Virus genome (UHGV): UHGV-0087143
Length of the DNA: 11,682 bases
Source of the DNA: a virus
Strand: one strand, 5' to 3'
Shown here: positions 1-11,682 of the stretch, piece after piece
Numbering within the stretch: position 1 is the first letter of the stretch
How the letters are laid out: the number at the start of each line of letters is the position of its first letter
Notes under the pieces: generated by a model
What the model saw: the letters and a program-made list of their open reading frames with translations, nothing else
Told to the model about the DNA's origin: nothing
The model's database searches: none
Made by a program: the position numbers and the translations under genes

Positions 1-219
1 CTGATCCTGATCGTCTTGCCTTATTGAATATGATTGCTATTTGCATTTAAAATCGAGACCTGGTTTTTCTACTGAAATGATTATGACTTCAATGACCCTT
101 GAATGAAGTCTATTCGGTTTTCTTTAGATGTTCGCCTCACATAATCTTCAAGTGATGTTCCTTACATCTCCCTAGAGCGTTAAGATAGTTAACTGATTGA
201 GTTTTCAGGGTATGAAAGG

Positions 220-885
220 ATGAGCAACACTACCGACATCTTAAGCACGATAGCTGATATCACTATGGCTGGTACTGCTGTATGGGCTGCATTCAAAGCT
301 AATGATTGGTTTAAAACCAAGCGTCTTGAGAGTGCTGAAAACTTCTATAAAGAAGTACACAATCTCCATAAACGTTACTATTCAGCTATCCAATACGTTG
401 AGGATTCAAGAAGAATATTTGATAGTCAGTATGGGTTGCATTCGCCAATATCTGAACCTAAAGACAAGTCATTGCAATGGGGGGTTAAATCGAACTCTTA
501 CAAAATCATCGCTGAACTAGATTATCTGGCATCGTCACTACAAATGATGGATGCAATGGGTAACAAACTTAGCCCTAAATCGGCTTCACTGGTTAATGAT
601 ATGATGGAAGCACATGGACGATTCTGTAATGATGTGATGAACTTCAATGACTCAGTTTGGAAGGTTATAAGGGCAGGTATAACTGAAGAGAACATCCCAC
701 ATACGCGAGGCTATGTGAACGGCGATTACATGACTATCCTTACCAGTATGGATGAACCTGTAAGAATATCTTTTAGGTTAAAAGAAATCAGTTTTAAAGA
801 TTTTTACCTGCATGAAACTACTATGCAGTCAGTAATAACGAGGCTGAAATCGCTTATCGCCAGAACAGGTAAAAACAGGACATAA
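220..885 (+). CDS. Hypothetical protein, 221 aa, with N-terminal hydrophobic segment (ILSTIADITMAGTAVWAAF)
   Basis: Long ORF from ATG 220; weak SD-like AGGG 9 nt upstream; no domain recognised by eye. The 302-520 track ORF is nested in another frame and treated as spurious. Confidence 0.6.
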   Translation: MSNTTDILSTIADITMAGTAVWAAFKANDWFKTKRLESAENFYKEVHNLHKRYYSAIQYVEDSRRIFDSQYGLHSPISEPKDKSLQWGVKSNSYKIIAELDYLASSLQMMDAMGNKLSPKSASLVNDMMEAHGRFCNDVMNFNDSVWKVIRAGITEENIPHTRGYVNGDYMTILTSMDEPVRISFRLKEISFKDFYLHETTMQSVITRLKSLIARTGKNRT

Positions 886-897
886 ACAGGTTAGTAC

Positions 898-1015
898 CTA
901 TGCAATTTAAAGGCATTTTCCCAAGTATCTATGCAATCCTACACAGATTCTATGCAGTATCGATATAGTCTCTTTTTAGCGTAACCTATTGAAATATATA
1001 GAGAATCTATGAAGT
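898..1015. repeat. Cluster of four CTATG(C/A)A(A/G)T motifs (898-906, 929-937, 950-958, 1007-1015) plus a diverged ~22-bp direct repeat (965-986, 1011-1032)
   Basis: Read directly: cCTATGCAAT, tCTATGCAAT, tCTATGCAGT, tCTATGAAGT, all same strand; atagtctctttttagcgtaacc vs gaagtctcttttcagggtaaac. Confidence 0.5.
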
Positions 1016-1496
1016 CTCTTTTCAGGGTAAACTGTATCGTGTTAGTCGTCCCTCTCCAGACACTACATACAGTGCTATATACAGGGATATATAACGATAT
1101 ATAGTTGTTTGACCACTACCAATATTCCCTCAAAGTGACTATCAAGCTGCTTAACAGTTTCCCATGTGAAAGTTAGGAGGTGATGGTTATAGTTCCTTCG
1201 TAGTTCCTCTTAAAAAATCACTTGCAGACACCTTAATCTCTATACAGATTTCATGTAGAACACGATTAGTACGTAGAAGAGTCATTATGTTAAAAACACA
1301 CTGTGTTTATATCAGTACTGATTTATAAGGGTTTTGTGTATTGGGTGATAAGAGGCTATACAGCACCTTGAGAGCATGTCTTCTAAGTCATTGACATATA
1401 AGGTCACAGAAGTTTGTGTCTGTTACAGAGAAAACTGGACAGGACTTCACAGAACTATAAAATGTTACAGCTATTGATAGGTGAAATCTTCTTGAT

Positions 1497-1553
1497 AGAT
1501 GCTATGAAGTGTGATGAAGGCTTCTTGAGGTGGAGTTAACAGATGCTATGAAG
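1497..1553. repeat. Two perfect copies of 13-mer AGATGCTATGAAG, 44 bp apart (1497-1509, 1541-1553)
   Basis: Exact 13-bp direct repeat; shares the CTATGAAG core with the 898-1015 cluster. Confidence 0.6.
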
Positions 1554-2028
1554 AAAGTCAATAGTTGGTTATAGATATTTTAACTGCTTTTGCAAAGGGG
1601 GGTGCTATATCGTGAATCTGGGGTACTTAACAGCCATCAATCATGAGGTAGATTAGGGGTTGGTACAAGCCCAACTAACCGAATCAACTGTGTAGATATT
1701 TTTTAAGATTATCGGTGAAGGGGGAATGCAGAGGGGGTACTATGATTTTTATAAAAATTTTCAGAAGCCAAATAACCATTGTACAGATTTTATACAATCC
1801 TACCAAGCCTCATAGTTGATTCGATTAGGTGATTCAGTAATGAATTACTTCATGAAGCTAATCTCATAGAAAGCTCTGTAGCGAGTTTTAACCCCATTTT
1901 TAGGGGTAGTCTATAGGGATGTACCACCCACCTTAAAATAAAGGGGTAAAATCGCTTAGAATGCGTTACAGAGCGTCTGAGAAGCTATATTCACAGATTT
2001 TACTAAAGTCTCAGACTTCTAAGTAGTC

Positions 2029-2338
2029 TTTTTAACAGGAGGGGTTCCCCTATGGTCACATATCCCCTCTCTCGTTTAGTGGCCCTTGATAGCACCCGAT
2101 TAATAACCTAGAGAGTATGCCTGTAAAACTTCTGTATCAGGTCAACTATAAGAGGTCTGGATATTACCTTGTAAGATTCCTGGTAGTGATTATGCAGAGG
2201 GCTTGATAAGAGTGTTTAACGGGAGGAAGAGATATCTTTTTAACAGGAGGGTTCTTTCTCATGTATCACCCTCTCTTCCCGCTAAGTAAGCTACACAGAC
2301 CTAGAGAACATGCCTTCACAGCATCTATATCAGGTCAG
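2029..2338. repeat. Two diverged ~100-115-bp modules (about 2029-2145 and 2237-2338), each beginning TTTTTAACAGGAGGG
   Basis: Shared blocks in the same order: TTTTTAACAGGAGGG, CCCTCTCT(C)..TTAG, CCTAGAGA(G/A)(T/C)ATGCCT, TCT(G/A)TATCAGGTCA. Related CTCT(C)TCCCG(C/T)T(A/T)AG boxes recur at about 2727-2740 and 2910-2923. Confidence 0.6.
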
Positions 2339-2425
2339 ATTTAGAGGGTTTTGATAGAGTCTGTAAAGGTACTTGACAGGTAACTATGAAGTTGCTAGGA
2401 AGAGCTGTTTAACGGGAGGAAGAGA
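2213..2425. repeat. Perfect 20-bp direct repeat TGTTTAACGGGAGGAAGAGA (2213-2232 and 2406-2425)
   Basis: Exact match read in sequence; a related GTTTAACGGGGG lies at 3239-3250. Confidence 0.8.
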
Positions 2426-2847
2426 ACCATGAAACCGAAGGTAGGTTCTGTCTTAACAGTGAAGTCTTAAGAAATGTCTTGAGAGTTACCTAAACAAGCC
2501 TCTTAAGTAAAAGACAACACTCCAGAAAGAGTGTCTGTTTAACAAACTTCTCAAAAGCTCTTAAAAAGTCTGTTAAGAGAGGGCTATGTGAACATATCAT
2601 ACCATTTTGTCAATGCTTTTGTCTTTGACCTAAATCAATAAAATGTATCGTTTGATATGGTTTTAAGCAAGACGGCTAAAAAAATCTTTTTAGAGGGGCG
2701 CTTCGCTTGGGGTCACTATGTTCTTTCTCTCCCGTTAAGAGGGAAGTTACAGGGACATTTCAAAGCCCTGATAAGGTAAGCCCGATGATAACAGAAACAG
2801 AGGGCAAAACCACTTATCAACACTGTGAACGAATAACGTAAAGGGCT

Positions 2848-2884
2848 GGTTAAGAAGGTCGGTTAAGAAGGTCGGTTAAGAAGG
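2848..2884. repeat. Tandem array, about 2.8 copies of 13-bp unit GGTTAAGAAGGTC
   Basis: Copies at 2848-2860 and 2861-2873, partial copy 2874-2884; related TTAAGA(A/G)GG boxes at about 2464, 2570, 2735 and 2932. Confidence 0.8.
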
Positions 2885-2950
2885 GAGCTTCCCTTTCTTG
2901 GGTGTCGCTCTTCTCCCGCTTAGTGGATAGCTAAGAAGGCTTGAAGTTAT

Positions 2951-3126
2951 CTGTGAAGGTACTGGACAGTCTTATATATTGGGTGATTACAACTCGTTGA
3001 AAAATAAGTATTTTTAGAAATCACTGTTAAGGTTACAGAGTCAACTGTGAAGAGACTTGTCAGTTCTCTATATTGGGTGATTACAACTTATTGAAAAGTA
3101 AGAACTTTTAGAAATTACTGTCAGAG
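2951..3126. repeat. Two copies of a ~82-bp direct repeat (2951-3032 and 3045-3126), period 94 bp
   Basis: Identical 20-mer core TATATTGGGTGATTACAACT at 2975-2994 and 3069-3088 with ~85% identical flanks; partial third copy TATTGGGTGAT at 1339-1349; CTGTRAAGGTACTTGACAG-like heads also at 2361-2379. Confidence 0.8.
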
Positions 3127-3240
3127 AGGTGAATACTTGATAGATACAGCTTTCCGGTTCTGTCAAGCTATTTTTTAATAGATAGCACAAAATGCTAAAG
3201 ATACCCCTATACCATCTCGTACAGGGGGGGTTGAAGGAGT

Positions 3241-3429
3241 TTAACGGGGGTCTGTGTGGTTATCTGTTCTGGTCCTGTCCTTGAGGTCAAACGACCATTC
3301 ACGACCAAACAATCTGAACACGATAAACACTCTGACGATGAAATAGCGAAGTAGTAAGCCTGCAATCAGCCCAACACCTCCACCAGCCCATACATCAGGT
3401 GACCCCAGCTCAGGAGGGAGATTTACCAT
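3241..3429 (-). CDS. Small predicted membrane protein, 62 aa (one hydrophobic helix GGGVGLIAGLLLRYFIVRVFIVF, charged C-terminus)
   Basis: Track ORF on minus strand, divergent from the 3633 gene; weak SD GAAGG upstream; candidate promoter upstream. Could still be a chance ORF. Confidence 0.3.
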   Translation of the reverse strand: MVNLPPELGSPDVWAGGGVGLIAGLLLRYFIVRVFIVFRLFGREWSFDLKDRTRTDNHTDPR

Positions 3430-3514
3430 TCAATGTACCTTCTGTGTGCAATGCAAAAAAACATGTGACCATTCTCGATAGCCACGCTTCATATTTTCCC
3501 TCTCCCATAAACCC

Positions 3515-3544
3515 ATTATACCATAAATGTTAATAAATTGTTAA
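3515..3544 (-). promoter_or_regulatory. Candidate sigma70-type promoter (minus strand): TTAACA, 18-nt spacer, extended -10 TGGTATAAT
   Basis: Minus-strand -10 TATAAT is the complement of 3515-3520, TG of the extended -10 at 3522-3523, -35 TTAACA is the complement of 3539-3544. Confidence 0.4.
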
Positions 3545-3551
3545 AAAATAC

Positions 3552-3580
3552 TTGACATTAGTCTTTGAAACTGCTAGTAT
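3552..3580 (+). promoter_or_regulatory. Candidate sigma70-type promoter (plus strand): TTGACA, 17-nt spacer, TAGTAT
   Basis: TTGACA at 3552-3557 and TAGTAT at 3575-3580 with exact 17-bp spacing, ~50 nt upstream of the 3633 start codon. Confidence 0.5.
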
Positions 3581-3632
3581 TGTATATATAGTTAACAGGA
3601 AATTAACAAACACTAAGAGGGTCAGAATATGA

Positions 3633-4187
3633 ATGCAGGATTCAGAATTTAGAGCGATGCTTCAGGCATCAAGAGAACGCAACAAGCACAACTCCTACGC
3701 TTACACAGACACCCCCACCAGCTACGAAGTACCAGCCTTTTCCAAAACCGAACGTAAAAACATTGAAGCGGTCATTCGTAGCATTACGCCACGAGACAGA
3801 TTTATGCCAGTACGCAAAGAAAAAGAGAATACTTTAAAAACTTTCTTGATGAGCTTTGATTCTTACGAGCAACTACCATCAAAAATTGAAGATGTAATTA
3901 TCGGTACTTGTCGCAGTCTTGGAAGAGATAATTATCACCGGAAGGTTTTTTATTTACTGCGAAGTCTTGATGAGATTAGTTCAAGCACAGTGACGAGCCA
4001 TCTTCAAAGACAAGCAACCAGACTTAGCTACGAATTACCAAGTGATAAATATTGCGCTAACTTAGCCACTATTTGCATGAAAGTTATTGAGACAATTAAT
4101 CATCATGCGGAAGTTGGAAATATCAGCCTTACAACCAGTGAACCAGACTTTGAATTTGACGTATACGCACAAGCAGAGGAATTTTAA
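3633..4187 (+). CDS. Hypothetical protein, 184 aa, first gene of a rightward operon
   Basis: ORF with SD AAGAGG (3615-3620) upstream of ATG 3633; no domain recognised. The antisense track ORF 4062-4442 is treated as spurious. Confidence 0.65.
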   Translation: MQDSEFRAMLQASRERNKHNSYAYTDTPTSYEVPAFSKTERKNIEAVIRSITPRDRFMPVRKEKENTLKTFLMSFDSYEQLPSKIEDVIIGTCRSLGRDNYHRKVFYLLRSLDEISSSTVTSHLQRQATRLSYELPSDKYCANLATICMKVIETINHHAEVGNISLTTSEPDFEFDVYAQAEEF

Positions 4188-4188
4188 A

Positions 4189-4476
4189 ATGGAAAATAAA
4201 CACACACTAACCAGAGTTACAAAGACAGCCTTTGAAGAACTTAACCGAATCAAAAACATTACAGGTCTGCCACACTCAGCAGTGATGAAGCTTGCAATTA
4301 ACCGTGATATTAACGAACAAGATTTGCTTAATAGTCGCTTAGAGGCTGCAAGACACCATATCAGGATTAAGCAAGATGACCTTGATAGTCTGAAATCTTT
4401 AAATGCTTTTGGACTGGATTTAGCAAGGTTGCTAAGCATCAAAATTCACAAGTTAAAGTTAGAGATGGAGGTTTAA
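4189..4476 (+). CDS. Small putative DNA-binding protein, 95 aa, ribbon-helix-helix-like N-terminus plus C-terminal coiled coil
   Basis: Start chosen at ATG 4189 (GAGGA SD 8 nt upstream, directly after the upstream stop) instead of the overlapping in-frame track start 4087; N-terminal TRVTKTAFEELNRIKNITGLPHSAVMKLAI resembles a strand-helix-helix fold. Motif-level only. Confidence 0.5.
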   Translation: MENKHTLTRVTKTAFEELNRIKNITGLPHSAVMKLAINRDINEQDLLNSRLEAARHHIRIKQDDLDSLKSLNAFGLDLARLLSIKIHKLKLEMEV

Positions 4477-4862
4477 TGTATGACTTTTATAAACATCGTG
4501 ACCATTTGGTAAGATTTGACGGTAAAGTCTGGAAAGACGTAACACAAACCAATAAACCCAAGTTTACCCACCAGCAATTAGCCTCAAGATTTGATATCTG
4601 GACTGAAGCACAAAAAGATAATGGTGATTTCGAGTTTATCAGGGGTTTTGATTATGCTTACGAAGACGACCTTAAAGACGCCATTAAATTAATTGAGAAT
4701 TTCAACTCTATTAAAAATGGTGACAAGCACAAAGCCAATGGCAACAGATACGATAAAGATTTAATCATTGATGCAATCACCAAAGGACAATCACAAAGTT
4801 ATATTTCTGAGAAATACGGTTTATCACGCAGTCAATACTACAAGATTAAAGCGTCTGTGTAA
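4476..4862 (+). CDS. Putative helix-turn-helix DNA-binding protein, 128 aa
   Basis: Start ATG overlaps upstream stop (TAATG, translational coupling); C-terminal IDAITKGQSQSYISEKYGLSRSQYYKIK looks like a resolvase/sigma-region-4-type HTH. Confidence 0.6.
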   Translation: MYDFYKHRDHLVRFDGKVWKDVTQTNKPKFTHQQLASRFDIWTEAQKDNGDFEFIRGFDYAYEDDLKDAIKLIENFNSIKNGDKHKANGNRYDKDLIIDAITKGQSQSYISEKYGLSRSQYYKIKASV

Positions 4863-5000
4863 GCCTGTGAGAATGAGTGAGACTCAAAGATGAGCTACCC
4901 TATTACTAAGGTGTCTCACTCCCTCTGTAACCCGCATGGTTACTGGCCTCAGAATGGCTATTTTGGCAGATTTAAGATGTGTTTTTAGAGGATTTTAAAA

Positions 5001-5324
5001 ATGAACAATTACCCGCTACAGATTTTCGTTGATAGCGACACCGCTCTGATGATTCAGGCTTTCAGTGATTCCGGTGTATCAATTGACTTTGACAGGCTGT
5101 TAAGGCTAATGGCTAATAACTCAGAAACAATTGAAGATTTTATTCAGTCGGTGGAGTTTAACGAGCCTCGAATGATGCTACCAATTAAAGACAGCAACAT
5201 GAAAAGATTGGTTATCGAGCAAACGAACAAATACAGCGTTAGCCCTGAAAGATATCTCAAGGCAGCTATAGCAATTTTGTACGCTGACAATATTTTGGTG
5301 ACGGATTCGAAGGTGGTGCATTAA
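5001..5324 (+). CDS. Hypothetical protein, 107 aa
   Basis: ORF from ATG 5001; no domain recognised. Confidence 0.55.
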   Translation: MNNYPLQIFVDSDTALMIQAFSDSGVSIDFDRLLRLMANNSETIEDFIQSVEFNEPRMMLPIKDSNMKRLVIEQTNKYSVSPERYLKAAIAILYADNILVTDSKVVH

Positions 5325-5389
5325 TGGAATTGGTGATTATCTGTTTTGTATTGATTGGTATGATTGCAGGTGCATCTATTAAAGTATAA
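5324..5389 (+). CDS. Possible 21-aa hydrophobic peptide (MELVIICFVLIGMIAGASIKV)
   Basis: ATG overlaps stop of the 107-aa gene (TAATG); strong SD GAAGGTGG 7 nt upstream; entirely hydrophobic. Below the track length cut-off; speculative. Confidence 0.25.
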   Translation: MELVIICFVLIGMIAGASIKV

Positions 5390-5454
5390 ATGTTACCAAT
5401 CTGTTAAAAAGCTGTTGACAAATAACCTTAAGCATGACATAATTTTAATTATGG

Positions 5455-5481
5455 GAGAGTAATTCTCTCTTATATTTTTTT
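5455..5481 (+). terminator. Candidate rho-independent terminator for the 3633-5389 operon
   Basis: Stem GAGAG/CTCTC (5455-5459 / 5465-5469), loop TAATT, followed by TATATTTTTTT. Confidence 0.4.
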
Positions 5482-5659
5482 CAATAATCCGATGGATGGA
5501 TGGATATTCTGAGTTGGTGAGGTATGTTCTATACCGAACATTCTGAAAGGTGCAATGCTTTTCGCTACATGGCCTCTTATATAACCTGAGAGGTCATCTC
5601 GAAAAGTACTCTTGTTCATTCGTTTGAATCCTTCAGAAGTTTTAATTTCTTCACCTTAT

Positions 5660-5702
5660 GAATAGCCCTTTATAAGAAATTATCTAGGGCTATTCAGTTT
5701 TT
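5660..5702 (+). terminator. Candidate stem-loop/terminator: 10-bp stem GAATAGCCCT / AGGGCTATTC, 16-nt loop, then AGTTTTT
   Basis: Perfect 10-bp inverted repeat at 5660-5669 and 5686-5695; T-run only on the plus strand. Confidence 0.35.
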
Positions 5703-5776
5703 AAAAAGCATACTTGGCAAACCGCCTTTTAAGCCTCTTCTAAGTTCGAGGATGTCAGGTGTGCTTTTTAAAAACT
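5696..5776. promoter_or_regulatory. Perfect 15-bp inverted repeat pair AGTTTTTAAAAAGCA (5696-5710) / TGCTTTTTAAAAACT (5762-5776), 51 bp apart; operator-like
   Basis: Exact reverse complements; each contains the palindrome TTTTTAAAAA; ends 36 bp upstream of the 5812 start codon. Confidence 0.4.
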
Positions 5777-5811
5777 GAAACATAAATTATCTTAGAAGAG
5801 GAAAGGTATTA

Positions 5812-6516
5812 ATGGCTATCCGTGATGAAAATGAAATGATTATTGAAAGCCGACCAAGTGCACTTGATATTCACGAATTAACTTTGCGTGAATCTTTTGA
5901 TAGAGCTTGGCGGGAATCACACGAAGTAAATAAAGGTCCATATATTCCACCAGAACCACTCGAGATTCCAAGAGTTGAAATTGATTTTTCTATGAACGAA
6001 CAGTGTGAACTTGATTTGAAGTTGAAGCTACAACGCCGATATTTCCAAGCTATTAAAGACTCTCAAGAAGCAATGAGAAGTGTTTACGAGAAAATTCAGT
6101 CCAAGCTTGAAGACGAAATCGACGAAATGGCTATTTTGATGGAGCTTCAAACCAATTCTTATGCTTATTTCTCTCGACTAGACCGTGACGGTTGGGGGTA
6201 TGACCCTGTAGAGATTGGTAAAGTGATTGCAGATTTACCAGAAGGTCAAAGGGTTATTCGTACGGAAAGGGCCATCAGAGCGCCACATCGACTGTCTCTA
6301 ATTGTTGCTGATAAATCACAAGCTGAGCTTGAAGAAATTGCCAAAGAGAAACTGATGAAAGCAAGAGAAAATGAGATTAATTTGCTGAAATCAAGACTGG
6401 CTAAGCTGATTAGTGACCATCAAGCGCTGGCTAAGGAGTACCGTCAAGAGTTGGCACAGATTATCAGCTTCAATGATTTTCTGAGTGTTCCACGAGAATT
6501 TAGCAAGGCTGTTTGA
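5812..6516 (+). CDS. Hypothetical acidic protein, 234 aa, with C-terminal coiled-coil-like region
   Basis: ORF with SD GAGGAAAGG upstream of ATG 5812; no domain recognised. Confidence 0.65.
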   Translation: MAIRDENEMIIESRPSALDIHELTLRESFDRAWRESHEVNKGPYIPPEPLEIPRVEIDFSMNEQCELDLKLKLQRRYFQAIKDSQEAMRSVYEKIQSKLEDEIDEMAILMELQTNSYAYFSRLDRDGWGYDPVEIGKVIADLPEGQRVIRTERAIRAPHRLSLIVADKSQAELEEIAKEKLMKARENEINLLKSRLAKLISDHQALAKEYRQELAQIISFNDFLSVPREFSKAV

Positions 6517-6539
6517 TTATGAATTAAAAGAGGTGATTA

Positions 6540-6752
6540 ATGTTTGAAGAACGTTTAGAGACTATTCGGTCTGTTTGCGAAAGACTCCAGCTACAACCAA
6601 ATAGACAAAAGCTACGAATTAAGAATAACCGTCATTACATCACCTCACACAAACCAAAAACACGCAAGATTCCAAAGTGGTGTCTTGATAAATTACCAAG
6701 TGATTGTCAGATTGTCGGTGAAGATGGTAATTATTATCTTGTCAGACATTAA
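6540..6752 (+). CDS. Small basic protein, 70 aa (three Cys, Lys/Arg-rich centre)
   Basis: ORF with SD GAGGTG (6530-6535) before ATG 6540; function unknown. Confidence 0.5.
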   Translation: MFEERLETIRSVCERLQLQPNRQKLRIKNNRHYITSHKPKTRKIPKWCLDKLPSDCQIVGEDGNYYLVRH

Positions 6753-6802
6753 AAAAGAATTGGTTGGGTATATGAGATAGGTTCTATCGAATCTATAGTA
6801 CG

Positions 6803-6844
6803 GGGAGAGATTATCGATATTATTCGGTAGTTTCTCCCTTTTTT
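6803..6844 (+). terminator. Candidate terminator: stem GGGAGA/TCTCCC around a 24-nt loop (containing palindrome TATCGATA), followed by TTTTTT
   Basis: GGGAGA 6803-6808, TCTCCC 6833-6838, T6 at 6839-6844; loop unusually large so strength uncertain. Confidence 0.4.
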
Positions 6845-6893
6845 GTATATGAGGATAGTCTTCTATCCGAAGTCTATGAGGTGAAAAATATGA

Positions 6894-8978
6894 ATGAGCA
6901 AATTTACAGTTGATAGTTTTATTGTTGAGCTGGGCTTCAGTGAAAACGTTATTAAGGGATTGCAAAGAGTTGAAAAGGCAGCTTTGCAGTCAGCACAAAG
7001 AATTGAACGTAATTTGAATAGAGCGTTTAAGGTCGATACCAAGCAACTTGACAGCAATTTAACGGCTTCTTTAAAGTCAATGGAAGGGAAAATTAATAAG
7101 ACCTTTGACAAGATTGAGCAGCGTCTTAAAAACACTAGAGCGTTTAAGATTAAAACGGAAATTGAGGATACTTTAAAGCCACTTAGACAGCCAAGACAGC
7201 CACGAATTAGCGGCAACAGAGCAATCACAGCAGCTTATTCAGCGAATATGAGCAAGTTAAAGGGCTTTGACCCTATTTTGCAGAAATACATCAAATCTCA
7301 GTTTTACGGGCTATCTGCTAAAGCTGGGTCAATGGATAATTCAAAATTCAATGAGAAGTTAGCTCAGCTAAATGCTTCAGTCAGAGAAGCAATCACTAAA
7401 GCCAGAGGTCATACATCCACCAGCAAAAACAATCACAGTGAAAATGCTTCAAATGGTTTAGATGTATTAGCTACAAGTGCAATCAAAGCAGGTACAGCCA
7501 TTTATAGTTTTCAGACAGCCTTAGAAGCTTATAGGAAGGTTATGGAAGTTGGTCTGAAAAAAGAAGCATCACAACGAGCGGCACAATTCGTTTTAGGTGA
7601 TGAAGGTGCTAAACGAGCTACAGAATTTGTTAAGAATCTTGCTGATAGTAGTGGTGTAGACCAGATTGAAACATTAAGCAGTTTTGCTAAGTTTTCCGCT
7701 GGTGCTGGTGATATGAATGCAGACCAGAAAGAATCCTTATTTTCTAATGTGATTGGTACATCCCGACTAATGGGTTTAAGCACTGATGAGATTAACGGGA
7801 TTCTAAAAGCTTTCGAGCAGATGGCGAGCAAGGGCAAGATTCAAGCTGAAGAATTACGCGGTCAGTTAGGGGACAGAATGGCAGGTGCTTTTCAGTTATT
7901 TGCCAGAAGTCTTGGGATGACTACAGAAGAATTAGACAAGGCCATGAAGGACGGTAAGGTTCTTTCTAAAGATGTTCTTCCTAAAGTATCCGCTGAAATG
8001 GGAAGGATGATTGATAAAGCTGGTGGATGGGAAAAGATTATTAACTCTACTCAGACGCAGTTAGGCCGCCTTTCTAATTCATGGAATAATAATCTGGCCT
8101 TAATGTTCGACGGTTCACAGGAAGGTTTAACAGACTTTACAAGGTCACTGACTAATTTACTTAATTCACTAGGTGGTCAATCTAAAAATCTTGGTGAACA
8201 TTTTGGCGACTTGATGAAAAGCATGTCAAACGGTGTTGATGATTTAACCACGATTAGCTACCGAGCACAGGGATTCTTTGACAGAGTGACCCTTGCTTAC
8301 AGAGAATTAAATGACACTCAAAAAGCTGTAGCTGATGGTATCGCAAATGGCCTGTTAAGTGCATTAAAGGGGCTTGCTGGTATAGTCGCTGTAAGGTCTG
8401 GGATTGGTGCTGTAGGTGGTATCTGGAACTTAATTAGGGCTATTTCCACGCTTGGAAATGTAGCAAATACAGCAGCAGGAAGAATCAATTCACGTTCTGC
8501 TGGTAGTGTTGAAGGTGGTAAAGGAAAATTATCTGTAGCTGATGCAATTACCAAAGTAATGATTGTCGGTATGGCAACTGATGTGATTAACTCCATTGTT
8601 AAACCACTCTATGAACGCCAGATGAGTAAGTCAGATAATCCAATTGATAAAGTTGTAAGGTCAAAGGTGGAACCCACAGACCAAGCATTGACTGGTGACA
8701 TGAACTCTTTAGCTGCTGTTTTATGGGCTATGGTTCAGGGCAAATCAAAAGATGTTCCACAGTTTTCACCGGAAGCATTAAATAATCTGAAAGGTCGAGT
8801 GGAAACATTCACACAAGATTTAAAGGTTATCAAGCCGTCAGTAAATATTCAGCCTCAGACAATCAATATCACAACTCAGACGGTACTTGATGGAAAGGTT
8901 ATTGATGAAAGAACCACATCGCATATTAATCGTATGCAGGAAGATACCTTGATTAGCTCAGCTTACCCAGAGGAATAA
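6894..8978 (+). CDS. Phage tail tape measure protein-like, 694 aa
   Basis: Internal segment ...GLSTDEINGILKAFEQMASKGKIQAEELRGQLGDRMAGAFQLFARSLGMTTEELDKAMKDGKV... matches the conserved tape-measure core (ELRGQLGERLPGA-type motif); helical N-terminus and Gly/Ala-rich hydrophobic segment (GIANGLLSALKGLAGIVAVRSGIGAVGGIW) typical of tape measure proteins; SD GAGGTG (6878-6883) before ATG 6894. The four antisense track ORFs inside it are treated as spurious. Confidence 0.8.
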   Translation: MSKFTVDSFIVELGFSENVIKGLQRVEKAALQSAQRIERNLNRAFKVDTKQLDSNLTASLKSMEGKINKTFDKIEQRLKNTRAFKIKTEIEDTLKPLRQPRQPRISGNRAITAAYSANMSKLKGFDPILQKYIKSQFYGLSAKAGSMDNSKFNEKLAQLNASVREAITKARGHTSTSKNNHSENASNGLDVLATSAIKAGTAIYSFQTALEAYRKVMEVGLKKEASQRAAQFVLGDEGAKRATEFVKNLADSSGVDQIETLSSFAKFSAGAGDMNADQKESLFSNVIGTSRLMGLSTDEINGILKAFEQMASKGKIQAEELRGQLGDRMAGAFQLFARSLGMTTEELDKAMKDGKVLSKDVLPKVSAEMGRMIDKAGGWEKIINSTQTQLGRLSNSWNNNLALMFDGSQEGLTDFTRSLTNLLNSLGGQSKNLGEHFGDLMKSMSNGVDDLTTISYRAQGFFDRVTLAYRELNDTQKAVADGIANGLLSALKGLAGIVAVRSGIGAVGGIWNLIRAISTLGNVANTAAGRINSRSAGSVEGGKGKLSVADAITKVMIVGMATDVINSIVKPLYERQMSKSDNPIDKVVRSKVEPTDQALTGDMNSLAAVLWAMVQGKSKDVPQFSPEALNNLKGRVETFTQDLKVIKPSVNIQPQTINITTQTVLDGKVIDERTTSHINRMQEDTLISSAYPEE

Positions 8979-9212
8979 ACAATGTTAGAGCTACTAATAT
9001 TTATTGCCACACATGGCAACCTATTAATCTTTATCTAGTATGACGACTCAACTATGAATAGTCGAATGCTACGTGAAATCTCCTGAACAGATATACCCAC
9101 TGAAAAATAGAATTTACGTAGCTCACGCTTAACAGAGAAAATACTTATATATCAAAGGCTTGGTTAAAAATGACTGAAATACACTAAGTCTTTGAAATCA
9201 AAGGAGAATTTA

Positions 9213-9986
9213 ATGATTTACTCTAATCAGATTCGTTACAGTGGCAAAGATGGCATCTATTTCCACTTAAGAGATAATGTAGATGCCTTCTTAACTTTAT
9301 CAGCAACTGAGAACATGGAATTTGATAGCCCTATGCAGGTGACTACACAGAACATGCAATCAGGGCAAACCGTCACAGATAATGTGCAAAGAGCACCCAG
9401 AACAATCACTATTAGTGGTGTCGTTGTAGTTGGCTATGAAGGAAGCTTATTATTAACTCGTCAGGGTCAATTAGTAGAAAACTTCATCGACACCCTTGAA
9501 AGCTGGCGTGACCAGAAGCAGATTATTTCGGTCATCTGTAAAGATGGTATCAAGATTGATGACTCCATTATTACAAGTTTTAAAGCCTCTAAAGATGTTG
9601 GTATTTCAAATGGTCTAAGAATCCAGCTAACTTTTCAGGAAATTAACTTTAAAGCTGTTGTGGGGCAGACTGATATCTCGGCTGCAACTGGAAAAGCCGC
9701 GACTACGAATGATGGTGGTGTGACCAGTAAAAAGAATGCGGGTAACGTGACCACTGAACGCAATAACGCACCTATGCTGATGTGTCAGGAACTGTACAGT
9801 TACTCAGCATCTGAGCTATCTGATGAAGCGCTAAGGGTCCGTAGCAATTGCTCTAAAAATGTCACGGTGAAAGATGGTGTAAGCACCTTCACAGCCTCAG
9901 CTAATGAGCAGGCTTCAAAAGTGCTTAAGTCGGGTAATGCTTTACGGAAGTTTTCTGTGAATCCGAATAAGAAGGGCACTTATTGA
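9213..9986 (+). CDS. Hypothetical protein, 257 aa, downstream of the tape measure gene (possibly tail-associated by position only)
   Basis: Start chosen at ATG 9213 (SD AAGGAG 6 nt upstream) instead of the in-frame track start at 9192, which is a TTG codon; no domain recognised. Confidence 0.65.
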
Positions 9987-9990
9987 GACA

Positions 9991-10013
9991 TAAAAAGGGG
10001 CTTCATAGCCCCT
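9991..10013 (-). terminator. Rho-independent terminator for the recombinase gene, shared between convergent genes
   Basis: GC-rich stem AGGGGC/GCCCCT (9996-10001 / 10008-10013), 6-nt loop; on the minus strand the stem is followed by a U-run (complement of A-run 9992-9996); lies between the 9986 and 10019 stop codons. Confidence 0.6.
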
Positions 10014-10018
10014 GAAAA

Positions 10019-11539
10019 TTACAGTTGATAAGCGTCAATATCCAGTAGCTCTTTATCAGCAATTTCAAAGATTGGTGACCCATCATTTAGCGGTAACGGG
10101 TTTGTAGGTATGGTGATTTCAGTGTCGTTCTGTAGCGTTACAGTTACCGAATCCTTACCCAATGTAAGCCCTTTTAGATGTTTGGACAAAATCAACTGAC
10201 ACTCGACACGACCCGCTTTAGTTGTCAGGTCAATATCTTTAAGCTGGGGTAGTTCCTTATCAGTGAGTGAAGCCTTACGCCTCATGTTATCAATAGTAGT
10301 CTGTAGTTCTGTGCGCTTCTGGTTAAGTCCCTTCACCTGTGCTTTCAACTCTGTAATGTCATCCATTTCAAGAAGTAGGGCGGTAGCTTTCTTGATTCTG
10401 GCTGTGACAATTTCAACCTCATGCTGTAGAGATGCAATCTTCCCCTCTGCTTCTCCATCATTCCCCACGTCAATCATCCCCAGAAAATTATCAATCATCC
10501 ATCGGTCAAACGGTTTACGCTTCAACGGTGGAACATCACAGCGACCGTCTAAGTGGTTATTGCACCTGTAGACCCCTGCATACTTATTCTTGGTTCCGGT
10601 AGGATGGACACTAGCCCCACACTGACACCGGAATAATCCCTTGAAGATGTTAATCGTTAATGGGTTATCACTTGCAGGTGTGCGGCCTTTACGATTCTTG
10701 TCGAGAATCTCTTGAGCTTTATTGAACGTTGCAGCATCTATAGCGGCTTCGTAGTAGTTCGGTATAGCGGGGCGGTCATTACGCTGTGATGCTGGTAACG
10801 TGCCTATTGTTGTCTCCGACCTTAAGATGGTGCGTACAGAATGGACGCTAAACCCATTAGCATCTTTACGGCGACTAAACGACTTTATACCGTTGCTTTG
10901 AAGGTGACGGGCGATGTTATGCAGACTTTCACCACTTAGCAGCAGCTTGAAAATCAGTCTTACAGTCTCAGCGTGTTCATTGAGTTTGAGAGTATCGGGG
11001 TCAATCCATCCGGGAACCATCTTTGTTAAACGTTGTTTACCAGCAAGGGCAAGTTTTGCACGTTGTTTCCACTTCTCGCTAACACGGAAAGACTTCTGCT
11101 TACTCTCCTGATGCGCTAGGTAGCTTTTAACCCGCTGAATGATTGAGATTCCTAAATCATCGGATAGAGCATCCCTTGTGTAGATTAGCCCATCCTGTAG
11201 AGTGTGAATCTCGATACCATGAGCAATAATGCGATTCATCAAGGCTTCTGTTTCAAGATGCTCTAATCGGCCTATACGGTCGATACTCTCAACTAGCAGA
11301 ATTGTACCTCCTGGAAACTCCCCAGCCTCAATACGGGCTAACATGTCACCAAACTGACCAGTAAGGTGTTTACCTTTGTAACCGGATAGACCCTCATCAC
11401 TGAAAGACGCTACTACTTGAGCATCGCTATTCTTCTTCAACCATTGTTTGAACAGGTCGTTTTGTCGTCTGGTTGAATCAGCACCTTCAGCACCTTGTGT
11501 GGCTGATGAGAATCTCAAGTATGTTATTACGGTTCTCAC
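10019..11539 (-). CDS. int: Large serine recombinase (serine integrase), 506 aa
   Basis: N-terminal resolvase-type catalytic domain with the serine nucleophile motif (YLRFSSATQ) and downstream LLVESIDRIGR; central recombinase region; Cys-rich zinc-ribbon-like segment (CQCGAS...YRCNNHLDGRCD); C-terminal coiled-coil-like region. GTG start with SD GGGAG 9 nt upstream. Antisense track ORFs 10263-10571 and 10914-11111 treated as spurious. Confidence 0.9.
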   Translation of the reverse strand: MRTVITYLRFSSATQGAEGADSTRRQNDLFKQWLKKNSDAQVVASFSDEGLSGYKGKHLTGQFGDMLARIEAGEFPGGTILLVESIDRIGRLEHLETEALMNRIIAHGIEIHTLQDGLIYTRDALSDDLGISIIQRVKSYLAHQESKQKSFRVSEKWKQRAKLALAGKQRLTKMVPGWIDPDTLKLNEHAETVRLIFKLLLSGESLHNIARHLQSNGIKSFSRRKDANGFSVHSVRTILRSETTIGTLPASQRNDRPAIPNYYEAAIDAATFNKAQEILDKNRKGRTPASDNPLTINIFKGLFRCQCGASVHPTGTKNKYAGVYRCNNHLDGRCDVPPLKRKPFDRWMIDNFLGMIDVGNDGEAEGKIASLQHEVEIVTARIKKATALLLEMDDITELKAQVKGLNQKRTELQTTIDNMRRKASLTDKELPQLKDIDLTTKAGRVECQLILSKHLKGLTLGKDSVTVTLQNDTEITIPTNPLPLNDGSPIFEIADKELLDIDAYQL

Positions 11540-11611
11540 GGTGATAAACTCCCATGCAATTGATTATCATTTAAAGATGAACTTATAAACGTTATGGCTA
11601 ATGCTACAATG

Positions 11612-11640
11612 CCGAATAGCTACAATACAATGACCCTTGA
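11612..11640. other. Candidate recombinase attachment-site junction (right end), partner of 90-117
   Basis: CCGAATAG, 8-nt spacer, CAATGACCCTTGA, ~75 bp upstream of the recombinase start; sequence beyond 11640 turns GC-rich (CCTCGCCGCTTCCCCTGGCCGACG). Confidence 0.3.
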
Positions 11641-11682
11641 TTTACCTCGCCGCTTCCCCTGGCCGACGTTACTTTCGGTCTG

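Follow-up and report, generated by a model that had tools for sequence, protein, structure and literature searches.

What kind of element joins a large serine integrase to parts of a phage tail, and how might it make its living? The question is raised by the DNA analyzed here (the window; 11,682 nucleotides), in which a first-pass annotation had seen a possible undescribed satellite or defence-island lineage. As a satellite, that is still the best reading, because the element encodes counterparts of two inner components of the Felix O1-like phage tail and has few other recognizable features. It is now better grounded, through a candidate helper, recent recombination at the DNA level, and a widespread family under purifying selection; the satellite behavior itself is what we infer. 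We give a somewhat better than even chance to the fuller proposal, in which the element belongs to a new satellite family that parasitizes Felix O1-like phages, would be excised, replicated and packaged much as the Vibrio cholerae PLEs are, without being one of them, and re-tools the tail of its helper.

The limits of the element can be fixed by comparison with related genomes, a check that the first-pass annotation had suggested. In insert-free E. coli genomes, window positions 1-102 are joined directly to 11641-11682. Positions 103-11640 are an 11,538-bp insertion at the E. coli tonB start codon, bounded by the 13-bp direct repeat CAATGACCCTTGA (copies at 90-102 and 11628-11640), and these repeats coincide with the ends (90 and 11640) initially assigned from the letters alone. 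The flanks are chromosomal yciI/kch and tonB/yciA, none of them from a prophage, and the window does not sit within a larger intact one. The following features define the insertion.

1..102, plus strand: left chromosomal flank with the attL core repeat (90-102), contiguous with 11641-11682 in empty sites.
10019..11539, minus strand: large serine recombinase (integrase) of 506 aa; its three domains all pass the Pfam cutoffs.
11628..11682, plus strand: attR core repeat (11628-11640) and intact tonB start, ATG at 11630.

The left flank contains the native tonB promoter region and a truncated tonB start (ATG at 92, three further codons, and then a stop). The 506-aa protein is the large serine recombinase that had been proposed: it has Resolvase, Recombinase, and Zn_ribbon_recom domains (Pfam) and matches the phrog_95 integrase (1.4e-81), and its catalytic serine, read directly from the sequence, lies inside the motif YLRFSSATQ. 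It shares only 34% identity with its counterpart in the family members that sit at yecE. This recombinase inserted the element as a discrete 11.5-kb unit at the tonB start codon.

The connection to a particular group of phages comes from the right half of the element.

6802..6839, plus strand: strong terminator-like hairpin (16 pairs and a T-run) just 5' of the tape measure gene.
6894..8978, plus strand: tape measure protein (TMP), 694 aa, homologue of the Felixounavirus TMP (742 aa).
9067..9137, plus strand: conserved 70-nt intergenic block 5' of the tube initiator gene, candidate regulatory site.
9213..9986, plus strand: tube initiator (TI; Dit-like), 257 aa (Pfam Dit_like, 2e-20; PDB 9ndy_A, 5.6e-121).
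9237..9746, plus strand: tract 94-96% DNA-identical to living Felixounavirus phages (219 phage records).
9996..10013, minus strand: terminator-like hairpin where the TI and recombinase genes converge.

The 694-aa protein had been called tape-measure-like, and profile searches agree (Pfam TMP_3, 1.5e-20; PHROG 4036, 8e-99; Bas63 TMP in PDB 9ndy, 1.2e-76), as they do for the 506-aa recombinase. It is not, however, an orphan, nor are these two the only recognizable proteins, as the first-pass annotation had it: the adjoining gene at 9213-9986, which was missed, encodes a Dit_like tube initiator. The two genes are true homologues of the Felixounavirus tail module, whose products line the tail tube and initiate it, adjacent and in the same order (wV8 gp73/gp74; Bas63 gp17/gp18; PDB 9ndy), but here they are split by regulatory spacers and lie in a chromosomal island with an integrase. 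The 70-nt block in one of these spacers has matches of about 90% in two relatives (L001 and L005) and 81% in a third (L007), and in other family members it is found upstream of the TMP gene too.

Both proteins have kept some parts of their phage counterparts and changed others. The TMP is 48 aa shorter than that of Felixounavirus and about 30% identical to it overall, whereas identity reaches about 80% over the first ~45 aa, and element and phage share the conserved C-terminal tail QEDxLxSSxYPEE; the phage-like ends are retained and the middle has diverged. In the Bas63 structure, the TMP touches the hub and puncturing device with its final 25 aa, a TI hexamer starts the tube, and a C-terminal TI extension of ~100 aa spans the baseplate (PMC12609058). 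The conserved parts of the element TMP are its N terminus and the residues equivalent to those last 25 aa. The TI is a chimera of a phage-type tube-like N-terminal domain, up to 96% DNA-identical to that of Felixounavirus, and a C-terminal extension of a distinct, element-specific type that an alignment finds conserved across elements. The phage TI gene, used as query, matches 474 E. coli genomes (228 at 90% identity or more), each over the N-terminal two-thirds only, and the extension is element-specific in all 474. Other TI alleles of the family are only about 72-75% identical to Felixounavirus phages, and we read the high identity at 9237-9746 as recent recombination with these phages.

The best phage matches of both proteins are in every case to Ounavirinae, and the top-ranked ones of a Citrobacter variant are of the Shigella phage Sf13 and Citrobacter phage Michonne types (about 72%). 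The candidate helper is Felixounavirus (subfamily Ounavirinae), the lytic Felix O1-like phages. A prophage in decay, or tail genes picked up by chance, in either case now without function, could likewise leave just two structural genes beside an integrase. This possibility is largely refuted, and we consider it very improbable. The phage relatives detected for the TMP-TI pair belong without exception to the Ounavirinae, described as lytic in the cited papers and records. Moreover, the core genes are all intact and under purifying selection (dN/dS 0.11-0.26, with 0.26 for TMP and 0.11 for TI; dS reaching more than 1), gene order is constant in every family locus fetched, the core occurs in hundreds of genomes, and the non-coding region described below is conserved as well as the genes are.

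Beyond the tail pair, the virion and replication machinery is missing from view: as had been noted at first sight, no capsid, portal, terminase, or replication family is recognizable in the element (Pfam, PHROGs, NCBIfam), and searches including these three collections recognized no replication initiator, small terminase, capsid-size factor, or excision factor. What the element has is a long stretch without genes.

886..3240, unstranded: conserved non-coding region (NCR) with repeat arrays, candidate replication and/or packaging site.

The description of this region as 2.35 kb, repeat-rich, and free of long ORFs was accurate. The longest ORF has 44 aa, and the repeats are real: an 83-nt tandem pair (2945-3121), units spaced 193 nt (2106-2425), and a perfect 13-mer in 2.8 copies (2848-2884). 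Expected 3.3 times in the window, the word TTAACRG is seen 20 times, and the NCR holds 13 of these. The region is about 85% conserved in 8-12 of 16 family loci, comparable to the genes, and shows no sign of stable RNA structure. Phage wV8 has a 1.65-kb non-coding region of its own, rich in YTGTTARG words, and the record of one PhageTerm-analyzed relative opens inside it; from that opening, we presume that the physical genome ends lie in this phage region. The hexamer profiles of the element and wV8 regions correlate with r = 0.263 (controls 0.062 +/- 0.037, maximum 0.164), and cross-enrichment tests between the two give P from 3e-4 to 1e-5. Across the family, the correlation ranges from 0.10 to 0.28, with 11 of 12 loci exceeding the control maximum, and five members have a 28-nt block in common with the phage terminal region. 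In this window, the likeness is one of word content only: the 28-nt block is absent, and short direct matches between its NCR and the phage NCR do not surpass those of a coding control.

An integrase and a large non-coding region with no recognizable transfer genes are also compatible with mobilizable elements that carry only an oriT. The NCR could then hold an oriT, and conjugative plasmids could move the element, with the tail genes carried along as incidental cargo against phages. We consider this improbable. A relaxase, a coupling protein, and known mobilization domains are all absent (Pfam, NCBIfam), the element is never plasmid-borne, TMP and TI are core genes rather than variable cargo, and the NCR words resemble a phage region.

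The remaining genes flank the NCR or lie between it and the tail pair.

220..885, plus strand: orf221, variable "cargo" gene, first inside attL and downstream of the displaced tonB promoter.
3241..3429, minus strand: orf62, small protein, divergent from the main operon.
3515..3580, unstranded: divergent sigma-70-like promoter pair (leftward TTAACA-18-TATAAT, rightward TTGACA-17-TAGTAT).
3633..4187, plus strand: orf184, core orphan protein, opens the rightward operon.
4189..4476, plus strand: small putative DNA-binding protein, ribbon-helix-helix-like, 95 aa.
4476..4862, plus strand: orf128, C-terminal helix-turn-helix (HTH_28 at 0.0031, below the Pfam cutoff).
5001..5324, plus strand: orf107, among the most widely conserved core genes (15 of 16 loci).
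5415..5474, plus strand: strong promoter, TTGACA-17-CATAAT with extended TG, and a terminator directly after it.
5693..5779, unstranded: 27-nt inverted repeat (I1), 89% complementary, 33-nt spacer, 5' of orf234.
5812..6516, plus strand: orf234, core protein, predicted all-helical with long helices.
6540..6752, plus strand: orf70, small core protein, position conserved in all relatives.

Neither orf221, present in three of 16 family loci with different cargo at the same position in other members, nor orf107 (dN/dS 0.23) has a family match in Pfam, PHROGs, or NCBIfam. The gene for orf62 is annotated in relatives, and the Citrobacter variant has a 62-aa gene at the same position; a hydrophobic stretch in orf62 was read by eye as a membrane segment. 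For the 95-aa protein (dN/dS 0.18), the suggested ribbon-helix-helix fold is a reading of the sequence pattern, and family matches are weak (DndE, 0.039; phrog_1389, 0.0011). In other members, a small ORF and an HNH endonuclease take the place of orf128, with alternative modules seen in L001, L005, and L018. The orf234 protein (dN/dS 0.17) has 40 relatives, one source-named Citrobacter freundii (67% identity); its structure model (pLDDT 55.5) was too low for a fold search. As for control signals, TGTTAA...TGTTAAAAA lies upstream of the divergent promoter pair and again at 5378-5420 (repeat D3). The promoter at 5415 has 11 of 12 matches and runs into an intrinsic terminator (stem-loop and T-run, 5450-5474), and the two together could possibly gate the downstream genes by antitermination. 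Rfam gives only weak, sub-threshold matches at I1.

Of 5426 complete E. coli genomes, 483 (about 9%) have the family core, in up to three copies each, and never on a plasmid in that survey; some matches to orf184 are source-named Shigella or Salmonella, and one to orf234 Citrobacter. The same core comes with divergent recombinases (only 28-40% identity) at separate sites: tonB, yecE, and a third context. Among relatives, the cargo includes an orphan methyltransferase, genes resembling homing endonucleases, and a PADLOC PDC-S15 gene (2.4e-99). Family members exchange both their integration modules and their cargo. Virus collections yielded no contig made up of the element alone in circular or concatemeric form; 11.5-kb contigs bear yecE flanks, and IMG/VR matches are single copies within larger contigs.

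These data bear on a different account, in which the element is a defence island not carried in phage particles. TMP and TI would be dominant-negative decoys that produce defective Felix O1-like tails, the element would protect its clone, and its spread would be rare and by other routes. Conserved contact surfaces with a diverged remainder are what an assembly poison requires, relatives carry candidate defence cargo, packaging and replication genes were not found (Pfam, PHROGs, NCBIfam), the virus collections lack element-only DNA, and PLE itself is a poor transducer in the laboratory (PMC7145576). Oppositely, swapped recombinases, several sites, presence in about 9% of genomes, and contigs from outside E. 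coli indicate frequent horizontal movement, the element has no conjugation gene, and a conserved 2.4-kb NCR with phage-like words has no role in a pure decoy. We consider this account unlikely, though by no means negligible; it overlaps the satellite reading because interference and transfer are not exclusive.

Under the satellite reading, a series of events can be proposed. First, infection by a Felix O1-like phage would lead the recombinase to excise the element; this would need a directionality factor, none being recognizable, which the phage might supply, as with PexA for PLE. Second, the NCR would recruit phage replication and/or packaging proteins. Third, a gated late operon, with its promoter and immediate terminator and a second terminator before TMP, would yield the element TMP and TI. 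Fourth, these would be accommodated in the phage tail by way of the contact surfaces they have kept (the TMP N terminus, the C-terminal 25 aa touching the hub and puncturing device, and the tube-like TI domain) and substitute for the phage TMP body and TI baseplate extension. Finally, the resulting tails could serve transfer of the element and/or lower phage infectivity, protecting the host population. The variable left arm would bring extra cargo, such as the candidate defence gene in that of L008. One consideration counts against this scheme: because heads and tails are built independently, a tail part made by the element cannot on its own favor element-filled heads.

Among known systems, the closest in working are the PLEs, which had been named as a precedent and serve well as one. 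To our knowledge, no PLE carries a TMP or TI gene, whereas this element has both, helper-derived. The published account of PLE describes a serine recombinase, a 2.7-kb repeat-bearing NCR that holds the origin, and a lytic myovirus helper (PMC7145576). Both are compact islands (11.5 kb here, 18 kb in PLE) of mostly orphan genes, integrated by a large serine recombinase, with a repeat-bearing NCR of 2.4-2.7 kb, a strictly lytic myovirus helper (presumed for the element), and a likely defensive outcome for the host. Such likeness might suggest membership in the PLE family itself, which is unsupported and, in our judgment, extremely improbable: the PLEs are very homogeneous groups confined to V. 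cholerae and defined by 15 marker genes (PMC10085698). Their integration is at integron repeats, that of the element and its family at tonB or yecE. The element has no recognizable RepA_N-type initiator and no detectable homology to other known families common with PLE, and relatives of its core proteins occur almost only in Enterobacteriaceae, the host group here.

PICMIs, minimalist satellites of virulent Vibrio phages, are also small islands linked to virulent phages, without capsid-remodeling genes and with packaging presumed to depend on the helper; they differ in host family, no shared genes were detected, and tail genes are not reported from them. The capsid-forming PICIs (cf-PICIs) and P4-like satellites of Enterobacteria are likewise E. 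coli chromosomal islands dependent on helper virion parts, some with structural genes of their own and with defence genes in variable hotspots. These satellites use tyrosine integrases and temperate helper phages, and they act on the capsid, through capsid genes of their own or through size redirection by Sid or Psu. In contrast, the element described here integrates by a serine recombinase, its phage links indicate a lytic helper, and its structural genes are for the interior of the tail.

The element is a discrete insertion in the E. coli chromosome. The first 102 bases of the window (1-102) and its last 42 are contiguous in genomes without the insert, and a 13-bp direct repeat, CAATGACCCTTGA, lies at 90-102 and 11628-11640. 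From the repeats and the empty site it follows that the element spans 103-11640 (11,538 bp), and because ATGACCCTTGA is the start of tonB, the insertion falls exactly at the tonB start codon. At the right end an intact tonB is rebuilt, with its ATG at 11630; at the left end a four-codon tonB stub is left behind the native promoter. The first-pass annotation, made from the sequence alone, had drawn an element at 90-11640, essentially these attachment boundaries. It had also raised the question of a larger prophage around the window, and none lies there: in the complete genome most similar to the window (88% coverage, 94.8% identity) the element lies between yciI/kch and tonB/yciA.

The insertion cuts tonB off from its native promoter region, which now faces the gene for the 221-aa protein (orf221). 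The DNA preceding tonB is the element's own and contains a possible promoter, TTGATT...TATAAA, read by eye near 11559-11590. Expression of tonB or iron regulation may thus be altered in carriers, and several other phages and colicins need tonB, whose promoter region the element has replaced.

As had been proposed, the 506-aa product of the minus strand is a large serine recombinase. Its Resolvase catalytic (PF00239, 66.3 bits), Recombinase (PF07508, 60.6 bits) and zinc-ribbon (PF13408, 28.1 bits) domains all exceed the Pfam cutoffs, and it contains the catalytic (nucleophilic) serine motif YLRFSSATQ. With the repeats and the empty site, it gives the element its own integrase and attachment sites, as expected of a phage satellite. 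The 694-aa protein (6894-8978, plus strand), earlier called tape-measure-like, is a tape measure protein (TMP), with matches to Pfam TMP_3 (PF20155, 1.5e-20, 74.2 bits against a cutoff of 41), to PHROG 4036 (8e-99) and to a virion structure discussed below. The gene 3' of it (9213-9986, plus strand) encodes a Dit-like tube initiator (TI; PF21821, 2e-20, 73.5 bits against a cutoff of 24.2; PHROG 3721, 1.7e-133). The original observation is therefore confirmed and its interpretation largely upheld and sharpened, with one correction: TMP and recombinase are not the only recognizable proteins, as the TI gene had been overlooked.

The other element proteins, of 221, 62, 184, 95, 128, 107, 234 and 70 aa, have no significant match in Pfam, PHROGs, NCBIfam or PADLOC, and PADLOC finds no known defence family among the window's own proteins. 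By its sequence the 95-aa protein resembles ribbon-helix-helix proteins, and a weak HTH lies at the C-terminus of the 128-aa protein. For the 234-aa protein (orf234), the quality of the model (pLDDT 55.5) is below what a fold search needs, and the PDB sequence matches are coiled-coil noise. Searches of Pfam, PHROGs and NCBIfam found no capsid, portal, terminase, sheath, tube or replication family, in agreement with the first reading, which had reported capsid, terminase and replication genes to be absent. TMP and TI are the only virion genes found, and the virion and packaging gene set is incomplete in the manner of a phage satellite.

Both tail genes connect the element to Felixounavirus. In a DNA search of phage genomes, window 9237-9746 has 94-96% identity to 219 records, almost all of them Felixounavirus (wV8 and Felix O1 relatives). 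The sequence matched is gp74 of phage wV8, directly after the TMP gene, gp73, of which the element TMP is a full-length homologue at about 30% identity. The TMP-TI order is syntenic with wV8, in keeping with the place upstream of the baseplate hub genes expected of such a TMP; beyond TMP and TI, neither the other element proteins nor the non-coding stretches match wV8. PDB entry 9ndy, from phage Bas63, contains both proteins (TI, 9ndy_A, 5.6e-121; TMP, 9ndy_F, 1.2e-76, with both termini covered). The TMP is thus identified by its TMP_3 domain, by synteny and by homology along its full length to a TMP from a virion, and the TI by an N-terminal domain that is tube-like and homologous to a tube initiator of known structure. 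In Bas63, the TI hexamer is the adaptor between the three-fold hub and the six-fold tube; it consists of a tube-protein fold and a C-terminal extension of ~100 aa that spans the baseplate beside spacer proteins, and the final 25 residues of the TMP touch the hub and puncturing device (PMC12609058).

The element TMP is phage-like in its N-terminal ~45 aa (about 80% identity) and its C-terminal tail, QEDxLxSSxYPEE; between these ends it has diverged, and it falls 48 aa short of the phage TMP. The window TI is near-identical to the phage protein until about residue 185 and then continues in a C-terminal extension that is common to the elements and unlike the phage type. TI alleles of other family members are only 72-75% identical to any phage, so the 94-96% tract in the window is the product of recent recombination. 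With the phage TI gene as query, matches occur in 474 of 5426 complete E. coli genomes (at least 90% identity in 228), always to only the N-terminal two-thirds of the gene; the phage-type C-terminal part is in none of the 5426. This pattern points to repeated exchange with co-infecting phages, and to selection that keeps the tube-facing domain phage-matched and the baseplate extension element-specific. The chimeric TI amounts to an experiment of nature on which contacts in the tail have to match. The main alternative, a non-transducing defence island whose TMP and TI act as assembly poisons, would explain the conservation of these contact surfaces equally well. We nevertheless consider it the less likely of the two, since it leaves unexplained both a conserved, phage-like non-coding region and the evident mobility of an element without conjugation genes, for which conjugative mobilization is itself an unlikely route.

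The non-coding region (NCR) occupies 886-3240. As described at first reading, it is a repeat-rich stretch of 2.35 kb without long ORFs, the longest encoding 44 aa, and several repeat families are present. Of 16 loci, 8-12 retain it, and its identity among them (about 85%) equals that of the genes. A large structured RNA is unlikely, as a sliding RNA-folding scan gave a mean z of -0.18 versus -0.42 for coding controls, with no value below -3; a tRNA scan found nothing, and an Rfam scan only sub-threshold chance matches. Of the word TTAACRG (CYGTTAA on the other strand) the window has 20 copies versus 3.3 expected, 13 of the 20 inside the NCR.

A counterpart exists in the phages. At 13885-15530, wV8 has a 1.65-kb gene-free region with convergent gene blocks on either side and dense YTGTTARG and CTATARAG words; in the literature searched, we found no description of it. 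Similar words also precede wV8 gp46 and gp104, in intergenic regions that contain promoters. Because the PhageTerm-analysed record of Felixounavirus H12 opens within this gene-free region, the physical ends of the Felixounavirus genome probably lie there, as judged from the start of one record rather than a mapped terminus. The element word is enriched in the phage region (6 versus 0.9 expected, P 3e-4), and the top phage words are enriched in the element NCR (TGTTAR, 15 versus 3.7, P 1e-5, beyond all 300 shuffles). Hexamer-enrichment profiles of the two regions correlate at r=0.263, versus 0.062 +/- 0.037 (maximum 0.164) for 102 other phage windows, and across the family r is 0.10-0.28, with 11 of 12 loci exceeding the control maximum. 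Finally, the NCRs of five family members share with H12 a 28-nt block, GGGAACGATAAGANNAGAGNTAGTGACC, which in the phage lies about 270 nt into the record (268-295 of L022, one end of that record) and is also found in four phage-sized IMG/VR contigs:

3426-3453 in family locus L005, 28-nt block
10734-10761 in L008, 28-nt block
2859-2886 in L011, 28-nt block
2389-2416 in L019, 28-nt block
1345-1372 in L020, 28-nt block

The block is absent from the window itself. The window NCR has no BLAST-level similarity to Felixounavirus DNA, and its short direct matches to the phage NCR are no better than those of a coding control; its resemblance to the phage region is statistical only. Separately, 43 nt of the window (1949-1991) have 90.7% identity to a site in an annotated 9.4-kb repeat region at the start of the record of a T5-like Salmonella phage (Epseptimavirus; E 4e-5 against 2.3 Gb). 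They lie within a unit of ~146 bp (1873-2018) that is also present, inverted, elsewhere in two relatives (L001 and L005).

The element belongs to a widespread family. Its core (3441-9136) is present in 483 of the 5426 complete E. coli genomes, invariably on the chromosome and with at most three copies; close relatives of orf184 bear the name Shigella or Salmonella in their sources, and one orf234 relative the name Citrobacter freundii. Six core genes have pairwise dN/dS values of 0.11-0.26 at synonymous divergence up to >1. These values rule out a decaying remnant, and an origin of the element as a mere leftover of a prophage is therefore unlikely. When virus collections were searched for element DNA from virus particles, the matches in IMG/VR were single copies within 20-54-kb contigs, and the 11.5-kb contigs bear chromosomal flanks; IMG/VR and assembly contigs hold integrated copies only.

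Gene order is constant across the fetched loci, around which modules are exchanged. Integration modules are interchanged: the recombinases at tonB and at yecE are 34% identical, and a third recombinase type (28-40% identical) lies at the opposite element end in the Citrobacter variant. The left arm is variable and may hold orf221 (as here), small serine recombinases, an orphan methyltransferase or an AP2/HNH homing-endonuclease-like gene with 33% identity to a wV8 HNH endonuclease. In one yecE-site relative (L008, 4615-8210) its cargo includes an FRG-domain protein that matches PDC-S15, a candidate defence family in PADLOC (2.4e-99), alongside an ISNCY transposase and three genes of unknown function. 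Several relatives have a second serine recombinase, small (182-191 aa) and of resolvase/invertase type, adjoining the NCR (L005, 1975-2544; L006, 2120-2668; L026, 5023-5598), which hints at invertible or resolvable segments there. In the Citrobacter variant (L024, 1351-2304; L026, 3059-7606), a 317-aa HTH_36 winged-helix protein (29.5 bits, cutoff 25) takes the place of orf184, and the NCR, at about 1 kb, is shorter; both may represent alternative modules for replication or regulation. A 13.4-kb member occupies yecE, a site also used by Stx phages, in E. coli O157:H7 strain E32511 (L018). The O157 Sakai integrative element SpLE2 lies near sbcB according to one paper, and we do not claim that it is the yecE member.

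The predicted regulatory signals of the element are as follows:

3515-3580, divergent sigma-70-like promoter pair, facing orf62 (the 62-aa gene) and the orf184 operon
5415-5443, near-consensus promoter, with an intrinsic terminator (5450-5474) directly after it
6802-6839, 16-pair terminator before the TMP gene

The second promoter is followed by its terminator within about 10 nt and would yield only a very short RNA unless termination were overridden. The layout suggests a gated late operon in which read-through would require an additional factor. The orf107 gene lies just upstream of 5415-5474, much as Q precedes the late promoter of lambda. The TI gene is preceded by a 70-nt block that in other members also lies before the TMP gene. 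The 62-aa gene (3241-3429, minus strand) is conserved and divergent from the main operon, and its product has a hydrophobic stretch, judged by eye to be a membrane segment; a 62-aa gene also occupies this position in the Citrobacter variant. That the 62-aa protein acts on lysis timing or superinfection is pure speculation; the presumed helpers encode rIIA/rIIB.

We infer the following life cycle. Infection by a Felix O1-like phage would induce excision of the element. The NCR would recruit phage proteins that normally act on the phage terminal region, for replication and/or for cutting and packaging, and the element TMP and TI would join the phage tail through their conserved surfaces. Indirect support for induction, replication and packaging by a helper comes from the recent recombination with Felixounavirus and from the likeness of the NCR to that of the phages. 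The outcome would be tails adapted to delivery of a small genome, or less infective phage progeny, or both; any one role for the tail proteins must be regarded as doubtful. That the element is a satellite or parasite of Felix O1-like phages is, on balance, the reading we favour. More tentatively, it could represent a new enterobacterial family that parasitizes these strictly lytic phages in two ways, copying their terminal NCR for replication or packaging and rebuilding the helper tail interior with its own TMP and a chimeric TI, whose tube-facing domain is kept matched by repeated recombination. To our knowledge, no satellite is known to rebuild the inside of its helper's tail; if true, hijacking aimed at the tail interior instead of the capsid would be a strategy not seen before.

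Classically used for typing, Felix O1-like phages are also common ingredients of cocktails directed at E. coli O157 and Salmonella in therapy and biocontrol. If about one in eleven sequenced E. coli strains carries a parasite of these phages in its chromosome, this could account for strain-specific phage failure, and the element would serve as a new marker of resistance. Most known satellites of virulent phages are from Vibrio. With E. coli as host and Bas63 or wV8 as phage, an enterobacterial family would offer a tractable system, backed by a complete virion structure, in which the biology could easily be tested.

In the literature searched, whose coverage is incomplete and lacks most subscription journals, so that earlier work is possible, neither this element nor any satellite of Ounavirinae, the subfamily of the presumed helpers, is described. 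P4-like satellites, PICIs and cf-PICIs are characterized by a tyrosine integrase, an AlpA-type regulator, a primase-replicase and capsid-directed genes (Sid/Psu/Delta, small terminase or their own capsid genes); searches of Pfam, PHROGs and NCBIfam found none of these hallmarks in the element. The PLEs of Vibrio cholerae, offered at first reading as a precedent, are closer. Both have a large serine recombinase; both have a repeat-bearing NCR of similar size, which in PLE holds the origin (PMC7145576) and in the element (2.35 kb) is a candidate origin; and a lytic myovirus is the helper of PLE and the presumed helper here. Membership in that family is nevertheless unlikely. PLEs are homogeneous, V. 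cholerae-specific and defined by 15 marker genes (PMC10085698), whereas Pfam, PHROGs, NCBIfam and PDB sequence searches detected no RepA_N-type initiator and no other family shared with PLE in the element. Further, PLE is restricted to V. cholerae and its helper ICP1, in contrast to an element found in E. coli whose proteins have relatives named Shigella, Salmonella and Citrobacter by their sources. As judged by these searches and by its hosts, the element is not a PLE, but in the way it would work it probably resembles PLE most, as a putative new satellite family with a tail-directed strategy.

What the first reader, a model, noticed from the sequence alone, without database searches (positions are those of the whole stretch)
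90..117. Left-end candidate att junction: CAATGACCCTTGA, 7-nt spacer, CTATTCGG
The 13-mer is identical to one 75 bp upstream of the recombinase start at the other end of the window, and the flanking 8-mer is the reverse complement of the 8-mer beside that copy, at mirrored spacing. This is the geometry expected for attL/attR of a serine-integrase element: shared core around the crossover, with element-side arms as inverted repeats. It would place the element at roughly 90-11640. A single 13-mer match in 11.7 kb is not significant on its own (about one expected by chance); the positions and the mirrored 8-mers make it worth testing.
Basis: inference. Interest (0 to 1): 0.6.

Follow-up and report, generated by a model that had tools for sequence, protein, structure and literature searches.

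The report
Mobile island attachment site at tonB
The repeated 13-mer is the real left junction of an 11.5-kb mobile island that a large serine integrase inserts exactly at the start codon of the E. coli iron-uptake gene tonB; the mechanism is ordinary, but I found no description of the site or the island it bounds.

Summary
Confirmed. CAATGACCCTTGA occurs at 90-102 and 11628-11640. The 8-mers CTATTCGG (110-117) and CCGAATAG (11612-11619) are exact reverse complements. The spacers are 7 and 8 nt, not equal, but the pair is exactly symmetric about the A|C step inside the 13-mer (95|96).

The decisive test was the empty site. Window 1-102 joined to 11641-11682 is an uninterrupted 144-mer in unoccupied E. 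coli genomes, namely the yciI-tonB intergenic region running into tonB (ATG at 92-94 and 11630-11632). Of 5,426 complete E. coli genomes, 225 carry the attR junction and 225 carry this recombinase. In about 5,200 others, homology starts exactly at 11628. A Citrobacter genome has the same arm and core beside its own tonB.

The recombinase (10019-11539, minus strand) has all three large-serine-recombinase Pfam domains. A core variant (A at position 9, in attL only) travels with a nearly identical island into divergent host backgrounds. That indicates recent site-specific transfer and places the crossover 5' of core position 9.

Integration keeps the tonB ORF intact but moves its native promoter 11.5 kb away. 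The island carries Felix-O1-like tail genes and may be an undescribed phage satellite. That last point is unproven.

The parts
1..89 (+). Host DNA: yciI-tonB intergenic region (B arm of attB). It includes the promoter-like site TTGAAT-18-TAAAAT at 24-53, which I take to be the native tonB promoter.
   Evidence: Contiguous with tonB in unoccupied genomes. Promoter-like site. yciI lies upstream in all related loci.
90..102 (+). attL core: the 13-nt identity CAATGACCCTTGA shared by attP and attB. It contains the tonB start codon (92-94). At attL it opens only a 4-codon stub, ATG ACC CTT GAA TGA (92-106).
95..96 (+). Predicted crossover dinucleotide AC, at the dyad centre of the reconstructed attP. 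The attR counterpart is 11633-11634.
   Evidence: Best dyad centre of attP, with 17 of 28-30 half-site positions matching. The A9 variant in attL only bounds the crossover to core positions 1-8. The exact dinucleotide is an inference.
103..123 (+). Element-side P' arm of attL (ATGAAGTCTATTCGGTTTTCT), including the 8-mer CTATTCGG at 110-117.
   Evidence: Among the 9 loci with a scorable attL and in L012 and L015-L017, these 21 nt are invariant except for a G/A at 105. Three different cargo types diverge immediately after 123.
220..885 (+). First cargo ORF (221 aa, no family match). In the integrated state it lies downstream of, and co-oriented with, the displaced tonB promoter. It is replaced by other cargo in some relatives.
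10019..11539 (-). Large serine recombinase (506 aa): Resolvase, Recombinase and Zn_ribbon_recom domains. The predicted nucleophile is Ser11, in the motif YLRFSSATQ.
   Evidence: Pfam scores of 66.3, 60.6 and 28.1 bits are all above their gathering scores. phrog_95 integrase, E = 1.4e-81. The motif is conserved in the 28%-identical wrbA-site homologue.
11540..11627 (.). Intergenic region between the recombinase gene and the attR core; it forms the P arm of attR. The 38 nt at 11590-11627 are invariant and include the 8-mer CCGAATAG (11612-11619). Candidate tonB-directed promoters are TTGATT-18-TATAAA (11560-11589) and the extended -10 TGCTACAAT (11602-11610).
   Evidence: Invariance across 12 loci whose recombinase alleles are 88-97% identical at the nucleotide level. 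Promoter candidates were found by eye and located. The scan tool found only GTGATA-18-TATCAT at 11541-11570, which is not above chance.
11628..11640 (+). attR core: the second copy of the 13-mer. It carries the start codon of the intact tonB ORF (11630-11632).
11641..11682 (+). Host DNA: the tonB coding sequence continues (MTLDLPRRFPWPTLLSV...). This is the B' arm of attB.
103..11640 (.). The integrated island: 11,538 bp counting one core copy (equivalently 90-11627).
   Evidence: Distance between the core copies. Relatives are 11.2-11.8 kb when intact.

Best explanation
Positions 90-117 are attL, the left recombinant junction of an 11.5-kb integrative island. The island was inserted by its own large serine recombinase (LSR, 10019-11539, minus strand) into an attB that spans the start codon of tonB. 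The right junction, attR, is at about 11590-11660.

The island's circular attP would read ...CCGAATAG CTACAATA CAATGA|CCCTTGA ATGAAGT CTATTCGG.... It is an imperfect palindrome whose two arms bind an integrase dimer. attB is the host sequence ...GACTT CAATGA|CCCTTGA TTTACC.... The enzyme makes 2-nt staggered cuts at the centre, predicted to be the AC at 95-96, and exchanges half-sites. That yields attL (host B arm + island P' arm) and attR (island P arm + host B' arm).

The island carries its own copy of the leader plus ATGA, so the tonB reading frame is regenerated at attR. tonB's native promoter stays at attL, 11.5 kb away, where it now faces the island's first gene. tonB must therefore be transcribed from the island's right end.

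Shown: the junctions, the empty site, site specificity, the recombinase type, arm conservation, transfer between host backgrounds, and a crossover 5' of core position 9.

Inferred: the exact dinucleotide, the replacement promoter, and present-day excision with whatever directionality factor it uses.
For: (1) Empty site. Window 1-102 + 11641-11682 is an exact 144-mer in an unoccupied genome. The same 144-bp two-piece match lies under tonB in other records.

(2) Population. 225 of 5,426 complete E. coli genomes have the attR junction and 225 have the recombinase. In the rest, homology starts at query position 289, which is window 11628.

(3) All occupied loci examined have the junction at the same base. 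That includes Citrobacter sp. ANG330, which has a diverged tonB B' arm.

(4) The recombinase has the Resolvase, Recombinase and Zn_ribbon_recom domains above their gathering scores.

(5) attP dyad. The best symmetry centre falls between core A6 and C7, with the 8-mers at +/-15-22.

(6) Arms behave as units. Left cargo switches right after the 21-nt P' arm, and the 38-nt P arm is invariant while the recombinase gene varies by 3-12%.

(7) L012 and L015 carry islands differing by 12 SNPs in 11.7 kb, plus one IS. Their host flanks differ from 32 nt upstream of attL (26 differences in 1500 nt) and from 68 nt downstream of attR (19 in 571 nt).

(8) Four genomes have attL core CAATGACCATTGA with a normal attR core, on three recombinase alleles and two cargo types. 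About 5,390 other genomes have C at that position.

(9) A syntenic island with a 28%-identical LSR sits in wrbA codons 6-8 with a 7-bp core. It supplies a new wrbA start codon, which is the same strategy.
Against: No circular attP junction was found in IMG/VR or JGI metagenome contigs. The island's right end is absent from IMG/VR in any form, so for IMG/VR the negative says little; no such control was run for the metagenome contigs.

No recombination directionality factor is recognisable in the island.

attB itself shows little dyad symmetry about the proposed centre (8 of 30).

About 30% of occupied sites hold truncated recombinase genes (68 of 225 below 80% coverage). Many copies are therefore fixed remnants.

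The recombinase has no close characterised relative. The best PDB match is phiC31 integrase at E = 0.85.

The replacement tonB promoter is not supported above chance by the scan.
Confidence: 0.93

Rival explanations
1. The junctions are genuine products of serine-integrase insertion, but this copy is now an immobile relic. It would be kept because tonB depends on the island's right end for expression, and it would no longer excise.
For: 68 of 225 occupied genomes have truncated recombinase genes. Remnants of 2.1-4.4 kb exist, as do O111:H8-type loci that keep only 291 nt of the recombinase gene plus attR beside an intact tonB. No attP junction was found in the collections searched. No RDF was recognised.
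Against: The window's recombinase ORF is full length with an intact catalytic motif. Both arms are intact. A nearly identical island (12 SNPs in 11.7 kb) sits in host backgrounds that differ by 2-3% right up to the att sites, which implies recent site-specific transfer in this family.
Confidence: 0.25
2. The 13-mer pair is a target-site duplication made by a transposase, and the 8-mers are the transposon's terminal inverted repeats.
For: A direct repeat flanks the element and inverted repeats lie near both ends. PGAP labels the homologue of ORF 5812-6516 'transposase' in some genomes.
Against: The same base-exact site is used in 225 genomes and in Citrobacter, so insertion is site-specific. 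The inverted repeats are 7-8 nt away from the direct repeat rather than abutting it. ORF 5812-6516 has no transposase family match. The A9 variant shows that the right part of the attL core is element-borne and travels with the element; in a duplication both copies would come from the target. An LSR gene sits at the end of the island, the usual place for one.
Confidence: 0.02
3. The 13-mer match and the mirrored 8-mers are coincidental.
For: Random windows of this size and composition contain about 2 repeated 13-mers somewhere.
Against: Only 1 of 2000 random windows share a 13-mer between their two terminal 150-nt stretches. The repeat coincides exactly with the breakpoints of homology to about 5,200 empty sites.
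Confidence: 0.005

Closest known systems
Large serine recombinase (serine integrase) attP/attB systems of temperate phages, such as phiC31, Bxb1, A118, R4, phiRv1 and SPbeta SprA
   Same: The protein has a catalytic Resolvase domain, a Recombinase domain and a zinc ribbon. The att sites are short. attP is an imperfect palindrome. The identity between attP and attB is short and surrounds a central crossover. The recombinase gene abuts attP. Integration needs only the integrase and two sites of about 40-50 bp, while excision needs an RDF (abstract of PMC12286644 as listed; PMC6002521). From my own knowledge, cores of about 12-16 bp are also reported for R4, phiRv1 and SPbeta.
   Different: There is no close sequence relative among characterised or solved integrases. 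The host is a gamma-proteobacterium, whereas from my own knowledge most studied LSRs come from Gram-positive hosts. attB spans a start codon, and the element regenerates it. The carrier is an 11.5-kb island without capsid or terminase genes, not a complete phage.
[quoted passage not shown]
   Same: Both are small islands integrated by an LSR (PMC6002521). This island has a long ORF-free, repeat-rich region and no recognisable RDF; in PLE 1 the RDF, PexA, is encoded by the helper phage (PMC6002521). This island also has a sequence link to a virulent myovirus group: 93-96% nucleotide identity over about 500 nt to more than 200 Felixounavirus genomes, and a syntenic TMP-baseplate gene pair.
   Different: No homology to PLE was tested or shown. 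[quoted passage not shown] Helper dependence, induction and packaging are entirely untested here. This island carries tape-measure and Dit-like tail genes.
Gene-interrupting LSR elements that regulate gene integrity (SPbeta in spsM, skin in sigK, A118 in comK)
   Same: An LSR-borne element is inserted inside or at a protein-coding gene (abstracts of PMC5499854 and PMC7192596 as listed; PMC7192596 also searched).
   Different: Here the ORF is not split. The crossover lies in codon 2 and the island supplies ATGA, so a full-length tonB is annotated in every occupied genome examined. What is separated from the gene is its promoter.
Sibling island at wrbA (L007, E. coli FAM21845)
   Same: The cargo is syntenic, with TMP, baseplate, HNH and the ORF-free region. 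The LSR is homologous over its full length, lies at the same end, and is divergent from the target gene. Insertion is at the extreme 5' end of a host ORF, with the reading frame kept open.
   Different: The recombinases are only 28% identical. The core is 7 bp (GTGCTTT) inside codons 6-8. The island replaces the first residues of WrbA (MAKVLVLYY becomes MSVKARILVLYY) instead of restoring them exactly.

Membership tests
Large serine recombinase att system | N-terminal serine-recombinase catalytic domain with the nucleophilic serine motif | tested here: met
   Pfam Resolvase at residues 4-162, 66.3 bits against a cutoff of 23.3. The motif Y-L-R-F-S11-S-A-T-Q aligns with YIRWSTKEQ of the wrbA-site homologue. 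Naming Ser11 as the nucleophile is an inference from motif position.
Large serine recombinase att system | Large C-terminal region with a recombinase domain and a zinc-ribbon domain | tested here: met
   Pfam Recombinase at residues 187-282 (60.6 bits, cutoff 21.1) and Zn_ribbon_recom at 298-342 (28.1 bits, cutoff 25.3).
Large serine recombinase att system | Coiled-coil motif inserted in the zinc-ribbon domain, which controls directionality | not tested
   No coiled-coil predictor or structure model was run. Residues of about 360-420 look heptad-like by eye only.
Large serine recombinase att system | Integrated element flanked by attL and attR that recombine back to a contiguous attB; short identity between attP and attB | tested here: met
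   The exact 144-nt empty site was found. Homology breakpoints lie at 102 and 11628. The identity is 13 nt.
Large serine recombinase att system | attP is an imperfect inverted repeat centred on the crossover | tested here: met
   The best dyad centre falls inside the core, with 17 of 28-30 half-site positions matching and exact 8-mers at +/-15-22.
Large serine recombinase att system | Crossover at a central, non-palindromic dinucleotide; identity elsewhere in the core is not required | tested here: inconclusive
   The attL-only A9 variant travels with the island. This bounds the crossover to core positions 1-8 and shows that a mismatch at position 9 is tolerated. The AC at positions 6-7 is predicted from symmetry only.
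Large serine recombinase att system | The integrase alone catalyses attP x attB recombination; excision needs an RDF | not testable with these tools
   This needs in vitro or in vivo recombination assays. No RDF candidate was identified.
Phage satellite (PLE-like / PICI-like) | Small integrated island lacking a full set of virion and replication genes | tested here: met
   The island is 11.5 kb. The only recognisable functions are the LSR, TMP, a Dit-like protein and a weak HTH. No capsid, portal or terminase match was found in Pfam, PHROGs or NCBIfam.
Phage satellite (PLE-like / PICI-like) | Induction, replication and packaging depend on a helper phage | not testable with these tools
   The evidence is circumstantial only: 93-96% nucleotide identity of 9237-9746 to Felixounavirus genomes, and a syntenic TMP-baseplate pair. 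No copy of the recombinase or of the island's right end was found in the IMG/VR viral contigs.
Transposon with target-site duplication | Insertion at many sites, each with its own duplication; terminal inverted repeats abut the duplication; a transposase is present | tested here: not met
   A single site is used in 225 genomes and in Citrobacter. The inverted repeats are offset by 7-8 nt. No transposase family match was found.

The most novel reading that the evidence does not exclude
The att site bounds a previously undescribed family of enterobacterial phage satellites, or anti-phage islands, tied to virulent Felix-O1-like myoviruses; a functional analogue of Vibrio PLE.

Features that fit this reading:
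- integration by swappable serine-integrase modules, each targeting the extreme 5' end of a host gene (tonB, wrbA);
- carriage of the island's own tape-measure and baseplate genes;
- a 2.3-kb ORF-free repeat region;
- rewiring of tonB, which puts the iron-regulated tonB promoter in front of island cargo and drives tonB from an island promoter.

Excision might be triggered by a helper-encoded directionality factor.
Probability: 0.3. Interest if true: 0.75.

Novelty: new member of a known kind. Interest (0 to 1): 0.45.

Why it matters
The result turns a guess from raw sequence into a mapped attL/attR/attB/attP set for a new, divergent large serine integrase from E. coli. The core is defined, both arms are delimited, and the crossover is bounded. 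Serine integrases with known sites are useful genome-engineering tools, so this pair is directly testable.

Biologically, about 4% of complete E. coli genomes have tonB cut off from its native promoter by this island. These include EHEC O111:H8-type strains that keep only a remnant. tonB is the energiser of siderophore, haem and vitamin B12 uptake, and of several phage and colicin entries. Its regulation in carrier strains may therefore differ from the K-12 textbook picture.

The island's tail-gene homologues, and its recent exchange with virulent Felix-O1-like phages, point to a possible unrecognised satellite or defence family in a very well studied species.

Tried and rejected
1. attP (circular junction) searches. 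A 45-mer and 28-mers, including the A9 variant, were scanned in IMG/VR and JGI metagenome contigs with 0 hits. The island's right end is absent from IMG/VR altogether, and no recombinase relative is there. For IMG/VR the negative is therefore uninformative; no such control was run for the metagenome contigs.

2. Fur box in the island's right end. The best match to the 19-bp consensus at 11556 is 13 of 19. That places it among 7 windows scoring at least 13 in this sequence, which is not convincing. I dropped it as evidence.

3. Sigma-70 scan of 11380-11682. It found one site, GTGATA-18-TATCAT, which is no more than shuffles give. The promoter candidates I name were found by eye.

4. PDB sequence search with the recombinase. 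Nothing at E <= 0.001. There was only a marginal phiC31 integrase hit at E = 0.85.

5. Rfam on the whole window. There was only a sub-threshold rhtB hit at 5643-5712.

6. PADLOC and NCBIfam on the cargo ORFs. No defence family was found.

7. Literature. Ten searches covered tonB plus a serine recombinase or prophage, satellites plus Felix O1, Felixounavirus or Ounavirinae, and LSRs in E. coli. I also checked the supplements of the E. coli defence-island atlas. None describes an element at tonB. Only the ymdF/wrbA hotspot is listed there.

8. Ungapped comparison of host flanks gave meaningless mismatch counts because of indels. It was redone with MAFFT.

9. A search for attB half-sites resembling attP half-sites at shifted register found no match of at least 14 of 30.

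Full report
**The observation.** CAATGACCCTTGA occurs exactly twice in the window, at 90-102 and 11628-11640, on the same strand. CTATTCGG (110-117) is the exact reverse complement of CCGAATAG (11612-11619).
- The spacers are 7 nt (left) and 8 nt (right).
- The right 13-mer begins 88 nt, not 75 nt, from the recombinase start codon at 11539.

The unequal spacers are not a defect. The pair is exactly symmetric about the step between core A6 and C7 (window 95|96), which puts both 8-mers at positions 15-22 from that centre.

However, only 1 of 2000 share one between their terminal 150-nt stretches.

**The decisive test: the empty site.** The window's flanks are the E. coli tonB locus.
- Positions 1-89 are the yciI-tonB intergenic region. 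It holds a promoter-like site, TTGAAT-18-TAAAAT, at 24-53.
- From 11630 the sequence reads ATGACCCTTGATTTACCT..., which translates to MTLDLPRRFPWPTLLSV, the start of TonB.
- Joining window 1-102 to 11641-11682 gives a 144-mer that is present, uninterrupted and exact, in a genome without the element. The same 144-bp two-piece match lies under tonB in other records.

A junction-spanning query (11340-11682) was run against 5,426 complete E. coli genomes. It is covered in full in 225 of them. In about 5,200 others, homology starts exactly at query position 289, which is window 11628, the first base of the 13-mer. On the left, matches from Salmonella and Klebsiella end exactly at 102. The homology breakpoints therefore overlap by precisely the 13-mer. 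None of the related genomes examined shows element sequence left of position 90.

**The enzyme and its specificity.** The ORF at 10019-11539 (minus strand, 506 aa) matches Pfam Resolvase, Recombinase and Zn_ribbon_recom, all above their gathering scores. It also matches the PHROG integrase family phrog_95 at E = 1.4e-81. It has no close characterised relative.

The recombinase gene is found in 225 of the 5,426 genomes, the same number as carry the attR-tonB junction, and always on chromosomes. Citrobacter sp. ANG330 has a 90%-identical recombinase with an identical P arm and 13-mer. There it abuts Citrobacter's own, diverged tonB.

**The arms.** I compared 12 loci whose recombinase alleles are 88-97% identical at the nucleotide level.
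- The 38 nt next to the attR core (11590-11627) never vary.
- In every locus with a scorable attL, the 21 nt next to the attL core (103-123) vary at one position only, a G/A at 105.
- Three different left-end cargoes diverge immediately after ...CTATTCGGTTTTCT.

This is how att arms behave in a mosaic element family.

**Evidence of movement, and where the crossover lies.** Strain 21KM1392 (L012) has attL core CAATGACCATTGA but the normal attR core. The same attL-only variant occurs in at least four genomes. It is found on three recombinase alleles and two cargo types, always with C at that position in attR. About 5,390 other genomes have C there.

L012 and L015 carry islands that differ by 12 SNPs in about 11.7 kb, plus one IS421. 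Their host DNA differs from 32 nt upstream of the attL core (26 differences in 1500 nt) and from 68 nt downstream of the attR core (19 in 571 nt). The same island has therefore entered different chromosomal backgrounds through this site, and the variant base travelled with it.

In attL, bases to the right of the crossover come from the element. So the crossover lies 5' of core position 9. That agrees with the symmetry-predicted central dinucleotide, the AC at positions 6-7. It also shows that identity at position 9 is dispensable, as expected for a serine integrase, which needs only matching central dinucleotides (established knowledge of the family; see PMC6002521, and the abstract of PMC12286644 listed).

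**Consequences for tonB.** At attL the tonB start codon opens a 4-codon stub (MTLE-stop, 92-106). At attR the full ORF is regenerated. If the crossover is at AC, the start codon and leader of tonB in carriers are island DNA.

The native promoter remains at attL. It is now co-oriented with island ORF 220-885, and no terminator-like site lies between them. tonB must then be expressed from the island's right end. Two candidates found by eye are TTGATT-18-TATAAA (11560-11589) and an extended -10, TGCTACAAT (11602-11610), inside the invariant arm. The automated scan does not support a promoter above chance, and a Fur-box match is weak.

Indirect support comes from remnants. O111:H8-type genomes, EH10-18-47 and MS 115-1 keep only 291-753 nt of the recombinase gene plus this region, next to an intact tonB.

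**What the island is.** Its recognisable cargo is a tape-measure protein (6894-8978) followed by a Dit-like baseplate protein (9192-9986). The pair is syntenic with the Felixounavirus TMP-baseplate pair. The TMP is about 30% identical to Felix-O1-like TMPs, which are the best hits among all phages. In contrast, 9237-9746 is 93-96% identical at the nucleotide level to more than 200 Felixounavirus genomes, which implies recent exchange.

There are no capsid, portal, terminase or replication matches. A 2.3-kb stretch (886-3206) has no ORF of at least 50 aa and is full of repeated motifs.

A syntenic island in strain FAM21845 carries a 28%-identical LSR. It is inserted in wrbA codons 6-8 with a 7-bp core and supplies a new wrbA start codon.

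The closest analogue by lifestyle would be the Vibrio PLE satellites, which also use an LSR and borrow their directionality factor from the lytic helper phage (PMC6002521). Helper dependence here is untested. I found no description of this element or this attB in ten literature searches or in the E. coli defence-island atlas.

**Verdict.** It is attL of a serine-integrase island at the tonB start codon: a new member of a well-understood kind of system. Excision was not demonstrated, and about 30% of copies are degraded.

Interest is moderate for the att site itself. It would be higher if the island proves to be a satellite of virulent Felix-O1-like phages, or if the tonB promoter replacement changes iron or phage phenotypes.

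Noticed in passing
window 886-3206: A 2.3-kb stretch has no ORF of at least 50 aa on either strand. It is dense with repeated motifs: TGTTTAACGGGAGGAAGAGA twice, TCTTTTTAACAGGAGGG twice, a GGTCGGTTAAGAA tandem, and an 83-nt pair at 2945 and 3039. RefSeq annotates no CDS in the corresponding gap of relatives L002 and L003; in other relatives homing-endonuclease-like or methylase genes lie in that gap. Rfam finds nothing. It could be an origin, a packaging site or a non-coding RNA region.
   Followed up: partly
window 6894-9986; L011 3743-6768: The island's TMP and Dit-like baseplate gene pair is syntenic with the Felixounavirus TMP-baseplate pair. The TMP is only about 30% identical at the amino-acid level. 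In contrast, 9237-9746 is 93-96% identical at the nucleotide level to more than 200 Felix-O1-like virulent phages, which implies recent recombination between the island and lytic phages.
   Followed up: partly
L007 3896-3925 and 15616-15660 (E. coli FAM21845): The same cargo family occurs with a different 547-aa LSR (28% identical). It is inserted in wrbA codons 6-8 with the core GTGCTTT. The island supplies a new start codon and N-terminus, changing MAKVLVLYY to MSVKARILVLYY.
   Followed up: yes
L008 3000-3392; L009 and L017 (EHEC O111:H8-type 95JB1, EH10-18-47, MS 115-1): These are degraded copies. Only 291-753 nt of the recombinase 5' end plus attR remain, next to IS3-family elements, and in 95JB1 an espM1 effector region. 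tonB is intact. They are natural deletion mutants that delimit what tonB expression needs.
   Followed up: partly
L004 1675-2244 (minus strand) vs L005 1867-2415 (plus strand); also L012, L014-L017: A small (about 185-aa) Resolvase plus HTH recombinase gene sits near the left end of some islands, in opposite orientations in different genomes. This suggests an invertible segment or a separate cargo module.
   Followed up: no
L006 3014-3538; L013 4429-5097; L007 5590-6252: Variable cargo is inserted in or near the ORF-free region. It includes an HNH_3 + AP2 protein (homing-endonuclease-like) and Dam-like N6-adenine methyltransferases. From my own knowledge, such genes are typical of lytic phage genomes.
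   Followed up: no
window 24-53 and 220-885: After integration, the putative native tonB promoter points into the island's first ORF (221 aa, no family match), with no terminator-like site between them. That cargo gene may have become iron-regulated.
   Followed up: no
window-wide, compared with L002-L014: The island family is strongly mosaic. Per-segment identity to relatives ranges from about 70% to 100%, with coverage from 14% to 100%. The TMP and the 5812-6752 block are the most variable.
   Followed up: partly

What the first reader, a model, noticed from the sequence alone, without database searches (positions are those of the whole stretch)
886..3240. 2.35-kb region without long ORFs, built from at least five unrelated direct-repeat families
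No ORF of 62 aa or more on either strand across ~2.35 kb, yet the DNA is highly structured: CTATGMAR boxes, 13-mer pairs, ~100-bp modules, a perfect 20-mer pair, a 13-bp tandem array and a ~82-bp duplicated unit. That density of distinct repeats is more typical of a replication origin with iterons, a packaging or partition region, or a cluster of small RNA genes than of spacer DNA. In a satellite it is the most likely place for helper-dependent cis-acting functions.
Basis: seen in the sequence. Interest (0 to 1): 0.85.

Follow-up and report, generated by a model that had tools for sequence, protein, structure and literature searches.

The report
Satellite noncoding hub mimicking helper-phage termini
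A 2.35-kb gene-free, repeat-packed stretch of an 11.5-kb E. coli island that parasitises Felix O1-like lytic phages contains a diverged copy of the sequence at the end of the phage's own genome, so it is most likely the place where the island is recognised for packaging (and probably replication) by the phage it exploits.

Summary
Window 886-3240 has no ORF above 44 aa, shows no codon-like substitution pattern, and holds far more direct repeats than chance. The window is an about 11.5-kb integrated element (att repeats, large serine recombinase, tape-measure and Dit-like tail genes). Its tail genes are about 75% identical in protein, and locally 95% in DNA, to Felixounavirus (Felix O1/wV8) lytic phages. 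About 9% of complete E. coli genomes carry a relative, and I found no paper describing it.

The helper has its own 1.65-kb ORF-free repeat region, which contains its 544-591-bp direct terminal repeat (DTR). Every satellite variant I examined carries a block (window 1575-1798) homologous to the helper sequence that straddles the right DTR boundary: 70-71% over about 160 bp in relatives, with a 27-nt identical run and the same 111-nt spacing of conserved islands. Other pieces are shared too (GTTAAGAAGG array, a DTR-internal palindrome, helper intergenic segments in relatives). A satellite-specific iteron-like box clusters at 2032-2922. In one lineage the right part of the region, together with the adjacent genes, is replaced by a replication-initiator gene.

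Best reading: a PLE-like cis-acting hub, with a packaging-junction mimic plus a probable origin. No small RNA family was found. Function is inferred, not shown.

The parts
90..102 (.). Left copy of the 13-nt direct repeat CAATGACCCTTGA (putative att core); the right copy is at 11628-11640. Together they bound an element of about 11.5 kb.
   Evidence: Chromosomal genes (opp, cls, kch, yciI) lie directly outside in 10 loci.
124..861 (+). Accessory cassette with the 221-aa ORF (220-885). It is absent from many relatives, where the noncoding region follows att directly.
   Evidence: L020 matches window 1-123 and then 862 onward. L011 has no such gene. No family hit in Pfam, PHROGs, NCBIfam or PADLOC.
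862..1194 (.). Universal left core. It contains AACAGGTAAA x2.7 (864-891), CTATGMAR boxes (898, 929, 950, 1007), the 37-nt pair 951-987/997-1033, and the TATATA-rich 12-mer array 1063-1093.
   Evidence: Aligned in 11 of 11 variants at 0.76-0.96 identity. Repeats.
963..996 (-). Weak inverted match to the helper motif AAGTTACGTAAAAAGAGCTATA, which lies 20-45 nt outside the left DTR boundary. It sits about 580 bp left of the right-junction block, roughly one DTR length. Tentative.
   Evidence: Local alignment score 33 against 23.2 +/- 2.4; 1 of 300 dinucleotide shuffles reached it. The motif is conserved in wV8, ZX4221, MET-P1-301 and dune.
1195..1570 (.). Conserved segment (near-invariant at 1201-1500) with the 18-mer pair TTRAYAGATGCTATGAAG at 1492/1536. 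In some lineages it is replaced by a small serine recombinase gene.
   Evidence: Aligned in 8 of 11 variants at 0.91-0.98 identity. L023-L025 carry a 182-aa invertase-like gene here.
1575..1798 (+). Homologue of the helper phage sequence that straddles the right boundary of its direct terminal repeat. Conserved islands: GATATTTTAA..TTTGCAAAGGGGG, GGGTACTTAACAG, AGATATTTTT, TTTTATAAAAATTTTCAGA. This is the proposed terminase recognition/cutting (packaging) site.
   Evidence: Relatives L003/L004/L009/L010 are 70-71% identical over 161 bp to wV8 14903-15059 (E 1e-8 to 1e-11), with a 27-nt exact run. 254 phage records match, all Felixounavirus-type by name but one Staphylococcus-named record, best E 7e-9, in unannotated DNA. 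DTR mapped to wV8 14351/14372-14939/14953. Multiple alignment A2. Island spacing is 110-112 nt in phages and 111 nt in most satellites. The block is found in every variant checked.
1652..1694 (.). Variant-specific insertion inside the block (hairpin GGGGTTGGTACAAGCCCAAC plus flank). It lengthens the island spacing to 159 nt in this window. Copies occur elsewhere and inverted in relatives.
   Evidence: Alignment A2. Second-site 41-nt matches at 97.6% identity in reverse orientation in L021, L059, L063.
1873..1975 (+). The only strongly structured segment: a long closing stem CTCTGTAGCG/CGTTACAGAG with internal hairpins. It lies in the variable part of the region. A 70%-identical paralogue sits inverted next to an HNH endonuclease gene in relatives.
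   Evidence: Folding z -5.5 and -4.4, with the opposite strand nearly as good (z -3.8). Aligned in only 4 of 11 variants. The paralogue alignment A1 keeps a closing stem through a different partner sequence. No Rfam match.
2024..2427 (+). Two tandem modules of about 195-210 bp (2024-2234 and 2232-2427). Each starts with TCTTTTTAACAGGAGGG and ends with TGTTTAACGGGAGGAAGAGA. L001/L006 carry a single merged module.
   Evidence: 116 of 211 columns identical; deletion of one unit in L001/L006.
2032..2922 (.). Cluster of satellite-specific iteron-like boxes TWARCRRGRGRRR: 2032+, 2066-, 2216+, 2409+, 2726-, 2910-. Looser copies lie at 2240+ and 3239+.
   Evidence: 6 matches, all in this span, against 0.10 expected (0 of 200 shuffles reached 6). 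There are 1-6 copies in each satellite locus that matched (22 of the 32 loci held then; L010 has none), and none in wV8. Caveat: the pattern was derived from these sites. The mini-ORFs behind the GGAGG boxes are not conserved (frameshift in L009).
2516..2535 (-). Terminator-like hairpin on the minus strand.
   Evidence: There is a weak similarity of 2496-2542 to wV8 23878-23924 (79% over 48 nt, E 0.02). That helper site is copied more clearly in L004/L010 (86% over 58 nt).
2590..2700 (.). Nearly invariant AT-rich segment (TTTGTCAATGCTTTTGTCTTTGACCTAAATCAATAAAATG...) lying between convergent iteron-like boxes.
   Evidence: Bin 2601-2650 is 100% identical in 9 variants. The 25-mer recovered 35 metagenome stretches and 3 IMG/VR contigs.
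2848..2886 (+). 13-bp tandem array GGTTAAGAAGGTC. Copy number is 2-4 among the relatives that carry the array. It shares the 10-mer GTTAAGAAGG with two sites that flank the TATATA block of the helper noncoding region. In L024/L021 part of the array is replaced by a helper DTR-internal palindrome.
   Evidence: L024 carries a 25-nt exact match to wV8 14702-14726.
2945..3121 (+). Two 83-nt units (2945-3027 and 3039-3121) with an AT-rich half and the motif TATATTGGGTGATTACAAC. They belong to the minimal right-hand segment (2718-3240) that accompanies orf62/orf184 in every variant that has those genes. Candidate origin.
   Evidence: Aligned in 10 of 11 variants at 0.90-0.97 identity. L004 keeps only 2718-3430 of the right part. 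Windows of at least 80% AT start at 3078-3080.
3204..3227 (-). Intrinsic terminator of the minus-strand 62-aa gene (3241-3429).
6894..9986 (+). Context: tape-measure (6894-8978) and Dit-like baseplate (9192-9986) genes, which identify the helper as a Felixounavirus.
   Evidence: Pfam TMP_3 and Dit_like. 301 phage records match, the best at 75-76% amino-acid identity. Window 9237-9746 is 95.1% identical in DNA to wV8 45515-46024.
10019..11539 (-). Context: large serine recombinase (integrase).
   Evidence: Pfam Resolvase + Recombinase + Zn_ribbon_recom; PHROG integrase

Best explanation
The region is the cis-acting control hub of a previously undescribed E. coli satellite of Felix O1-like (Felixounavirus) lytic phages. 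It is built like the noncoding region of the Vibrio cholerae PLE.

Shown:
- It is truly noncoding, repeat-dense, conserved, and part of almost every family member.
- One segment (1575-1798) is homologous to the helper sequence that spans the right boundary of the helper's direct terminal repeat.
- Further short helper noncoding motifs are shared.

Inferred mechanism: after helper infection the element excises through its serine recombinase and is amplified. The helper terminase then recognises and cuts the junction mimic, so satellite DNA is packaged into helper-made capsids. These are fitted with tails that include the satellite's own tape-measure and baseplate-hub proteins.

The right-hand part carries satellite-specific iteron-like boxes, a 13-bp array and two AT-rich 83-nt units. 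It is inferred to be the origin of a swappable replicon module that also includes the adjacent small genes. The whole region additionally serves as a recombination and landing zone, both for exchange with the helper and for cargo and homing-endonuclease genes.
For: Noncoding and non-random.

Helper identity.

The helper has its own ORF-free repeat region, wV8 13884-15531. It contains the DTR:
- Identical 544-bp and 591-bp sequences sit at both ends of records PV700625 and OR498728, mapping to wV8 about 14351-14953.
- Published DTR of 581 bp in PMC8303462; DTR also reported in PMC11737134.

Junction homology:
- 70-71% over 161 bp, E 1e-8 to 1e-11 pairwise.
- Best E 7e-9 against 2.3 Gb of phage DNA; 254 records hit, all Felixounavirus-type by name but one Staphylococcus-named record.
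- Conserved islands on both sides of the mapped terminus, with identical 111-nt spacing.
- Present in all variants examined and in 494 genomes, against 495 with the Dit gene.

Other shared pieces:
- GTTAAGAAGG.
- A 25-nt DTR-internal palindrome in L024.
- Helper intergenic segments in relatives.
- Co-enriched CTRTRAAG and GTTAAGA motifs.
- Reciprocal best k-mer profile.

Conservation is at least as high as in the flanking genes.

Origin inference:
- Iteron-like boxes.
- In the L010 lineage, window 1800-4466 is replaced by a cassette carrying Dam and a protein matching PHROG replication-initiator / O-like families, E 4e-11.

Precedent: the PLE has a 2.7-kb NCR with four repeat types that holds the ori (PMC7145576). 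It also has an 89-bp pac mimic 71% identical to the ICP1 pac site, which is required for transduction (PMC11417361).
Against: - No experiment links any part of the region to packaging or replication.
- The window's own junction block is more diverged than in relatives. Its direct alignment to wV8 is only marginal (2 of 300 shuffles reached the score), and BLAST of the window's whole region against phages found nothing. The homology is established transitively through relatives.
- DTR boundaries come from two deposited records that differ by 14-21 nt, not from read data I could inspect.
- A match to the left DTR junction is weak and inverted.
- The iteron-like pattern was defined post hoc, the boxes have irregular spacing and mixed orientation, and the L004 lineage keeps orf184 with only two of them.
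- The k-mer and motif similarities may partly reflect noncoding versus coding composition.
- No packaged or excised form was found in public assemblies.
Confidence: 0.6

Rival explanations
1. The region is mainly a transcription-control hub. The helper-like pieces would be promoters, operators and terminators copied from the helper so that satellite genes switch on at the right time of infection. They would not be packaging or replication sites.
For: - GTACTTGACA occurs in wV8 only in the two large divergent promoter regions (23810, 66289), and once in the region at 2369. TACTTGACA is also the -35 area of the promoter upstream of orf184, preceded by 2x AAATTGTTAA, the commonest heptamer class of the helper DTR.
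- Relatives carry copies of helper intergenic segments from 23.9 kb and from 59.4/60.7 kb.
- Terminator-like hairpins lie at 2516-2535 and 3204-3227.
Against: - The best-supported homology lies exactly across the helper's DTR boundary, not at a gene start.
- Sigma-70-like promoters are not enriched (18 found against 18.3 expected).
- No gene lies downstream of most repeats within 2.3 kb.
- The two readings are not exclusive.
Confidence: 0.17
2. The region encodes one or several noncoding RNAs (regulatory or anti-helper RNAs), and the repeats are RNA genes or RNA structural modules.
For: - Segment 1873-1975 folds much better than shuffles (z -5.5 and -4.4), and a paralogue keeps a closing stem with different sequence.
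- G+C skew is positive on the + strand, as in the + strand genes.
Against: - No Rfam family at E up to 10 and no tRNA or tmRNA.
- Outside 1800-1980 the folding z-scores scatter around 0 on both strands.
- The structured segment is missing from 7 of 11 variants, and its reverse strand folds nearly as well. That also fits a DNA-level element tied to homing-endonuclease cassettes.
- Promoter-like sites are at chance level.
Confidence: 0.08
3. The region has no function of its own. It would be a recombination scar and stuffer: leftovers of exchanges with the helper and of cargo-gene turnover, tolerated because the element needs a certain length.
For: - Mosaic structure with block replacements.
- Cargo genes (Dam methylase, AP2/HNH endonucleases, small recombinase) inserted at different points in relatives.
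- Copy-number changes of repeats.
- Small mobile hairpin insertions.
Against: - Identity among variants is as high as or higher than in adjacent genes, with stretches 100% identical in 9 variants.
- The left core and junction block are present in every variant and in as many genomes as the tail gene.
- The island spacing of the junction block is conserved between phages and satellites despite only 70% identity.
- GATC is completely avoided, as in the rest of the element and in the helper.
Confidence: 0.1

Closest known systems
Noncoding region (NCR) of the Vibrio cholerae PLE satellites of lytic myovirus ICP1 (PMC7145576; PMC11417361)
   Same: - Both are integrated satellites of a virulent myovirus with a large serine recombinase.
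- Both have a multi-kb ORF-free region with several repeat families (PLE: 2.7 kb, four repeat types) holding cis-acting sites.
- Both contain a short stretch about 70% identical to the helper's packaging region, with an identical core (PLE: 89 bp, 71%, 14 identical bp; here about 160 bp, 70-71%, 27 identical bp in relatives).
- Homing-endonuclease traffic occurs between helper and satellite in both.
   Different: - No sequence or protein-family link to the PLE was seen: no RepA_N or other recognisable initiator in this variant.
- The host is E. coli and the helper is a Felixounavirus.
- The helper packages from defined ends with a direct terminal repeat, not by headful pac packaging. What is mimicked here is a DTR junction.
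- This element carries tail genes (tape measure, Dit-like).
- PLE functions are shown by experiment; here they are inferred.
The noncoding, DTR-bearing region of Felixounavirus phages themselves (wV8 13884-15531)
   Same: - ORF-free and packed with short degenerate repeats.
- Shared junction block, the GTTAAGAAGG sites, TATATA-rich blocks and CTRTRAAG/GTTAAGA motif enrichment.
- Total lack of GATC.
   Different: - Apart from the junction block there is no alignable homology with the window.
- The order of shared motifs differs.
- The helper's dominant CTTGTTAG/TTGTTAAG repeat is rare in the satellite.
- The satellite's iteron-like box is absent from the helper.
- I found no published function for the helper region.
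Satellite P4 cis sites (cos shared with helper P2; ori plus the cis-replication region crr made of long direct repeats with short iterons). Recalled from my own knowledge, not checked here.
   Same: A satellite that uses the helper's packaging site and has a repeat-built origin with two long direct repeats. The two 83-nt units here (2945-3121) resemble crr in layout.
   Different: P4 encodes its own primase-helicase initiator, which binds the iterons, and its helper is a temperate cos phage. No such protein is recognisable here, and there is no sequence similarity.
PICI/SaPI origins and cos/pac mimicry (for example cos-site-carrying SaPIbov5-type islands). Recalled from my own knowledge, not checked here.
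   Same: Iteron clusters flanking an AT-rich stretch, swapped together with the cognate initiator gene as a module. Some islands carry a copy of the helper packaging site instead of their own small terminase.
   Different: PICIs have tyrosine integrases, Pri-Rep initiators and temperate helpers. None of these markers is present here.
Concatemer junction of T7-like DTR phages (terminal repeat flanked by arrays of short repeats and pac signals). Recalled from my own knowledge, not checked here.
   Same: Packaging signals lie at the boundary of a short direct terminal repeat and are surrounded by arrays of short repeats, as in the helper region mimicked here.
   Different: Unrelated phages and sequences. 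No satellite is known to me that exploits such a junction.

Membership tests
Mimic of the helper packaging site (as in PLE pac mimic, cos-carrying PICIs, P4 cos) | Sequence similarity to the helper's packaging/terminus region | tested here: met
   Relatives are 70-71% identical over 161 bp to wV8 14903-15059. 254 phage records match, best E 7e-9, all Felixounavirus-type by name but one Staphylococcus-named record. Alignment A2 shows conserved islands that include this window. The window's own direct match is marginal.
Mimic of the helper packaging site (as in PLE pac mimic, cos-carrying PICIs, P4 cos) | The matched helper sequence is at the physical genome end or packaging start | tested here: met
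   Terminal duplications of 544 and 591 bp in two records end 20-35 nt after the TGCAAAG island. DTR packaging and a 581-bp DTR are reported in PMC8303462 and PMC11737134. These are record-based, not read-based.
Mimic of the helper packaging site (as in PLE pac mimic, cos-carrying PICIs, P4 cos) | Conserved across the satellite family | tested here: met
   Found in all fetched variants. 494 genomes carry the block against 495 with the Dit gene.
Mimic of the helper packaging site (as in PLE pac mimic, cos-carrying PICIs, P4 cos) | Required in cis for helper-dependent transduction | not testable with these tools
   Needs deletion and transduction assays.
Iteron-type replication origin | Several copies of a 12-22-bp box clustered in noncoding DNA | tested here: met
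   TWARCRRGRGRRR occurs 6 times within 2032-2922 against 0.10 expected, and is conserved in relatives. The pattern was defined post hoc. Orientation is mixed and spacing irregular.
Iteron-type replication origin | Adjacent AT-rich unwinding element and host-factor sites (DnaA box, IHF) | tested here: inconclusive
   AT-rich stretches lie at 1741-1780 and 3078-3120, and 2590-2700 is AT-rich and invariant. There is one 8/9 DnaA-box match at 2814 and no IHF consensus in the region.
Iteron-type replication origin | Cognate initiator protein encoded nearby | tested here: not met
   No initiator family in any ORF of this window. The orf184 model is inconclusive. Only the alternative L010 cassette has an O-like initiator. 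The origin claim therefore stays 'works like', not membership.
[quoted passage not shown] | Homology to PLE core genes (RepA_N initiator and others) and dependence on ICP1 | tested here: not met
   No RepA_N or other PLE-type domain. The helper signature is Felixounavirus. PLE sequences themselves were not available for direct comparison.
[quoted passage not shown] | Architecture: large serine recombinase, virulent myovirus helper, multi-kb repeat-rich NCR with pac mimic | tested here: met
   PLE features.
Described noncoding RNA families (Rfam 15), tRNA/tmRNA | Covariance-model or ARAGORN match | tested here: not met
   No match in the region at E up to 10 other than two chance-level hits (E 2.7 and 4.8). 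No tRNA.
Protein-coding DNA or decayed genes | ORFs, codon-periodic substitutions | tested here: not met
   Longest ORF is 44 aa. No 3-base periodicity. Indels are not multiples of three (13-bp copy changes, 1-nt indels).

The most novel reading that the evidence does not exclude
The universal core of the region (862-1194 plus 1575-1798) would be a complete mimic of the helper's concatemer junction. It would give the satellite its own terminal repeat of about 0.6 kb, bounded by copies of both helper cutting sites. That would make this the first satellite known to hijack a DTR-type (defined-end) packaging system of a virulent coliphage. The dense helper-type binding motifs would at the same time act as a decoy, drawing terminase and DTR-binding proteins away from the helper. 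The noncoding DNA itself would then contribute to phage interference in about 9% of E. coli genomes.
Probability: 0.25. Interest if true: 0.85.

Novelty: new variant of a known kind. Interest (0 to 1): 0.68.

Why it matters
If this is right, roughly one in eleven complete E. coli genomes carries an unrecognised PLE-like parasite of Felix O1-like phages. That group is widely used for typing, biocontrol and therapy. This noncoding region is the handle by which the parasite is packaged and probably replicated.

It would extend packaging-site mimicry from cos and pac helpers to a helper with defined ends and terminal repeats. It would also give a first functional clue to the unannotated repeat region at the ends of Felixounavirus genomes.

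Finally, it offers short, testable DNA segments (about 220 bp for packaging, about 520 bp for replication) for building helper-dependent transducing vectors, or for predicting which hosts will blunt a therapeutic phage.

Tried and rejected
- BLAST of the window's whole region against 50,697 phage records found nothing. Word-7 BLAST and nhmmer against wV8 gave only marginal hits. The homology only became visible through satellite relatives.
- Rfam at permissive thresholds and ARAGORN: nothing.
- Reading the GGAGG boxes as ribosome-binding sites for mini-ORFs of 6-27 aa: rejected, because the peptides are not conserved (frameshift in L009) and there is no codon periodicity.
- Looking for a packaged or excised form:
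  - One invariant 31-mer had no IMG/VR hit, and a 25-mer hit only 33-55-kb contigs.
  - ENA, Logan and metagenome contigs of 11-12 kb turned out to be integrated copies with short chromosomal flanks and no terminal overlap.
- Cross-genus test of helper/satellite co-variation: the single genome-contig scan returned only one truncated Escherichia albertii locus.
- Identifying the protein that binds the repeats:
  - Pfam, PHROGs, NCBIfam and PADLOC gave nothing for the small ORFs.
  - orf184 has only 23 representative relatives, none with a domain.
- K-mer profile similarity to the helper region (z 3.2-4.6): kept only as weak support, because noncoding-versus-coding composition could produce it.
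- The helper's main DTR repeat (CTTGTTAG) is not the satellite's repeat, so wholesale copying of the DTR is rejected.
- Literature searches for a Felixounavirus / Felix O1 satellite found none.


Full report
**What the window is.** The window is an integrated element of about 11.5 kb.

- It is bounded by a 13-nt direct repeat, CAATGACCCTTGA, at 90-102 and 11628-11640.
- In ten loci that encode the identical 221-aa protein, it lies just beyond the E. coli genes opp-cls-kch-yciI, next to yciI. Relatives with other recombinases sit at ymdF/wrbA or next to yecN.
- Its genes are a 221-aa accessory ORF, a minus-strand 62-aa ORF, six small ORFs of unknown family, a tape-measure protein, a Dit-like baseplate protein and a large serine recombinase.
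- No capsid, terminase or replication family is detectable.

**Who the helper is.**

- The Dit-like protein matches 301 phage records. The best are 75-76% identical, and nearly all are Felix O1/wV8-type myoviruses of Escherichia, Salmonella, Shigella, Citrobacter and Erwinia.
- Window 9237-9746 is 95% identical in DNA to phage wV8, which points to recent exchange.
- These phages are lytic, so the element is best read as a satellite.
- Family size in 5,426 complete E. coli genomes: 495 have the Dit gene, 549 have the left part of the region, and 494 have the block at 1571-1800.
- I found no paper describing a satellite of Felix O1-like phages. One study noted tape-measure gene transfer between a virulent coliphage and E. 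coli loci where no prophage could be called.

**Checking the observation.** The region is truly noncoding.

- The longest ORF is 44 aa, which only 0.6% of dinucleotide shuffles match.
- Substitutions among 13 relatives are spread evenly over the three phases (p=0.35), while four neighbouring genes show strong third-position excess.
- Exact direct 12-mers number 39 against 0.3 expected.

Two corrections apply. Several 'families' are pieces of one tandem duplication, 2024-2234 / 2232-2427. The last 37 bases are the terminator of the 62-aa gene.

**Conservation.** Against eleven distinct variants:

| Window segment | Variants aligned (of 11) |
|---|---|
| 862-1194 | 11 |
| 1195-1600 | 8 |
| 1751-1800 | 11 |
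| 1801-2250 | 4-6 |
| 2251-2700 | 9 |
| 2701-3450 | 10 |

- Identity is mostly 0.9 or higher, which is above that of the adjacent orf184 (0.72-0.90).
- Bin 2601-2650 is 100% identical in nine variants.
- The structure is mosaic. Blocks are swapped, the 13-bp array has 2-4 copies, and one of the two tandem modules is lost in L001/L006.
- Relatives carry cargo genes inside the region: Dam methylase, AP2/HNH endonucleases and a small serine recombinase.

**The helper has a matching region.**

- Phage wV8 has its own ORF-free stretch (13884-15531) between convergent gene blocks. It is packed with short degenerate repeats.
- Two deposited Felixounavirus genomes carry identical sequences at both ends: 544 bp in PV700625 and 591 bp in OR498728. 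These map to wV8 about 14351/14372 to 14939/14953.
- This agrees with published PhageTerm results of DTR packaging and a 581-bp repeat (PMC8303462, PMC11737134).
- So the helper's physical ends lie inside its noncoding region.

**The key result.**

- Satellite relatives L003, L004, L009 and L010 have, at the position of window 1575-1798, about 160 bp that are 70-71% identical to wV8 14903-15059 (E 1e-8 to 1e-11). This includes a 27-nt exact run, GATATTTTAAAATTCTGCAAAGGGGGT.
- Searched against all phage records, this block hits 254 genomes, best E 7e-9, always in unannotated DNA. All but one Staphylococcus-named record are Felixounavirus-type by name.
- The matched helper sequence straddles the right DTR boundary. 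The deposited termini fall 20-35 nt after the TGCAAAG island.
- Conserved islands lie on both sides of that point in phages and satellites alike.
- The distance from TGCAAAGGGG to TATAAAAATTTT is 110-112 nt in phages and 111 nt in most satellites.
- This window's copy is more diverged. It has a 24- to 48-nt hairpin insertion (spacing 159 nt) but keeps all four islands. TGCAAAGGGGG and TATAAAAATTTT are each unique in wV8.
- Every further variant tested has the block.

**Other helper-derived pieces.**

- The 13-bp array shares GTTAAGAAGG with two conserved sites that flank the TATATA block of the helper region.
- In L024 part of the array is replaced by a 25-nt exact copy of a palindrome from inside the helper DTR.
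- L020 and L023-L025 carry about 90 bp of a peculiar (NNACC)n array found twice in the helper's replication-gene cluster. L004 and L010 carry 58 bp from the helper's 23.9-kb divergent promoter region.
- CTRTRAAG and GTTAAGA motifs are enriched five- to twenty-fold in both noncoding regions.
- A weak, inverted match to the motif beside the helper's left DTR boundary lies at 963-996, about one DTR length from the block. I treat this as tentative.

**The right-hand part.**

- A box TWARCRRGRGRRR occurs six times, all within 2032-2922, against 0.10 expected. It recurs in most fetched satellite loci (it is absent from L010) and is absent from the helper.
- In the L010 lineage, window 1800-4466 is replaced by a cassette with Dam and a protein matching PHROG replication-initiator / O-like families. 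The replaced span is the right part of the region plus orf62, orf184 and orf95.
- L004 keeps orf184 with only 2718-3240.
- This pattern is what a swappable initiator-plus-origin module would give, but no initiator is recognisable here.

**RNA and promoter readings.**

- Only 1873-1975 is strongly structured. It lies in the variable part of the region, its reverse strand folds nearly as well, and it has an inverted paralogue next to an HNH gene in relatives.
- No Rfam family matches, and promoter-like sites are at chance level.

**Comparison with known systems.** The closest known system is the NCR of the V. cholerae PLE.

- The PLE NCR is 2.7 kb with four repeat types. It holds the origin and an 89-bp, 71%-identical mimic of the ICP1 pac site that is needed for transduction.
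- The present region works like it by every sequence criterion I could test, but it shares no detectable homology.
- It differs in mimicking a DTR junction rather than a headful pac site.

**Verdict.** This is a new variant of a known kind. All functional steps (terminase recognition, origin activity) are inferred.

Noticed in passing
window 103-11640 (whole element); wV8 whole genome (L012+L013): Complete absence of GATC. The element has 0 sites against about 41-48 expected, and seven other satellite variants also have 0. The helper wV8 has 0 in 88.5 kb against about 300 expected. The only GATCs in the window are at 3 and 9, in the chromosomal flank. Some variants nevertheless carry a Dam methylase gene inside the noncoding region.
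   Followed up: partly
window 5480-5810: A second intergenic region folds far better than shuffles (z -6.8). It includes a 26-bp hairpin at about 5693-5775 and several shorter ones. There is only a sub-threshold Rfam hit (rhtB, 29 bits against a 55-bit gathering score).
   Followed up: partly
window 9237-9746: 510 bp inside the Dit-like gene are 95.1% identical to wV8 45515-46024, while the rest of the gene is much more diverged. This is a recent recombination tract between helper and satellite.
   Followed up: partly
window 3515-3592: The divergent promoter region between orf62 and orf184 has two tandem AAATTGTTAA copies directly upstream of a TACTTGACA -35 element. TTGTTAA is the commonest heptamer class of the helper DTR. 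TACTTGACA occurs on the + strand of wV8 only in its two large divergent promoter regions (plus one minus-strand copy at 25148).
   Followed up: partly
L012 (wV8) 59436-59532 and L013 704-794 (= wV8 60704-60794); L020 3807-3903, L023 3825-3914: A pentamer-periodic array (NNACC)n of about 60-80 bp, preceded by TTTTTAACGTGGCTAC. It occurs twice in the helper's replication-gene cluster and once in the noncoding region of several satellite variants (not in this window). Its function is unknown. The transcript of the gene strand would be G-rich.
   Followed up: no
L010 11692-13928; L004 11662-12324: An alternative cassette in the same slot carries a Dam-family methylase plus a 306-aa protein that matches phage replication-initiator / O-like / DnaD-like PHROGs. 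It replaces window 1800-4466.
   Followed up: partly
L023 3042-3590, L024 2490-3038, L025 2555-3103, L035 2992-3567: Some variants carry a small (182-191 aa) serine recombinase of the DNA-invertase/resolvase type inside the noncoding region, in place of window 1195-1570. Possible invertible or resolution sites were not looked for.
   Followed up: no
window 1652-1694; L021 5318-5358, L063 4293-4333, L024 about 4190-4225: A hairpin module of about 25-40 nt (TTAGGGGTTGGTACAAGCCCAACTAA) appears at different places and in both orientations among variants, like a miniature mobile insertion. In this window it interrupts the junction block.
   Followed up: no
window 220-885: The 221-aa ORF next to att is an accessory cassette (124-861). 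It is missing in many relatives and replaced by other ORFs (for example 277 aa in L030). It has no hit in Pfam, PHROGs, NCBIfam or PADLOC. The position is typical of cargo or defence genes.
   Followed up: partly
L016/L017 (phage dune, MN850636 ends): This phage assembly begins and ends at the two GTTAAGAAGG sites that flank the TATATA block of the helper noncoding region (wV8 about 15317 and 15440), leaving about 120 bp unassembled. This stretch seems hard to assemble or sequence.
   Followed up: no

What the first reader, a model, noticed from the sequence alone, without database searches (positions are those of the whole stretch)
898..1554. Six same-strand CTATG(C/A)A(A/G) boxes in two clusters
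Six copies of an 8-mer with two degenerate positions lie on one strand within ~660 bp (898, 929, 950, 1007, 1502, 1546); a rough by-eye estimate for this much sequence is well under one copy. The last two sit inside perfect 13-mers 44 bp apart. Likely binding sites for a sequence-specific protein.
Basis: seen in the sequence. Interest (0 to 1): 0.45.

Follow-up and report, generated by a model that had tools for sequence, protein, structure and literature searches.

The report
Phage-terminus-like repeat words in island
The six boxes are real, but they are the best-matching copies of a looser family of short repeated DNA words in a 2.3-kb gene-free stretch of a mobile island in E. coli, and part of that stretch is copied from the chromosome-end region of Felix O1/Moogle-type phages, so the words probably help the island exploit such a phage.

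Summary
Observation confirmed. All six CTATGMAR boxes are at the stated coordinates on the + strand (6 observed, 0.07 expected, 0/1000 shuffles). The two 13-mers 44 bp apart are perfect.

The strict 8-mer overstates the signal. Across 61-81 related islands only boxes 1, 3 and 6 usually fit it. Box 4 is CTGTGAAG in 90%. Box 5 is mostly CTTTGAAG or CTGTGAAG. Relatives carry 3.5 strict boxes on average; this window has the maximum, 7.

The boxes belong to a looser word family (CTNNNNAG: 49 observed, 14 expected) that fills a 2.3-kb gene-free region. That region lies in an ~11.5-kb island integrated into the start of tonB. The island carries a serine integrase and tape-measure and baseplate genes related to Felixounavirus.

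Ounavirinae phages have a similar 1.6-kb gene-free region around their 581-bp direct terminal repeat, packed with the same kind of words at ~11-bp phasing. Cluster 2 (1487-1720) is clearly homologous to the right end of that repeat (nhmmer E=3e-17 against phage Moogle). Cluster 1 has no phage counterpart.

Best reading (about 0.4): these are cis-acting protein-binding words in helper-terminus-like DNA, used for packaging or end recognition. Protein binding is inferred, not shown.

The parts
898..905 (+). Box 1, CTATGCAA (followed by T)
   Evidence: In 81 relatives it is CTAT[G/T]CAATTTAA, flanked by variable columns.
929..936 (+). Box 2, CTATGCAA. It starts a run of 8-mers 10-11 bp apart: 929 CTATGCAA, 939 CTACACAG, 950 CTATGCAG, 961 CGATATAG, 972 CTTTTTAG.
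   Evidence: About half the relatives have CTAAGCAG here.
950..957 (+). Box 3, CTATGCAG
   Evidence: CTAT[G/A]CAG in relatives. It lies in the pattern used to retrieve loci, so its conservation is partly by construction.
1007..1014 (+). Box 4, CTATGAAG. The family consensus is CTGTGAAG.
   Evidence: A at the third position in only 10% of 81 sequences.
1502..1509 (+). Box 5, CTATGAAG, second half of the 18-mer TTGATAGATGCTATGAAG
   Evidence: mostly CTTTGAAG or CTGTGAAG in relatives. It aligns, within 1 nt, with the phage word CTGTTAAG.
1546..1553 (+). Box 6, CTATGAAG, second half of the 18-mer TTAACAGATGCTATGAAG
   Evidence: It aligns with the phage words TGTAAGAA / ATAGAGAG just inside the right end of the terminal repeat.
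869..1194 (+). Conserved left module, holding cluster 1. It was found in every related island retrieved, and lies about 90 bp from the left junction in relatives that lack ORF1. It includes the conserved AT-rich block 982-1006.
   Evidence: No significant phage counterpart.
886..3200 (+). Gene-free, repeat-rich region (NCR) between convergent genes. CTNNNNAG words: 49 observed, 13.9 expected.
   Evidence: A match is present in 527 of 5426 E. coli genomes.
1487..1720 (+). Segment B: homologue of the right end of the Ounavirinae direct terminal repeat and the boundary beyond it. It contains cluster 2.
   Evidence: nhmmer E=3.3e-17 and 1.2e-8 against Moogle, 2.8e-6 against wV8, 1.9e-5 against D4. 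Alignment A4. Present in 25/61 relatives.
1654..1677 (+). 24-nt hairpin element TAGGGGTTGGTACAAGCCCAACTA, inserted within segment B
   Evidence: Absent from L004 and from Moogle at this position. Copies occur elsewhere, some inverted, in relatives. A 22-nt exact match lies in the Sf16 gene-free region.
1747..1798 (+). Segment C: the TTTTATAAAAATTTT element, homologous to the right flank of the phage terminal repeat
   Evidence: Score 37 against 20.3±2.6 for shuffles versus Moogle. nhmmer E 0.002-0.02 against wV8/D4. Present in 48/61 relatives.
1806..1868 (+). Segment A: homologue of the left edge of the Moogle gene-free region. With 1672-1692 it forms an inverted repeat (TTGATTCGAT / ACCGAATCAA).
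   Evidence: Score 63 against 20.4±2.4 for shuffles. Inverted repeat I3. Present in only 3/61 relatives.
1949..1991 (+). 43-nt element shared with the long terminal repeat of T5-like Salmonella phages
   Evidence: two copies in the phage repeat.
2475..2606 (+). Segment similar to the interior of the phage terminal repeat (D4 positions 233-355). The similarity is clearer in the family consensus than in this window.
   Evidence: nhmmer E=4.9e-6 (D4) and 3.1e-5 (wV8).
92..102 (+). Left attachment core ATGACCCTTGA, inside the first codons of tonB
11630..11640 (+). Right attachment core. The complete tonB coding sequence begins here and runs beyond the window end.
6894..8978 (+). Tape measure protein gene, 30% amino-acid identity to wV8 gp73
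9192..9986 (+). Dit-like baseplate protein gene. Positions 9237-9746 are 95% identical in nucleotides to Felixounavirus gp74.
10019..11539 (-). Large serine recombinase (integrase)

Best explanation
The boxes are not a free-standing 8-mer operator. They are this window's best-matching members of a family of short degenerate words on one strand. The narrow consensus is CT[A/G]T[G/A][A/C]AG; the broad frame is CTNNNNAG, often 10-11 bp apart. These words fill the 2.3-kb gene-free region of an ~11.5-kb integrative, satellite-like island.

Shown:
- The same kind of region, gene-free between convergent genes, packed with CTNNNNAG words (TGTTAAG, CTGTAAAG, CTATAAAG) phased at about 11 bp, surrounds the 581-bp direct terminal repeat of Ounavirinae phages (Felix O1, wV8, Moogle).
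- The island also carries tape-measure and baseplate genes related to those phages.
- Island segment 1487-1868, which holds cluster 2, is a patchwork of true homologues of the right end of that terminal repeat and its flanks.

Inferred:
- In the phage the words are read by a phage DNA-binding protein that works at the chromosome ends. A terminase or end-processing complex is the likeliest candidate; a replication protein is possible.
- The island keeps its own versions so that, when such a phage infects, its DNA is recognised by that machinery and is packaged or amplified.
- Cluster 1 lies in the island-specific left module, which was found in every relative retrieved. It would be an array of the same type with diverged word sequence, read either by the same class of protein or by an island-encoded one.
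For: - Enrichment and strand bias of the boxes.
- An unbiased 8-mer neighbourhood analysis puts CTGTGAAG first in the island (15 copies within 1 mismatch; random maximum 12). CTGTTAAG is among the top seeds in both island and phage.
- CTNNNNAG counts: island region 49 against 13.9±3.5; wV8 region 63 against 11.7; Moogle region 59 against 11.7. Coding controls give only 16 against 8.1 and 23 against 11.2.
- Phasing at 10.8-11 bp: 0/2000 random placements reach the observed value in both phage regions, 24/2000 in the island left module, 87/2000 in the whole island region.
- Of all 1.6-kb windows of the 88-kb wV8 genome, the one around the terminal repeat shares the most 7-, 8- and 9-mers with the island region (z about 6). 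It shares 222 8-mers, against 136 for a composition-matched random copy.
- The terminal repeat was mapped from phage D4 (581 bp, identical at both record ends, equal to wV8 about 14351-14953). Published repeat sizes are 581 and 608 bp (PMC8303462, PMC4837284).
- Profile homology of island 1520-1720 to that repeat end: E=3.3e-17 and 1.2e-8 (Moogle), 2.8e-6 (wV8), 1.9e-5 (D4), same strand. Six-sequence alignment.
- Two further homologous flank segments, with scores 63 against 20±2.4 and 37 against 20±2.6.
- An independent 43-nt match to the terminal repeat of T5-like phages, a second phage group with terminal repeats.
- Gene order matches the phage: gene-free region, then tape measure, then baseplate, all on the same strand.
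- No RNA, promoter or tRNA signal in the finding's region.
Against: - No protein that binds the words is known, in phage or island. The function of the Ounavirinae gene-free region has not been studied.
- Cluster 1 has no detectable phage homologue. Its inclusion rests on shared word grammar only.
- Segment B, with cluster 2, is absent from 36 of 61 relatives, so it cannot be essential to the island family.
- The island words differ systematically from the phage words (T.TGAAG against TGTTAAG), so the same protein may not read both.
- No excised, circular or linear free form of the island was seen in about 76 metagenomic and viral contigs.
- An 11.5-kb element is about 13% of an 88-kb capsid load, and no capsid-resizing or terminase gene was recognised.
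- Box columns are not significantly more conserved than the rest of the module (p about 0.075).
Confidence: 0.4

Rival explanations
1. Island replication origin. The boxes are iterons bound by an island-encoded initiator (for example the unknown first operon protein at 3633-4187), and the AT-rich block 982-1006 is the unwinding element.
For: Cluster 1 lies in the module found in every relative retrieved. The words are phased at 31/21 bp and about 11 bp. A conserved AT-rich block sits between boxes 3 and 4. Known satellites (SaPI, PLE) have iteron origins; this is from my own knowledge.
Confidence: 0.15
2. Decoy or interference. The phage-terminus-like DNA titrates or misdirects a protein of the infecting phage (terminase or end-processing factor) and so protects the host population, without the island being packaged.
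For: The homology evidence is the same as for the best explanation. The island also carries diverged copies of two phage tail-assembly genes that could poison assembly. No free island form was seen. No packaging or capsid genes were found.
Against: A single chromosomal copy is a weak titrator. No known defence family matched. The integrase and three different insertion sites point to an actively mobile element.
Confidence: 0.12
3. No present function. The words are inherited sequence texture from phage non-coding DNA captured by recombination, plus local duplications. The strict 8-mer count is a coincidence of this window.
For: This window has the family maximum of strict boxes (7 against a mean of 3.5). 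Pairs of boxes lie in longer local duplications. Segments B, A and the T5-like element are patchy across relatives. Box conservation is not exceptional.
Against: The 2.3-kb region stays free of genes and 80-95% identical across hundreds of genomes. The left module is present in every relative retrieved, with many invariant columns. Strand bias and phasing persist. The phage counterpart is itself strongly patterned.
Confidence: 0.12
4. Strict form of the first reader's reading: CTATGMAR is the recognition sequence of one transcriptional regulator (host, island or phage) that controls nearby promoters.
For: Six copies against 0.07 expected. All seven + strand copies in the gene-free region are followed by T or A. 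An island protein with a weak HTH hit exists at 4476-4862.
Against: The defining positions vary across relatives. No promoter-like site overlaps the boxes beyond chance: 18 found, 18.3 expected. The flanking genes converge on the region. The only strong promoters are at 3515-3592 and 5415-5443. The HTH protein is replaced by other genes in relatives.
Confidence: 0.08
5. RNA-level or micro-ORF function: the boxes act in a transcript, for example through the AUG inside each CTATG.
For: All copies are on one strand, and the + strand is purine-rich. RNA-structure signals exist elsewhere in the region (1886-2085 z=-4.3; 2386-2685).
Against: RNAalifold z is between -1.4 and +0.4 on the + strand across 886-1585. 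There is no Rfam hit. The ATG is lost in 22% (box 1), about 48% (box 2) and 90% (box 4) of relatives. No Shine-Dalgarno sequence is seen by eye upstream of the boxes (sequence).
Confidence: 0.03

Closest known systems
Gene-free region around the direct terminal repeat of Ounavirinae phages (Felix O1, wV8, vB_EcoM_D4, Moogle, Sf16)
   Same: Both are gene-free regions between convergent genes, with 3.5-5-fold excess of CTNNNNAG words and about 11-bp phasing. Island 1487-1868 is directly homologous to the right end of the repeat and its flanks.
   Different: The island region is longer (2.3 against 1.6 kb), less dense in words (2.1 against 3.6-3.8 per 100 bp) and rearranged: the order is repeat end, right flank, left edge. 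Its words have shifted from TGTTAAG to T.TGAAG. Cluster 1 has no counterpart. The function of the phage region is itself unknown.
Satellites that carry a copy of the helper phage's packaging site (P4 with the P2 cos site; cos-type E. coli PICIs and SaPIbov5). From my own knowledge.
   Same: A small integrative element carries DNA resembling the helper's chromosome-end or packaging region, which would let the helper's terminase act on it.
   Different: Those are cos sites of temperate helpers and nearly identical to the helper site. Here the presumed helper is a virulent myovirus with terminal repeats, the similarity is 60-85% and patchy, and packaging has not been shown.
Short repeat arrays flanking the T7 terminal repeat (CCTAAAG-type heptamers; Dunn and Studier 1983). 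From my own knowledge.
   Same: Many short degenerate words on one strand lie next to a short exact terminal repeat.
   Different: The word sequence and phage family differ. The role of the T7 arrays is also unresolved, so the analogy does not supply a mechanism.
Iteron replication origins of plasmids, SaPIs and PLEs. From my own knowledge.
   Same: Direct repeats on one strand, helical phasing, and a neighbouring AT-rich block.
   Different: Iterons are longer (17-22 bp), more uniform, and lie beside their Rep gene. No Rep-like gene was found here.
TerS-bound pac sites with phased boxes (SPP1 pacL/pacR). From my own knowledge.
   Same: Several short boxes on one face of the DNA, read by a small-terminase oligomer.
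   Different: That system uses headful packaging in a different phage group. No TerS was identified for Ounavirinae or for the island in this work.

Membership tests
Helper-phage terminus or packaging site carried by a satellite | Sequence homology to the helper's chromosome-end region | tested here: met
   Met for cluster 2 and its surroundings (1487-1868): nhmmer E=3.3e-17 (Moogle), 2.8e-6 (wV8), 1.9e-5 (D4 repeat positions 512-611). Not met for cluster 1 (860-1200): no hit at E below 0.01; pairwise score 28 against 22.7±2.2.
Helper-phage terminus or packaging site carried by a satellite | The host element is a satellite: small, integrative, lacking a full virion gene set, linked to a specific helper | tested here: inconclusive
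   The element is ~11.5 kb, with a large serine recombinase, 11-bp attachment cores in tonB, and only two virion genes (tape measure 30% amino-acid identity; baseplate 76% amino-acid, 95% nucleotide identity over 510 bp to Felixounavirus). Helper dependence is untested.
Helper-phage terminus or packaging site carried by a satellite | Island DNA is cut or packaged at the site by the helper terminase | not testable with these tools
   Only integrated copies with host flanks were seen in the contigs examined.
Iteron-type replication origin | Three or more near-identical direct repeats of about 17-22 bp | tested here: not met
   The longest repeated units are 14-18 nt with 2-4 copies each. The shared core is a degenerate 8-mer.
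Iteron-type replication origin | Repeats spaced in multiples of the helical turn, beside an AT-rich unwinding block | tested here: inconclusive
   Spacings of 31 and 21 bp fit; 57 and 44 bp do not. CTNNNNAG phasing in 870-1194 is reached by 24/2000 random placements. A conserved AT-rich block lies at 982-1006.
Iteron-type replication origin | A cognate initiator (Rep) gene in the element | tested here: not met
   No Rep, primase or helicase family hit in Pfam, PHROGs, NCBIfam or PADLOC for any island ORF. The model of the 184-aa protein was uninformative.
Operator sites of a transcriptional regulator | Sites overlap or adjoin a promoter of a regulated gene | tested here: not met
   Promoter-like sites are at chance level (18 against 18.3). 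None scoring 10/12 or better lies in 886-1430. The neighbouring genes converge on the region.
Operator sites of a transcriptional regulator | The recognition sequence is conserved at its defining positions in orthologous loci | tested here: not met
   Positions 3-5 and 8 of the 8-mer vary. Box 4 is CTGTGAAG in 90%, box 2 is CTAAGCAG in about 48%, and box 5 is mostly CTTTGAAG.
Structured non-coding RNA | Match to a known RNA family, or a conserved fold better than shuffled alignments | tested here: not met
   No Rfam hit in 886-3200 at E up to 1 and no tRNA. RNAalifold z is -1.4 to +0.4 on the + strand over 886-1585.
Known satellite families (P4-like, PICI, cfPICI, PLE) | The characteristic gene set (for example AlpA plus Pri-Rep, capsid-redirecting or capsid genes, TerS; or the P4 alpha, sid, psu, delta genes) | tested here: not met
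   Only an integrase, tape measure and Dit-like baseplate protein were recognisable; seven ORFs matched no family. Five text searches found no description of the island.

The most novel reading that the evidence does not exclude
The window holds a member of an undescribed family of integrative satellites of virulent, terminal-repeat myoviruses (Ounavirinae). DNA matching its gene-free region is present in about 10% of complete E. coli genomes, at three or more chromosomal sites. The family would stock its gene-free region with patchwork copies of the chromosome-end DNA of the phages it exploits: Ounavirinae, and a fragment from T5-like phages. The CTNNNNAG word arrays, of which the six boxes are part, would then be the still-unknown recognition code for end formation or packaging in this phage group.
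Probability: 0.3. Interest if true: 0.75.

Novelty: new variant of a known kind. Interest (0 to 1): 0.5.

Why it matters
If the reading is right, three things follow.

1. It gives a concrete, testable candidate for the cis-acting code at the chromosome ends of Felix O1-type phages. These phages are widely used for Salmonella and E. coli typing and biocontrol, and their packaging signals are uncharacterised.

2. It points to a common but undescribed E. coli island that appears built to interact with virulent phages. Satellites of virulent phages are few; the Vibrio cholerae PLE with phage ICP1 is the main example. The island carries phage tail genes and phage-end DNA, but no recognised capsid or terminase genes.

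3. It shows a gene-free region acting as a collecting place for fragments of phage terminal DNA and for accessory genes.

If the reading is wrong, the boxes are only the repeat texture of captured phage non-coding DNA.

Tried and rejected
- Near and distant BLAST of the gene-free region against the phage collection found no Ounavirinae hit at E below 1e-3. The homology appeared only with family profiles and after locating the phage gene-free region.
- tRNA and Rfam scans gave nothing in the region.
- Sigma-70 promoter scan was at chance level.
- RNAalifold sliding windows showed no signal over the finding. A first attempt timed out.
- CTATGMAR itself is not clustered in wV8, in the T5-like repeat locus or in the Moogle and Sf16 loci.
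- A single-sequence local alignment of the left module to the D4 junction and to Moogle was not significant.
- Pfam, PHROGs, NCBIfam and PADLOC left seven island ORFs without a family. A PDB sequence search of the 234-aa ORF gave nothing.
- A test for co-variation between that protein's hypervariable helix and box variants found none.
- A genome-contig scan with the 184-aa protein found only E. albertii.
- A viral-contig scan for CTATGCAAT..CTATGCAR returned unrelated tandem repeats and chance hits.
- A search for circular or free island forms among the contigs found only integrated copies.
- Five literature searches for the island returned nothing relevant.
Full report
**1. The observation.** CTATGMAR occurs at 898, 929, 950, 1007, 1502 and 1546, all on the + strand. 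The last two boxes lie in identical 13-mers, AGATGCTATGAAG, at 1497-1509 and 1541-1553. These are part of 18-nt repeats (family D5). The whole window has 11 hits against 2.2 expected (0/200 shuffles). Region 886-1560 has 6 against 0.07 expected (0/1000 dinucleotide shuffles) and none on the minus strand. The description is therefore correct and the excess is real, with two reservations. The pattern was chosen after seeing the sequence. The copies are also not independent, because they sit pairwise in longer local repeats: 893-906/924-937, 951-987/997-1033 and 1492-1509/1536-1553.

**2. Where it lies.** The window is an island of about 11.5 kb inserted in the first codons of E. coli tonB. The attachment core ATGACCCTTGA is at 92-102 and 11630-11640, and yciI and kch lie upstream.

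- Genes that could be assigned: a large serine recombinase (10019-11539, minus strand), a tape measure protein (6894-8978) and a Dit-like baseplate protein (9192-9986).
- The baseplate gene is 95% identical in nucleotides to Felixounavirus phages over 9237-9746. The tape measure protein is 30% identical in amino acids to wV8 gp73. No other island gene matches wV8.
- Seven further ORFs match no family in Pfam, PHROGs, NCBIfam or PADLOC.
- Between ORF1 (220-885) and a small minus-strand ORF (3241-3429) there is no ORF of 50 codons or more, no tRNA and no Rfam match. The boxes lie in this gene-free region.
- DNA similar to the region occurs in 527 of 5426 complete E. coli genomes. The islands carrying it sit at three sites: tonB, yecE and next to ymdF.
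- Different accessory genes are embedded in the region in different relatives: a small recombinase, a Dam-type methylase, an AP2-type protein.
- Five literature searches found no description of the element.

**3. Conservation of the boxes.** I collected 87 distinct copies of the region from E. coli genomes, E. albertii, IMG/VR and metagenomes.

- In 81 aligned sequences box 1 is CTAT[G 78%/T]CAA. Box 2 is CTA[T 52%/A 48%]GCA[A/G]. Box 3 is CTAT[G/A]CAG, but it lies inside the 21-nt pattern used to retrieve most of these sequences, so only its fifth base could vary. Box 4 is CTGTGAAG in 90%.
- In 27 sequences box 5 is mostly CTTTGAAG or CTGTGAAG, and box 6 is mostly CTATGAAG.
- Relatives carry on average 3.5 strict boxes on the + strand (range 1-7) and 0.5 on the minus strand. 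This window has the maximum, 7.
- Box columns are more conserved than their module (0.89 against 0.77), but random triples of 8-nt blocks reach that value in 7.5% of trials.
- Cluster 1 lies in a left module (869-1194) that was found in every relative retrieved. Cluster 2 lies in a segment present in 25 of 61.

The strict 8-mer is therefore partly a coincidence of this window, and the two clusters are separate modules.

**4. The wider word family.** An unbiased 8-mer neighbourhood count over 886-3200 puts CTGTGAAG first (15 copies within one mismatch; random maximum 12). CTTGACAG, CTGTTAAG, CTATGCAG and CTATGAAG follow. The bipartite unit TTRAYAG-N3-6-CTRTRMAG occurs 4 times against 0.00 expected, with half-sites 10-11 bp apart. 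In cluster 1 the boxes continue as a run of 8-mers 10-11 bp apart: 929 CTATGCAA, 939 CTACACAG, 950 CTATGCAG, 961 CGATATAG, 972 CTTTTTAG. The frame CTNNNNAG occurs 49 times in the region against 13.9±3.5 expected. A coding control has 16 against 8.1.

**5. The phage counterpart.** wV8 has a 1.65-kb gene-free stretch (13884-15531) between convergent genes.

- Phage vB_EcoM_D4, whose record is opened at its physical ends, has identical 581-bp ends. These map to wV8 at about 14351-14953, in the middle of that stretch.
- Published sizes of Felixounavirus terminal repeats are 581 and 608 bp (PMC8303462, PMC4837284).
- The stretch is packed with CTTGTTAG, CTGTTAAG, CTGTAAAG and CTATAAAG.
- CTNNNNAG occurs 63 times in wV8 and 59 times in Moogle, against about 11.7 expected. 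The words are phased at 10.8-11 bp, a value reached by 0/2000 random placements.
- In the island the phasing is weaker: 24/2000 for the left module and 87/2000 for the whole region.
- Scanning all of wV8, the window that shares the most 7-, 8- and 9-mers with the island region is the one around the terminal repeat (z about 6). It shares 222 8-mers, against 136 for a Markov-2 random copy of the island region and 148 for island coding DNA.

**6. Direct homology.**

- Profiles built from the island family match the phage terminal repeat on the same strand. Island ~1556-1660 matches D4 repeat positions 512-611 (E=1.9e-5) and wV8 14893-14983 (E=2.8e-6). Island ~2475-2606 matches D4 233-355 (E=4.9e-6).
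- A database-wide distant BLAST of 1480-1810 gave, as its top hits (not significant, E about 1), the gene-free regions of the Mooglevirus phages Moogle and Sf16.
- Against Moogle the island profiles reach E=3.3e-17 and 1.2e-8.
- The six-sequence alignment shows island 1487-1720 collinear with Moogle, Sf16, D4 and wV8. It runs through the last words of the repeat, the block GATATTTTAA..TTTGCAAAGGGG.TG and the repeat boundary.
- Box 5 falls, within one base, on the phage word CTGTTAAG. Box 6 falls on TGTAAGAA / ATAGAGAG.
- Two more island segments are homologous to Moogle. Island 1747-1798 matches the right flank (score 37 against 20.3±2.6). Island 1806-1868 matches the left edge of the gene-free region (score 63 against 20.4±2.4).
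- Cluster 1 has no significant phage match.
- Separately, 1949-1991 matches a sequence present twice in the long terminal repeat of T5-like Salmonella phages.

**7. What was excluded.**

- Promoter-like sites are at chance level, and the flanking genes converge on the region.
- RNAalifold z-scores over 886-1585 lie between -1.4 and +0.4 on the + strand.
- The ATG inside the boxes is not conserved.
- No replication initiator was found.
- The first operon protein (3633-4187) gave a medium-confidence helical model with no informative fold match. Its hypervariable helix does not co-vary with box variants.
- Only integrated island copies were seen in the contigs examined.

**8. Mechanism.**

Shown: the boxes are part of a degenerate word array, biased to one strand and roughly helix-phased. 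Arrays of the same type surround the terminal repeat of Ounavirinae phages. Cluster 2 is a diverged homologue of the right end of that repeat. The island also carries two tail genes of these phages, in the same order and orientation relative to the gene-free region as in the phage.

Inferred: the words are read by a protein acting at phage chromosome ends, most likely in packaging or end formation, and the island uses them to be recognised by that machinery (confidence about 0.4).

Rivals: an island replication origin (0.15), a decoy that interferes with the phage (0.12), inherited texture without function (0.12), a classical operator for the strict 8-mer (0.08), and an RNA or micro-ORF role (0.03).

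Main weaknesses: no binding protein is known. Cluster 1 is tied to the phage only by word grammar. Cluster 2 is dispensable in most relatives. The island words differ systematically from the phage words. Packaging of an 11.5-kb element by an 88-kb terminal-repeat phage is unexplained.

**9. Comparison and novelty.** The closest known objects are:
- the Ounavirinae terminal-repeat region itself, whose function is unstudied;
- satellites that carry helper cos sites (P4, cos-PICIs);
- the short-repeat arrays next to the T7 terminal repeat;
- iteron origins;
- TerS-bound pac boxes.

The finding fits none as a member. It meets the homology criterion for a helper-terminus copy in cluster 2 only, and fails the iteron, operator, RNA and known-satellite criteria that could be tested. 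I rate it a new variant of a known kind: repeat arrays in a satellite-like island that copy helper terminal DNA. Interest is moderate (0.5). That interest comes mostly from the island and the phage-end link, not from the 8-mer itself.

Noticed in passing
window 1-110 and 11540-11682: The island splits tonB after its first codons. The native Fur-regulated tonB promoter now points into the island, towards ORF1. The island's right end supplies a new upstream region for tonB with a Fur-box-like sequence (TGATTATCATT, 11563-11573) and the start codon.
   Followed up: partly
window 9237-9746: 510 bp of the baseplate gene are 95% identical to many Felixounavirus genomes, while the rest of the island has no near match to any phage. 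This suggests recent recombination with such a phage, or strong constraint on that protein's N-terminal part.
   Followed up: partly
window 1949-1991; L014 1838-1867 and 5001-5042: A 43-nt element (AAATCGCTTAGAATGCGTTACAGAGCGT...) is shared with the long terminal repeat of T5-like Salmonella phages, where it occurs twice. A diverged inverted copy of 1873-2018 lies near 4862-5000.
   Followed up: partly
window 1654-1677; L001 5406-5446; L003 5910-5925 and 8818-8858; L212 2501-2522: A 24-nt hairpin element (TAGGGGTTGGTACAAGCCCAACTA) appears as an insertion here. In relatives it occurs at other places and in inverted orientation, and it matches the Sf16 gene-free region exactly over 22 nt. It behaves like a small mobile or invertible site, possibly linked to the small serine recombinase genes found in the region in some relatives.
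   Followed up: partly
window 1195-1745 compared with L005, L007-L010, L003, L006: The gene-free region is a hotspot for accessory genes in relatives: a small recombinase, a DNA N-6-adenine methyltransferase and an AP2/ERF-type protein. These replace or interrupt segments of it.
   Followed up: partly
window 2020-2430 and 2848-2886: Diverged tandem units of about 190-210 bp each carry a stem-loop (TTTAACAGGAGGG...CCCTCTC). There are three tandem copies of GGTTAAGAAGGTC. RNAalifold signals lie at 1886-2085 (z=-4.3 on the + strand) and 2386-2685.
   Followed up: no
window 3633-4187: The first operon protein (184 aa) has 1088 distinct 90%-identity clusters in the protein collection, almost all from E. 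coli or Shigella. A helix around residues 105-130 is hypervariable, which suggests diversifying selection. Its function is unknown.
   Followed up: partly
window 5415-5474 and 5330-5810: A near-consensus promoter (TTGACA-17-CATAAT with TG) is followed within 10 bp by a terminator-like hairpin. Both lie in a second gene-free stretch of about 480 bp, which has a weak Rfam rhtB hit below threshold.
   Followed up: no
window 3515-3592: Back-to-back strong promoter-like sites. One faces the small minus-strand membrane-like ORF (3241-3429, with a terminator at 3204-3227). The other faces the main + strand operon.
   Followed up: no
L213 1590-1606, 2585-2602 and 3170-3190; window 1672-1692 and 1811-1831: In Moogle an inverted repeat (TTGATTCGAT / ACCGAATCAA) brackets the terminal-repeat region about 1 kb apart. 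The island keeps both arms only 118 nt apart.
   Followed up: no

Follow-up and report, generated by a model that had tools for sequence, protein, structure and literature searches.

The closest described precedent for the locus studied here comes from Vibrio cholerae, whose PLE satellites carry a large serine integrase and a non-coding region of ~3 kb holding the origin and iterons, and produce, in abundance, non-coding RNAs that are antisense to the leaders of genes (PMC7567579, PMC8263062). The stretch of DNA analyzed in this study (UHGV virus genome UHGV-0087143, 11,682 nucleotides, referred to as the window) carries an island of ~11.5 kb located between yciI and tonB. It shares with the PLEs the layout of a chromosomal island with a large serine recombinase and an ORF-less region of 2.3-3 kb beside gene clusters, and in both cases the helper is a virulent myovirus, ICP1 for the PLEs and a presumed one for the island. 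In contrast to the PLEs, neither a RepA-like initiator nor a defined iteron set was found in the island, in which phased repeats are present; host and helper are different, and genes for tail components (a tape measure protein and a Dit-like one) belong to the island. The PLEs serve as an architectural precedent for this putative satellite. A description of a Felix-O1 satellite or an account of this island family was not found in the literature.

Parts of the locus also resemble other known systems. In T7, a phage with a direct terminal repeat (DTR), regularly spaced short repeats (SRL/SRR) reportedly flank the terminal repeat, an observation attributed to Dunn and Studier in 1983, and a nearby inverted repeat is said, after work of Chung, Nardone and Hinkle in 1990, to form a strand-specific DNA hairpin during end formation and concatemer processing. 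These elements resemble the repeat arrays of the island and its 133-nt palindrome; however, sequences and phage family are unrelated and the function of the T7 array is itself unsettled, and we use T7 as an analogy only. In the immunity RNAs of P4 (CI) and of P1 and P7 (c4), pyrimidine-rich segments are complementary to repeated purine-rich boxes at ribosome binding sites (RBS) of the same non-coding region, and in the leader ORFs eta of P4 and icd of P1 it is translation that matters, not the product. From this C4 family the island differs in sizes and layout, in having no covariance-model match, and in that no RBS of a real gene was found as a target. Direct repeats one helical turn apart, as present in the island, are shared with R1 parC (11-bp iterons) and with the iterons of plasmid origins; unlike these compact arrays, the 49 sites of the island are scattered over 2.3 kb, mostly as doublets, and no cognate Rep or ParR gene was recognized in it.

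Searches of the island proteins against Pfam, PHROGs, NCBIfam, and PADLOC recognized a Felixounavirus-like tape measure protein, a Dit-like protein, and the large serine integrase only, the latter encoded by ORF 10019-11539 on the minus strand (Resolvase, Recombinase, and Zn_ribbon_recom domains in Pfam; phrog_95 in PHROGs). A capsid or terminase gene was not found in the island, and no binding protein, replication initiator (including RepA-like ones), or terminase subunit was recognized among its proteins by domain and profile searches. Homologues occur in 438 of 5,426 complete E. coli genomes (8%). In 52 of the 60 records shown, no feature is annotated under the match, and the other eight overlap a DNA methyltransferase gene. 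No island, at any of the three insertion sites, lacks the ORF-less region. The island family that has this conserved and densely patterned stretch without genes is found in roughly one of twelve E. coli genomes.

This conserved ORF-less region (NCR) extends from 886 to 3205, with no strand assigned, lacks conserved ORFs, and is packed with two types of words, the dyad-ended 8-mer CTNNNNAG and the TTAAC family. Compared to its homologues it shows 80-96% identity, equal to or above that of the neighbouring genes (48 loci). The 8-mer occurs in 49 copies versus 13.5±3.5 expected, i.e., at a density of 21/kb versus 5-8/kb elsewhere in the window. Nine pairs in the NCR are spaced by exactly 11 nt, and pairs 10-12 nt apart number 11 versus 0.2 expected (0 of 500 shuffles), compared to two such doublets, one helical turn apart, in the remaining 9.3 kb. 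The region is hence marked by dense, helically phased short repeats confined to gene-free DNA, and since direct repeats are phased by one turn, cooperative binding on one face of the DNA is suggested. Homologous NCRs contain 32-52 copies and 5-17 doublets. Among islands, the NCR is a mosaic of allelic segments, duplications, and variable repeat numbers. A tRNA scan found no tRNA, and thus the NCR is not a decayed tRNA array. With Rfam, the whole window yielded no match when gathering thresholds were applied; a permissive scan of 850-3700 (E up to 10) gave two chance-level matches only, with no C4, GOLLD, or ROOL among them. A consensus structure computed along the NCR on a gappy global alignment was uninformative; local alignments singled out just 1680-1819, 1860-1999, 2400-2539, and 3120-3319.

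Two genes and the word content of the NCR point to phages of the Felix-O1 type. Within the Dit-like gene, 500 nt are 95% identical to more than 200 Felixounavirus genomes, and the best matches of the tape measure protein (30% amino-acid identity) are Felixounavirus proteins adjoining the phage copy of this same Dit-like gene. Felixounaviruses possess a gene-free, ORF-less region of their own, which resembles the NCR in its length (1.6-2.3 kb for the two), its dense CTNNNNAG copies, their 10-11-nt phasing, and a strong enrichment of (C)TTAACA. In phage wV8 (13885-15531) it contains 63 copies of the 8-mer, 38/kb where the genome averages 10/kb, and their spacings peak at 10-11, 21-22, and 31-33 nt. 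It also holds 15 of the 51 copies of CTTAACA in 1.9% of the genome, where 0.9 would be expected, and 39 of the 330 11-mers common to island and wV8 (6.1 expected). A DTR is annotated inside this region in the record of the Salmonella phage UAB_69, and several Felixounavirus records begin or finish in it, the phage terminus thus being placed by the depositor's DTR annotation and by record boundaries. The phage arrays span the DTR and its flanks and end at the flanking genes. Motif arrays therefore exist in the NCR, and their grammar is common to the terminal region of the phage. The phage ORF-less region is absent from a published account (PMC3185647), in which no role of such an array is described, and the Felix O1 genome paper does not discuss it.

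This link between island and phage consists of word grammar and a significant enrichment of words, not of homology. By BLAST, the NCR has no alignable match in the phages, short words being all that it shares with wV8. The full G-box word TTTAACRGG (see below) is not enriched in wV8, with two copies and none in the ORF-less region, and a search of the phage with the hairpin model described below gave weak matches only, clustered at the left DTR boundary. The inner bases of the 8-mer differ as well, being A/T-rich in wV8 and richer in G/C in the island, and hence the binding proteins of phage and island need not match.

A sequence-only reading had described repeated modules at 2029-2431, each pairing a G-rich, Shine-Dalgarno (SD)-like box with an ATG and a short ORF. 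Boxes and ATGs (at 2052, 2261, 2429, and 2718) lie where it placed them, and its translations are correct. G-box1 is located on the plus strand at 2027-2043 (copy A, TCTTTTTAACAGGAGGG), where the degenerate 8-mer CTTTTTAA is followed by C and a purine run, and recurs with exactly the same 17 nt at 2235-2251 (copy B). G-box2, TGTTTAACGGGAGGAAGAGA, is found on the same strand at 2213-2232 (copy A) and, as an exact match, at 2406-2425 (copy B). Each G-box is composed of a degenerate 8-mer (CTKTTTAA), C, and a purine run; at G-box2 copy B, all 35 variants keep TTTAAC and differ in the purine tail. The pairing of box and ATG does not extend to G-box2 copy A, the first copy of the GTTTAACGGGAGGAAGAG box (2213-2232), which leads into module B and not to an ATG, nor to a fourth unit of this kind. 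With 1.68 expected, the pattern GGAGG-N4-10-ATG occurs four times in the whole window, three of them inside this region, a count of four that 14 of 200 shuffles reach; TTTAACRGGAGG, in turn, has four occurrences versus 0.08 expected (0 of 200 shuffles reach four).

Two copies of the module are indeed present in the window. Module A (2025-2232, no strand) is an extra tandem copy, an allelic variant that represents the only copy in some other islands, and module B (2233-2432, no strand) occupies the position that the islands have in common, ~400 to ~195 nt ahead of a conserved anchor at 2627-2650. They are ~70% identical (72% between 2106-2163 and 2299-2356). This tandem duplication is confined to the window and two further loci, L001 and L003; the module is single in the other islands, of which there are more than 40, and that of L028 is of the A type. 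Since A and B arose by tandem duplication, their two G-box1/ATG pairs are not independent. Module B contains four phased 8-mers at 2361-2402 (CTGTAAAG, CTTGACAG, CTATGAAG, and CTAGGAAG; no strand) with starts 11, 12, and 11 nt apart, and G-box2 (CTGTTTAA...) follows 10 nt after this array, in phase. An equivalent run of 8-mers is located at ~2168-2209 in module A.

Both modules also contain, on the plus strand, a pyrimidine C-box complementary to the G-boxes: CCCCTCTCTCGTTTAG at 2064-2079 in module A, the source of 'PLSRL', and CCCTCTCTTCCCGCTAAG at 2269-2286 in module B, the source of 'PLFPLSKL'. A paralogous third purine-box/pyrimidine-box unit (2683-2745, no strand), read by eye and not formally scored, holds ATG 2718; its pyrimidine arm pairs, likewise by eye, with a downstream GGGAAG, in the forms CTTCCC/GGGAAG, CTCCC/GGGAG, and CTCTC/GAGAG. 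The fourth unit (2872-2928, no strand) reads TTAAGAAGGGAG ... CTCTTCTCCCGCTTAG and has no ATG. Despite their complementarity, G-box/C-box pairs show no clean covariation, and a tally reveals a weak association of G-box1 types with C-box types. Long-range pairing of C-box and G-box2 is predicted, with no covariation support, and z-scores of the units folded singly are non-significant on both strands. A hairpin in which the C-box sequesters G-box1 is likewise predicted. The module core (2290-2405) reveals no significant conserved secondary structure on either strand (z = -1.7 plus, -0.2 minus), and thus does not itself show what constrains it; cores of the A and B types have no significant structure in common. 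Sigma-70 promoters inside the modules are poor in a consensus scan.

As to the short ORFs, the resemblance summarized as PL(F)(P)LS(R/K)L is present at the sites concerned and is the translation of the conserved pyrimidine box. The sequence-only reading had left a choice between tiny peptides, of leader or toxin-like type, translated from an array of ORFs and conservation at the DNA or RNA level with an incidental frame, and had named conserved boxes with scrambled frames in homologues as evidence against the former. Precisely this pattern is seen among ~40 related islands, where frames, lengths, and starts are not kept and the boxes persist while the ORFs change. The comparison supports the DNA- or RNA-level alternative and not the peptide array. 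G-box1 is present in 31 of 38 distinct variants and is followed by 20 different peptides of 7-40 aa (e.g., MVTISSFPAK*, MVTYSLSSH*, MYPPSSR*, MVTISPLSR*), the common C-box being read in differing frames. An ATG stands 6-10 nt after G-box1 in 30 of the 31 box-bearing variants, behind two different spacer sequences; one variant has ATT in its place, and in one island type the whole element is replaced by an unrelated hairpin. Of the 25 variants listed for G-box2, 15 have no ATG behind the box.

At the codon level, no small ORF of 886-3205 bears a clear coding signature. Most NCR ORFs show more non-synonymous than synonymous changes or are disrupted, the test of the ORFs from the sequence-only reading resting on at most seven codon differences each. 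The control ORF 3241-3429 on the minus strand (62 aa), in comparison, does bear one, with 44 synonymous versus 14 non-synonymous changes and an intact frame in all 33 of its 33 homologues. A 27-aa ORF (2261-2344) is intact in four of five close relatives with six synonymous changes versus one non-synonymous; the antisense ORF 2266-2319, which overlaps it, gives a similar ratio of 4:1, and hence the 6:1 signal is noise. The NCR is non-coding. Purine boxes and the complementary pyrimidine boxes account, as by-products, for the SD-like appearance, the ATGs, and the similarity of the peptides. An array of peptide genes is thus a false lead, and showing this saves effort.

A strand-specific hairpin domain, composed of H2 and a rod, adjoins G-box2. 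Hairpin H2 (2420-2454, minus strand) has the outer-stem alleles GAACC/GGTTC, GATAC/GTATC, and GTAAC/GTTAC, and in three of its pairs 14-16 sequences are changed on both sides. Its apical loop is UUCG when read on the minus strand and GAA when read on the plus, and ATG 2429 lies inside the loop. A conserved, rod-like hairpin domain of 133 nt is located at 2448-2580 (minus strand; RNA or single-stranded DNA), and its covariance model R1 matches 47 of 47 loci. In its 33 pairs 98.4% of the cells are paired, and 8 pairs with 57 cells are changed on both sides; the covariation score is 0.232, compared to 0.134 for shuffles, of which 0 of 500 attain it, and to 0.065 or less with partners slid. The alignment, which is fitted to a minus-strand model and favours that strand, contains 143 G·U cells versus 6 A·C, so that the plus strand would pair at only 86.5%. 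Folding yields -50 kcal/mol and z = -2.99 for the minus strand versus z = -1.36 for the plus strand, the minus-strand fold being better in 25 of 34 variants. The hairpin thus covaries in a strand-specific manner. Read on the minus strand, G-box2 copy B is a CU-rich tract immediately beyond the 3' side of the hairpin domain, and this G-box2 complement is unpaired in the minimum-energy minus-strand fold; a G/A polymorphism of the C-box is tolerated, as G·U, on the minus strand only. A promoter-like site of the extended -10 type (2596-2625, minus strand; AAGACA, 18 nt, TGgTATGAT), found by consensus scan only, faces left just upstream of the rod, inside the most conserved NCR block, which is conserved in all 43 distinct sequences. 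H2 and the rod are either a leftward non-coding RNA or a hairpin in single-stranded DNA.

The modules are conserved non-coding repeats that probably help the island exploit a Felix-O1-type phage, since their boxes are built from the very words which crowd the ends of such genomes. We infer the satellite status of the island, the identity of its helper, a binding protein, and a role in packaging or replication. The word grammar common to the NCR and the terminal-repeat region of Felixounavirus makes a DNA-level recognition array the most likely role. We regard it as an evenly balanced proposition that the modules are non-coding, cis-acting signals in the NCR of a putative Felix-O1-type phage satellite and form a recognition array for packaging and/or replication. 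Proteins of the helper phage or of the island would act on the excised island through this array, and their action would serve its packaging and/or replication. The exact signal may be one for packaging, replication, or RNA regulation. More tentatively, and rather doubtfully as a whole, the island could represent an undescribed PLE-like family of satellites of virulent Felix-O1-type phages in ~8% of complete E. coli genomes, with an NCR that mimics the terminal-repeat region of the helper (phased CTNNNNAG/TTAAC arrays plus a strand-specific hairpin) and recruits its packaging or replication machinery, and with tape measure and Dit-like proteins that remodel the helper tail.

The DNA-array reading has to be weighed against a mainly regulatory role of a leftward minus-strand RNA, which would start near 2589, fold into rod and H2, and expose the CU-rich G-box complements CUCUUCCUCCCGUUAAACA and CCCUCCUGUUAAAAAG as mimics of the 16S anti-Shine-Dalgarno. 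Base pairing of its CU-rich tracts, either to leaders rich in purines or to purine boxes within the RNA itself, would resemble the action of the antisense immunity RNAs of P4 (CI) and P1 (c4) and of the PLE inter-inverted-repeat transcript. Such a role would be compatible with the DNA array. The selection on minus-strand pairing, the folding energies, the UUCG loop of H2, the unpaired G-box2 complement, the C-box polymorphism, and the conserved promoter-like site just upstream all speak for such an RNA, and the PLEs provide a precedent with their non-coding RNA antisense to gene leaders (PMC7567579). We nevertheless consider it somewhat unlikely as the main function, given that the hairpin is equally possible as single-stranded DNA, that the covariance alignment was fitted to the minus-strand model, that the module core has no conserved minus-strand structure, and that Rfam (E up to 10, C4 antisense family included) gave no match. 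Moreover, no intrinsic terminator marking a 3' end was found, and a search for the RBS of a real gene as target of an RNA with C-box and G-box complements yielded a match of just 7-9 nt in the operon leader.

Distinctly improbable in our view is a transcribed plus strand on which the G-boxes are real ribosome sites for arbitrary short ORFs and the act of translation itself controls the transcript, for example by keeping Rho off a long untranslated RNA or by melting the hairpin of G-box and C-box, as the leader ORFs eta and icd do in P4 and P1 immunity. The recurrence of GGAGG-N4-10-ATG, three times here and once elsewhere in the window, the near-constant ATG behind both spacers of G-box1, and the capacity of the C-box to sequester this box are in agreement with it, as are the somewhat better plus-strand folding of the core and the plus strand itself, which, as is also true of the sense strand of the island genes, is G-rich and has a positive GC skew. 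However, the ORFs shift in frame and length, and the ATG is lost in one variant and the element in one island type; the ATG of G-box2, located within a conserved hairpin, is found in a minority of variants only, the fourth unit has none, and that of the third lies at a non-homologous position. In addition, a consensus scan found no conserved plus-strand promoter immediately upstream, and the two G-box1 alleles amount to just two independent observations. The notion of decaying junk, in which remnants of old gene starts and intergenic cassettes have no present function, would suit the mosaic composition of the region, yet it is very improbable in view of a conservation at or above that of adjacent genes across 48 loci, presence in every island at three insertion sites, compensatory evolution, and motif phasing far above chance. 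That the modules encode small peptides with a function, whether as leaders, type I toxins, or microproteins, deserves hardly any credence: well-spaced SD-like boxes before ATGs and the 6:1 ratio of ORF 2261-2344, kept in four of five close relatives, are outweighed by 20 unlike peptides, by common nucleotides read in different frames, by the similar ratio of the antisense ORF, and by the lack of a hydrophobic segment as in type I toxins, and this reading is refuted by the comparative data.

Phages of the Felix-O1 type have found broad use in typing and biocontrol. Should the island be their satellite, it would represent an equivalent, in enterobacteria, of the Vibrio PLE/ICP1 pair and would offer a testable handle on how Felix-O1-type genomes are recognized for end formation and packaging. 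It could then also alter the efficacy of these phages against island-carrying E. coli.

Several further candidates were considered and found unsupported: inversion by a small recombinase via the inverted copies of 1873-2018, a likeness of the boxes to antitermination sites of the boxA/nut type (GCTCTTAAAAA at 2556-2566; TCTGTTTAACAA), a CsrA sponge RNA, and a ColE1-like RNA-primed origin. Strong SD-ATG spacing is seen in two independent G-box1 alleles and in one G-box2 allele, a feature which a DNA-only model does not explain.

The sequence-only reading had described modules in which a G-rich, SD-like box and an ATG open related tiny peptides, or else a conservation at the DNA or RNA level with an incidental frame. 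All boxes, ATGs and translations quoted there are present in the window sequence, and the boxes far exceed chance, with four copies of TTTAACRGGAGG against 0.08 expected. Modules A (2025-2232) and B (2233-2432) constitute a tandem duplication, which among 49 oriented homologous regions is confined to the window and two related islands (L001 and L003), the remainder having one module each. The two copies represent two allelic forms, each of which is found singly in other islands; the sole module of island L028, e.g., is A-type. The PL(F)(P)LS(R/K)L likeness of the peptides arises from translating a conserved pyrimidine box (2064-2079, 2269-2286) whose sequence complements that of the purine boxes.

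The first purine box of the modules, G-box1 (2027-2043 in A, 2235-2251 in B), is present in 31 of 38 distinct variants of its segment. The ORFs behind it yield 20 distinct peptides, 7-40 aa in length, with the common pyrimidine box read in differing frames (e.g., TTC CCG CTA AGT vs TTT CCC GCT AAG TAA). In one island type (L007, L020, L031, and L032), the G-box1 element is swapped for an unrelated hairpin, GATGCTC...GAGCATC. ATG 2429, which a conserved hairpin carries in its loop, is absent from 15 of the 25 listed variants of G-box2, the second purine box of the modules (2213-2232 in A, 2406-2425 in B). We scanned all ORFs of at least 12 aa in 886-3640 for intactness and for synonymous versus non-synonymous differences in homologues. 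Only a 62-aa ORF on the minus strand (3241-3429) behaves like a gene: all 33 of 33 homologues keep it intact, and its differences are 44 synonymous versus 14 non-synonymous. Each ORF within 886-3205 is either broken in many homologues, mostly non-synonymous in its differences, or has too few differences for judgement; for ORF 2261-2344, five close relatives give an apparent 6:1 ratio, which the antisense ORF matches. Since frames, lengths and starts vary in homologues while the boxes stay, the very pattern that the sequence-only reading had named as refuting tiny peptides, the modules are firmly considered non-coding, and the SD/ATG/peptide appearance is a by-product of purine boxes and complementary pyrimidine boxes. 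Framing the finding as tiny peptide genes is both ordinary and wrong. The 62-aa ORF holds a hydrophobic segment and is transcribed divergently from an operon promoter (3552-3580); its terminator-like hairpin (3204-3227) appears as the exact inverted sequence in L007, with the stem preserved.

The modules lie in a gene-free region (886-3205) whose longest ORF is at most 44 aa. Over 48 loci its identity is 80-96%, equal to or above that of neighbouring genes, and its over-represented words are strongly one-stranded; the region is under selection despite lacking genes. The dyad-ended 8-mer CTNNNNAG occurs 49 times, compared with 13.5 ± 3.5 expected from dinucleotide-preserving resampling, at a density of 21/kb versus 5-8/kb in the remainder of the window. 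The spacing is exactly 11 nt in nine pairs and 10-12 nt in eleven; for the latter 0.2 are expected, and none of 500 resamplings reached eleven. Doublets of the form CTN4AG-N2-4-CTN4AG number eleven here versus two in the other 9.3 kb, and homologous regions all retain 32-52 copies of the 8-mer and 5-17 doublets. In module B, the units CTGTAAAG, CTTGACAG, CTATGAAG, and CTAGGAAG form a run at 2361-2402 with start spacings of 11, 12, and 11 nt (counterpart in module A: 2168-2209), and CTGTTTAA, the start of G-box2, follows 10 nt past this run. The opening word of G-box1 is CTTTTTAA, for which the paralogue at 2686 has a true CTTTTTAG. As the G-box starts are degenerate 8-mers in the array, each G-box is a degenerate array unit with C and a purine run behind it.

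Further repeats were observed in the same region. Three tandem 13-nt repeats (GGTCGGTTAAGAA, 2848-2886) differ in copy number and sequence among islands, while two tandem 94-nt repeats (2945-3121), 82% identical, are kept in all islands, each bearing the doublet CTGTGAAG-N3-CTGGACAG and the word TTGGGTGAT. The element 1860-1990 is very stable (minus-strand fold -43 kcal/mol, z = -4.0; alignment z of about -4.2 on both strands), and in L001, L003, L005, and L007 an inverted copy of 1873-2018, approximately 70% identical, separates the HNH gene from the following one.

Directly after G-box2, a hairpin at 2420-2454 has a 5-bp outer stem in three alleles, GAACC/GGTTC, GATAC/GTATC and GTAAC/GTTAC, all perfectly complementary; three pairs are altered on both sides in 14-16 sequences, and the apical loop, read on the minus strand, is UUCG. 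It is followed by a 133-nt rod (2448-2580) in two very divergent allelic forms, the same nested architecture recurring in many distinct sequences. A covariance model built from 26 sequences of one form aligned all 47 loci, the other form scoring 56-81 bits. In this alignment 98.4% of 1,151 cells are paired and 8 of 33 pairs are altered on both sides (57 cells). Covariation scores 0.232, above the 0.134 of shuffles (0/500) and the maximum of 0.065 for slid partners, for an alignment that is fitted to the model and in which two-sided changes mainly divide two lineages. G·U cells in these pairs number 143 and A·C cells only 6, so the complementary plus strand pairs at only 86.5%. Likewise, 2400-2592 folds at -50 kcal/mol (z = -2.99) on the minus strand versus z = -1.36 on the plus strand, the minus-strand fold being better in 25 of 34 variants. 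Given this bias in pairing and folding, selection acts on minus-strand single-strand pairing, be it of RNA or single-stranded DNA. The module core (2290-2405) reveals no significant structure common to A- and B-types on either strand, and purine/pyrimidine hairpins have no thermodynamic excess. Two words in the arms of the rod, GCTCTTAAAAA (2556-2566) and TCTGTTTAACAA (2533-2544), resemble the core of the lambda nutR boxA and the rrn boxA, respectively, which may be coincidence.

The window ends (first ~100 and last ~80 bases) represent the yciI-tonB locus, found in 5,423 of 5,426 complete E. coli genomes, and enclose an inserted island of approximately 11.5 kb. Beyond the gene-free region, its coding content comprises a variable ORF at the left end (220-885), small proteins of unknown function in a block from 3633 on, a tape measure protein (6894-8978; PF20155, phrog_4036), a Dit-like tail protein (9192-9986; PF21821), and a large serine recombinase on the minus strand (10019-11539). 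Pfam, PHROGs, NCBIfam, and PADLOC searches recognised no capsid, terminase, replication or defence proteins among the island proteins. Relatives occupy at least three chromosomal sites, yciI-tonB, yecE/cmoA (yecE adjoins cmoA), and ymdF-rutG. Of the 5,426 complete E. coli genomes, 438 contain the non-coding part, in as many as five copies each, and the family is also present in E. albertii. Among the matches listed, 52 of 60 records have no annotated feature under the match, and a DNA methyltransferase gene is overlapped in the other eight.

A part of the Dit-like gene (500 nt; 9237-9746) shares 95% nucleotide identity with over 200 Felixounavirus genomes. For the tape measure protein, the best matches likewise come from Felixounavirus, at 30% amino-acid identity, and in the phage its gene adjoins the copy of the same Dit-like gene; the 95% versus approximately 30% suggests that island and phage recently swapped a single tail-gene segment. 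In phage wV8, an unannotated ORF-less stretch (13885-15531, 1.9% of the genome) holds 63 copies of CTNNNNAG, i.e., 38/kb versus a genome mean of 10/kb, with spacing peaks at 10-11, 21-22, and 31-33 nt, and 27 of 95 doublets. It also contains 15 of 51 copies of CTTAACA (0.9 expected), 20 of 131 copies of TTAACA (2.4 expected), and 39 of 330 11-mers common to wV8 and the island gene-free region (6.1 expected). The stretch is conserved in 257 records, several Felixounavirus records start or finish within it, and in the record of Salmonella phage UAB_69 a 618-bp direct terminal repeat is annotated there. In this phage (601-2200 of L051), the arrays span the repeat and both flanks and end at the flanking genes, with three CTTAACA units spaced 11 nt at the left repeat boundary. 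BLAST against phages and direct comparison with wV8 revealed no alignable similarity to the island region, and the favoured inner bases of CTNNNNAG differ. Island and phage region share a grammar, but no demonstrable common descent. That the modules are part of a patterned cis-acting region, which matches the Felixounavirus terminal ORF-less region in word grammar and holds a strand-specific hairpin domain, is well supported.

We infer that this island is an analogue of the Vibrio PLEs and a satellite of Felix-O1-type phages. PLEs combine a large serine integrase with a non-coding region of approximately 3 kb containing the origin and produce non-coding RNAs antisense to leaders (PMC7567579, PMC8263062). 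The island resembles them in its large serine integrase and long non-coding region. Its arrays would serve to attract proteins of the helper or the island that act in packaging and/or replication. A serious rival or complement, to which we give perhaps one chance in four, is a regulatory RNA, read leftward, whose CU-rich tracts are anti-SD-like. A promoter-like site of the extended -10 type (2625 to 2596, leftward; AAGACA, 18 nt, TGgTATGAT) lies just upstream of the hairpin domain in the most conserved block of the gene-free region, and is a consensus match alone. Translation of uORFs of arbitrary sequence as a regulatory device is improbable; it stays in play because ATG follows G-box1 in 30 of 31 variants, one variant having ATT.

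The searchable literature, itself incomplete, yielded no description of the island family or the Felixounavirus array, nor did we find arrays in the ORF-less region described in the genome paper on Felix O1. The finding is a variation on kinds already known (satellite non-coding regions, repeat arrays close to phage termini, and iteron arrays) and no new category. The setting of the modules in a patterned gene-free region merits follow-up.

To the left of this region, the cargo differs among islands: a 221-aa ORF in some, and in others a small serine recombinase, an AP2-like protein or an adenine methyltransferase. Another stretch without genes, 488 nt long (5325-5811), bears a near-consensus promoter (TTGACA, 17 nt, CATAAT), and the gene downstream of it (5812-6516) is labelled 'transposase' in some records.

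What the first reader, a model, noticed from the sequence alone, without database searches (positions are those of the whole stretch)
2848..2884. Iteron-like 13-bp tandem array embedded in a field of TTAAGA(A/G)GG boxes
About 2.8 head-to-tail copies of GGTTAAGAAGGTC, with further TTAAGARGG-like boxes scattered at about 2464, 2570, 2735 and 2932, resemble initiator or partition-protein binding arrays.
Basis: seen in the sequence. Interest (0 to 1): 0.5.

Follow-up and report, generated by a model that had tools for sequence, protein, structure and literature searches.

The report
Helper-phage-like binding-box array in a satellite
A perfect triple repeat in the large gene-free stretch of an E. 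coli chromosomal island copies a short DNA box that Felix-O1-type phages carry next to their own genome ends, so it is probably a docking site through which the island exploits its helper phage.

Summary
The array is real: GGTTAAGAAGGTC, 2.8 perfect copies at 2848-2884. Only one of the four "scattered boxes" matches TTAAGARGG exactly; the others have 1-2 mismatches.

The window is an ~11.4-kb E. coli island. It has a serine integrase and tape-measure and Dit-like tail genes related to Felixounavirus. It has no GATC at all, like phage wV8.

Its 2.7-kb gene-free region shares short motifs, in scrambled order, with the phage's own 1.65-kb gene-free region that holds the terminal repeat (10-mers: 80 shared against at most 34 for any other phage stretch). 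Sharing is densest at the array. The phages carry the same box as a conserved pair, TTAAGAAGGTTGTTAAGAAGG, about 0.5 kb inside the left genome end.

Among island relatives the copy number is 2, 3 or 4 in otherwise near-identical DNA. In 14 of 17 distinct versions at least two boxes precede the conserved module; three have one plus an insertion.

I found no Rep or Par gene, no RNA-structure signal and no collinear homology with the phage region.

Best reading: a protein-binding array that imitates a helper cis-site used in replication or packaging. Binding and function are inferred, not shown. I found no published description of this island family.

The parts
2848..2886 (.). 13-bp tandem array GGTTAAGAAGGTC x2 plus GGTTAAGAAGGGA; core box (G)TTAAGAAGG
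   Evidence: TRF, 100% matches, score 74; pattern search. Best local alignment is to the phage wV8 double box at 15437-15457, 20/22 identical. This is the densest patch of 10-mers shared with the phage.
2874..2925 (.). Conserved module that starts in the last box: a purine tract, two pyrimidine tracts, then CCCGCTTAGTGG. Modules of similar layout recur at 2032-2079, 2240-2285 and 2690-2739.
   Evidence: Present after the boxes in all homologues; motif search. A single-strand fold is not better than shuffles and there is no covariation.
2931..2943 (.). Downstream box CTAAGAAGGCTTG
   Evidence: 12/12 identical to phage wV8 15307-15318 TAAGAAGGCTTG. A box is present at this position in most homologues.
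2735..2743 (.). Upstream box TTAAGAGGG, inside the conserved CCCGTTAAGAGGGAAGTTACAG
   Evidence: Exact match; the AAGAGGG core is invariant in the 10-sequence alignment.
2450..2486 (.). Degenerate three-unit tandem GTCTTAACAGTGAA / GTCTTAAGAAAT / GTCTTGAGAGTT. It includes the left arm of inverted pair I4 (2452-2470); the right arm is at 3013-3031.
   Evidence: Read; I4. The right arm is conserved in nearly all homologues, the left arm in about half.
2569..2583 (.). Box TCTGTTAAGAGAGGG
   Evidence: TCTGTTAAGA occurs three times in the phage terminal repeat region, at 14435, 14770 and 14832.
2680..2709 (.). 30-mer AAAAATCTTTTTAGAGGGGCGCTTCGCTTG, invariant in all 10 aligned homologues
   Evidence: Alignment A1.
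2814..2822 (+). Single DnaA-box-like 9-mer TTATCAACA (8/9), 26 bp upstream of the array
   Evidence: Not conserved in the second clade.
2945..3121 (.). Two 83-nt direct repeats (2945-3027 and 3039-3121, 82% identical), each with an A+T-rich palindrome and the word TATATTGGGTGATTACAA
   Evidence: the repeat finder D1 and D3; A+T of 78% or more at 3000-3039 and 3080-3119.
886..3632 (.). The whole ORF-free region of the island, which shares a motif vocabulary with the Felixounavirus terminal noncoding region
   Evidence: ORF list. Shared 10-mers: 80 against a mean of 19 and a maximum of 34 for other phage windows, z=10. z=5.4-8.9 against Markov nulls. The excess is seen in 10 of 11 island right blocks tested.
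1568..1601 (+). Segment resembling the right boundary of the phage terminal repeat (GATATTTTAA...TGCAAAGGGGG)
   Evidence: 27/34 identical to wV8 14897-14928, E=0.013 for the small pairwise search space.
1058..1106 (.). CTATATA-type repeats resembling the phage's ACTATATA repeats, which lie next to the phage double box
   Evidence: TRF 1063-1093; local alignments to wV8 15391-15422.
3633..4187 (+). Conserved first gene after the noncoding region (184 aa, no family). A candidate DNA-binding protein, but its alleles do not track the box variant.
   Evidence: No Pfam, PHROG, NCBIfam, PADLOC or PDB match. AF2 model pLDDT 56. Two allele groups mix freely with box types.
6894..9986 (+). Tape-measure gene (6894-8978) and Dit-like tail gene (9192-9986), related to Felixounavirus gp73 and gp74
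   Evidence: Pfam TMP_3 and Dit_like. tblastn to wV8: 30% and 76% identity. 95% nucleotide identity over 9237-9746.
10019..11539 (-). Large serine recombinase (integrase) at the island's right end
   Evidence: Pfam Resolvase + Recombinase + Zn_ribbon_recom. Island lies between yciI and tonB.

Best explanation
The array is a cluster of three adjacent binding sites for a sequence-specific DNA-binding protein. It sits inside a noncoding region that imitates the terminal, repeat-bearing noncoding region of the helper phage genome.

The window is a putative satellite of Felix-O1-type virulent myoviruses. Those phages carry the same box as a conserved pair (TTAAGAAGG, 12-bp spacing) beside an A+T-rich ACTATATA repeat, about 0.5 kb inside the left genome end and just outside the ~0.6-kb direct terminal repeat.

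I propose that the protein recognising the phage pair, most likely phage-encoded, also binds the island's array during infection. Binding would nucleate a complex that lets helper machinery acting at the phage terminus work on island DNA. That machinery would be replication initiation next to the easily melted repeats or, about equally likely, terminase and concatemer processing for packaging. Extra copies, gained by slippage, would raise avidity and could also compete with the helper for the protein.

Shown: the array itself, its conservation and copy-number variation, the shared box and vocabulary with the phage terminus, and the island's kinship with the phage. Inferred: protein binding, who the binder is, helper dependence, and the process served.
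For: - The array is perfect and far from chance.
- The island has an integrase and Felixounavirus-related tail genes. It occurs at three or more chromosomal sites, and 441 of 5426 complete E. coli genomes match the noncoding stretch 2400-3200.
- It has 0 GATC in 11.4 kb (40 expected). wV8 has 0 in 88.5 kb (311 expected). The flanking chromosome has the normal number.
- In phage wV8, 3 of 8 TTAAGARGG sites lie in the 1.65-kb ORF-free region 13885-15560, two of them in tandem. The pair is identical in Felix O1 and Pr103Blw, present as variants in Suspvirus and Mooglevirus, and found in 40 IMG/VR contigs, 18 of them 81-94 kb, about a Felixounavirus genome.
- That phage region contains the physical genome ends and the terminal repeat. 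The repeat is annotated at 1-581 in Pr103Blw, and several records start at wV8 position ~14351. A 608-bp repeat was determined experimentally in UAB_Phi87 (PMC4837284). Genes converge on the region from both sides.
- Shared 10-mers between the island and phage noncoding regions: 80, against a mean of 19 and a maximum of 34 elsewhere in the phage, z=10. Island coding DNA as a control gives z~1. Against order-2 to order-4 Markov nulls z is 5.4-8.9. Sharing peaks at 2801-2900, which contains the array.
- Ten of 11 island right blocks share more 10-mers with wV8 than with any background window. L005 is 21 against a maximum of 19, which is marginal, and L016 only equals its maximum with Felix O1.
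- At least two boxes precede the conserved module in 14 of 17 distinct versions, across clades 72-99% identical.
Against: - No experiment shows binding, replication or packaging.
- The function of the phage region itself is unknown in the literature I could search.
- Similarity to the phage is a scrambled vocabulary on both strands, not collinear homology. The longest collinear chain is 6 hits against a null mean of 6.5. A shared word bias of unknown cause is therefore not excluded.
- Copy number varies from 2 to 4 in near-identical DNA, and three relatives carry an insertion inside the array. The exact number and spacing are therefore not essential.
- The 13-bp spacing is off the helical repeat, whereas the phage boxes are spaced 11-12 bp.
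- The helper relationship is inferred from sequence only.
Confidence: 0.5

Rival explanations
1. A classical iteron origin. The array would be bound by an island-encoded initiator, as PLE RepA binds the iterons in the PLE noncoding region, and would fire replication of the excised island.
For: - PLE, the model satellite of a virulent myovirus, also has a 2.7-kb noncoding region with four repeat families. Its origin iterons lie there (PMC7145576).
- Here there are direct repeats, one 8/9 DnaA-like box 26 bp upstream, and A+T-rich stretches of 78% or more about 180 bp upstream and 115 bp downstream.
- Several island proteins have no known function and could hide a new initiator.
Against: - No Rep family is detected in Pfam, PHROGs, NCBIfam, PADLOC or PDB sequences.
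- Alleles of the conserved 184-aa protein do not track the box variant.
- The 128-aa HTH protein is replaced by other genes in islands that keep the array.
- The DnaA-like box is not conserved.
- The box is shared with the phage genome, which a private initiator does not explain.
Confidence: 0.15
2. A neutral slippage product. The noncoding region is a decaying, rearranged remnant of phage DNA, and the perfect 13-bp copies are a recent microsatellite-like expansion with no role of their own.
For: - The first two units are identical, and the third differs only in its last two bases. Both point to recent expansion.
- There are 2, 3 and 4 copies in near-identical relatives, and insertions are tolerated inside the array.
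- Similarity to the phage is not collinear.
Against: - In 14 of 17 distinct versions at least two boxes are kept at the same place, in clades that differ by up to ~28% elsewhere.
- The box pair is conserved across three genera of Ounavirinae.
- The vocabulary is enriched well beyond composition-matched nulls.
Confidence: 0.2
3. A transcriptional control region. The boxes would be operators or promoter elements, or RNA polymerase decoys, that switch island genes on after infection.
For: - Promoter-like sites number 15 against 6.7 +/- 2.9 in shuffles. Several use TTAACA, the box word, as the -35 hexamer.
- Divergent promoters lie at 3515-3592, just downstream.
Against: - The array is about 750 bp from the operon start, and a minus-strand gene and its terminator lie between them.
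- In the phage the boxes are concentrated where genes converge, not upstream of genes. The other TTAAGARGG sites checked lie in coding or tRNA sequence.
Confidence: 0.1
4. Part of a structured noncoding RNA or a terminator-like hairpin.
For: The last box can pair with the following pyrimidine tract (AGAAGGGAGCTTCCCTTTCT). One bulged base changes from T to C while the pairs are kept.
Against: - No Rfam match even at E<=1.
- Folding energy is no better than shuffles, z=+0.68.
- The covariation term is 0.05, with 2 of 12 pairs showing any double change.
- No T-run follows the hairpin.
Confidence: 0.03

Closest known systems
PLE of Vibrio cholerae: 2.7-kb noncoding region with origin iterons bound by RepA_N (PMC7145576)
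   Same: Both are chromosomal islands with a large serine recombinase tied to a virulent myovirus. Both have a ~2.7-kb gene-free region packed with several repeat families. Tandem repeats are proposed (here) or shown (PLE) to be the cis-site for helper-dependent replication.
   Different: PLE iterons are semi-palindromic repeats bound by a PLE-encoded RepA_N protein. Here no Rep is recognisable, and the unit is a 13-bp direct repeat. The box is shared with the helper's own genome terminus, and nothing has been tested.
Helper packaging-site copies in satellites (P4 cos, cos/pac sites of SaPIs and PICIs); from my own knowledge
   Same: The satellite carries DNA that resembles a cis-acting site of its helper, so that helper machinery acts on it.
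   Different: Those are close, contiguous copies of a defined cos or pac site. Here the likeness is a scrambled set of 10-25-nt words plus an amplified box. The function of the phage site is unknown.
Short-repeat arrays flanking the terminal repeat and concatemer junction of T7-type phages; from my own knowledge
   Same: The comparison is with the phage side: a short exact direct terminal repeat embedded in arrays of short direct repeats in a noncoding junction region.
   Different: The sequences are unrelated and the phage family is different. Whether Felixounavirus terminase reads these boxes is unknown.
Iteron origins of plasmids and lambdoid phages (for example lambda ori, P1 oriR, R6K, pSC101); from my own knowledge
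   Same: Tandem direct repeats lie near A+T-rich DNA and a DnaA-like box.
   Different: Classical iterons are 17-22 bp, usually spaced in helical phase, and paired with a cognate Rep gene nearby. None of these holds here.
Partition centromeres built of short repeats (R1 parC, pSM19035 heptad arrays); from my own knowledge
   Same: Arrays of short contiguous direct repeats bound cooperatively by a small DNA-binding protein.
   Different: The island has no partition ATPase or adaptor gene, and the element is integrated in the chromosome.

Membership tests
Iteron-type replication origin | Three or more direct repeats of about 17-22 bp, usually in helical phase | tested here: inconclusive
   2.8 contiguous copies of a 13-bp unit. 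The unit is shorter than typical and off-phase. Copy number is 2-4 in relatives.
Iteron-type replication origin | Cognate initiator (Rep) gene in the same element | tested here: not met
   No Rep family among the 11 ORFs in Pfam, or among the 10 non-integrase ORFs in PHROGs, NCBIfam and PADLOC. No PDB relatives for the 184-aa and 234-aa proteins. The AF2 model is too poor to search. A novel initiator cannot be excluded.
Iteron-type replication origin | Adjacent A+T-rich unwinding element and host-factor boxes (DnaA, IHF) | tested here: inconclusive
   A+T of 78% or more at 2631-2670, 3000-3039 and 3080-3119. One 8/9 DnaA-like box at 2814. No IHF consensus. The DnaA-like box is not conserved.
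Iteron-type replication origin | Supports initiator-dependent replication | not testable with these tools
   Needs replication assays or marker-frequency sequencing during infection.
Partition centromere (parS/parC type) | Adjacent partition genes (ParA/ParB, ParM/ParR or equivalents) | tested here: not met
   No such families in any island ORF. The element is chromosomally integrated.
Helper cis-site mimic carried by a phage satellite | Sequence likeness to a cis-acting noncoding site of the helper genome | tested here: met
   Array against the wV8 double box, 20/22. Shared 10-mers z=10 against other phage windows and z=5.4-8.9 against Markov nulls. Seen in 10 of 11 island right blocks tested. 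Not collinear.
Helper cis-site mimic carried by a phage satellite | The element is a satellite of that phage: excision, replication and packaging depend on it | not testable with these tools
   Supported only indirectly: integrase plus Felixounavirus-like tape-measure and Dit genes, total GATC avoidance shared with wV8, and several integration sites.
Helper cis-site mimic carried by a phage satellite | The helper site has a defined function (pac, cos or ori) | not testable with these tools
   The boxes lie ~0.5 kb from the terminal repeat, in the region that holds the genome ends. No functional study was found.
Structured noncoding RNA | Match to a curated family, or a stable fold with covariation | tested here: not met
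   Rfam gives 0 hits at gathering score and at E<=1. Fold z=+0.68. Covariation term 0.05.

The most novel reading that the evidence does not exclude
The window is a member of a so far undescribed, PLE-like family of satellites of virulent Felix-O1-type phages. DNA matching its noncoding region occurs in about 8% of complete E. coli genomes. The satellite carries no recognisable initiator or terminase of its own. Instead its 2.7-kb noncoding region is a reshuffled imitation of the helper's genome terminus. The amplified TTAAGAAGG array would be the site where the helper's terminus-binding protein is captured. That capture would both get the island replicated or packaged and starve the phage of the protein.
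Probability: 0.3. Interest if true: 0.8.

Novelty: new variant of a known kind. Interest (0 to 1): 0.55.

Why it matters
Satellites of strictly virulent phages are known in depth from one system, PLE and ICP1 in Vibrio cholerae. If this E. coli island works as proposed, it gives a second, genetically tractable case, in a model host with widely used phages of the Felix O1 group.

It would also point to a defined 9-10-bp box as a handle on two unknowns. One is how the island is recognised by its helper. The other is what the large gene-free terminal region of Felixounavirus genomes does.

The box pair in the phage and the array in the island are small, mutable targets, so the idea is directly testable. 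The variation of the box between island clades and between phage genera could record an arms race or helper specificity.

Tried and rejected
1. Known RNA families: none at Rfam gathering score or at E<=1. No tRNA or tmRNA.
2. Hairpin or structured RNA around the array: folding no better than shuffles and no covariation.
3. Collinear homology between the island and phage noncoding regions: rejected. The longest collinear chain is 6 against a null mean of 6.5, and hits are split 20/22 between strands.
4. A recognisable Rep, Par or defence protein: none in Pfam, PHROGs, NCBIfam, PADLOC or PDB sequences. The first attempts failed on a frame error.
5. Structure of the 184-aa protein from a single sequence: pLDDT 56, unusable, so no fold search was run. 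The listed homologues are all 85% or more identical, so no deeper alignment could be built.
6. Co-variation of the 184-aa protein alleles with the box variant: none.
7. Relatives outside Escherichia: a conserved 20-mer found only E. albertii plus one chance hit in 185,579 species genomes. There was no plasmid match, and three island-type matches in IMG/VR.
8. Literature on a Felixounavirus or Ounavirinae satellite, or on the function of the phage noncoding region: nothing found.
9. A 'pseudo terminal repeat': inverted boxes at 2452-2470 and 3013-3031 enclose about 580 bp, close to the phage's 581-bp repeat. The left arm is found in only about half of the homologues, so this stays a lead, not a result.

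Full report
**The observation.** Tandem Repeats Finder confirms the array exactly as described: 2848-2884, period 13, 2.8 copies, 100% matches, consensus GGTTAAGAAGGTC. Its score of 74 is the highest in the window. The third unit runs on as GGTTAAGAAGGGA to 2886. Exact TTAAGARGG occurs five times in the window against 0.29 expected, and none of 200 shuffles reached five.

Of the four 'scattered boxes', only 2735 is exact. 2931 (CTAAGAAGG) and 2573 (TTAAGAGAG) have one mismatch, and 2457 (TTAAGAAAT) has two. The idea of a field of boxes still holds when the motif is widened. TTAACAG, GTTAAGA, TAAGAGG and TTAAGAG are each 5-12 times over-represented in the gene-free region relative to the rest of the window.

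**The setting.** The window is an ~11.4-kb island inserted between yciI and tonB of E. coli. From left to right it carries:
- a 221-aa gene of unknown function;
- a 2.7-kb stretch without ORFs (886-3632);
- a small minus-strand gene (3241-3429) with its own promoter and terminator;
- an operon of small unknown genes;
- a tape-measure gene and a Dit-like tail gene;
- a large serine recombinase.

The Dit-like gene is 95% identical in DNA to Felixounavirus phages over 510 bp and 76% identical in protein overall. The tape-measure protein is 30% identical to that of phage wV8. No other island protein has a wV8 relative.

Relatives of the noncoding stretch 2400-3200 occur in 441 of 5426 complete E. 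coli genomes, always on the chromosome. The sampled relatives sit at three or more insertion sites. Outside Escherichia coli I found only E. albertii.

The island has no GATC at all in 11.4 kb (40 expected). Phage wV8 has none in 88.5 kb (311 expected). The chromosome next door has the normal number.

Taken together this is a mobile, phage-related element without capsid, terminase or replication genes. That is what one expects of a satellite of Felix-O1-type phages. I found no paper describing such an element.

**The array among relatives.** I aligned the region in 20 island copies from E. coli, E. albertii and IMG/VR contigs; they give 17 distinct versions.
- The close clade has 3 copies.
- L012 has 2 copies. 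It is otherwise identical to the window over the 285 nt shown, apart from 2 nt at the very start.
- L005 has 4 copies. It matches the window upstream of the array but diverges after it.
- Other clades have two diverged units at the same place. Examples are GTCGTTTAAGAGGTCGGTTAAGAAAGG, CTGGTTAGGAGGTCGATTAAGAAGG and TTGTCAAGAAGGTTTTTAAGAAGG.
- Three copies have one unit, then an inserted hairpin-like segment, then an altered box (TTAGAAGG or TTAGAAAGG).

In every case the last box runs into a conserved module (GAGCTTCCCTYTCT...CGCTCTTCTCCCGMTTAGTGG). In most copies another box follows (CTAAGAAGGCTTG). Having boxes at this position is conserved.

**The key comparison.** Because the tail genes point to Felixounavirus, I read the whole wV8 genome. 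Three of its eight TTAAGARGG sites fall in one 1.65-kb gene-free region (13885-15560), and two of them are in tandem: TAAGATTAAGAAGGTTGTTAAGAAGGATAG. That region is a dense field of TGTTAAG-type boxes, many spaced 11 bp apart.

The region contains the physical ends of the genome.
- Several Felixounavirus records begin at the position equivalent to wV8 ~14351.
- Pr103Blw annotates a 581-bp direct terminal repeat that starts GCCCCCTTAACA and ends TGTTAAGGGCTAC.
- A 608-bp terminal repeat was determined experimentally for UAB_Phi87 (PMC4837284).
- Genes converge on the region from both sides.

The TTAAGAAGG pair lies about 510 bp to the right of the repeat, directly after three ACTATATA repeats. 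The pair is identical in wV8, Felix O1 and Pr103Blw. It appears as variants in Suspvirus (TTAAGTAGGCTGTTAAGAAGG) and Mooglevirus (CTTAGAGAGGGTGTTTAGAAGG). The exact pair is present in 40 IMG/VR contigs, 18 of them 81-94 kb, about the size of a Felixounavirus genome.

**How strong is the link?**
- The island's gene-free region shares 80 10-mers with the phage's gene-free region. Other phage windows of the same size share 19 on average and 34 at most (z=10). Island coding DNA used as a control gives z~1.
- Against Markov-chain nulls of order 2 to 4 built from the island sequence, z is 5.4-8.9.
- Sharing is densest at 2801-2900, which contains the array.
- The array is among the best local alignments: TTAAGAAGGTCGGTTAAGAAGG against TTAAGAAGGT-TGTTAAGAAGG.
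- Ten of 11 island right blocks share more with wV8 than with any background window. L005 is marginal at 21 against 19.
- Other shared words include the boundary of the phage terminal repeat (island 1568-1601), the ACTATATA repeats (1058-1106) and TTTTATAAAAATTTT (1747).

The likeness is not collinear. Hits fall on both strands equally, and the longest ordered chain is no longer than chance. So this is a shared vocabulary of short sites, not a simple diverged copy.

**What it most likely does.** Short words concentrated in the one phage region where no promoter is needed, kept across phage genera, and kept in an island that depends on that phage, are best explained as protein-binding sites.

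I therefore read the array as a multimerised copy of a helper cis-site. In this reading a protein that binds the phage pair, most likely phage-encoded, also binds the island. It brings terminus-associated helper functions to the island's DNA. The position beside easily melted repeats suggests replication initiation. The position next to the terminal repeat suggests terminase or concatemer processing. I cannot tell these two apart.

More copies would bind more tightly and could also titrate the protein away from the phage. All of this mechanism is inference. Only the sequence relationships are shown.

**Rivals.**
- A private, PLE-style iteron origin is attractive because PLE has the same layout (PMC7145576). 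But no initiator is recognisable. The conserved 184-aa protein falls into two allele groups that mix freely with the box variants. A private initiator also would not explain the sharing with the phage.
- Neutral slippage explains the near-identical copies and the 2/3/4 polymorphism. It does not explain conservation of boxes at this position across clades and phage genera.
- A promoter or operator role has some support from an excess of promoter-like sites that use TTAACA as the -35 hexamer. It fits poorly with where the boxes sit in the phage.
- An RNA structure is not supported.
- A partition site is not supported: there are no partition genes and the element is integrated.

**Verdict.** The added value is the link to the helper's genome terminus. 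I rate this a new variant of a known kind, that is, a helper-site mimic in a satellite, in an island family that appears to be undescribed. Interest is moderate to good because the hypothesis is sharply testable.

Noticed in passing
window 10-11682; phage wV8 (L023+L024): GATC is completely absent from the island (0 seen, ~40 expected) and from phage wV8 (0 seen, ~311 expected). The adjoining E. coli chromosome has 29 in 5.9 kb. Some sister islands carry a Dam-type adenine methylase as cargo.
   Followed up: partly
window 1949-1991: A 43-nt stretch (AAATCGCTTAGAATGCGTTACAGAGCGTCTGAGAAGCTATATT) is ~91% identical to noncoding DNA a few hundred bases from the record end of T5-like Salmonella phages (Epseptimavirus). 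The surrounding segment 1873-2018 also recurs, inverted and ~70% identical, downstream of the HNH gene in sister islands.
   Followed up: partly
window 2027-2425: A tandem duplication with ~190-210-bp offsets (repeat families D2, D7, D11). In sister islands a cargo gene lies just upstream of this stretch: a small resolvase-type recombinase, a DNA adenine methylase or an AP2/ERF-type regulator. The window itself has no cargo gene.
   Followed up: partly
window 3241-3429 (minus strand), promoter 3544-3515, terminator 3227-3204: A small 62-aa ORF with a hydrophobic stretch has a near-consensus promoter (11/12 with extended -10) and its own terminator. It is annotated as hypothetical in several relatives. 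It could be a membrane peptide or toxin.
   Followed up: no
window 9237-9746 versus 6894-8978: The first ~510 bp of the Dit-like gene is ~95% identical in DNA to many Felixounavirus genomes, which suggests recent exchange. The neighbouring tape-measure protein is only 30% identical to the phage's.
   Followed up: partly
window 2452-2470 and 3013-3031: Inverted boxes (CTTAACA... / ...TGTTAAG) enclose about 580 bp that includes the array. That is close to the 581-bp phage terminal repeat, which is bounded by the same kind of inverted boxes. The left arm is found in only about half of the relatives.
   Followed up: partly
window 4476-4862 and L001 10482-10945: The 128-aa protein with a weak C-terminal helix-turn-helix is replaced in many sister islands by a small ORF plus an HNH endonuclease. 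This is a variable slot inside the conserved operon.
   Followed up: no
window 3633-4187 and homologues: The conserved 184-aa protein has two allele groups that are ~60-66% identical to each other. They are distributed independently of the noncoding-region clade, which indicates frequent recombination between islands.
   Followed up: yes
loci L002, L005-L009, L017, L022: The island family uses at least three chromosomal insertion sites: yciI/tonB, rutG/ymdF, and yecN next to a truncated DUF72 gene. Several copies are interrupted by IS elements.
   Followed up: partly

What the first reader, a model, noticed from the sequence alone, without database searches (positions are those of the whole stretch)
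2951..3126. Duplicated ~82-bp unit with identical 20-mer core, period 94 bp
Two long direct repeats about nine helical turns apart (identical 20-mer at 2975-2994 and 3069-3088), with a partial third copy at 1339-1349 and related heads at 2361-2379 that contain TTGACA-like hexamers. Size and spacing fit either tandem small-RNA genes or paired protein-binding sites.
Basis: seen in the sequence. Interest (0 to 1): 0.5.

Follow-up and report, generated by a model that had tools for sequence, protein, structure and literature searches.

The report
Conserved tandem DNA module in phage-related island
The two 94-bp repeats are real and conserved across hundreds of Escherichia genomes; they behave like a protein-binding DNA control site, not small-RNA genes, and lie in an uncharacterised 11.5-kb mobile island that carries tail genes of Felix-O1-type phages.

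Summary
Units 2945-3038 and 3039-3132 are 82% identical over 83 nt, share an exact 20-mer, and repeat every 94 bp.

The unit occurs in 1, 2 or 3 tandem copies in 73 related loci, with a period of 94-95 bp. Almost the whole unit is built of invariant blocks in fixed register.

It is not a structured RNA. Single-sequence folds are no better than shuffles, the consensus fold energy is about 0 on both strands, there is no covariation and no Rfam hit. A 12-codon ORF inside it does not evolve like a coding sequence.

The unit region together with the adjacent 80-bp block is better conserved than the neighbouring gene (90-95% against 60-80% identity).

The window is an 11.5-kb island inserted at the tonB start codon. 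It has a large serine recombinase, a Felixounavirus-type tape measure and hub gene pair, and a 2.35-kb ORF-free stretch. The k-mer vocabulary of that stretch specifically matches the terminal-repeat region of Felixounavirus phages.

Best reading: a phased, duplicated protein-binding cis element (boxes, then an IHF-like A/T-rich segment, then boxes). It probably serves a helper-dependent DNA transaction or transcription control. The exact function is inferred, not shown.

The claimed third copy at 1339-1349 is at chance level. The head at 2361-2379 is probably real.

The parts
2945..3038 (.). Unit a (94 bp), left copy of the tandem pair
   Evidence: E = 1.9e-26 against the unit profile. The a-type consensus comes from 48 distinct copies.
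3039..3132 (.). Unit b (94 bp), right copy
   Evidence: E = 1.6e-28. The b-type consensus comes from 42 distinct copies. Single-copy loci are a-head/b-tail hybrids.
2951..2970 (.). Head of unit a: invariant box CTGTGAAG followed by the dyad ACTG-GA-CAGT, which contains the -35-like hexamer TGGACA
   Evidence: CTGTGAAG, CT and CAG are invariant or nearly so in 104 copies. The outer dyad pair covaries: A-T in 12, G-C in 8 of 29.
3045..3064 (.). Head of unit b: CTGTGAAG followed by ACTTGTCAGT, which contains TTGTCA
2975..2994 (.). Core 20-mer of unit a, TATATTGGGTGATTACAACT
   Evidence: Exact repeat. Variant forms of the core (TATAT-TGGGTGAT, TATATATGGCTAAT and recombinants of the two) occur in either copy position.
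3069..3088 (.). Core 20-mer of unit b
2990..3021 (.). A/T-rich segment of unit a. On the minus strand it carries an IHF-like site, TTCAA-NNAG-TTG, then TTGAAAAATAAG....TTTTAGAAAT
   Evidence: Invariant blocks TTGAAAAATAA and TTTTAGAA. The two variable columns 61-62 fall among the four N positions of WATCAANNNNTTR (together with the published consensus). A minus-strand promoter-like match, TTAACA-18-TATTTT, lies at 3030-3001.
3084..3115 (.). A/T-rich, IHF-like segment of unit b
   Evidence: The 40-bp window 3080-3119 is 80% A+T, among the highest in the island.
3021..3038 (.). Tail of unit a: TCACTGTTAAGGTTACAG, made of the boxes CTGTTAAGG and GTTACAG
   Evidence: TTACTGT is invariant. CTGTTAAGG and ACTGTTAAG are shared 9-mers with the wV8 terminal-repeat region.
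3115..3125 (.). Tail of unit b: TTACTGTCAGA, a degenerate box whose minus strand reads CTGACA
3122..3203 (.). Near-invariant 80-bp block directly after unit b. It holds GATAGATAC, a minus-strand TTGACA at 3166-3161, and the palindrome CTATTTTTTAATAG
   Evidence: The 3101-3200 tile is the best-conserved 100-bp tile of 801-4200: found in 69 of 71 loci at 96.9% identity.
3204..3227 (-). Terminator-like hairpin ending the 62-aa gene. It separates that gene from the block and the units
   Evidence: stem of 9 pairs followed by a T-rich tail on the minus strand.
2361..2379 (+). Solitary relative of the unit head (CTGTAAAGGTACTTGACAG), inside the second copy of a 193-bp duplication
   Evidence: D10; E = 0.048.
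890..3240 (.). ORF-free stretch that holds the units at its right edge. It is enriched in TGTTAA-type boxes, and its k-mer vocabulary matches the Felixounavirus terminal-repeat region

Best explanation
The pair is a conserved, tandemly duplicated cis-acting DNA module. It is read as double-stranded DNA by proteins, not as an RNA or a peptide.

**Layout of one unit (94/95 bp), all in fixed register:**
1. A head box, CTGTGAAG, plus a short dyad, CTG-N2-CAG.
2. A 20-bp core.
3. An A/T-rich segment with an IHF-like site, TTCAA-N4-TTG.
4. A tail box, TTACTGT(T/C)A.

Two units lie on the same DNA face (9 helical turns apart). An almost invariant 80-bp block follows them.

**The boxes.** The head and tail boxes resemble a TGTNAA-type motif. 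That motif also forms operator-like pairs around the island's main promoter. It is enriched across the island's ORF-free stretch and fills the terminal-repeat region of Felixounavirus phages.

**Mechanism I commit to (inferred).** A box-binding protein occupies the head and tail boxes. It is either island-encoded (candidates are the RHH-like 95-aa product of 4189-4476 and the HTH protein of 4476-4862) or supplied by the phage. Host IHF bends the A/T-rich middle. The resulting looped nucleoprotein complex, with the invariant block, marks the start site of a helper-dependent DNA transaction of the excised island.

**How likely.**
- Packaging recognition of the lambda cosB kind, or replication initiation: together about 0.3.
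- Transcription control at this boundary: about 0.25.

**Shown:** the repeat, its conservation, its block structure, the absence of RNA structure and of coding signal, the motif sharing with the phage terminal region, and the nature of the island.

**Inferred:** that proteins bind, which proteins bind, and what the complex does.
For: - **Real and old duplication.** The two copies within one island are 82% identical, while orthologous copies in different islands look closer to each other in the 16-copy alignment. Both copies are kept in 52 of 73 loci; 20 loci have one copy and 1 has three.
- **Block structure.** In 104 distinct copies the blocks CTGTGAAG, CT..CAG, TATAT.TGG.T.ATTACAACT, TTGAAAAATAA, TTTTAGAA and TTACTGT are invariant or nearly so. 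Indels are almost absent, so the spacing is constrained.
- **Stronger constraint than the neighbouring gene.** The 301-nt unit region is 90-95% identical in 302 of 412 genomes. The adjacent promoter plus 184-aa gene is 60-80% identical in 239 of 368 genomes. The block at 3101-3200 is the best-conserved tile of the locus.
- **No RNA structure or covariation** and no Rfam family.
- **Dyad in the head.** The outer pair is A-T in 12 and G-C in 8 of 29 copies. The centre is only 2 nt, too short for an RNA hairpin loop.
- **IHF-like site.** The only two variable columns of this segment fall among the four N positions of the IHF consensus.
- **Box motifs.** TGTTAA occurs 10 times in the ORF-free stretch against 2.4 +/- 1.5 expected. 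It also occurs as 2 + 2 copies, 11 bp apart, flanking the main promoter. TTAACAG occurs 9 times against 0.75 expected and CTGTGAAG 4 times against 0.11.
- **Link to the phage terminal region.** The island's ORF-free stretch shares more 8-, 9- and 10-mers with the wV8 stretch that holds the terminal repeat than with nearly any other of 435 wV8 windows (z about 6). It shares 154 9-mer positions against 82-88 +/- 13 in order-3/4 Markov simulations. The 581-bp repeat of phage D4 maps inside that wV8 stretch.
- **Nature of the island.** Serine recombinase, tape measure and Dit-like genes. Synteny with wV8 gp73-gp74, with 95% nt identity over 510 nt. A circular or concatemeric 11.2-kb metagenome contig.
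Against: - No binding protein is identified. The RHH assignment rests on a sub-threshold DndE match (E = 0.024), and the HTH match is also sub-threshold.
- The unit has no homologue in wV8, D4 or T5-like phages or in the phage collection. A helper terminase that recognised it would have no matching site in the helper genome. A packaging role therefore needs an island-encoded specificity factor, and none was found.
- No replication initiator is recognisable in the island.
- The units share only 8 9-mer positions with the phage terminal region. That is less per kb than the rest of the ORF-free stretch.
- The IHF-like match has one mismatch, and matches of that quality are expected several times by chance in 23 kb (my estimate).
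- One copy suffices in 27% of loci.
- High conservation could also come from frequent recombination at a module boundary rather than from function.
Confidence: 0.5

Rival explanations
1. Tandem host-RNA-polymerase promoters. Each unit would carry a leftward sigma-70-type promoter (-35 TTAACA or CTGACA, 18-bp spacer, -10 TATTTT). A third would sit in the block (TTGACA at 3166-3161, 18 bp, TATCAA). Their transcripts would run left into the ORF-free or cargo region. They could regulate it by antisense, express leftward cargo genes, or prime DNA synthesis as tandem promoters do at the phage T7 primary origin.
For: - The scan finds TTAACA-18-TATTTT on the minus strand at 3030-3001, 9 of 12 matches.
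- Both hexamers lie in invariant or near-invariant blocks of the unit.
- The block's TTGACA is conserved.
- Several relatives have a minus-strand recombinase or AP2 gene further left.
Against: - Only 8-9 of 12 matches with a suboptimal 18-bp spacer. The region yields 15 promoter-like matches against 7.7 +/- 3.0 in shuffles, so single matches carry little weight.
- In this window there is no leftward ORF to express.
- In Dam-bearing relatives the next gene to the left is on the opposite strand.
- Conservation covers the whole 85 bp, far more than two hexamers.
- GC skew of the ORF-free stretch is positive, like that of rightward-transcribed genes.
Confidence: 0.2
2. Tandem small-RNA genes: two transcripts of about 80-90 nt acting as regulators or as antitoxin-like repeats.
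For: - The size and tandem layout resemble sRNA arrays or toxI-type repeats.
- The units are strongly conserved.
- A small membrane-protein gene lies nearby on the opposite strand.
Against: - Folding is no better than shuffles on either strand.
- The consensus structure energy is about 0 and there are no compensatory changes.
- The one apparent compensatory change seen by eye (AAAAAT/ATTTTT against AAAAGT/ACTTTT) is not kept in other copies.
- There is no Rfam match and no terminator after either unit.
- No toxin gene lies downstream in either direction.
Confidence: 0.06
3. Iteron-type replication origin: direct repeats bound by an island-encoded initiator, as in PLE, SaPI or P4.
For: - Direct repeats in the non-coding region of a satellite-like island.
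- A/T-rich segments inside each unit.
- The circular or concatemeric contig suggests an extrachromosomal form.
Against: - There are only 1-3 copies of a 94-bp unit, not 3 or more iterons of about 20-30 bp.
- No Rep, primase or helicase gene is detectable. The product of the adjacent 184-aa gene has no known fold.
- The site is much better conserved than every neighbouring protein. That is the opposite of the site-initiator co-variation seen for iteron origins.
- There is no DnaA box.
Confidence: 0.12
4. No function of its own. The duplication would be a neutral slip in a conserved boundary sequence that is kept uniform by recombination between island variants. The unit sits exactly where the variable left part meets the conserved right part.
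For: - Sequence to the left of unit a differs between islands, and sequence to its right is shared.
- Copy number varies from 1 to 3.
- The core variants are shuffled between copy positions, which indicates frequent recombination or conversion.
Against: - The two copies have diverged to 82% identity yet keep the same invariant blocks. That indicates purifying selection acting on each copy separately.
- Substitutions cluster in a few columns rather than being spread evenly.
Confidence: 0.12
5. A 12-codon micro-ORF in each unit: (T/A)TG GGT GAT TAC AAC ... TTT TAG.
For: The frame and the TAG stop are kept in all copies. One core variant changes the TTG start to ATG.
Against: - Variable positions are mostly non-synonymous: codon 2 position 2, codon 3 position 1, codon 6 position 2, codon 11 position 1.
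- There is no excess of third-position change, and runs of codons are invariant at all three positions.
- There is no Shine-Dalgarno sequence upstream (read from the sequence).
Confidence: 0.02

Closest known systems
Phage lambda cosB (R3-I1-R2-R1) and other terminase small-subunit recognition (pac) sites
   Same: A module of about 100 bp made of short conserved boxes in fixed register. An IHF-type bend site lies between the boxes. It sits in an element that must be packaged by phage machinery.
   Different: No cleavage site, no small terminase and no binding were shown. There is no sequence similarity. The putative helper has direct terminal repeats, not cos ends. The unit is absent from the helper genomes examined.
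Iteron origins of phage satellites (PLE ori, SaPI ori, P4 ori/crr)
   Same: Direct repeats in a non-coding stretch of an integrative, phage-dependent island.
   Different: Those iterons are about 20-30 bp, occur in 3 or more copies next to the gene of their initiator, and co-vary with it. Here the units are 94 bp, in 1-3 copies, with no recognisable initiator, and the site is better conserved than the proteins.
Box arrays of the Felixounavirus terminal-repeat region (wV8 13885-15540; D4 1-581 and flanks)
   Same: The short-motif vocabulary is shared (CTGTTAAG, GTTAAGAAGG, TGTTACAG, CTGTAAAG). The island's ORF-free stretch matches this phage region better than nearly any other part of the phage genome.
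   Different: The similarity is at motif level only. The 94-bp unit as such has no phage counterpart, and the function of the phage arrays is itself unknown.
Repeated promoter/leader modules of Felixounavirus early genes (wV8 DR_1 to DR_9, 40-80 bp)
   Same: Direct repeats of tens of bp in intergenic DNA of the related phage. Some contain TTGACA-type hexamers.
   Different: Profiles of DR_1, DR_2 and DR_8 find nothing significant in the island. The phage repeats each precede a gene, whereas the island units precede none.
toxI-type tandem RNA repeats (type III toxin-antitoxin)
   Same: Tandem direct repeats in a phage-related defence or mobile context.
   Different: toxI units are about 36 nt, fold into pseudoknots and precede a toxin gene. 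Here there is no structure, no covariation and no downstream gene.

Membership tests
Structured small RNA / any Rfam family | Match to a curated covariance model | tested here: not met
   cmscan of the whole window at E <= 1 gives only two weak hits, both at 5643-5795, and none in 2900-3240.
Structured small RNA / any Rfam family | Thermodynamic stability above shuffled controls | tested here: not met
   z = +1.08, +0.73, +1.82 and +0.63 for the two units on both strands. Sliding windows over 2900-3149 give z >= 0.
Structured small RNA / any Rfam family | Conserved secondary structure with compensatory changes | tested here: not met
   RNAalifold on 29 diverse copies gives -0.07 kcal/mol (+ strand) and -0.41 kcal/mol (- strand). 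The + strand has 0 pairs changed on both sides. The - strand has 1, and it belongs to a 3-bp mini-stem.
Sigma-70 promoter | TTGACA and TATAAT-like hexamers 16-18 bp apart | tested here: inconclusive
   On the minus strand there is TTAACA-18-TATTTT in unit a (9 of 12) and CTGACA-18-TACTTT in unit b (by eye). On the plus strand the -35-like TGGACA/TTGTCA has no acceptable -10 hexamer 16-18 bp downstream. The background rate of such matches is high (15 found against 7.7 expected).
Iteron replication origin | Three or more short iterons next to the gene of their initiator protein | tested here: not met
   There are 1-3 copies of a 94-bp unit. No Rep, primase or helicase appears in the Pfam, PHROGs, NCBIfam or PADLOC scans. 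The 184-aa neighbour has no known fold.
Iteron replication origin | Adjacent A/T-rich unwinding element and DnaA boxes | tested here: inconclusive
   The unit cores are 75-80% A+T over 40 bp but are not the A/T-richest spots of the island. No conserved DnaA box is present. The CTATCCACT-like sequence at 2921-2929 is not kept in relatives.
IHF binding site | WATCAANNNNTTR with an A/T-rich 5' flank | tested here: inconclusive
   The minus strand reads TTTCAA-NNAG-TTG, with one mismatch (A2 to T). The two variable columns fall among the four N positions. A match of this quality is expected several times by chance in 23 kb (my estimate). Binding is not testable here.
Terminase recognition site copied from the helper (as P4 cos = P2 cos) | The same site is present in the helper phage genome | tested here: not met
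   The unit profile finds nothing in wV8, the D4 ends or T5-like repeats (best E = 0.68). blastn of 890-3640 against 50,697 phage records gives no hit in 2900-3240.
Known phage-satellite families (PICI, cfPICI, P4-like, PLE, PICMI) | Family marker genes (PICI int-alpA-pri/rep; P4 alpha, delta, sid, psu; PLE repA; capsid genes of cfPICI) | tested here: not met
   Only a large serine recombinase, a tape measure protein and a Dit-like protein are recognisable. The other core proteins have no family.
Phage satellite in the general sense | Integrative, excisable element of about 10-15 kb that lacks a full virion gene set but carries helper-related genes | tested here: met
   The island spans 103-11640 and is flanked by a 13-bp direct repeat. 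It has a serine recombinase, an 11.2-kb contig with a 55-bp terminal overlap and no chromosomal genes, and a gp73/gp74-like pair syntenic with wV8. Helper-dependent transfer itself is not testable here.

The most novel reading that the evidence does not exclude
The window is a member of an undescribed family of satellites of virulent Felix-O1-type myophages. These satellites bring their own tape measure and tail-hub proteins. Their 2.3-kb ORF-free stretch imitates the terminal-repeat region of the helper. The 94-bp units plus the invariant block are the satellite-specific recognition site that diverts a direct-terminal-repeat packaging or replication machinery onto an 11-kb island.
Probability: 0.25. 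Interest if true: 0.75.

Novelty: new variant of a known kind. Interest (0 to 1): 0.5.

Why it matters
**The unit.** Conserved non-coding modules are usually where a mobile element touches host or helper machinery. This one is the best-conserved part of an island present in about 7.6% of complete E. coli genomes, so it is the obvious handle for finding out how the island is controlled or moved.

**The island.** If it proves to be a satellite of Felixounavirus, it would be an E. coli satellite of a virulent myophage that encodes tail components. I found none described in the literature searched. It would then affect the use of Felix-O1-type phages in typing, biocontrol and therapy.

**If the unit is only a regulatory repeat,** the finding is ordinary.

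Tried and rejected
- **Rfam** at permissive threshold: nothing in the region. No tRNAs.
- **RNA folding** of units and sliding windows: no stability signal. **RNAalifold** on both strands: no structure.
- **Apparent compensatory change** in AAAAAT-AAGT-ATTTTT against AAAAGT-AAGA-ACTTTT: not upheld in other copies.
- **12-codon ORF:** rejected on its substitution pattern.
- **By-eye checks**, none of which fits: sigma-54 promoter, CRP site, LexA box (CTGT-N8-ACAG; here the spacing is N11), DnaA box, F-type nic site.
- **Unit profile against wV8, the D4 ends and T5-like terminal repeats:** no hit. Smith-Waterman alignment of the units against the D4 concatemer junction: only the boxes align, at shuffle level for unit b.
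- **My impression that island hairpins near 2216-2295 resemble the wV8 DR_2/DR_6 leaders:** profiles of DR_1, DR_2 and DR_8 give no significant hit, so it is dropped.
- **Pattern scan of one genome per species:** true relatives only in E. albertii; the other 47 hits are single chance matches.
- **Viral-contig scans:** only close relatives from isolate genomes.
- **184-aa neighbour:** homologues are all unnamed Escherichia, Shigella or Salmonella proteins. The AlphaFold model has pLDDT 69 and no PDB fold match.
- **PADLOC:** no defence family.
- **A/T-richness:** does not single out the units.
- **Seven literature searches:** no description of this island or of any Felixounavirus satellite.

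Full report
**1. The observation**

The repeat finder reports 2945-3027 and 3039-3121 as two copies of 83 nt, 82% identical and 94 bp apart. The 20-mer TATATTGGGTGATTACAACT is exact at 2975-2994 and 3069-3088 and occurs nowhere else in the window, even with up to five mismatches. The second copy matches the first at BLAST E = 7e-19.

The claimed third partial copy is an exact 11-mer at 1339-1349. By my arithmetic an 84-nt unit is expected to have about 0.5 chance 11-mer recurrences in this window. A profile of the unit scores that region at E = 0.31. I treat it as chance.

The head at 2361-2379 is 17/19 identical to head a and contains TTGACA. It scores E = 0.048 against the profile and is probably a true relative of the head only.

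**2. What surrounds it**

*The island.*
- Both ends of the window match the tonB region of E. coli. In records without the insert the two end pieces are contiguous.
- A 13-bp direct repeat, CAATGACCCTTGA, lies at 90-102 and 11628-11640. The tonB reading frame starts at 11630.
- The window is therefore an island of about 11.5 kb inserted at the tonB start codon.

*Its genes.*
- A large serine recombinase (10019-11539, minus strand).
- A tape measure protein (6894-8978).
- A Dit-like tail protein (9192-9986).
- Several proteins with no family in Pfam, PHROGs, NCBIfam or PADLOC.

*Link to Felixounavirus.*
- The tape measure and Dit-like genes are in the same order as gp73-gp74 of Felixounavirus wV8.
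- Nucleotides 9237-9746 are about 95% identical to many Felixounaviruses.
- At protein level the Dit-like product is 76% identical to gp74 and the tape measure 30% identical to gp73. The best phage relatives of the tape measure are also Felixounavirus-like.
- No other island protein has a wV8 homologue.
- The island has 36-42% G+C in the ORF-free stretch and structural genes (up to 47% in the recombinase gene), comparable to the 39% reported for these phages (PMC3185647).

*Evidence of mobility.* A human-associated metagenome contig of 11,233 bp has a 55-bp terminal overlap. It carries the whole gene set and no chromosomal gene. This fits an excised circle or a concatemer.

*Literature.* I found no paper describing this island or any Felixounavirus satellite.

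**3. The ORF-free stretch**

Positions 890-3240 contain no ORF of note, and RefSeq leaves the equivalent stretch unannotated in relatives. It holds other duplications: a 193-bp pair at 2106-2491 and a 13-nt unit repeated three times at 2847-2885.

It is enriched for short motifs:

| Motif | Observed | Expected |
|---|---|---|
| TTAACAG/CTGTTAA | 9 | 0.75 |
| CTGTGAAG | 4 | 0.11 |
| CTATGAAG | 4 | 0.13 |
| GTTACAG (all on + strand) | 5 | 0.48 |
| TGTTAA | 10 | 2.4 +/- 1.5 |

Four TGTTAA boxes flank the island's main promoter: two upstream and two downstream, each pair 11 bp apart. This looks like an operator arrangement.

*Comparison with the phage.*
- wV8 has its own ORF-free stretch (13885-15540) filled with CTTGTTAG, CTGTTAAG, TGTTACAG and GTTAAGAAGG boxes about one helical turn apart.
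- The 581-bp direct terminal repeat of phage D4 maps to wV8 14351-14953, inside that stretch. A 581-bp repeat is also reported for phage Pr103Blw (PMC8303462).
- Of 435 sliding windows over wV8, this stretch shares the most 8- and 9-mers (and close to the most 10-mers) with the island's ORF-free DNA (z about 6).
- The two share 154 9-mer positions, against 82-88 +/- 13 in order-3/4 Markov simulations (maximum 125 of 300). A T5-like non-coding control shares 31.
- The similarity is one of vocabulary, not of alignable sequence.

**4. The unit across relatives**

*Distribution.*
- The 301-nt region around the units is found in 412 of 5426 complete E. coli genomes.
- A scan of one genome per species finds true relatives only in E. 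albertii.
- From E. coli, viral-contig and metagenome loci I collected 73 loci: 52 with two copies, 20 with one and 1 with three. The copies are always tandem and always in the same place.
- Single copies are a-head/b-tail hybrids, as expected from unequal crossing-over.
- The period is 95 bp in the other two-copy loci.

*Sequence constraint.* In 104 distinct copies, CTGTGAAG, CT..CAG, TATAT.TGG.T.ATTACAACT, TTGAAAAATAA, TTTTAGAA and TTACTGT are invariant or nearly so. Variation is confined to a few columns and indels are almost absent.

*Conservation relative to neighbours.*
- The unit region is 90-95% identical in most genomes, whereas the adjacent 184-aa gene is 60-80% identical in most.
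- The 80-bp block just right of unit b is the best-conserved tile of the locus: present in 69 of 71 loci at 96.9% identity.

**5. RNA and coding tests**

- Neither strand of either unit folds better than shuffled sequence.
- Sliding windows show no signal over 2900-3149. The only strongly structured piece of the ORF-free stretch is 1850-1999.
- RNAalifold on 29 diverse copies gives essentially zero consensus energy and no compensatory pairs on either strand.
- Rfam has nothing in the region.
- A 12-codon frame is preserved, but its variable sites are mostly non-synonymous and not concentrated at third positions.
- The unit is therefore neither a structured RNA nor a peptide gene.

**6. DNA-level features**

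- The head contains a dyad, N-CTG-N2-CAG-N'. Its outer pair is A-T in 12 and G-C in 8 of 29 copies. With a 2-nt centre this cannot be an RNA hairpin, and it suits a dimeric DNA-binding protein. The caveat is that the sequences are related by descent.
- The A/T-rich middle carries, on the minus strand, TTCAA-NNAG-TTG. This is one mismatch from the IHF consensus, and the two variable columns fall among the four unspecified (N) positions.
- Promoter-like hexamers exist on the minus strand (TTAACA or CTGACA, 18 bp, TATTTT), but they are weak and the background of such matches is high.
- The plus-strand -35-like hexamers in the heads lack an acceptable -10 partner.

**7. What I conclude**

*Shown:* a conserved, duplicated, non-coding DNA module without RNA structure, at the boundary between the variable and the conserved parts of a Felixounavirus-related integrative island. 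It is flanked by motifs of a family shared with the phage's terminal-repeat region.

*Inferred:* it is a phased protein-binding platform (boxes, an IHF-type bend, boxes). Together with the invariant block it nucleates a complex for packaging or replication of the excised island, or for transcription control.

*Against a packaging site copied from the helper:* the unit has no counterpart in wV8, D4, T5-like phages or the phage collection.

*Against an iteron origin:* no initiator is recognisable, and the site is better conserved than any neighbouring protein.

*Dead end:* the 184-aa neighbour gave a medium-confidence model with no known fold.

**8. Novelty and score**

Tandem cis-acting repeats in the non-coding DNA of mobile elements are a known kind of feature. 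This one is a new variant in an apparently undescribed island family. On its own the finding deserves moderate interest. Most of its value lies in what it points to: a possible satellite of virulent Felix-O1-type phages with its own tail genes.

Noticed in passing
window 90-102 and 11628-11640; tonB ORF from 11630: The island is bounded by a 13-bp direct repeat, CAATGACCCTTGA, that overlaps the tonB start codon. The insertion places about 11.5 kb between the tonB coding sequence and the upstream DNA that normally precedes it (window 1-89), where its native promoter would be expected. tonB expression may therefore be altered in carriers.
   Followed up: partly
window 6894-9986 against wV8 43257-46282 (L010/L011): The island carries only two phage structural genes. 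They are syntenic with Felixounavirus gp73 (tape measure, 30% aa identity) and gp74 (Dit-like hub, 76% aa identity, with 95% nt identity over 510 nt). This suggests recent exchange with these virulent phages, either as a satellite or as a tail-assembly decoy.
   Followed up: partly
window 890-3240 against wV8 13885-15540 and D4 (L069 1-1100, L070 2390-3440): The k-mer vocabulary of the ORF-free stretch matches the phage's terminal-repeat region better than nearly any other part of the phage genome (z about 6). Shared motifs include GTTAAGAAGG, CTGTTAAG and TGTTACAG.
   Followed up: yes
window 1557-1601: This is the best local match of the right boundary of the D4 terminal repeat (GTTA..GATATTTTAA..TGCAAAGGGG). 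The score is 31, against shuffles of 21 +/- 2 with a maximum of 32. It is a weak lead to a possible end of packaged island DNA.
   Followed up: partly
window 1850-1999: The only strongly structured piece of the ORF-free stretch: MFE -47.5 kcal/mol, z = -4.3 to -4.8. A long stem pairs GCTCTGTAGCG with GCGTTACAGAGC.
   Followed up: partly
window 1949-1991; L008 838-861 and 4001-4028; L009 4001-4028: A 28-43-nt match to the terminal repeats of T5-like Epseptimavirus phages. It covers a promoter-like TTAAAA-18-TAGAAT and the sequence just downstream.
   Followed up: partly
window 3528-3607 and 5378-5420: TGTTAA boxes 11 bp apart lie on both sides of the main rightward promoter (TTGACA at 3552, TAGTAT ending at 3580). 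The same upstream layout recurs before a second TTGACA at 5415. This looks like operators for an unidentified repressor.
   Followed up: partly
window 2106-2491, with an inverted copy at 2720-2738: A 193-bp tandem duplication with an identical 20-mer, TGTTTAACGGGAGGAAGAGA, at 2213 and 2406. An inverted 19-nt relative (84% complementary) lies at 2720-2738.
   Followed up: no
window 2847-2885: A 13-nt unit, GGTTAAGAAGGTC, in three tandem copies just left of the units. Relatives L002 and L003 have two copies.
   Followed up: no
window 3241-3429 (minus strand): A 62-aa small hydrophobic protein gene between the units and the divergent promoters. It is kept in frame across relatives, including an in-frame 12-nt indel. 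Its function is unknown.
   Followed up: partly
window 4189-4476: A 95-aa product with a weak, sub-threshold DndE/ribbon-helix-helix-like N-terminus (E = 0.024). It is a candidate DNA-binding regulator of the island.
   Followed up: partly
window 5693-5779: A 27-nt inverted repeat (89% complementary, 33-nt loop) between two genes. It gives weak sub-threshold Rfam hits (rhtB at 29 bits).
   Followed up: no
L112 (ERZ506742 NODE_633, 11,233 bp): A metagenome contig with a 55-bp terminal overlap that carries the complete element and no chromosomal genes. This fits a circular or concatemeric free form of the island.
   Followed up: partly
L002, L004-L007 (relatives in E. coli): The left part of the island is a variable cargo region. 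Different relatives carry a small serine recombinase, a Dam methyltransferase, an AP2/ERF-type regulator or an HNH endonuclease, and the islands sit at several chromosomal sites.
   Followed up: no

What the first reader, a model, noticed from the sequence alone, without database searches (positions are those of the whole stretch)
3241..3580. Back-to-back divergent promoters controlling a small membrane protein gene and the main rightward operon
A near-consensus plus-strand promoter (TTGACA-17-TAGTAT) and a minus-strand extended -10 promoter have -35 elements only 8 bp apart, the classic layout of a genetic switch. The leftward transcript would encode a 62-aa single-helix membrane protein (toxin-, holin- or immunity-like) and run into the repeat region; its stop codon overlaps a GTTTAACGGGGG box.
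Basis: partly seen in the sequence, partly recalled or inferred. Interest (0 to 1): 0.5.

Follow-up and report, generated by a model that had tools for sequence, protein, structure and literature searches.

The report
Control region of a phage-linked island
Two conserved back-to-back promoters in an undescribed E. coli chromosomal island drive a real 62-residue membrane-protein gene leftward and the island's main operon rightward. They are flanked by repeated TGTTA sites that also crowd a non-coding region of Felix-O1-type phages, so this is probably the island's control point during infection by such a phage.

Summary
P(+) is TTGACA-17-TAGTAT with an upstream TG (3552-3580). P(-) is TTAACA-18-TATAAT with an upstream TG (3544..3515). 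Their -35 hexamers lie 7 bp apart. The hexamers are near-invariant in 16 relatives (70-96% identity) from E. coli, E. albertii, Citrobacter and Kluyvera.

The leftward ORF is a real gene. It is intact in all 16 relatives, median dN/dS is 0.19, and it forms an orphan family of one long transmembrane helix.

The "genetic switch" reading is only partly supported, because the left arm encodes an effector-like membrane protein, not a repressor. Operator-like sites do exist. Exact TGTTA-N6-TGTTA dyads bracket P(+) and overlap the -35 and spacer of P(-). A third dyad sits at the same distance upstream of a second, paralogous promoter at 5415-5443. That makes 3 dyads against 0.05 expected.

The window is an ~11.4-kb island between yciI and tonB. 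It carries a serine integrase and tail genes homologous to Felixounavirus. Phage wV8 has 16 such dyads (0.54 expected), 12 of them in one non-coding region, and that region shares its k-mer vocabulary with the island's own 2.3-kb non-coding stretch.

Best reading: this is the regulatory hub of a satellite-like island tied to Felix-O1-type phages. The regulator and the membrane protein's role are not identified.

The parts
3241..3429 (-). Gene for a 62-aa single-pass membrane protein. It has an acidic N-terminus, a G16xxxG20xxxG24 motif, a hydrophobic helix carrying invariant R28 and R33, and a conserved LFGREWSFDLKD tail.
   Evidence: Intact in 16/16 relatives and dN/dS is 0.19. 76 protein clusters, all Enterobacteriaceae. 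Only 13 representatives among 1.8 billion proteins. Kyte-Doolittle maximum 2.2 for residues 19-37. AlphaFold2 gives one helix over residues 11-50, with pLDDT 89-95 for residues 21-40.
3204..3227 (-). Hairpin 13 nt after the stop codon, terminator-like but with a poor U tail.
   Evidence: z = -2.07. Conserved in the E. coli group, exactly inverted in L008, and absent in Citrobacter and Kluyvera.
3430..3508 (-). 5' leader of the small gene. It holds the ribosome-binding site AGAAGGT (3437-3443), conserved boxes GCATTGCACACA (3443-3454) and GTCACATG (3462-3469), a weak hairpin (3465-3485) followed by U7 (3455-3461), a polypurine GGGAGAGGG (3498-3506), and a non-conserved 20-codon upstream ORF (3430-3492).
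   Evidence: The U-run is lost in 5 of 16 relatives. 60-nt and 100-nt modules are inserted in some relatives.
3515..3544 (-). P(-): TTAACA-18-TGGTATAAT (extended -10). Inferred start near 3508.
   Evidence: 11 of 12 matches, TG present. TGGTATAAT is invariant in 16 sequences.
3528..3543 (+). Upstream dyad TGTTA-N6-TGTTA. It ends 8 nt before the P(+) -35 and overlaps the -35 and spacer of P(-).
   Evidence: The pentamers are conserved while the 6-nt spacers vary. One half-site is lost in L002.
3552..3580 (+). P(+): TTGACA-17-TGcTAGTAT. Inferred start near 3587. An overlapping alternative is TTGAAA-16-TATAGT (3565-3592).
   Evidence: CTTGAC is invariant and the -10 reads TAnnAT in all relatives.
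3593..3608 (-). Downstream dyad (TAACA-N6-TAACA on the + strand) at about +8/+19 of P(+), inverted relative to the upstream dyad. It overlaps the invariant GTTAACA (3591-3597).
3615..3635 (+). Ribosome-binding site AAGAGGG and start codon (3633) of the first gene of the rightward operon (184 aa). It is followed by a tandem ribbon-helix-helix-like 95-aa gene (4189-4476).
5391..5481 (+). Paralogous internal promoter P_int: TGTTA-N6-TGTTA-N8-TTGACA-17-TGaCATAAT, followed at once by a GGGAGAG/CTCTCTT hairpin and U7.
   Evidence: Hairpin z = -4.47. Compensatory stem changes occur in relatives.
3040..3200 (.). Highly conserved non-coding block just downstream of the small gene. It belongs to the island's 2.3-kb non-coding, repeat-rich region (886-3240).
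   Evidence: No conserved RNA fold on either strand. k-mer sharing with the phage non-coding region.

Best explanation
The interval is the main transcriptional control region of an undescribed ~11.4-kb integrative island of Enterobacteriaceae. The island looks like a satellite, or a dedicated antagonist, of Felix-O1-type (Ounavirinae) phages.

Shown by sequence and comparison:
- Two conserved sigma-70 promoters fire back to back from start sites about 79 bp apart.
- P(-) heads a roughly 78-nt leader and a purifying-selected gene for a 58-62-aa membrane protein. That protein is predicted to have its N-terminus outside and C-terminus inside, as one long helix with a glycine zipper.
- P(+) heads the island's early operon.
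- P(+) is bracketed by two inverted TGTTA-N6-TGTTA dyads, at about -57/-46 and +8/+19. The upstream dyad covers the -35 and spacer of P(-).
- A second island promoter, P_int, is a paralogue of P(+) with the same dyad at the same distance.

Inferred:
- The dyads are operators for one dedicated DNA-binding protein that binds 11-bp-phased repeats. Binding at both dyads, about 65 bp apart centre to centre and so on nearly the same DNA face, would shut P(+) and occlude P(-). This would keep the island quiet in uninfected cells.
- The best in-island candidate is the conserved tandem ribbon-helix-helix-like 95-aa product of the operon's second gene, which would make this negative autoregulation.
- The same phased TGTTA repeats fill a 0.8-kb stretch of the phage's large non-coding region. 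Infection would therefore change occupancy of the island's operators. It could do so through a phage protein that binds these repeats, or by titrating the island's repressor, and so release P(+), P_int and P(-).
- The small membrane protein is then an infection-stage effector acting at the inner membrane (lysis timing or exclusion), not a regulator.
For: Promoters. Their conservation against a variable background.

Gene reality. Topology and helix.

Dyads: 3 exact copies against 0.05 expected, with a maximum of 1 in 300 simulations. The composite TGTTA-N6-TGTTA-N8-TTGACA occurs exactly at both promoters in 9 of the 17 loci then held, and at one promoter in 4 more. The remaining relatives keep both pentamers but with N7 or N9 spacing, or with a half-site lost (L002). 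P(+) and P_int also share TGTATATAT after the -10.

Island identity: it lies between yciI and tonB and has a large serine recombinase, a tape measure protein (TMP) and a Dit-like protein. It also occurs at other attachment sites and once with a tyrosine integrase. The control region is found in 414 of 5426 complete E. coli genomes.

Phage link: the Dit-like gene is 95% nt identical over 510 nt to Felixounavirus. The TMP is 30-33% aa identical, full length in some phages, and in the same gene order. Phage wV8 has 16 dyads against 0.54 expected, 12 of them within 14.37-15.13 kb of a 1.6-kb non-coding region. That region is conserved in 255 Ounavirinae records. It is the single outlier for k-mers shared with the island's non-coding DNA (k=9: 175 vs 63.6 +/- 18.6; k=10: 81 vs 19 +/- 9), and a control using island coding DNA shows no peak.

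Ribbon-helix-helix-like gene: a two-fold beta-helix-helix repeat pattern and a weak DndE hit.
Against: There are no transcription data, so both start sites are inferred.

Both promoters are near consensus and could simply be constitutive.

The regulator is unidentified. The 95-aa protein gave an unusable model (pLDDT 47) and has only sub-threshold family hits. No island protein other than the TMP and the Dit-like protein has a homologue in phage wV8.

TGTTA is short and the region is AT-rich. The upstream dyad could act as an UP element, an H-NS site or a host response-regulator site. L002 has lost one half-site.

Helper dependence of the island is inferred from gene content and shared motifs only. 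No virome or packaging evidence was obtained.

The role of the membrane protein rests on analogy alone.
Confidence: 0.55

Rival explanations
1. The small gene with P(-) is a self-contained toxin module of the type I toxin or abortive-infection kind. It would be expressed or attenuated through its leader and be functionally unrelated to control of the rightward operon. The back-to-back layout would just reflect compact packing.
For: The protein is small, hydrophobic and has a glycine zipper. The leader is about 78 nt long with conserved boxes. In this window it also has a hairpin with a U-run and an upstream ORF abutting the start codon. The family is an orphan.
Against: No promoter-like site on the opposite strand between 2601 and 3551 that could make an antisense RNA. 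The leader's U-run and upstream ORF are not conserved. The protein has a conserved hydrophilic tail, which I recall classical type I toxins lack. The -35 and spacer of P(-) are physically inside the dyad shared with P(+) and P_int.
Confidence: 0.2
2. The TGTTA repeats are not operators of an island-specific or phage-specific regulator. They would be AT-rich UP-element-like DNA, or sites for host proteins such as H-NS or an OmpR/PhoP-type response regulator that binds 11-bp-phased direct repeats. On this view the promoters are constitutive or host-controlled.
For: The dyads lie in AT-rich DNA at -38 to -60, where I recall UP elements lie. They resemble the PhoP box (T/G)GTTTA-N5-(T/G)GTTTA, recalled from memory, with one mismatch per half-site. 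Both promoters are already near consensus.
Against: The pentamers are conserved while the spacers between them vary. A third dyad lies downstream of the P(+) start in inverted orientation, which an UP element does not explain. The same phased repeats are massively enriched in one non-coding region of the related phage.
Confidence: 0.2
3. This is a classic bistable immunity switch like lambda PR/PRM or the SaPI stl/str region, in which the leftward transcript encodes the maintenance repressor.
For: Back-to-back promoters with start sites about 79 bp apart and repeats overlapping them. I recall a comparable spacing for lambda PR/PRM (about 80 bp).
Against: The only leftward gene is a 62-aa membrane helix with no DNA-binding features. 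Nothing else is called for at least 1.2 kb leftward in the six relatives (L010-L015) whose gene calls were listed, and no ORF of 55 aa or more lies between 886 and 3240 in the window. No CI, Cro or Stl homologue was found.
Confidence: 0.04
4. The promoters are chance consensus matches and the ORF is a non-coding artefact.
For: The total number of promoter-like matches in the window equals the shuffled expectation.
Against: Hexamer invariance across 16 sequences that are otherwise 70-96% identical. A codon-position bias of 31/14/46, dN/dS of 0.19 and in-frame indels only.
Confidence: 0.02

Closest known systems
Lambda-type PR/PRM divergent immunity promoters
   Same: Two sigma-70 promoters back to back, with start sites about 80 bp apart and repeated protein-binding sites overlapping them. 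One bound protein can affect both directions.
   Different: The leftward gene encodes a membrane protein, not the repressor. There are no CI or Cro homologues. The sites are 11-bp-phased direct pentamer repeats in two inverted pairs, not 17-bp palindromic operators.
Master control region of phage-inducible chromosomal islands (SaPI stl/str)
   Same: A divergent control region sits between a leftward unit and the main rightward operon of a small integrative, helper-linked island. De-repression is expected on helper infection.
   Different: No Stl-like repressor gene. A large serine integrase lies at the far end. The helper candidate is a virulent myovirus. No sequence homology.
Vibrio cholerae PLE, satellite of the lytic myovirus ICP1, including its small membrane protein LidI
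   Same: A small island with a large serine recombinase and mostly orphan genes, linked to a virulent myovirus. From memory, PLE also has a repeat-bearing non-coding region. PLE encodes a 66-aa transmembrane protein, LidI, which is made only during infection and which the authors name a lysis-inhibition disruptor (PMC7182436).
   Different: No detectable homology. Here the small gene sits at the central promoter region behind a consensus extended -10 promoter. This island carries TMP and Dit homologues of its presumed helper. Helper dependence is untested.
Autoregulated rep promoters of iteron plasmids (general knowledge)
   Same: Phased direct repeats occur elsewhere in the element, and inverted copies bracket the promoter of the adjacent operon. 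This is the layout by which an iteron-binding protein represses its own gene.
   Different: The repeat unit is a 5-bp core at 11-bp phase rather than 17-22-bp iterons. No Rep homologue was identified. The densest arrays are in the phage, not the island.
Type I toxins (Hok, TisB, Ldr and similar) and one-TMD holins
   Same: A short single-helix membrane protein with a glycine-rich helix face and a charged C-terminus. The mRNA has a long leader.
   Different: No antisense RNA promoter, no endolysin or spanin neighbours, and no sequence similarity. The amphipathic and charged tail is conserved.

Membership tests
Back-to-back sigma-70 divergent promoter pair | Two promoters on opposite strands with -35/-10 hexamers at 16-18-nt spacing and divergent start sites less than 100 bp apart | tested here: met
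   10/12 and 11/12 matches, both with TG. Hexamers are invariant in 16 relatives.
Back-to-back sigma-70 divergent promoter pair | Experimentally mapped transcription start sites | not testable with these tools
   No transcriptome data are available here.
CI/Cro- or Stl-type bistable switch | The leftward transcript encodes the maintenance repressor (a DNA-binding protein) | tested here: not met
   The leftward gene is a 62-aa membrane helix. No DNA-binding family hit.
CI/Cro- or Stl-type bistable switch | Operators overlapping both promoters | tested here: inconclusive
   TGTTA dyads overlap the -35 and spacer of P(-) and bracket P(+). Protein binding was not shown.
Type I toxin-antitoxin | Small hydrophobic membrane peptide | tested here: met
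   58-62 aa with a single hydrophobic helix.
Type I toxin-antitoxin | Antisense or divergent small-RNA antitoxin with its own promoter | tested here: not met
   No plus-strand promoter-like site between 2601 and 3551 at the scan threshold. No Rfam hit in the region.
Type I toxin-antitoxin | Toxicity on overexpression | not testable with these tools
   Needs an experiment.
Holin or lysis-timing protein (LidI-like) | At least one transmembrane domain and a charged hydrophilic C-terminus | tested here: met
   The C-terminal tail has 6 K/R and 5 D/E.
Holin or lysis-timing protein (LidI-like) | Location in a lysis cassette next to an endolysin or spanin, or homology to a known holin or LidI | tested here: not met
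   No lysis genes in the island. No match in 50,697 phage records. Not compared directly with the LidI sequence.
Phage satellite (PLE/PICI-like) | A small integrative element with an integrase and no capsid or terminase genes | tested here: met
   About 11.4 kb between yciI and tonB, with a large serine recombinase. Only the TMP and Dit-like genes are structural.
Phage satellite (PLE/PICI-like) | A specific link to a helper phage | tested here: inconclusive
   The TMP and Dit-like genes are homologous to and in the same order as those of Felixounavirus, with 95% nt identity over 510 nt. Non-coding k-mers and TGTTA arrays are shared. This is suggestive only.
Phage satellite (PLE/PICI-like) | Helper-induced excision, replication and packaging | not testable with these tools
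   IMG/VR hits are 25-54-kb contigs, not island-sized units.
PhoP-box-type operator | Match to (T/G)GTTTA-N5-(T/G)GTTTA (consensus recalled from memory) | tested here: not met
   The P(+) upstream and downstream dyads match only with 2 mismatches, one per half-site. The P_int dyad itself (5391-5406) is not among the matches within 2 mismatches, only an offset site at 5402-5418.

The most novel reading that the evidence does not exclude
The TGTTA dyads make this region a helper-sensing switch that works through shared DNA sites. The protein that occupies the phased TGTTA arrays in the Felixounavirus non-coding region would also act on the island's P(+), P_int and P(-). Alternatively, the incoming and replicating phage arrays would titrate an island repressor off the promoters. 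Either way, infection by a virulent Felix-O1-type phage would switch on a previously unrecognised satellite family found in about 8% of complete E. coli genomes. The small membrane protein would be one of its infection-stage effectors.
Probability: 0.2. Interest if true: 0.8.

Novelty: new variant of a known kind. Interest (0 to 1): 0.55.

Why it matters
Felix-O1-type phages are widely used for typing and biocontrol of Salmonella and E. coli. In the papers I could search, no paper containing 'Felixounavirus' (or 'FelixO1') also mentions a phage satellite; a broader query surfaced none among the 15 it listed.

If this island family is such a satellite or antagonist, the interval examined here is where its expression is decided. 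That gives a compact, testable handle: three promoters, three dyads and two candidate regulators.

It would also give a function-ready orphan membrane protein, and a possible example of a mobile element that recognises its phage through shared DNA repeats rather than through a protein-protein trigger.

If the promoters are simply constitutive, this is an ordinary promoter region of a mobile element.

Tried and rejected
- **Rfam**, whole window at E <= 1: only two sub-threshold hits elsewhere.
- **Protein family libraries** (Pfam, PHROGs, PADLOC, NCBIfam) for the small protein and its operon neighbours: nothing above threshold.
- **PDB sequence searches** for the 95-, 128- and 184-aa proteins: nothing.
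- **Profile search of 1.8 billion representative proteins** with the small-protein alignment: only the family itself.
- **AlphaFold2 of the 95-aa ribbon-helix-helix-like protein**: pLDDT 47, so I ran no fold search.
- **Conserved RNA structure** in the non-coding block 3040-3240 and in the leader: none on either strand, apart from a weak 7-bp consensus stem in the leader on the transcribed (minus) strand. The leader fold is not better than shuffles (z = -0.7). I therefore dropped the idea of a structured 3' UTR or small RNA.
- **Leader terminator and upstream ORF as a conserved attenuator**: rejected, because the U-run is missing in 5 of 16 relatives and the upstream ORF's start codon is lost in L001, L002, L007 and L008.
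- **Boxes complementary to the conserved leader boxes** elsewhere in the window: at chance level.
- **Genome-contig scan** with the 184-aa protein: one locus only.
- **Viral-contig scan for three phased TGTTA repeats**: non-specific, 120 or more unrelated contigs.
- **Locating the phage's terminal repeats relative to its TGTTA region** (UAB_Phi87 and NBEco004 records): the records are not oriented by their physical ends.
- **Literature**: nothing on this island, nor on satellites of Felixounavirus, in the library searched. SpLE2 of O157:H7 Sakai may be a relative, but that rests on memory only and is unverified.
Full report
**What the window is.** The 11,682-base window is an ~11.4-kb island inserted between yciI and tonB of E. 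coli. Its two ends match the tonB/yciI region found in nearly all E. coli genomes, and close relatives sit at the same site. From left to right it holds:
- a 221-aa orphan gene;
- about 2.3 kb with no ORF of 55 aa or more (886-3240);
- the 62-aa ORF on the minus strand;
- a rightward operon (184 aa, 95 aa, 128 aa, 107 aa);
- a second non-coding stretch;
- genes of 234 and 70 aa, a tape measure protein (TMP) and a Dit-like baseplate protein;
- a large serine recombinase reading inward.

Relatives also occur at yecE/yecN, at rutG/ymdF and next to nqrM, and one has a tyrosine integrase. The 500 bases around the finding occur in 414 of 5426 complete E. coli genomes at 75-96% identity. They also occur in E. 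albertii, Citrobacter and Kluyvera.

**The observation.** The consensus scan reports P(+) at 3552-3580 (TTGACA-17-TAGTAT, with TG) and P(-) at 3544..3515 (TTAACA-18-TATAAT, with TG). Both are among the five best of 28 sites. The total of 28 equals the shuffled expectation of 28.3, so a match by itself proves nothing. I therefore aligned 16 versions of window 3040-3700.
- On the minus strand TGGTATAAT is invariant.
- On the plus strand CTTGAC is invariant, and the -10 reads TAGTAT, TAAGAT or TAGGAT, so positions 1, 2, 5 and 6 are fixed.
- The bases between these elements vary. The leader of the small gene carries insertions of about 60 and 100 nt in some relatives.
- The -35 hexamers are 7 bp apart, and the inferred start sites (A3508, about 3587) are about 79 bp apart.

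**The small ORF is a gene.** tblastn finds it intact in every relative. The 16 sequences encode 58-62 residues and all length differences are in frame. Variable sites by codon position are 31/14/46, and median pairwise dN/dS is 0.19 over 98 pairs. An AAGG/AGGA ribosome-binding site is kept at similar spacing in the sequences inspected, although the surrounding bases differ.

The protein database holds 76 clusters, all from Enterobacteriaceae. P5, L8, D12, G20, R28, R33 and V37 are invariant, and the LFGREWSFDLKD stretch is nearly invariant. A profile search of 1.8 billion representative proteins found only this family. Phage genomes hold no match, and no family library has a hit.

Hydropathy peaks at 2.2 for residues 19-37. 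The N-terminus has net charge -2 and the C-terminal part has six K/R, which predicts N-out/C-in by the positive-inside rule. AlphaFold2 gives one helix over residues 11-50, with pLDDT 89-95 over 21-40. G16xxxG20xxxG24 is a glycine-zipper pattern.

The only disrupted copy I saw is in O157:H7 Rafaela_II, where an IS3-family element (annotated IS1203) sits at that position.

**What lies downstream and upstream of the gene.** A 9-bp hairpin follows the stop codon by 13 nt (3204-3227; z = -2.1), but its U tail is poor. It is conserved in the E. coli group, exactly inverted in L008, and missing in Citrobacter and Kluyvera.

The leader contains invariant boxes GCATTGCACACA and GTCACATG, and a polypurine GGGAGAGGG at its 5' end. 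In this window it also has a weak hairpin with U7 and a 20-codon upstream ORF ending one base before the start codon. The U-run and the upstream ORF are not conserved.

The box at the stop codon is a one-mismatch copy of TTTAACRGGRGG (5 hits against 0.16 expected). In relatives it drifts and codes DPR*/DPS* throughout.

**Operator-like sites.** Exact TGTTA-N6-TGTTA occurs three times in the window: 3528-3543 (+), 3593-3608 (-) and 5391-5406 (+). Markov simulations give 0.05 expected, with a maximum of 1 in 300.
- The first dyad ends 8 nt before the P(+) -35 and covers the -35 and spacer of P(-).
- The second is inverted and lies at about +8/+19 of P(+).
- The third ends 8 nt before the -35 of another near-consensus promoter, P_int (5415-5443, TTGACA-17-CATAAT with TG).

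The composite TGTTA-N6-TGTTA-N8-TTGACA is found exactly at both promoters in 9 of the 17 loci then held, and at one promoter in 4 more. The other relatives keep the pentamers with N7 or N9 spacing, or have lost a half-site (L002). P(+) and P_int also share TGTATATAT after the -10, so they are paralogues. Across relatives the pentamers stay while the 6-nt spacers change, for example ATAAAT, CGAAAA, CCAATC and TCACGA.

P_int is followed at once by a GGGAGAG/CTCTCTT hairpin (z = -4.5) that shows compensatory changes in relatives. It is followed by U7 only in some. The P(-) transcript begins with the same UAUGGGAGAG.

Repeats phased at 11 bp suit proteins that bind as tandem units on one DNA face. 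That point comes from general knowledge of ribbon-helix-helix and winged-helix regulators. The dyads are not canonical PhoP boxes: the two at P(+) need 2 mismatches, and the P_int dyad is not matched at all within that limit.

**Link to Felix-O1-type phages.** The Dit-like gene is 94-96% identical in DNA over about 510 nt to more than 200 Felixounavirus records. The TMP's best matches are Felixounavirus TMPs (30-33% aa, full length in some phages), and the two genes are adjacent in the same order in the phage. No other island protein has a homologue in phage wV8.

wV8 has 16 TGTTA dyads against 0.54 expected. Twelve lie within 14.37-15.13 kb, inside a 1.6-kb stretch without genes between convergent transcription units (PMC3185647 for the transcription units). 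This stretch is conserved, and carries no annotated gene in nearly all of the sampled records, among 255 Ounavirinae records from Escherichia, Salmonella, Shigella and Citrobacter phages.

An alignment-free test supports a specific relationship. Among all 1.6-kb windows of the phage, this stretch is the single outlier for k-mers shared with the island's non-coding DNA (k=9: 175 vs 63.6 +/- 18.6; k=10: 81 vs 19 +/- 9). An equal length of island coding DNA shows no peak. One phage site (ATGTTAATAGCTTGTTAAAAAG) is nearly the island's upstream dyad. The conserved island block 3040-3240 has no conserved RNA fold on either strand, so it more likely acts as DNA.

**Candidate regulators.** The second gene of the P(+) operon (95 aa) is a core gene, 63-98% identical in all but one truncated relative. 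Its sequence reads as two beta-helix-helix repeats, and it has a weak DndE hit. The AlphaFold2 model was too poor to use (pLDDT 47). The 184-aa first gene has no informative hit. The 128-aa protein with a C-terminal helix-turn-helix is replaced by other genes in relatives, so it is not a core regulator.

**Interpretation.** Shown:
- two real promoters;
- a real membrane-protein gene;
- a shared dyad signature at two paralogous promoters;
- an island with tail-gene and non-coding-DNA ties to Felixounavirus.

Inferred:
- the dyads are operators of one dedicated protein;
- occupancy of the two inverted dyads, about 65 bp centre to centre, silences P(+) and P(-);
- phage infection changes that occupancy;
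- the membrane protein is an infection-stage effector. The closest analogue is the 66-aa LidI of the V. cholerae satellite PLE, a transmembrane protein seen only during infection (PMC7182436). That is an analogy, not homology.

The classic CI/Cro-type switch is contradicted on its defining feature, because the left arm has no regulator.

**Verdict.** By itself the promoter pair is an ordinary feature of a mobile element. The shared TGTTA repeats and the phage connection make it a good entry point into what seems to be an undescribed satellite-like island family. My literature searches found no description of it.

Noticed in passing
window 1-11682: The whole window is an ~11.4-kb island between yciI and tonB with a large serine recombinase (10019-11539, minus strand). 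Relatives sit at yecE/yecN, at rutG/ymdF and beside nqrM, and one has a tyrosine integrase and no Dit-like gene. I found no description of it in the literature I could search.
   Followed up: partly
window 9192-9986 and 6894-8978: The Dit-like gene is 94-96% nt identical over about 510 nt to more than 200 Felixounavirus genomes, which points to recent exchange. The adjacent TMP is only 30-33% aa identical to the phage TMP but lies in the same gene order.
   Followed up: yes
window 886-3240; L018 13940-15530 (phage wV8): The island's 2.3-kb non-coding region is full of degenerate repeats such as GGTTAAGAAGG x3, CTGTTAAG, TTTAACGGGAGG and AGAGGG. It shares its k-mer vocabulary specifically with the 1.6-kb non-coding region of Felixounavirus wV8. 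It may mimic the phage's origin or packaging region. Where the phage's 608-bp terminal repeats lie relative to that region could not be determined.
   Followed up: partly
window 5391-5481: An internal near-consensus promoter is followed immediately by a strong hairpin and U7. That would give a transcript of about 35 nt unless it is read through, which suggests antitermination-type control of the late (tail) genes. Similar GGGAGAG/CTCTCCC stems recur at the 6802-6839 terminator and in the non-coding repeats.
   Followed up: partly
window 5325-5390: A 21-codon hydrophobic mini-ORF (MELVIICFVLIGMIAGASIKV) abuts the stop codon of the 107-aa gene. Its 3' end appears in only some relatives (window, L004, L008).
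   Followed up: partly
window 3204-3227; L008 4055-4079: The 24-nt hairpin after the small gene's stop codon is exactly reverse-complemented in one relative. This is a micro-inversion of a quasi-palindrome. On one strand it reads TGGTATAGG, which resembles an extended -10.
   Followed up: no
window 1868-2018; L012 6612-6760; L001 7920-8065: A ~150-nt non-coding module from the left non-coding region recurs at 70-88% identity inside intergenic gaps of the rightward operon in relatives, in either orientation. A ~41-nt module (window 1654-1694) is likewise inserted in the small gene's leader in some relatives (L001, L007, L008). Non-coding modules appear to move within the family.
   Followed up: no
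window 2216-2232, 2409-2425 versus 2722-2738: The ribosome-binding-site-like TTAACGGGAGGAAGAG (two copies) is 82-84% complementary to TCTTTCTCTCCCGTTAA about 300-500 nt away. If transcribed, these could pair in the way P4/P1-type antisense immunity RNAs do.
   Followed up: no
L017 7744-8957 (E. coli O157:H7 Rafaela_II): In O157:H7 a related island sits in yecE, and an IS3-family element (annotated IS1203) is inserted where the small gene lies. This may be the 'SpLE2' integrative element of strain Sakai, but that identification rests on memory and was not verified.
   Followed up: partly
L003 2370-2918, L005 1296-1871, L010 9441-10010, L013 9281-9832: Many relatives carry a small resolvase/invertase-type serine recombinase gene inside the left non-coding region, in either orientation. 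Others carry a DNA adenine methyltransferase or an AP2-family gene there. It looks like a variable cargo or invertible segment.
   Followed up: no
window 4189-4476: The 95-aa core protein reads as two tandem ribbon-helix-helix-like repeats in one chain, a possible single-chain pseudo-dimer. The AlphaFold2 model was too poor to confirm this.
   Followed up: partly

What the first reader, a model, noticed from the sequence alone, without database searches (positions are those of the whole stretch)
3592..3600. TTAACAGGA box from the repeat modules recurs in the leader of the 3633 operon
TTAACAGGA occurs at 2032-2040 and 2241-2249 at the head of the repeated modules, and again at 3592-3600, 12 nt downstream of the -10 element of the strongest promoter in the window. 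TTAAC(A/G)GGAGG variants also sit at 2216-2227, 2409-2420 and 3241-3250. A common factor may recognise the repeat region and the operon leader, linking the two.
Basis: seen in the sequence. Interest (0 to 1): 0.45.

Follow-up and report, generated by a model that had tools for sequence, protein, structure and literature searches.

The report
ArcA-type operator flanking a satellite promoter
The short box in the operon leader is real, but it is half of a conserved two-part repeat that brackets the main promoter of a small phage-parasite island. The repeat looks like a binding site for the E. coli oxygen-sensing regulator ArcA, and the same repeats crowd the genome ends of the island's likely helper phage.

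Summary
The 9-mer TTAACAGGA is present three times. One coordinate is off by 1, and the 3241 "variant" lacks GGAGG.

The 9-mer is not the functional unit:
- Across 71 related islands, only 9 carry TTAACAGGA in the leader. All 71 keep TTAACA-N5-WTAACA there.
- An inverted twin (3527-3544) sits upstream of the same promoter.
- A third site (5390-5418) overlaps the -35 of the second strong promoter.

I scored these sites with a weight matrix built from 115 ChIP-seq ArcA boxes, which themselves score 9.6-21.5 bits. The three sites score 24.7, 16.4 and 18.2 bits. In 839 kb of family loci and flanks, no other position reaches 18 bits.

The window is a complete 11.5-kb integrative island between yciI and tonB. 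It carries tail genes related to Felixounavirus. In that phage, the 1.65-kb gene-free region holding the direct terminal repeat contains 26 TGTTA repeats, mostly 11 bp apart.

The module boxes (TTAACRGGAGG) share only the TTAAC core, occur as single half-sites, and are absent from 24 of 59 relatives.

Verdict: a common factor is plausible, most likely host ArcA-P acting as repressor. The box definition and its link to the modules are not supported.

The parts
3592..3609 (-). Leader operator O_down. Bottom strand reads TTGTTAATTTCCTGTTAA; top strand reads TTAACAggaaaTTAACA. It has two TGTTA direct repeats 11 bp apart and lies about +5 to +22 of P(+).
   Evidence: 16.4 bits with the ArcA-box matrix. 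The pattern TTAACA-N5-WTAACA occurs only twice in the window against 0.01 expected. It is present in 71 of 71 family loci, with median 17.9 bits over 59 promoter variants.
3527..3544 (+). Upstream operator O_up, ATGTTAATAAATTGTTAA, the inverted twin of O_down. It lies about -61 to -44 of P(+) and covers the -35 and spacer of the divergent P(-).
   Evidence: 24.7 bits, above the best of 115 ChIP-defined ArcA boxes at 21.5. Median 23.5 bits in 59 variants. It is near-identical (21 of 23) to the wV8 terminal-region sequence TGTTAAGAAATTGTTAAGAAAAT.
3552..3580 (+). P(+), a sigma-70-type promoter: TTGACA, 17-nt spacer, TAGTAT, with TG upstream. It drives the operon starting at 3633.
   Evidence: It is nearly invariant across 59 promoter variants.
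3515..3544 (-). P(-), a divergent promoter: TTAACA, 18-nt spacer, TATAAT, with TGG upstream. It drives the 62-aa membrane ORF.
5390..5418 (+). Third operator with three repeats 11 bp apart (TGTTAC, TGTTAA, TGTTGA). The last repeat overlaps the -35 of the second promoter.
   Evidence: 18.2 bits. Median 18.2 bits in 40 variants, although the sequence just upstream diverges.
5415..5443 (+). P2, a promoter: TTGACA, 17-nt spacer, CATAAT (11/12 match).
2027..2043 (+). Module head box, copy a: TCTTTTTAACAGGAGGG. It is a single TGTTAAAAA half-site on the bottom strand, fused to a purine run.
   Evidence: It aligns with wV8 ~14672-14615 (score 30 against 19 +/- 2.5 for shuffles; none of 200 reached it).
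2235..2251 (+). Module head box, copy b. It is identical to copy a over the 17-mer.
2213..2232 (+). Module tail box, copy a: TGTTTAACGGGAGGAAGAGA.
   Evidence: The core TTTAACGGGRG is in all 15 relatives first examined.
2406..2425 (+). Module tail box, copy b.
886..3240 (.). Gene-free region of about 2.4 kb containing the modules and other repeats. It shares its over-represented words with the helper phage terminal region.
   Evidence: No ORF of 60 aa or more. It is unannotated in all relatives. The top 6-mer is TTAACA and the top 7-mer is TTAACAG. There is no Rfam or tRNA hit.
3241..3429 (-). 62-aa predicted membrane ORF.
   Evidence: It is a CDS in relatives.
3633..4187 (+). First gene of the operon (184 aa, no known domain).

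Best explanation
The 3592-3600 box is the promoter-proximal half of an 18-bp operator made of two TGTTA direct repeats 11 bp apart, read on the bottom strand. This operator (O_down, about +5 to +22) and an inverted, near-consensus twin (O_up, about -61 to -44) bracket a near-consensus sigma-70 promoter. O_up also covers the -35 of the divergent promoter. A third, three-repeat copy overlaps the -35 of the island's second strong promoter. All three fit the binding site of the host response regulator ArcA-P, which is two to five ATGTTAAAAA-type repeats at 11-bp spacing. The most likely mechanism is that ArcA-P, or a protein with the same specificity, occupies these sites and keeps the island's rightward operons and the divergent small gene shut in the resting lysogen-like state. 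The same repeats are massed (26 copies) in the gene-free region that holds the direct terminal repeat of Felixounavirus, the island's probable helper phage. The 'common factor' therefore links the island's promoters to the helper genome ends rather than to the island's repeat modules. Shown here: the sequence architecture, its conservation, its specificity, its score against real ArcA sites, and its presence in the helper. Inferred: the promoters, ArcA binding, the sign of regulation, and any role of the helper arrays.
For: (1) TTAACA-N5-WTAACA occurs exactly twice in the window, at 3528-3544(-) and 3592-3608(+), against 0.01 expected.
(2) All 71 family loci that contain the promoter keep the leader repeat with fixed 11-bp spacing. 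The 5-nt spacer varies (GAATA, GAGAA, GGAAA, GAGGA, GATGA and others), which is a footprint-like pattern. This holds in members whose downstream protein is only 64-65% identical.
(3) PMC4173790 and PMC3798270 state that the minimal ArcA site is two 10-bp repeats, 5'-ATGTTAAAAA-1-ATGTTAAAAA-3', 11 bp centre to centre. Most sites have one to three extra repeats at 11 or 22 bp, with TGTTA the most conserved part.
(4) A matrix built from 115 ArcA boxes in Table S3 of PMC3798270 scores those sites at 9.6-21.5 bits, median 15.7. It scores the window sites at 24.7, 16.4 and 18.2 bits. Shuffles give 0.15 hits of 16 bits or more.
(5) In 38 full-length relatives, hits of 15 bits or more recur only at these three places. 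In 839 kb of loci plus flanks, all 143 hits of 18 bits or more are these sites.
(6) Both rightward promoters are near-consensus with TG. They therefore need a repressor that is already present before infection, which means a host or island protein.
(7) Helper link: the wV8 region 13884-15531 has 12 hits of 13 bits or more against 0.32 expected, the best at 22.7, 22.5 and 21.1 bits. There are 12 such hits in the other 86.8 kb. Of 12 YTAACA-N5-YTAACA matches in wV8 1-45000, 11 lie in 14357-15125.
(8) The 581-bp terminal repeat of phage D4 maps to this wV8 region, and its left end starts beside three repeats.
Against: - No binding or expression data exist. The promoters are consensus predictions only.
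- A matrix match cannot tell ArcA apart from another protein that reads TGTTA repeats at 11 bp, such as another OmpR/PhoB-family regulator or an island or phage protein.
- Many repeats in both island and phage have C before and G after the core (CTGTTAAG). This is tolerated by ArcA but not preferred, and it could point to a different protein.
- It is not obvious why a lytic phage would load its terminal repeat region with sites for a host redox regulator.
- O_up coincides with the position and A-tract of an UP element, which could contribute to its conservation.
Confidence: 0.55

Rival explanations
1. Same operator architecture, but the reader of the repeats is not ArcA. It would be a dedicated DNA-binding protein of the island or of the helper phage. 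Island candidates are the small products of 4189-4476 or 4476-4862, the latter with a weak HTH match. Such a protein would bind both the island promoters and the helper terminal-repeat arrays. It could act as an autorepressor that also interferes with helper packaging, or as a helper terminal-region protein that switches the island on.
For: The repeats are concentrated in the helper terminal region, where a phage-specific protein would be expected. There is a consistent CTGTTAAG flavour in both elements. ORF128 has a weak HTH_28 hit (E = 0.003, below the family cut-off).
Against: The flanks as well as the core match the ArcA logo. In the commonest variant the second repeat of O_up is exactly ATGTTAAAAA. 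The only island proteins with helper homologues are the tape measure and the Dit-like protein. No OmpR-family-like protein was detected in wV8 or the island by tblastn, which is a weak test. A helper-encoded protein cannot be the repressor needed before infection.
Confidence: 0.28
2. One reading: an 9-11-nt box TTAAC(A/G)GGA(GG) is the recognition unit, and one factor ties the repeat modules to the operon leader.
For: The 9-mer occurs 3 times against 0.16 expected. Head and tail boxes are conserved in many relatives. The head box aligns with a repeat of a helper two-repeat site.
Against: Only 9 of 71 leaders have GGA after TTAACA. In the modules the GGAGG belongs to a purine arm that stays when TTAACAG is replaced, as in L010 and L017, which read TTTTAAGTAGGAGGGG. 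The head box is absent in 24 of 59 relatives. Two of the three copies are paralogues. The module boxes have no partner repeat.
Confidence: 0.07
3. RNA-level element. The head and tail boxes pair with the pyrimidine tracts (CCCTCTCTYCCCGYTWAG) inside a structured or switchable RNA. A pyrimidine-tract RNA could also pair with the leader box and ribosome-binding site, in the manner of phage P4 seqA/seqB/seqC immunity.
For: The pyrimidine tract is complementary to both boxes (repeats I6 and I11). RNAalifold pairs them. Seven pairs show double changes against 3.8 +/- 1.3 in shuffles (13 of 500), and 93% of cells are paired. In L007 and L016 the head hairpin is replaced by an unrelated hairpin at the same place.
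Against: The consensus energy is only -10.7 kcal/mol, with a covariation term of -0.87. Most double changes come from one lineage (L005/L015). The tail box is invariant, so it cannot covary. There is no Rfam match. The leader conservation pattern (cores fixed, spacer free, inverted twin upstream of the start site) is that of a DNA site, not an RNA target.
Confidence: 0.08
4. Chance recurrence of an A+T-rich word with no function.
For: After allowing for the duplicated module there are only two independent 9-mer occurrences.
Against: Conservation in 71 of 71 loci, fixed spacing, an inverted twin, a third site, and no other hit of 18 bits or more in 839 kb.
Confidence: 0.02

Closest known systems
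ArcA-P operators of E. coli, e.g. icdA P1 (three repeats from -12 to +21), cydA, sdhC/gltA (PMC3798270, PMC4173790)
   Same: Both have two to three TGTTA-core direct repeats at 11-bp centre-to-centre spacing, A+T-rich flanks, and positions overlapping or just downstream of sigma-70 promoter elements. Scores fall within or above the range of ChIP-defined sites.
   Different: These sites lie on a mobile island rather than a respiratory gene. O_up is closer to consensus than any of the 115 chromosomal boxes used. According to PMC4173790, such strong sites lose oxygen dependence and are repressed even aerobically. Two inverted sites bracket one promoter. Binding is untested.
ArcA (SfrA) control of the transfer-operon promoter of F-like plasmids (PMC7303359, seen; role recalled from general knowledge)
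   Same: A mobile element borrows the host ArcA protein to control its own main operon.
   Different: There ArcA acts as a co-activator with TraJ. Here the geometry (-35 overlap and a downstream site) predicts repression.
PLE satellites of Vibrio cholerae, parasites of lytic phage ICP1 (PMC7145576, PMC9638900; listed)
   Same: Both are small islands with a large serine recombinase, and both are about one-eighth of the genome of a virulent myovirus. Both have a sizeable gene-free repeat region. PLE's repeat region serving as its origin is recalled from memory.
   Different: No replication initiator is recognisable here. This island carries tape-measure and Dit-like tail genes related to the helper. 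No excision, packaging or interference data exist.
SaPI/PICI master-repressor region (Stl operators between divergent promoters; general knowledge)
   Same: Operators lie between and over two divergent promoters that gate the island's life cycle.
   Different: No island-encoded repressor gene is evident. The leftward gene encodes a 62-aa membrane protein, and the sites match a host regulator.
Phage P4 seqA/seqB/seqC RNA immunity (general knowledge)
   Same: A short sequence is repeated upstream and downstream of a complementary tract in an untranslated region of a satellite.
   Different: Covariation support is weak. The leader box behaves as a DNA site.

Membership tests
ArcA-P binding site (ArcA box) | At least two direct repeats with a TGTTA core | tested here: met
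   3527-3544 has TGTTA twice. 3592-3609(-) has TGTTA twice. 5390-5418 has TGTTA, TGTTA and TGTTG.
ArcA-P binding site (ArcA box) | 11-bp centre-to-centre spacing of repeats (12 bp is not tolerated, per PMC3798270) | tested here: met
   The spacing is exactly 11 bp at all three sites and in 71 of 71 leaders.
ArcA-P binding site (ArcA box) | Information score within the range of ChIP-defined boxes (at least about 9-10 bits) | tested here: met
   24.7, 16.4 and 18.2 bits, against 9.6-21.5 for 115 real boxes scored with the same matrix. Family medians are 23.5, 17.9 and 18.2 bits.
ArcA-P binding site (ArcA box) | Location overlapping or adjacent to sigma-70 promoter elements | tested here: inconclusive
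   The sites overlap the -35 of P(-) and of P2 and lie at about +5 to +22 of P(+). The promoters, however, are consensus predictions only.
ArcA-P binding site (ArcA box) | Phosphorylation-dependent binding by ArcA and arcA-dependent expression | not testable with these tools
   This needs footprinting or EMSA and reporter assays.
Phage satellite (PLE/PICI-like integrative element) | Integrase and flanking attachment repeats at a fixed chromosomal site | tested here: met
   There is a 506-aa large serine recombinase. A 13-bp repeat, CAATGACCCTTGA, lies at 90-102 and 11628-11640. The flanks are contiguous yciI-tonB DNA.
Phage satellite (PLE/PICI-like integrative element) | Lacks a full virion gene set but carries genes related to a specific helper | tested here: met
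   Only the tape measure (30% aa identity) and the Dit-like protein (78% aa; 95% nt over 510 bp) match Felixounavirus wV8 gp73/gp74.
Phage satellite (PLE/PICI-like integrative element) | Excised or episomal form exists | tested here: inconclusive
   One metagenome contig, L052, is circular by its 55-nt terminal overlap and is circularly permuted relative to the window. The sample type is unknown.
Phage satellite (PLE/PICI-like integrative element) | Helper-dependent induction, packaging and transfer | not testable with these tools
   This needs infection experiments.
Known structured RNA family (Rfam) | Covariance-model match | tested here: not met
   No hit lies in 886-3640. The best window hit has E = 0.086 and is elsewhere.

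The most novel reading that the evidence does not exclude
An undescribed family of about 11.5-kb satellites of virulent Felix O1-like phages has no repressor of its own. It is held silent by the host regulator ArcA at super-consensus operators. The helper phage betrays itself through its DNA: the roughly 26 ArcA-type repeats in each terminal-repeat region of the replicating phage genome titrate ArcA-P off the island promoters and induce the satellite. The satellite's 2.4-kb gene-free region, which shares the helper terminal region's word grammar, then serves as its mimic of the helper's replication or packaging signals.
Probability: 0.12. Interest if true: 0.85.

Novelty: new member of a known kind. 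Interest (0 to 1): 0.58.

Why it matters
If ArcA reads these sites, this would be a mobile phage-parasite whose on/off switch is wired to the host's oxygen and redox sensing, and a virulent phage whose genome ends are coated with the same host regulator. I found neither described in the searched literature. It gives a directly testable entry point into how satellites of strictly lytic coliphages stay silent and sense their helper: three small operators, one host gene, and available Felixounavirus isolates. It would also explain a conserved but unremarked 1.65-kb gene-free region in a phage genus widely used for typing and biocontrol. For annotation, it shows that the island between yciI and tonB, labelled only 'hypothetical / tape measure / recombinase' in E. 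coli genomes, is a coherent element.

Tried and rejected
- **Rfam scan** at E <= 1: nothing in the non-coding region.
- **tRNA/tmRNA scan:** none.
- **Small ORFs behind the AGGAGG of head and tail boxes:** frames and start codons are not conserved. Indels are not multiples of three, and the tail box is followed by ATG in only some relatives. Rejected.
- **DNA similarity of 886-3632 to phages:** blastn in distant mode gave no match. A local sensitive blastn gave no significant hit in the helper non-coding region. The resemblance is therefore in repeated words, not colinear homology.
- **Profile nhmmer:** it gave only borderline, high-bias hits (E = 8e-5 and 0.011). Both fall inside the terminal repeat.
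- **Conserved RNA structure of the modules:** weak.
- **Nus-factor boxA idea:** the rrn boxA TGCTCTTTAACAA, recalled from memory, resembles GTCTGTTTAACAAAC at 2536 and the head box. I dropped it because the GCTCTT part is not present or conserved and the 2536 copy is not conserved in relatives. It was not formally tested.
- **ArcA-like protein encoded by phage or island:** no tblastn hit better than E = 0.87.
- **Literature:** searches for this island family, or for any description of the Felix O1/wV8 gene-free region, found nothing.
- **Genome-contig scan** with the 184-aa protein: it found only one further species, E. albertii.

Full report
**1. The observation**

TTAACAGGA occurs exactly at 2032-2040, 2240-2248 and 3592-3600. 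That is 3 matches against 0.16 expected, and none of 200 shuffles reached 3.

TTAACGGGAGG is at 2216-2226 and 2409-2419, and a one-mismatch copy lies on the minus strand at 2728-2738. The '3241' variant is TTAACGGGGG. It lacks GGAGG and is simply the stop-codon end of a minus-strand 62-aa ORF (3241-3429) that RefSeq annotates in several relatives.

The first two 9-mers sit in two copies of a ~190-nt module that are allelic variants placed in tandem. The 9-mer therefore has only two independent occurrences.

The robust signal is the core:
- TTAACAG occurs 14 times against 2.7 expected.
- TTAACA is the most over-represented 6-mer in 886-3640 (9 against 1.38), and TTAACAG the most over-represented 7-mer (7 against 0.37).

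**2. What the window is**

Both ends of the window are contiguous E. coli chromosome next to tonB. A 13-bp repeat, CAATGACCCTTGA, lies at 90-102 and 11628-11640.

Between these repeats lies an 11.5-kb island with the following parts:
- a large serine recombinase (10019-11539, minus strand);
- a tape measure protein (6894-8978);
- a Dit-like protein (9213-9986);
- several orphan genes;
- a 2.4-kb stretch (886-3240) with no ORF of 60 aa or more, no Rfam hit and no tRNA.

The Dit-like gene is about 95% identical in DNA over 510 bp to a gene of more than 200 Felixounavirus genomes. In phage wV8 that gene (gp74) directly follows the tape measure gene (gp73). These two are the only island proteins with wV8 homologues.

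Related islands with the same layout, including the gene-free stretch, sit at the same yciI-tonB site in many complete E. coli genomes. The first operon protein has 1088 90%-identity clusters, nearly all from E. coli or Shigella.

One metagenome contig (L052, 11,233 bp) has a 55-nt terminal overlap and is circularly permuted relative to the window. An excised or concatemeric form therefore exists.

I read the island as a satellite-like parasite of Felix O1-like phages. I found no paper describing it.

**3. The leader box in its family context**

I aligned the promoter region from 71 family loci, giving 59 distinct sequences. Three things stand out:
- The promoter (TTGACA, 17-nt spacer, TAGTAT, with TG upstream) is nearly invariant.
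- The leader always carries TTAACA-N5-(T/A)TAACA with fixed 11-bp spacing, while the five spacer bases vary.
- Only 9 of 71 leaders have GGA after TTAACA. The rest read TTAACAGAA or TTAACAGAG.

In the window this pattern occurs exactly twice, against 0.01 expected. One copy is at 3592-3608 on the plus strand. The other is at 3528-3544 on the minus strand, just upstream of the -35. The same pair is found in the relatives. The two copies are inverted with respect to each other and about 64 bp apart. The upstream copy also covers the -35 and spacer of a divergent near-consensus promoter, P(-) at 3544-3515.

**4. Identity of the repeat**

On the bottom strand the repeat reads TGTTAA-N5-TGTTAA. Two papers define the ArcA-P site. 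According to PMC4173790 and PMC3798270:
- The minimal site is two 10-bp direct repeats, 5'-ATGTTAAAAA-1-ATGTTAAAAA-3', 11 bp centre to centre.
- TGTTA is the most conserved part.
- Most sites carry one to three further repeats at 11 or 22 bp.

I built a weight matrix from the 115 ArcA boxes readable in Table S3 of PMC3798270. Those sites score 9.6-21.5 bits, with a median of 15.7.

| Site (window) | Sequence | Score (bits) | Family median (bits) |
|---|---|---|---|
| 3527-3544 (+), O_up | ATGTTAATAAATTGTTAA | 24.7 | 23.5 (59 variants) |
| 3592-3609 (-), O_down | TTGTTAATTTCCTGTTAA | 16.4 | 17.9 (59 variants) |
| 5390-5407 (+), P2 site | ATGTTACCAATCTGTTAA | 18.2 | 18.2 (40 variants) |

The window scores are and the family medians. 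At the third site a further repeat overlaps the -35 of the second strong promoter (5415-5443). Shuffled windows give 0.15 hits of 16 bits or more.

Two specificity controls support these sites:
- In 38 full-length loci, hits of 15 bits or more recur only at these three places.
- In 839 kb of loci plus chromosomal flanks, all 143 hits of 18 bits or more are these sites.

Sequence, spacing, score and position thus meet the definition of an ArcA box. Binding could not be tested.

**5. The helper phage**

wV8 has a 1.65-kb region without annotated genes (13884-15531) between convergent gene blocks. Read on its minus strand, this region is packed with (C/T)TAACA words, 26 in all. They are mostly 11 bp apart, or sit at about 20-22 bp.

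- TTAACA occurs 17 times against 0.98 expected, and TAACAA 19 times against 0.89. These are the region's top two 6-mers.
- Of 12 YTAACA-N5-YTAACA matches in the first 45 kb, 11 lie in 14357-15125 (expected 0.03). Only 2 occur in the other half of the genome.
- With the ArcA matrix, the region has 12 hits of 13 bits or more against 0.32 expected. The best are 22.7, 22.5 and 21.1 bits. The remaining 86.8 kb also has 12.

The record of phage vB_EcoM_D4 carries an exact 581-bp repeat at both ends that maps to wV8 14351-14953. Its authors report direct terminal repeats from PhageTerm (PMC11737134). The left physical end reads GCCCCCTTAACATTTTCTTAACAATTTCTTAACAACCCC, and the other repeat boundary is ...GGTAGCCCTTAACA.

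The same repeat that brackets the island's promoter is therefore the dominant word of the helper's terminal-repeat region. O_up is 21 of 23 identical to a three-repeat stretch there.

**6. The module boxes**

The head box (TCTTTTTAACAGGAGGG) and tail box (TGTTTAACGGGAGGAAGAG) are conserved in many relatives. Several features separate them from the promoter operators:
- They are single half-sites with no partner at 11 bp, and they do not score as two-repeat sites.
- In the modules, GGAGG belongs to a purine arm facing a pyrimidine tract. This arm persists where TTAACAG is lost, as in L010 and L017.
- The head box is missing from 24 of 59 relatives, and only 2 carry two copies.

The head box with its downstream GGTCAC-TAT-pyrimidine tract aligns with wV8 ~14672-14615 (TAATCTTTTTAACAAGCTATTAACATGGTCACTATCTC...). 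The score is 30 against 19 +/- 2.5 for shuffles, and none of 200 shuffles reached it. In the phage, the corresponding TTAACA is one repeat of a 17.7-bit two-repeat site.

I therefore regard the head box as a relic half-site from helper-like terminal-region sequence, embedded in a gene-free region that shares the helper region's word grammar. It is not evidence that the modules and the operon are co-regulated.

A structured-RNA reading of the modules is not excluded but is weak:
- The consensus energy is -10.7 kcal/mol, with a covariation term of -0.87.
- Seven pairs have double changes against 3.8 +/- 1.3 in shuffles (13 of 500), mostly from one lineage.

**7. Mechanism proposed**

Shown:
- three conserved, highly specific TGTTA-repeat sites positioned on two predicted near-consensus promoters and one divergent promoter;
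- the same repeats massed at the helper genome ends.

Inferred:
- A dimeric, tandem-binding regulator occupies O_up and O_down, and the P2 site, and represses.
- Near-consensus promoters on a quiescent island need a repressor that is present before infection, so it must come from the host or the island.
- ArcA-P is the best candidate, because core, flanks, spacing and multi-repeat architecture all fit.
- PMC4173790 reports that near-consensus repeats make ArcA repression strong and largely oxygen-independent. That would suit a maintenance repressor.

Open questions:
- whether the helper arrays recruit ArcA for the phage's own ends, or titrate it and thereby induce the island;
- whether a dedicated island or phage protein with the same specificity is the true reader.

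**8. Verdict**

The box is real and lies in a functional-looking element.

The operator itself is a new member of a known kind, an ArcA-type direct-repeat operator. Its setting is unusual and worth experimental follow-up: an apparently undescribed satellite family, and the terminal repeats of its virulent helper phage.

Noticed in passing
window 90-11640: The whole window is one 11.5-kb integrative island between yciI and tonB. It has 13-bp att repeats (CAATGACCCTTGA), a large serine recombinase, and tape-measure and Dit-like tail genes related to Felixounavirus gp73/gp74. It looks like an undescribed satellite family that is common in E. coli and Shigella.
   Followed up: partly
L052 (metagenome contig ERZ506742 NODE_633), whole contig: This is a circular contig (55-nt terminal overlap, 11,178 bp unique) of a family member. 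It has the same gene set but a different 547-aa serine recombinase (27% identity) and no left-end cargo gene. It is evidence for an excised or concatemeric form.
   Followed up: partly
L011 (wV8) 13884-15531; L013/L014 (phage D4 ends): Felixounavirus has a 1.65-kb gene-free region containing the 581-bp direct terminal repeat. The region holds 26 TGTTA repeats, mostly at 11-bp spacing, and the physical left end begins right beside three of them. The Felix O1 and wV8 genome papers I read do not describe this.
   Followed up: partly
window 886-3240: This is a 2.4-kb gene-free region conserved at 75-95% identity in all relatives. It contains four related ~50-nt units (at about 2036, 2244, 2692 and 2880), each with a purine arm, GGTCAC and a pyrimidine tract. 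Its function is unknown. It may mimic the helper's replication or packaging signals, since no replication protein is recognisable in the island.
   Followed up: partly
window 2945-3027 and 3039-3121: Two 83-nt direct repeats (82% identical to each other) are conserved as a pair in every relative aligned. Each contains CTGTGAAG...TATATTGGGTGATTACAAC.
   Followed up: no
window 2848-2886: There is a tandem 13-bp repeat, GGTTAAGAAGGTC, in three copies. The copy number varies among relatives (more in L003, fewer in L004). Its reverse strand, CCTTCTTAAC, is also a recurring word in the helper terminal region.
   Followed up: no
window 3204-3227: The terminator-like hairpin after the 62-aa ORF appears in two forms among relatives, with the inner stem and loop reverse-complemented (CCCCTATACCATCTCGTACAGGGG versus CCCCTGTACGAGATGGTATAGGGG). 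The hairpin is kept while its interior is flipped.
   Followed up: no
window 220-885 and the same position in L004-L009: The left end is a variable cargo slot. It holds a 221-aa orphan here and a small resolvase/invertase-type recombinase, in either orientation, in others. Further insertions occur inside the gene-free region, including a Dam-like methyltransferase in L005 and an AP2-domain protein in L007.
   Followed up: no
L007 2710-2800 and L016 2541-2630: In these relatives the head box and GGAGGGG/CCCCTCT hairpin are replaced by an unrelated perfect hairpin (GATGCTC-TTATTGTAG-GAGCATC) at the same place before the pyrimidine tract. This hints that a hairpin, rather than the sequence, matters there.
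   Followed up: no
window 3465-3485 (minus strand) and 5450-5474 (plus strand): Terminator-like hairpins sit immediately downstream of P(-) and of P2. They are possible attenuators in the leaders of both transcripts. In many relatives a 110-130-nt insertion lies between P(-) and the 62-aa ORF.
   Followed up: no
window 4476-4862 versus L001, L003, L004, L006, L008, L009: The 128-aa gene with a weak HTH match is replaced in many relatives by a small ORF plus an HNH endonuclease gene. This suggests module swapping inside the operon.
   Followed up: no
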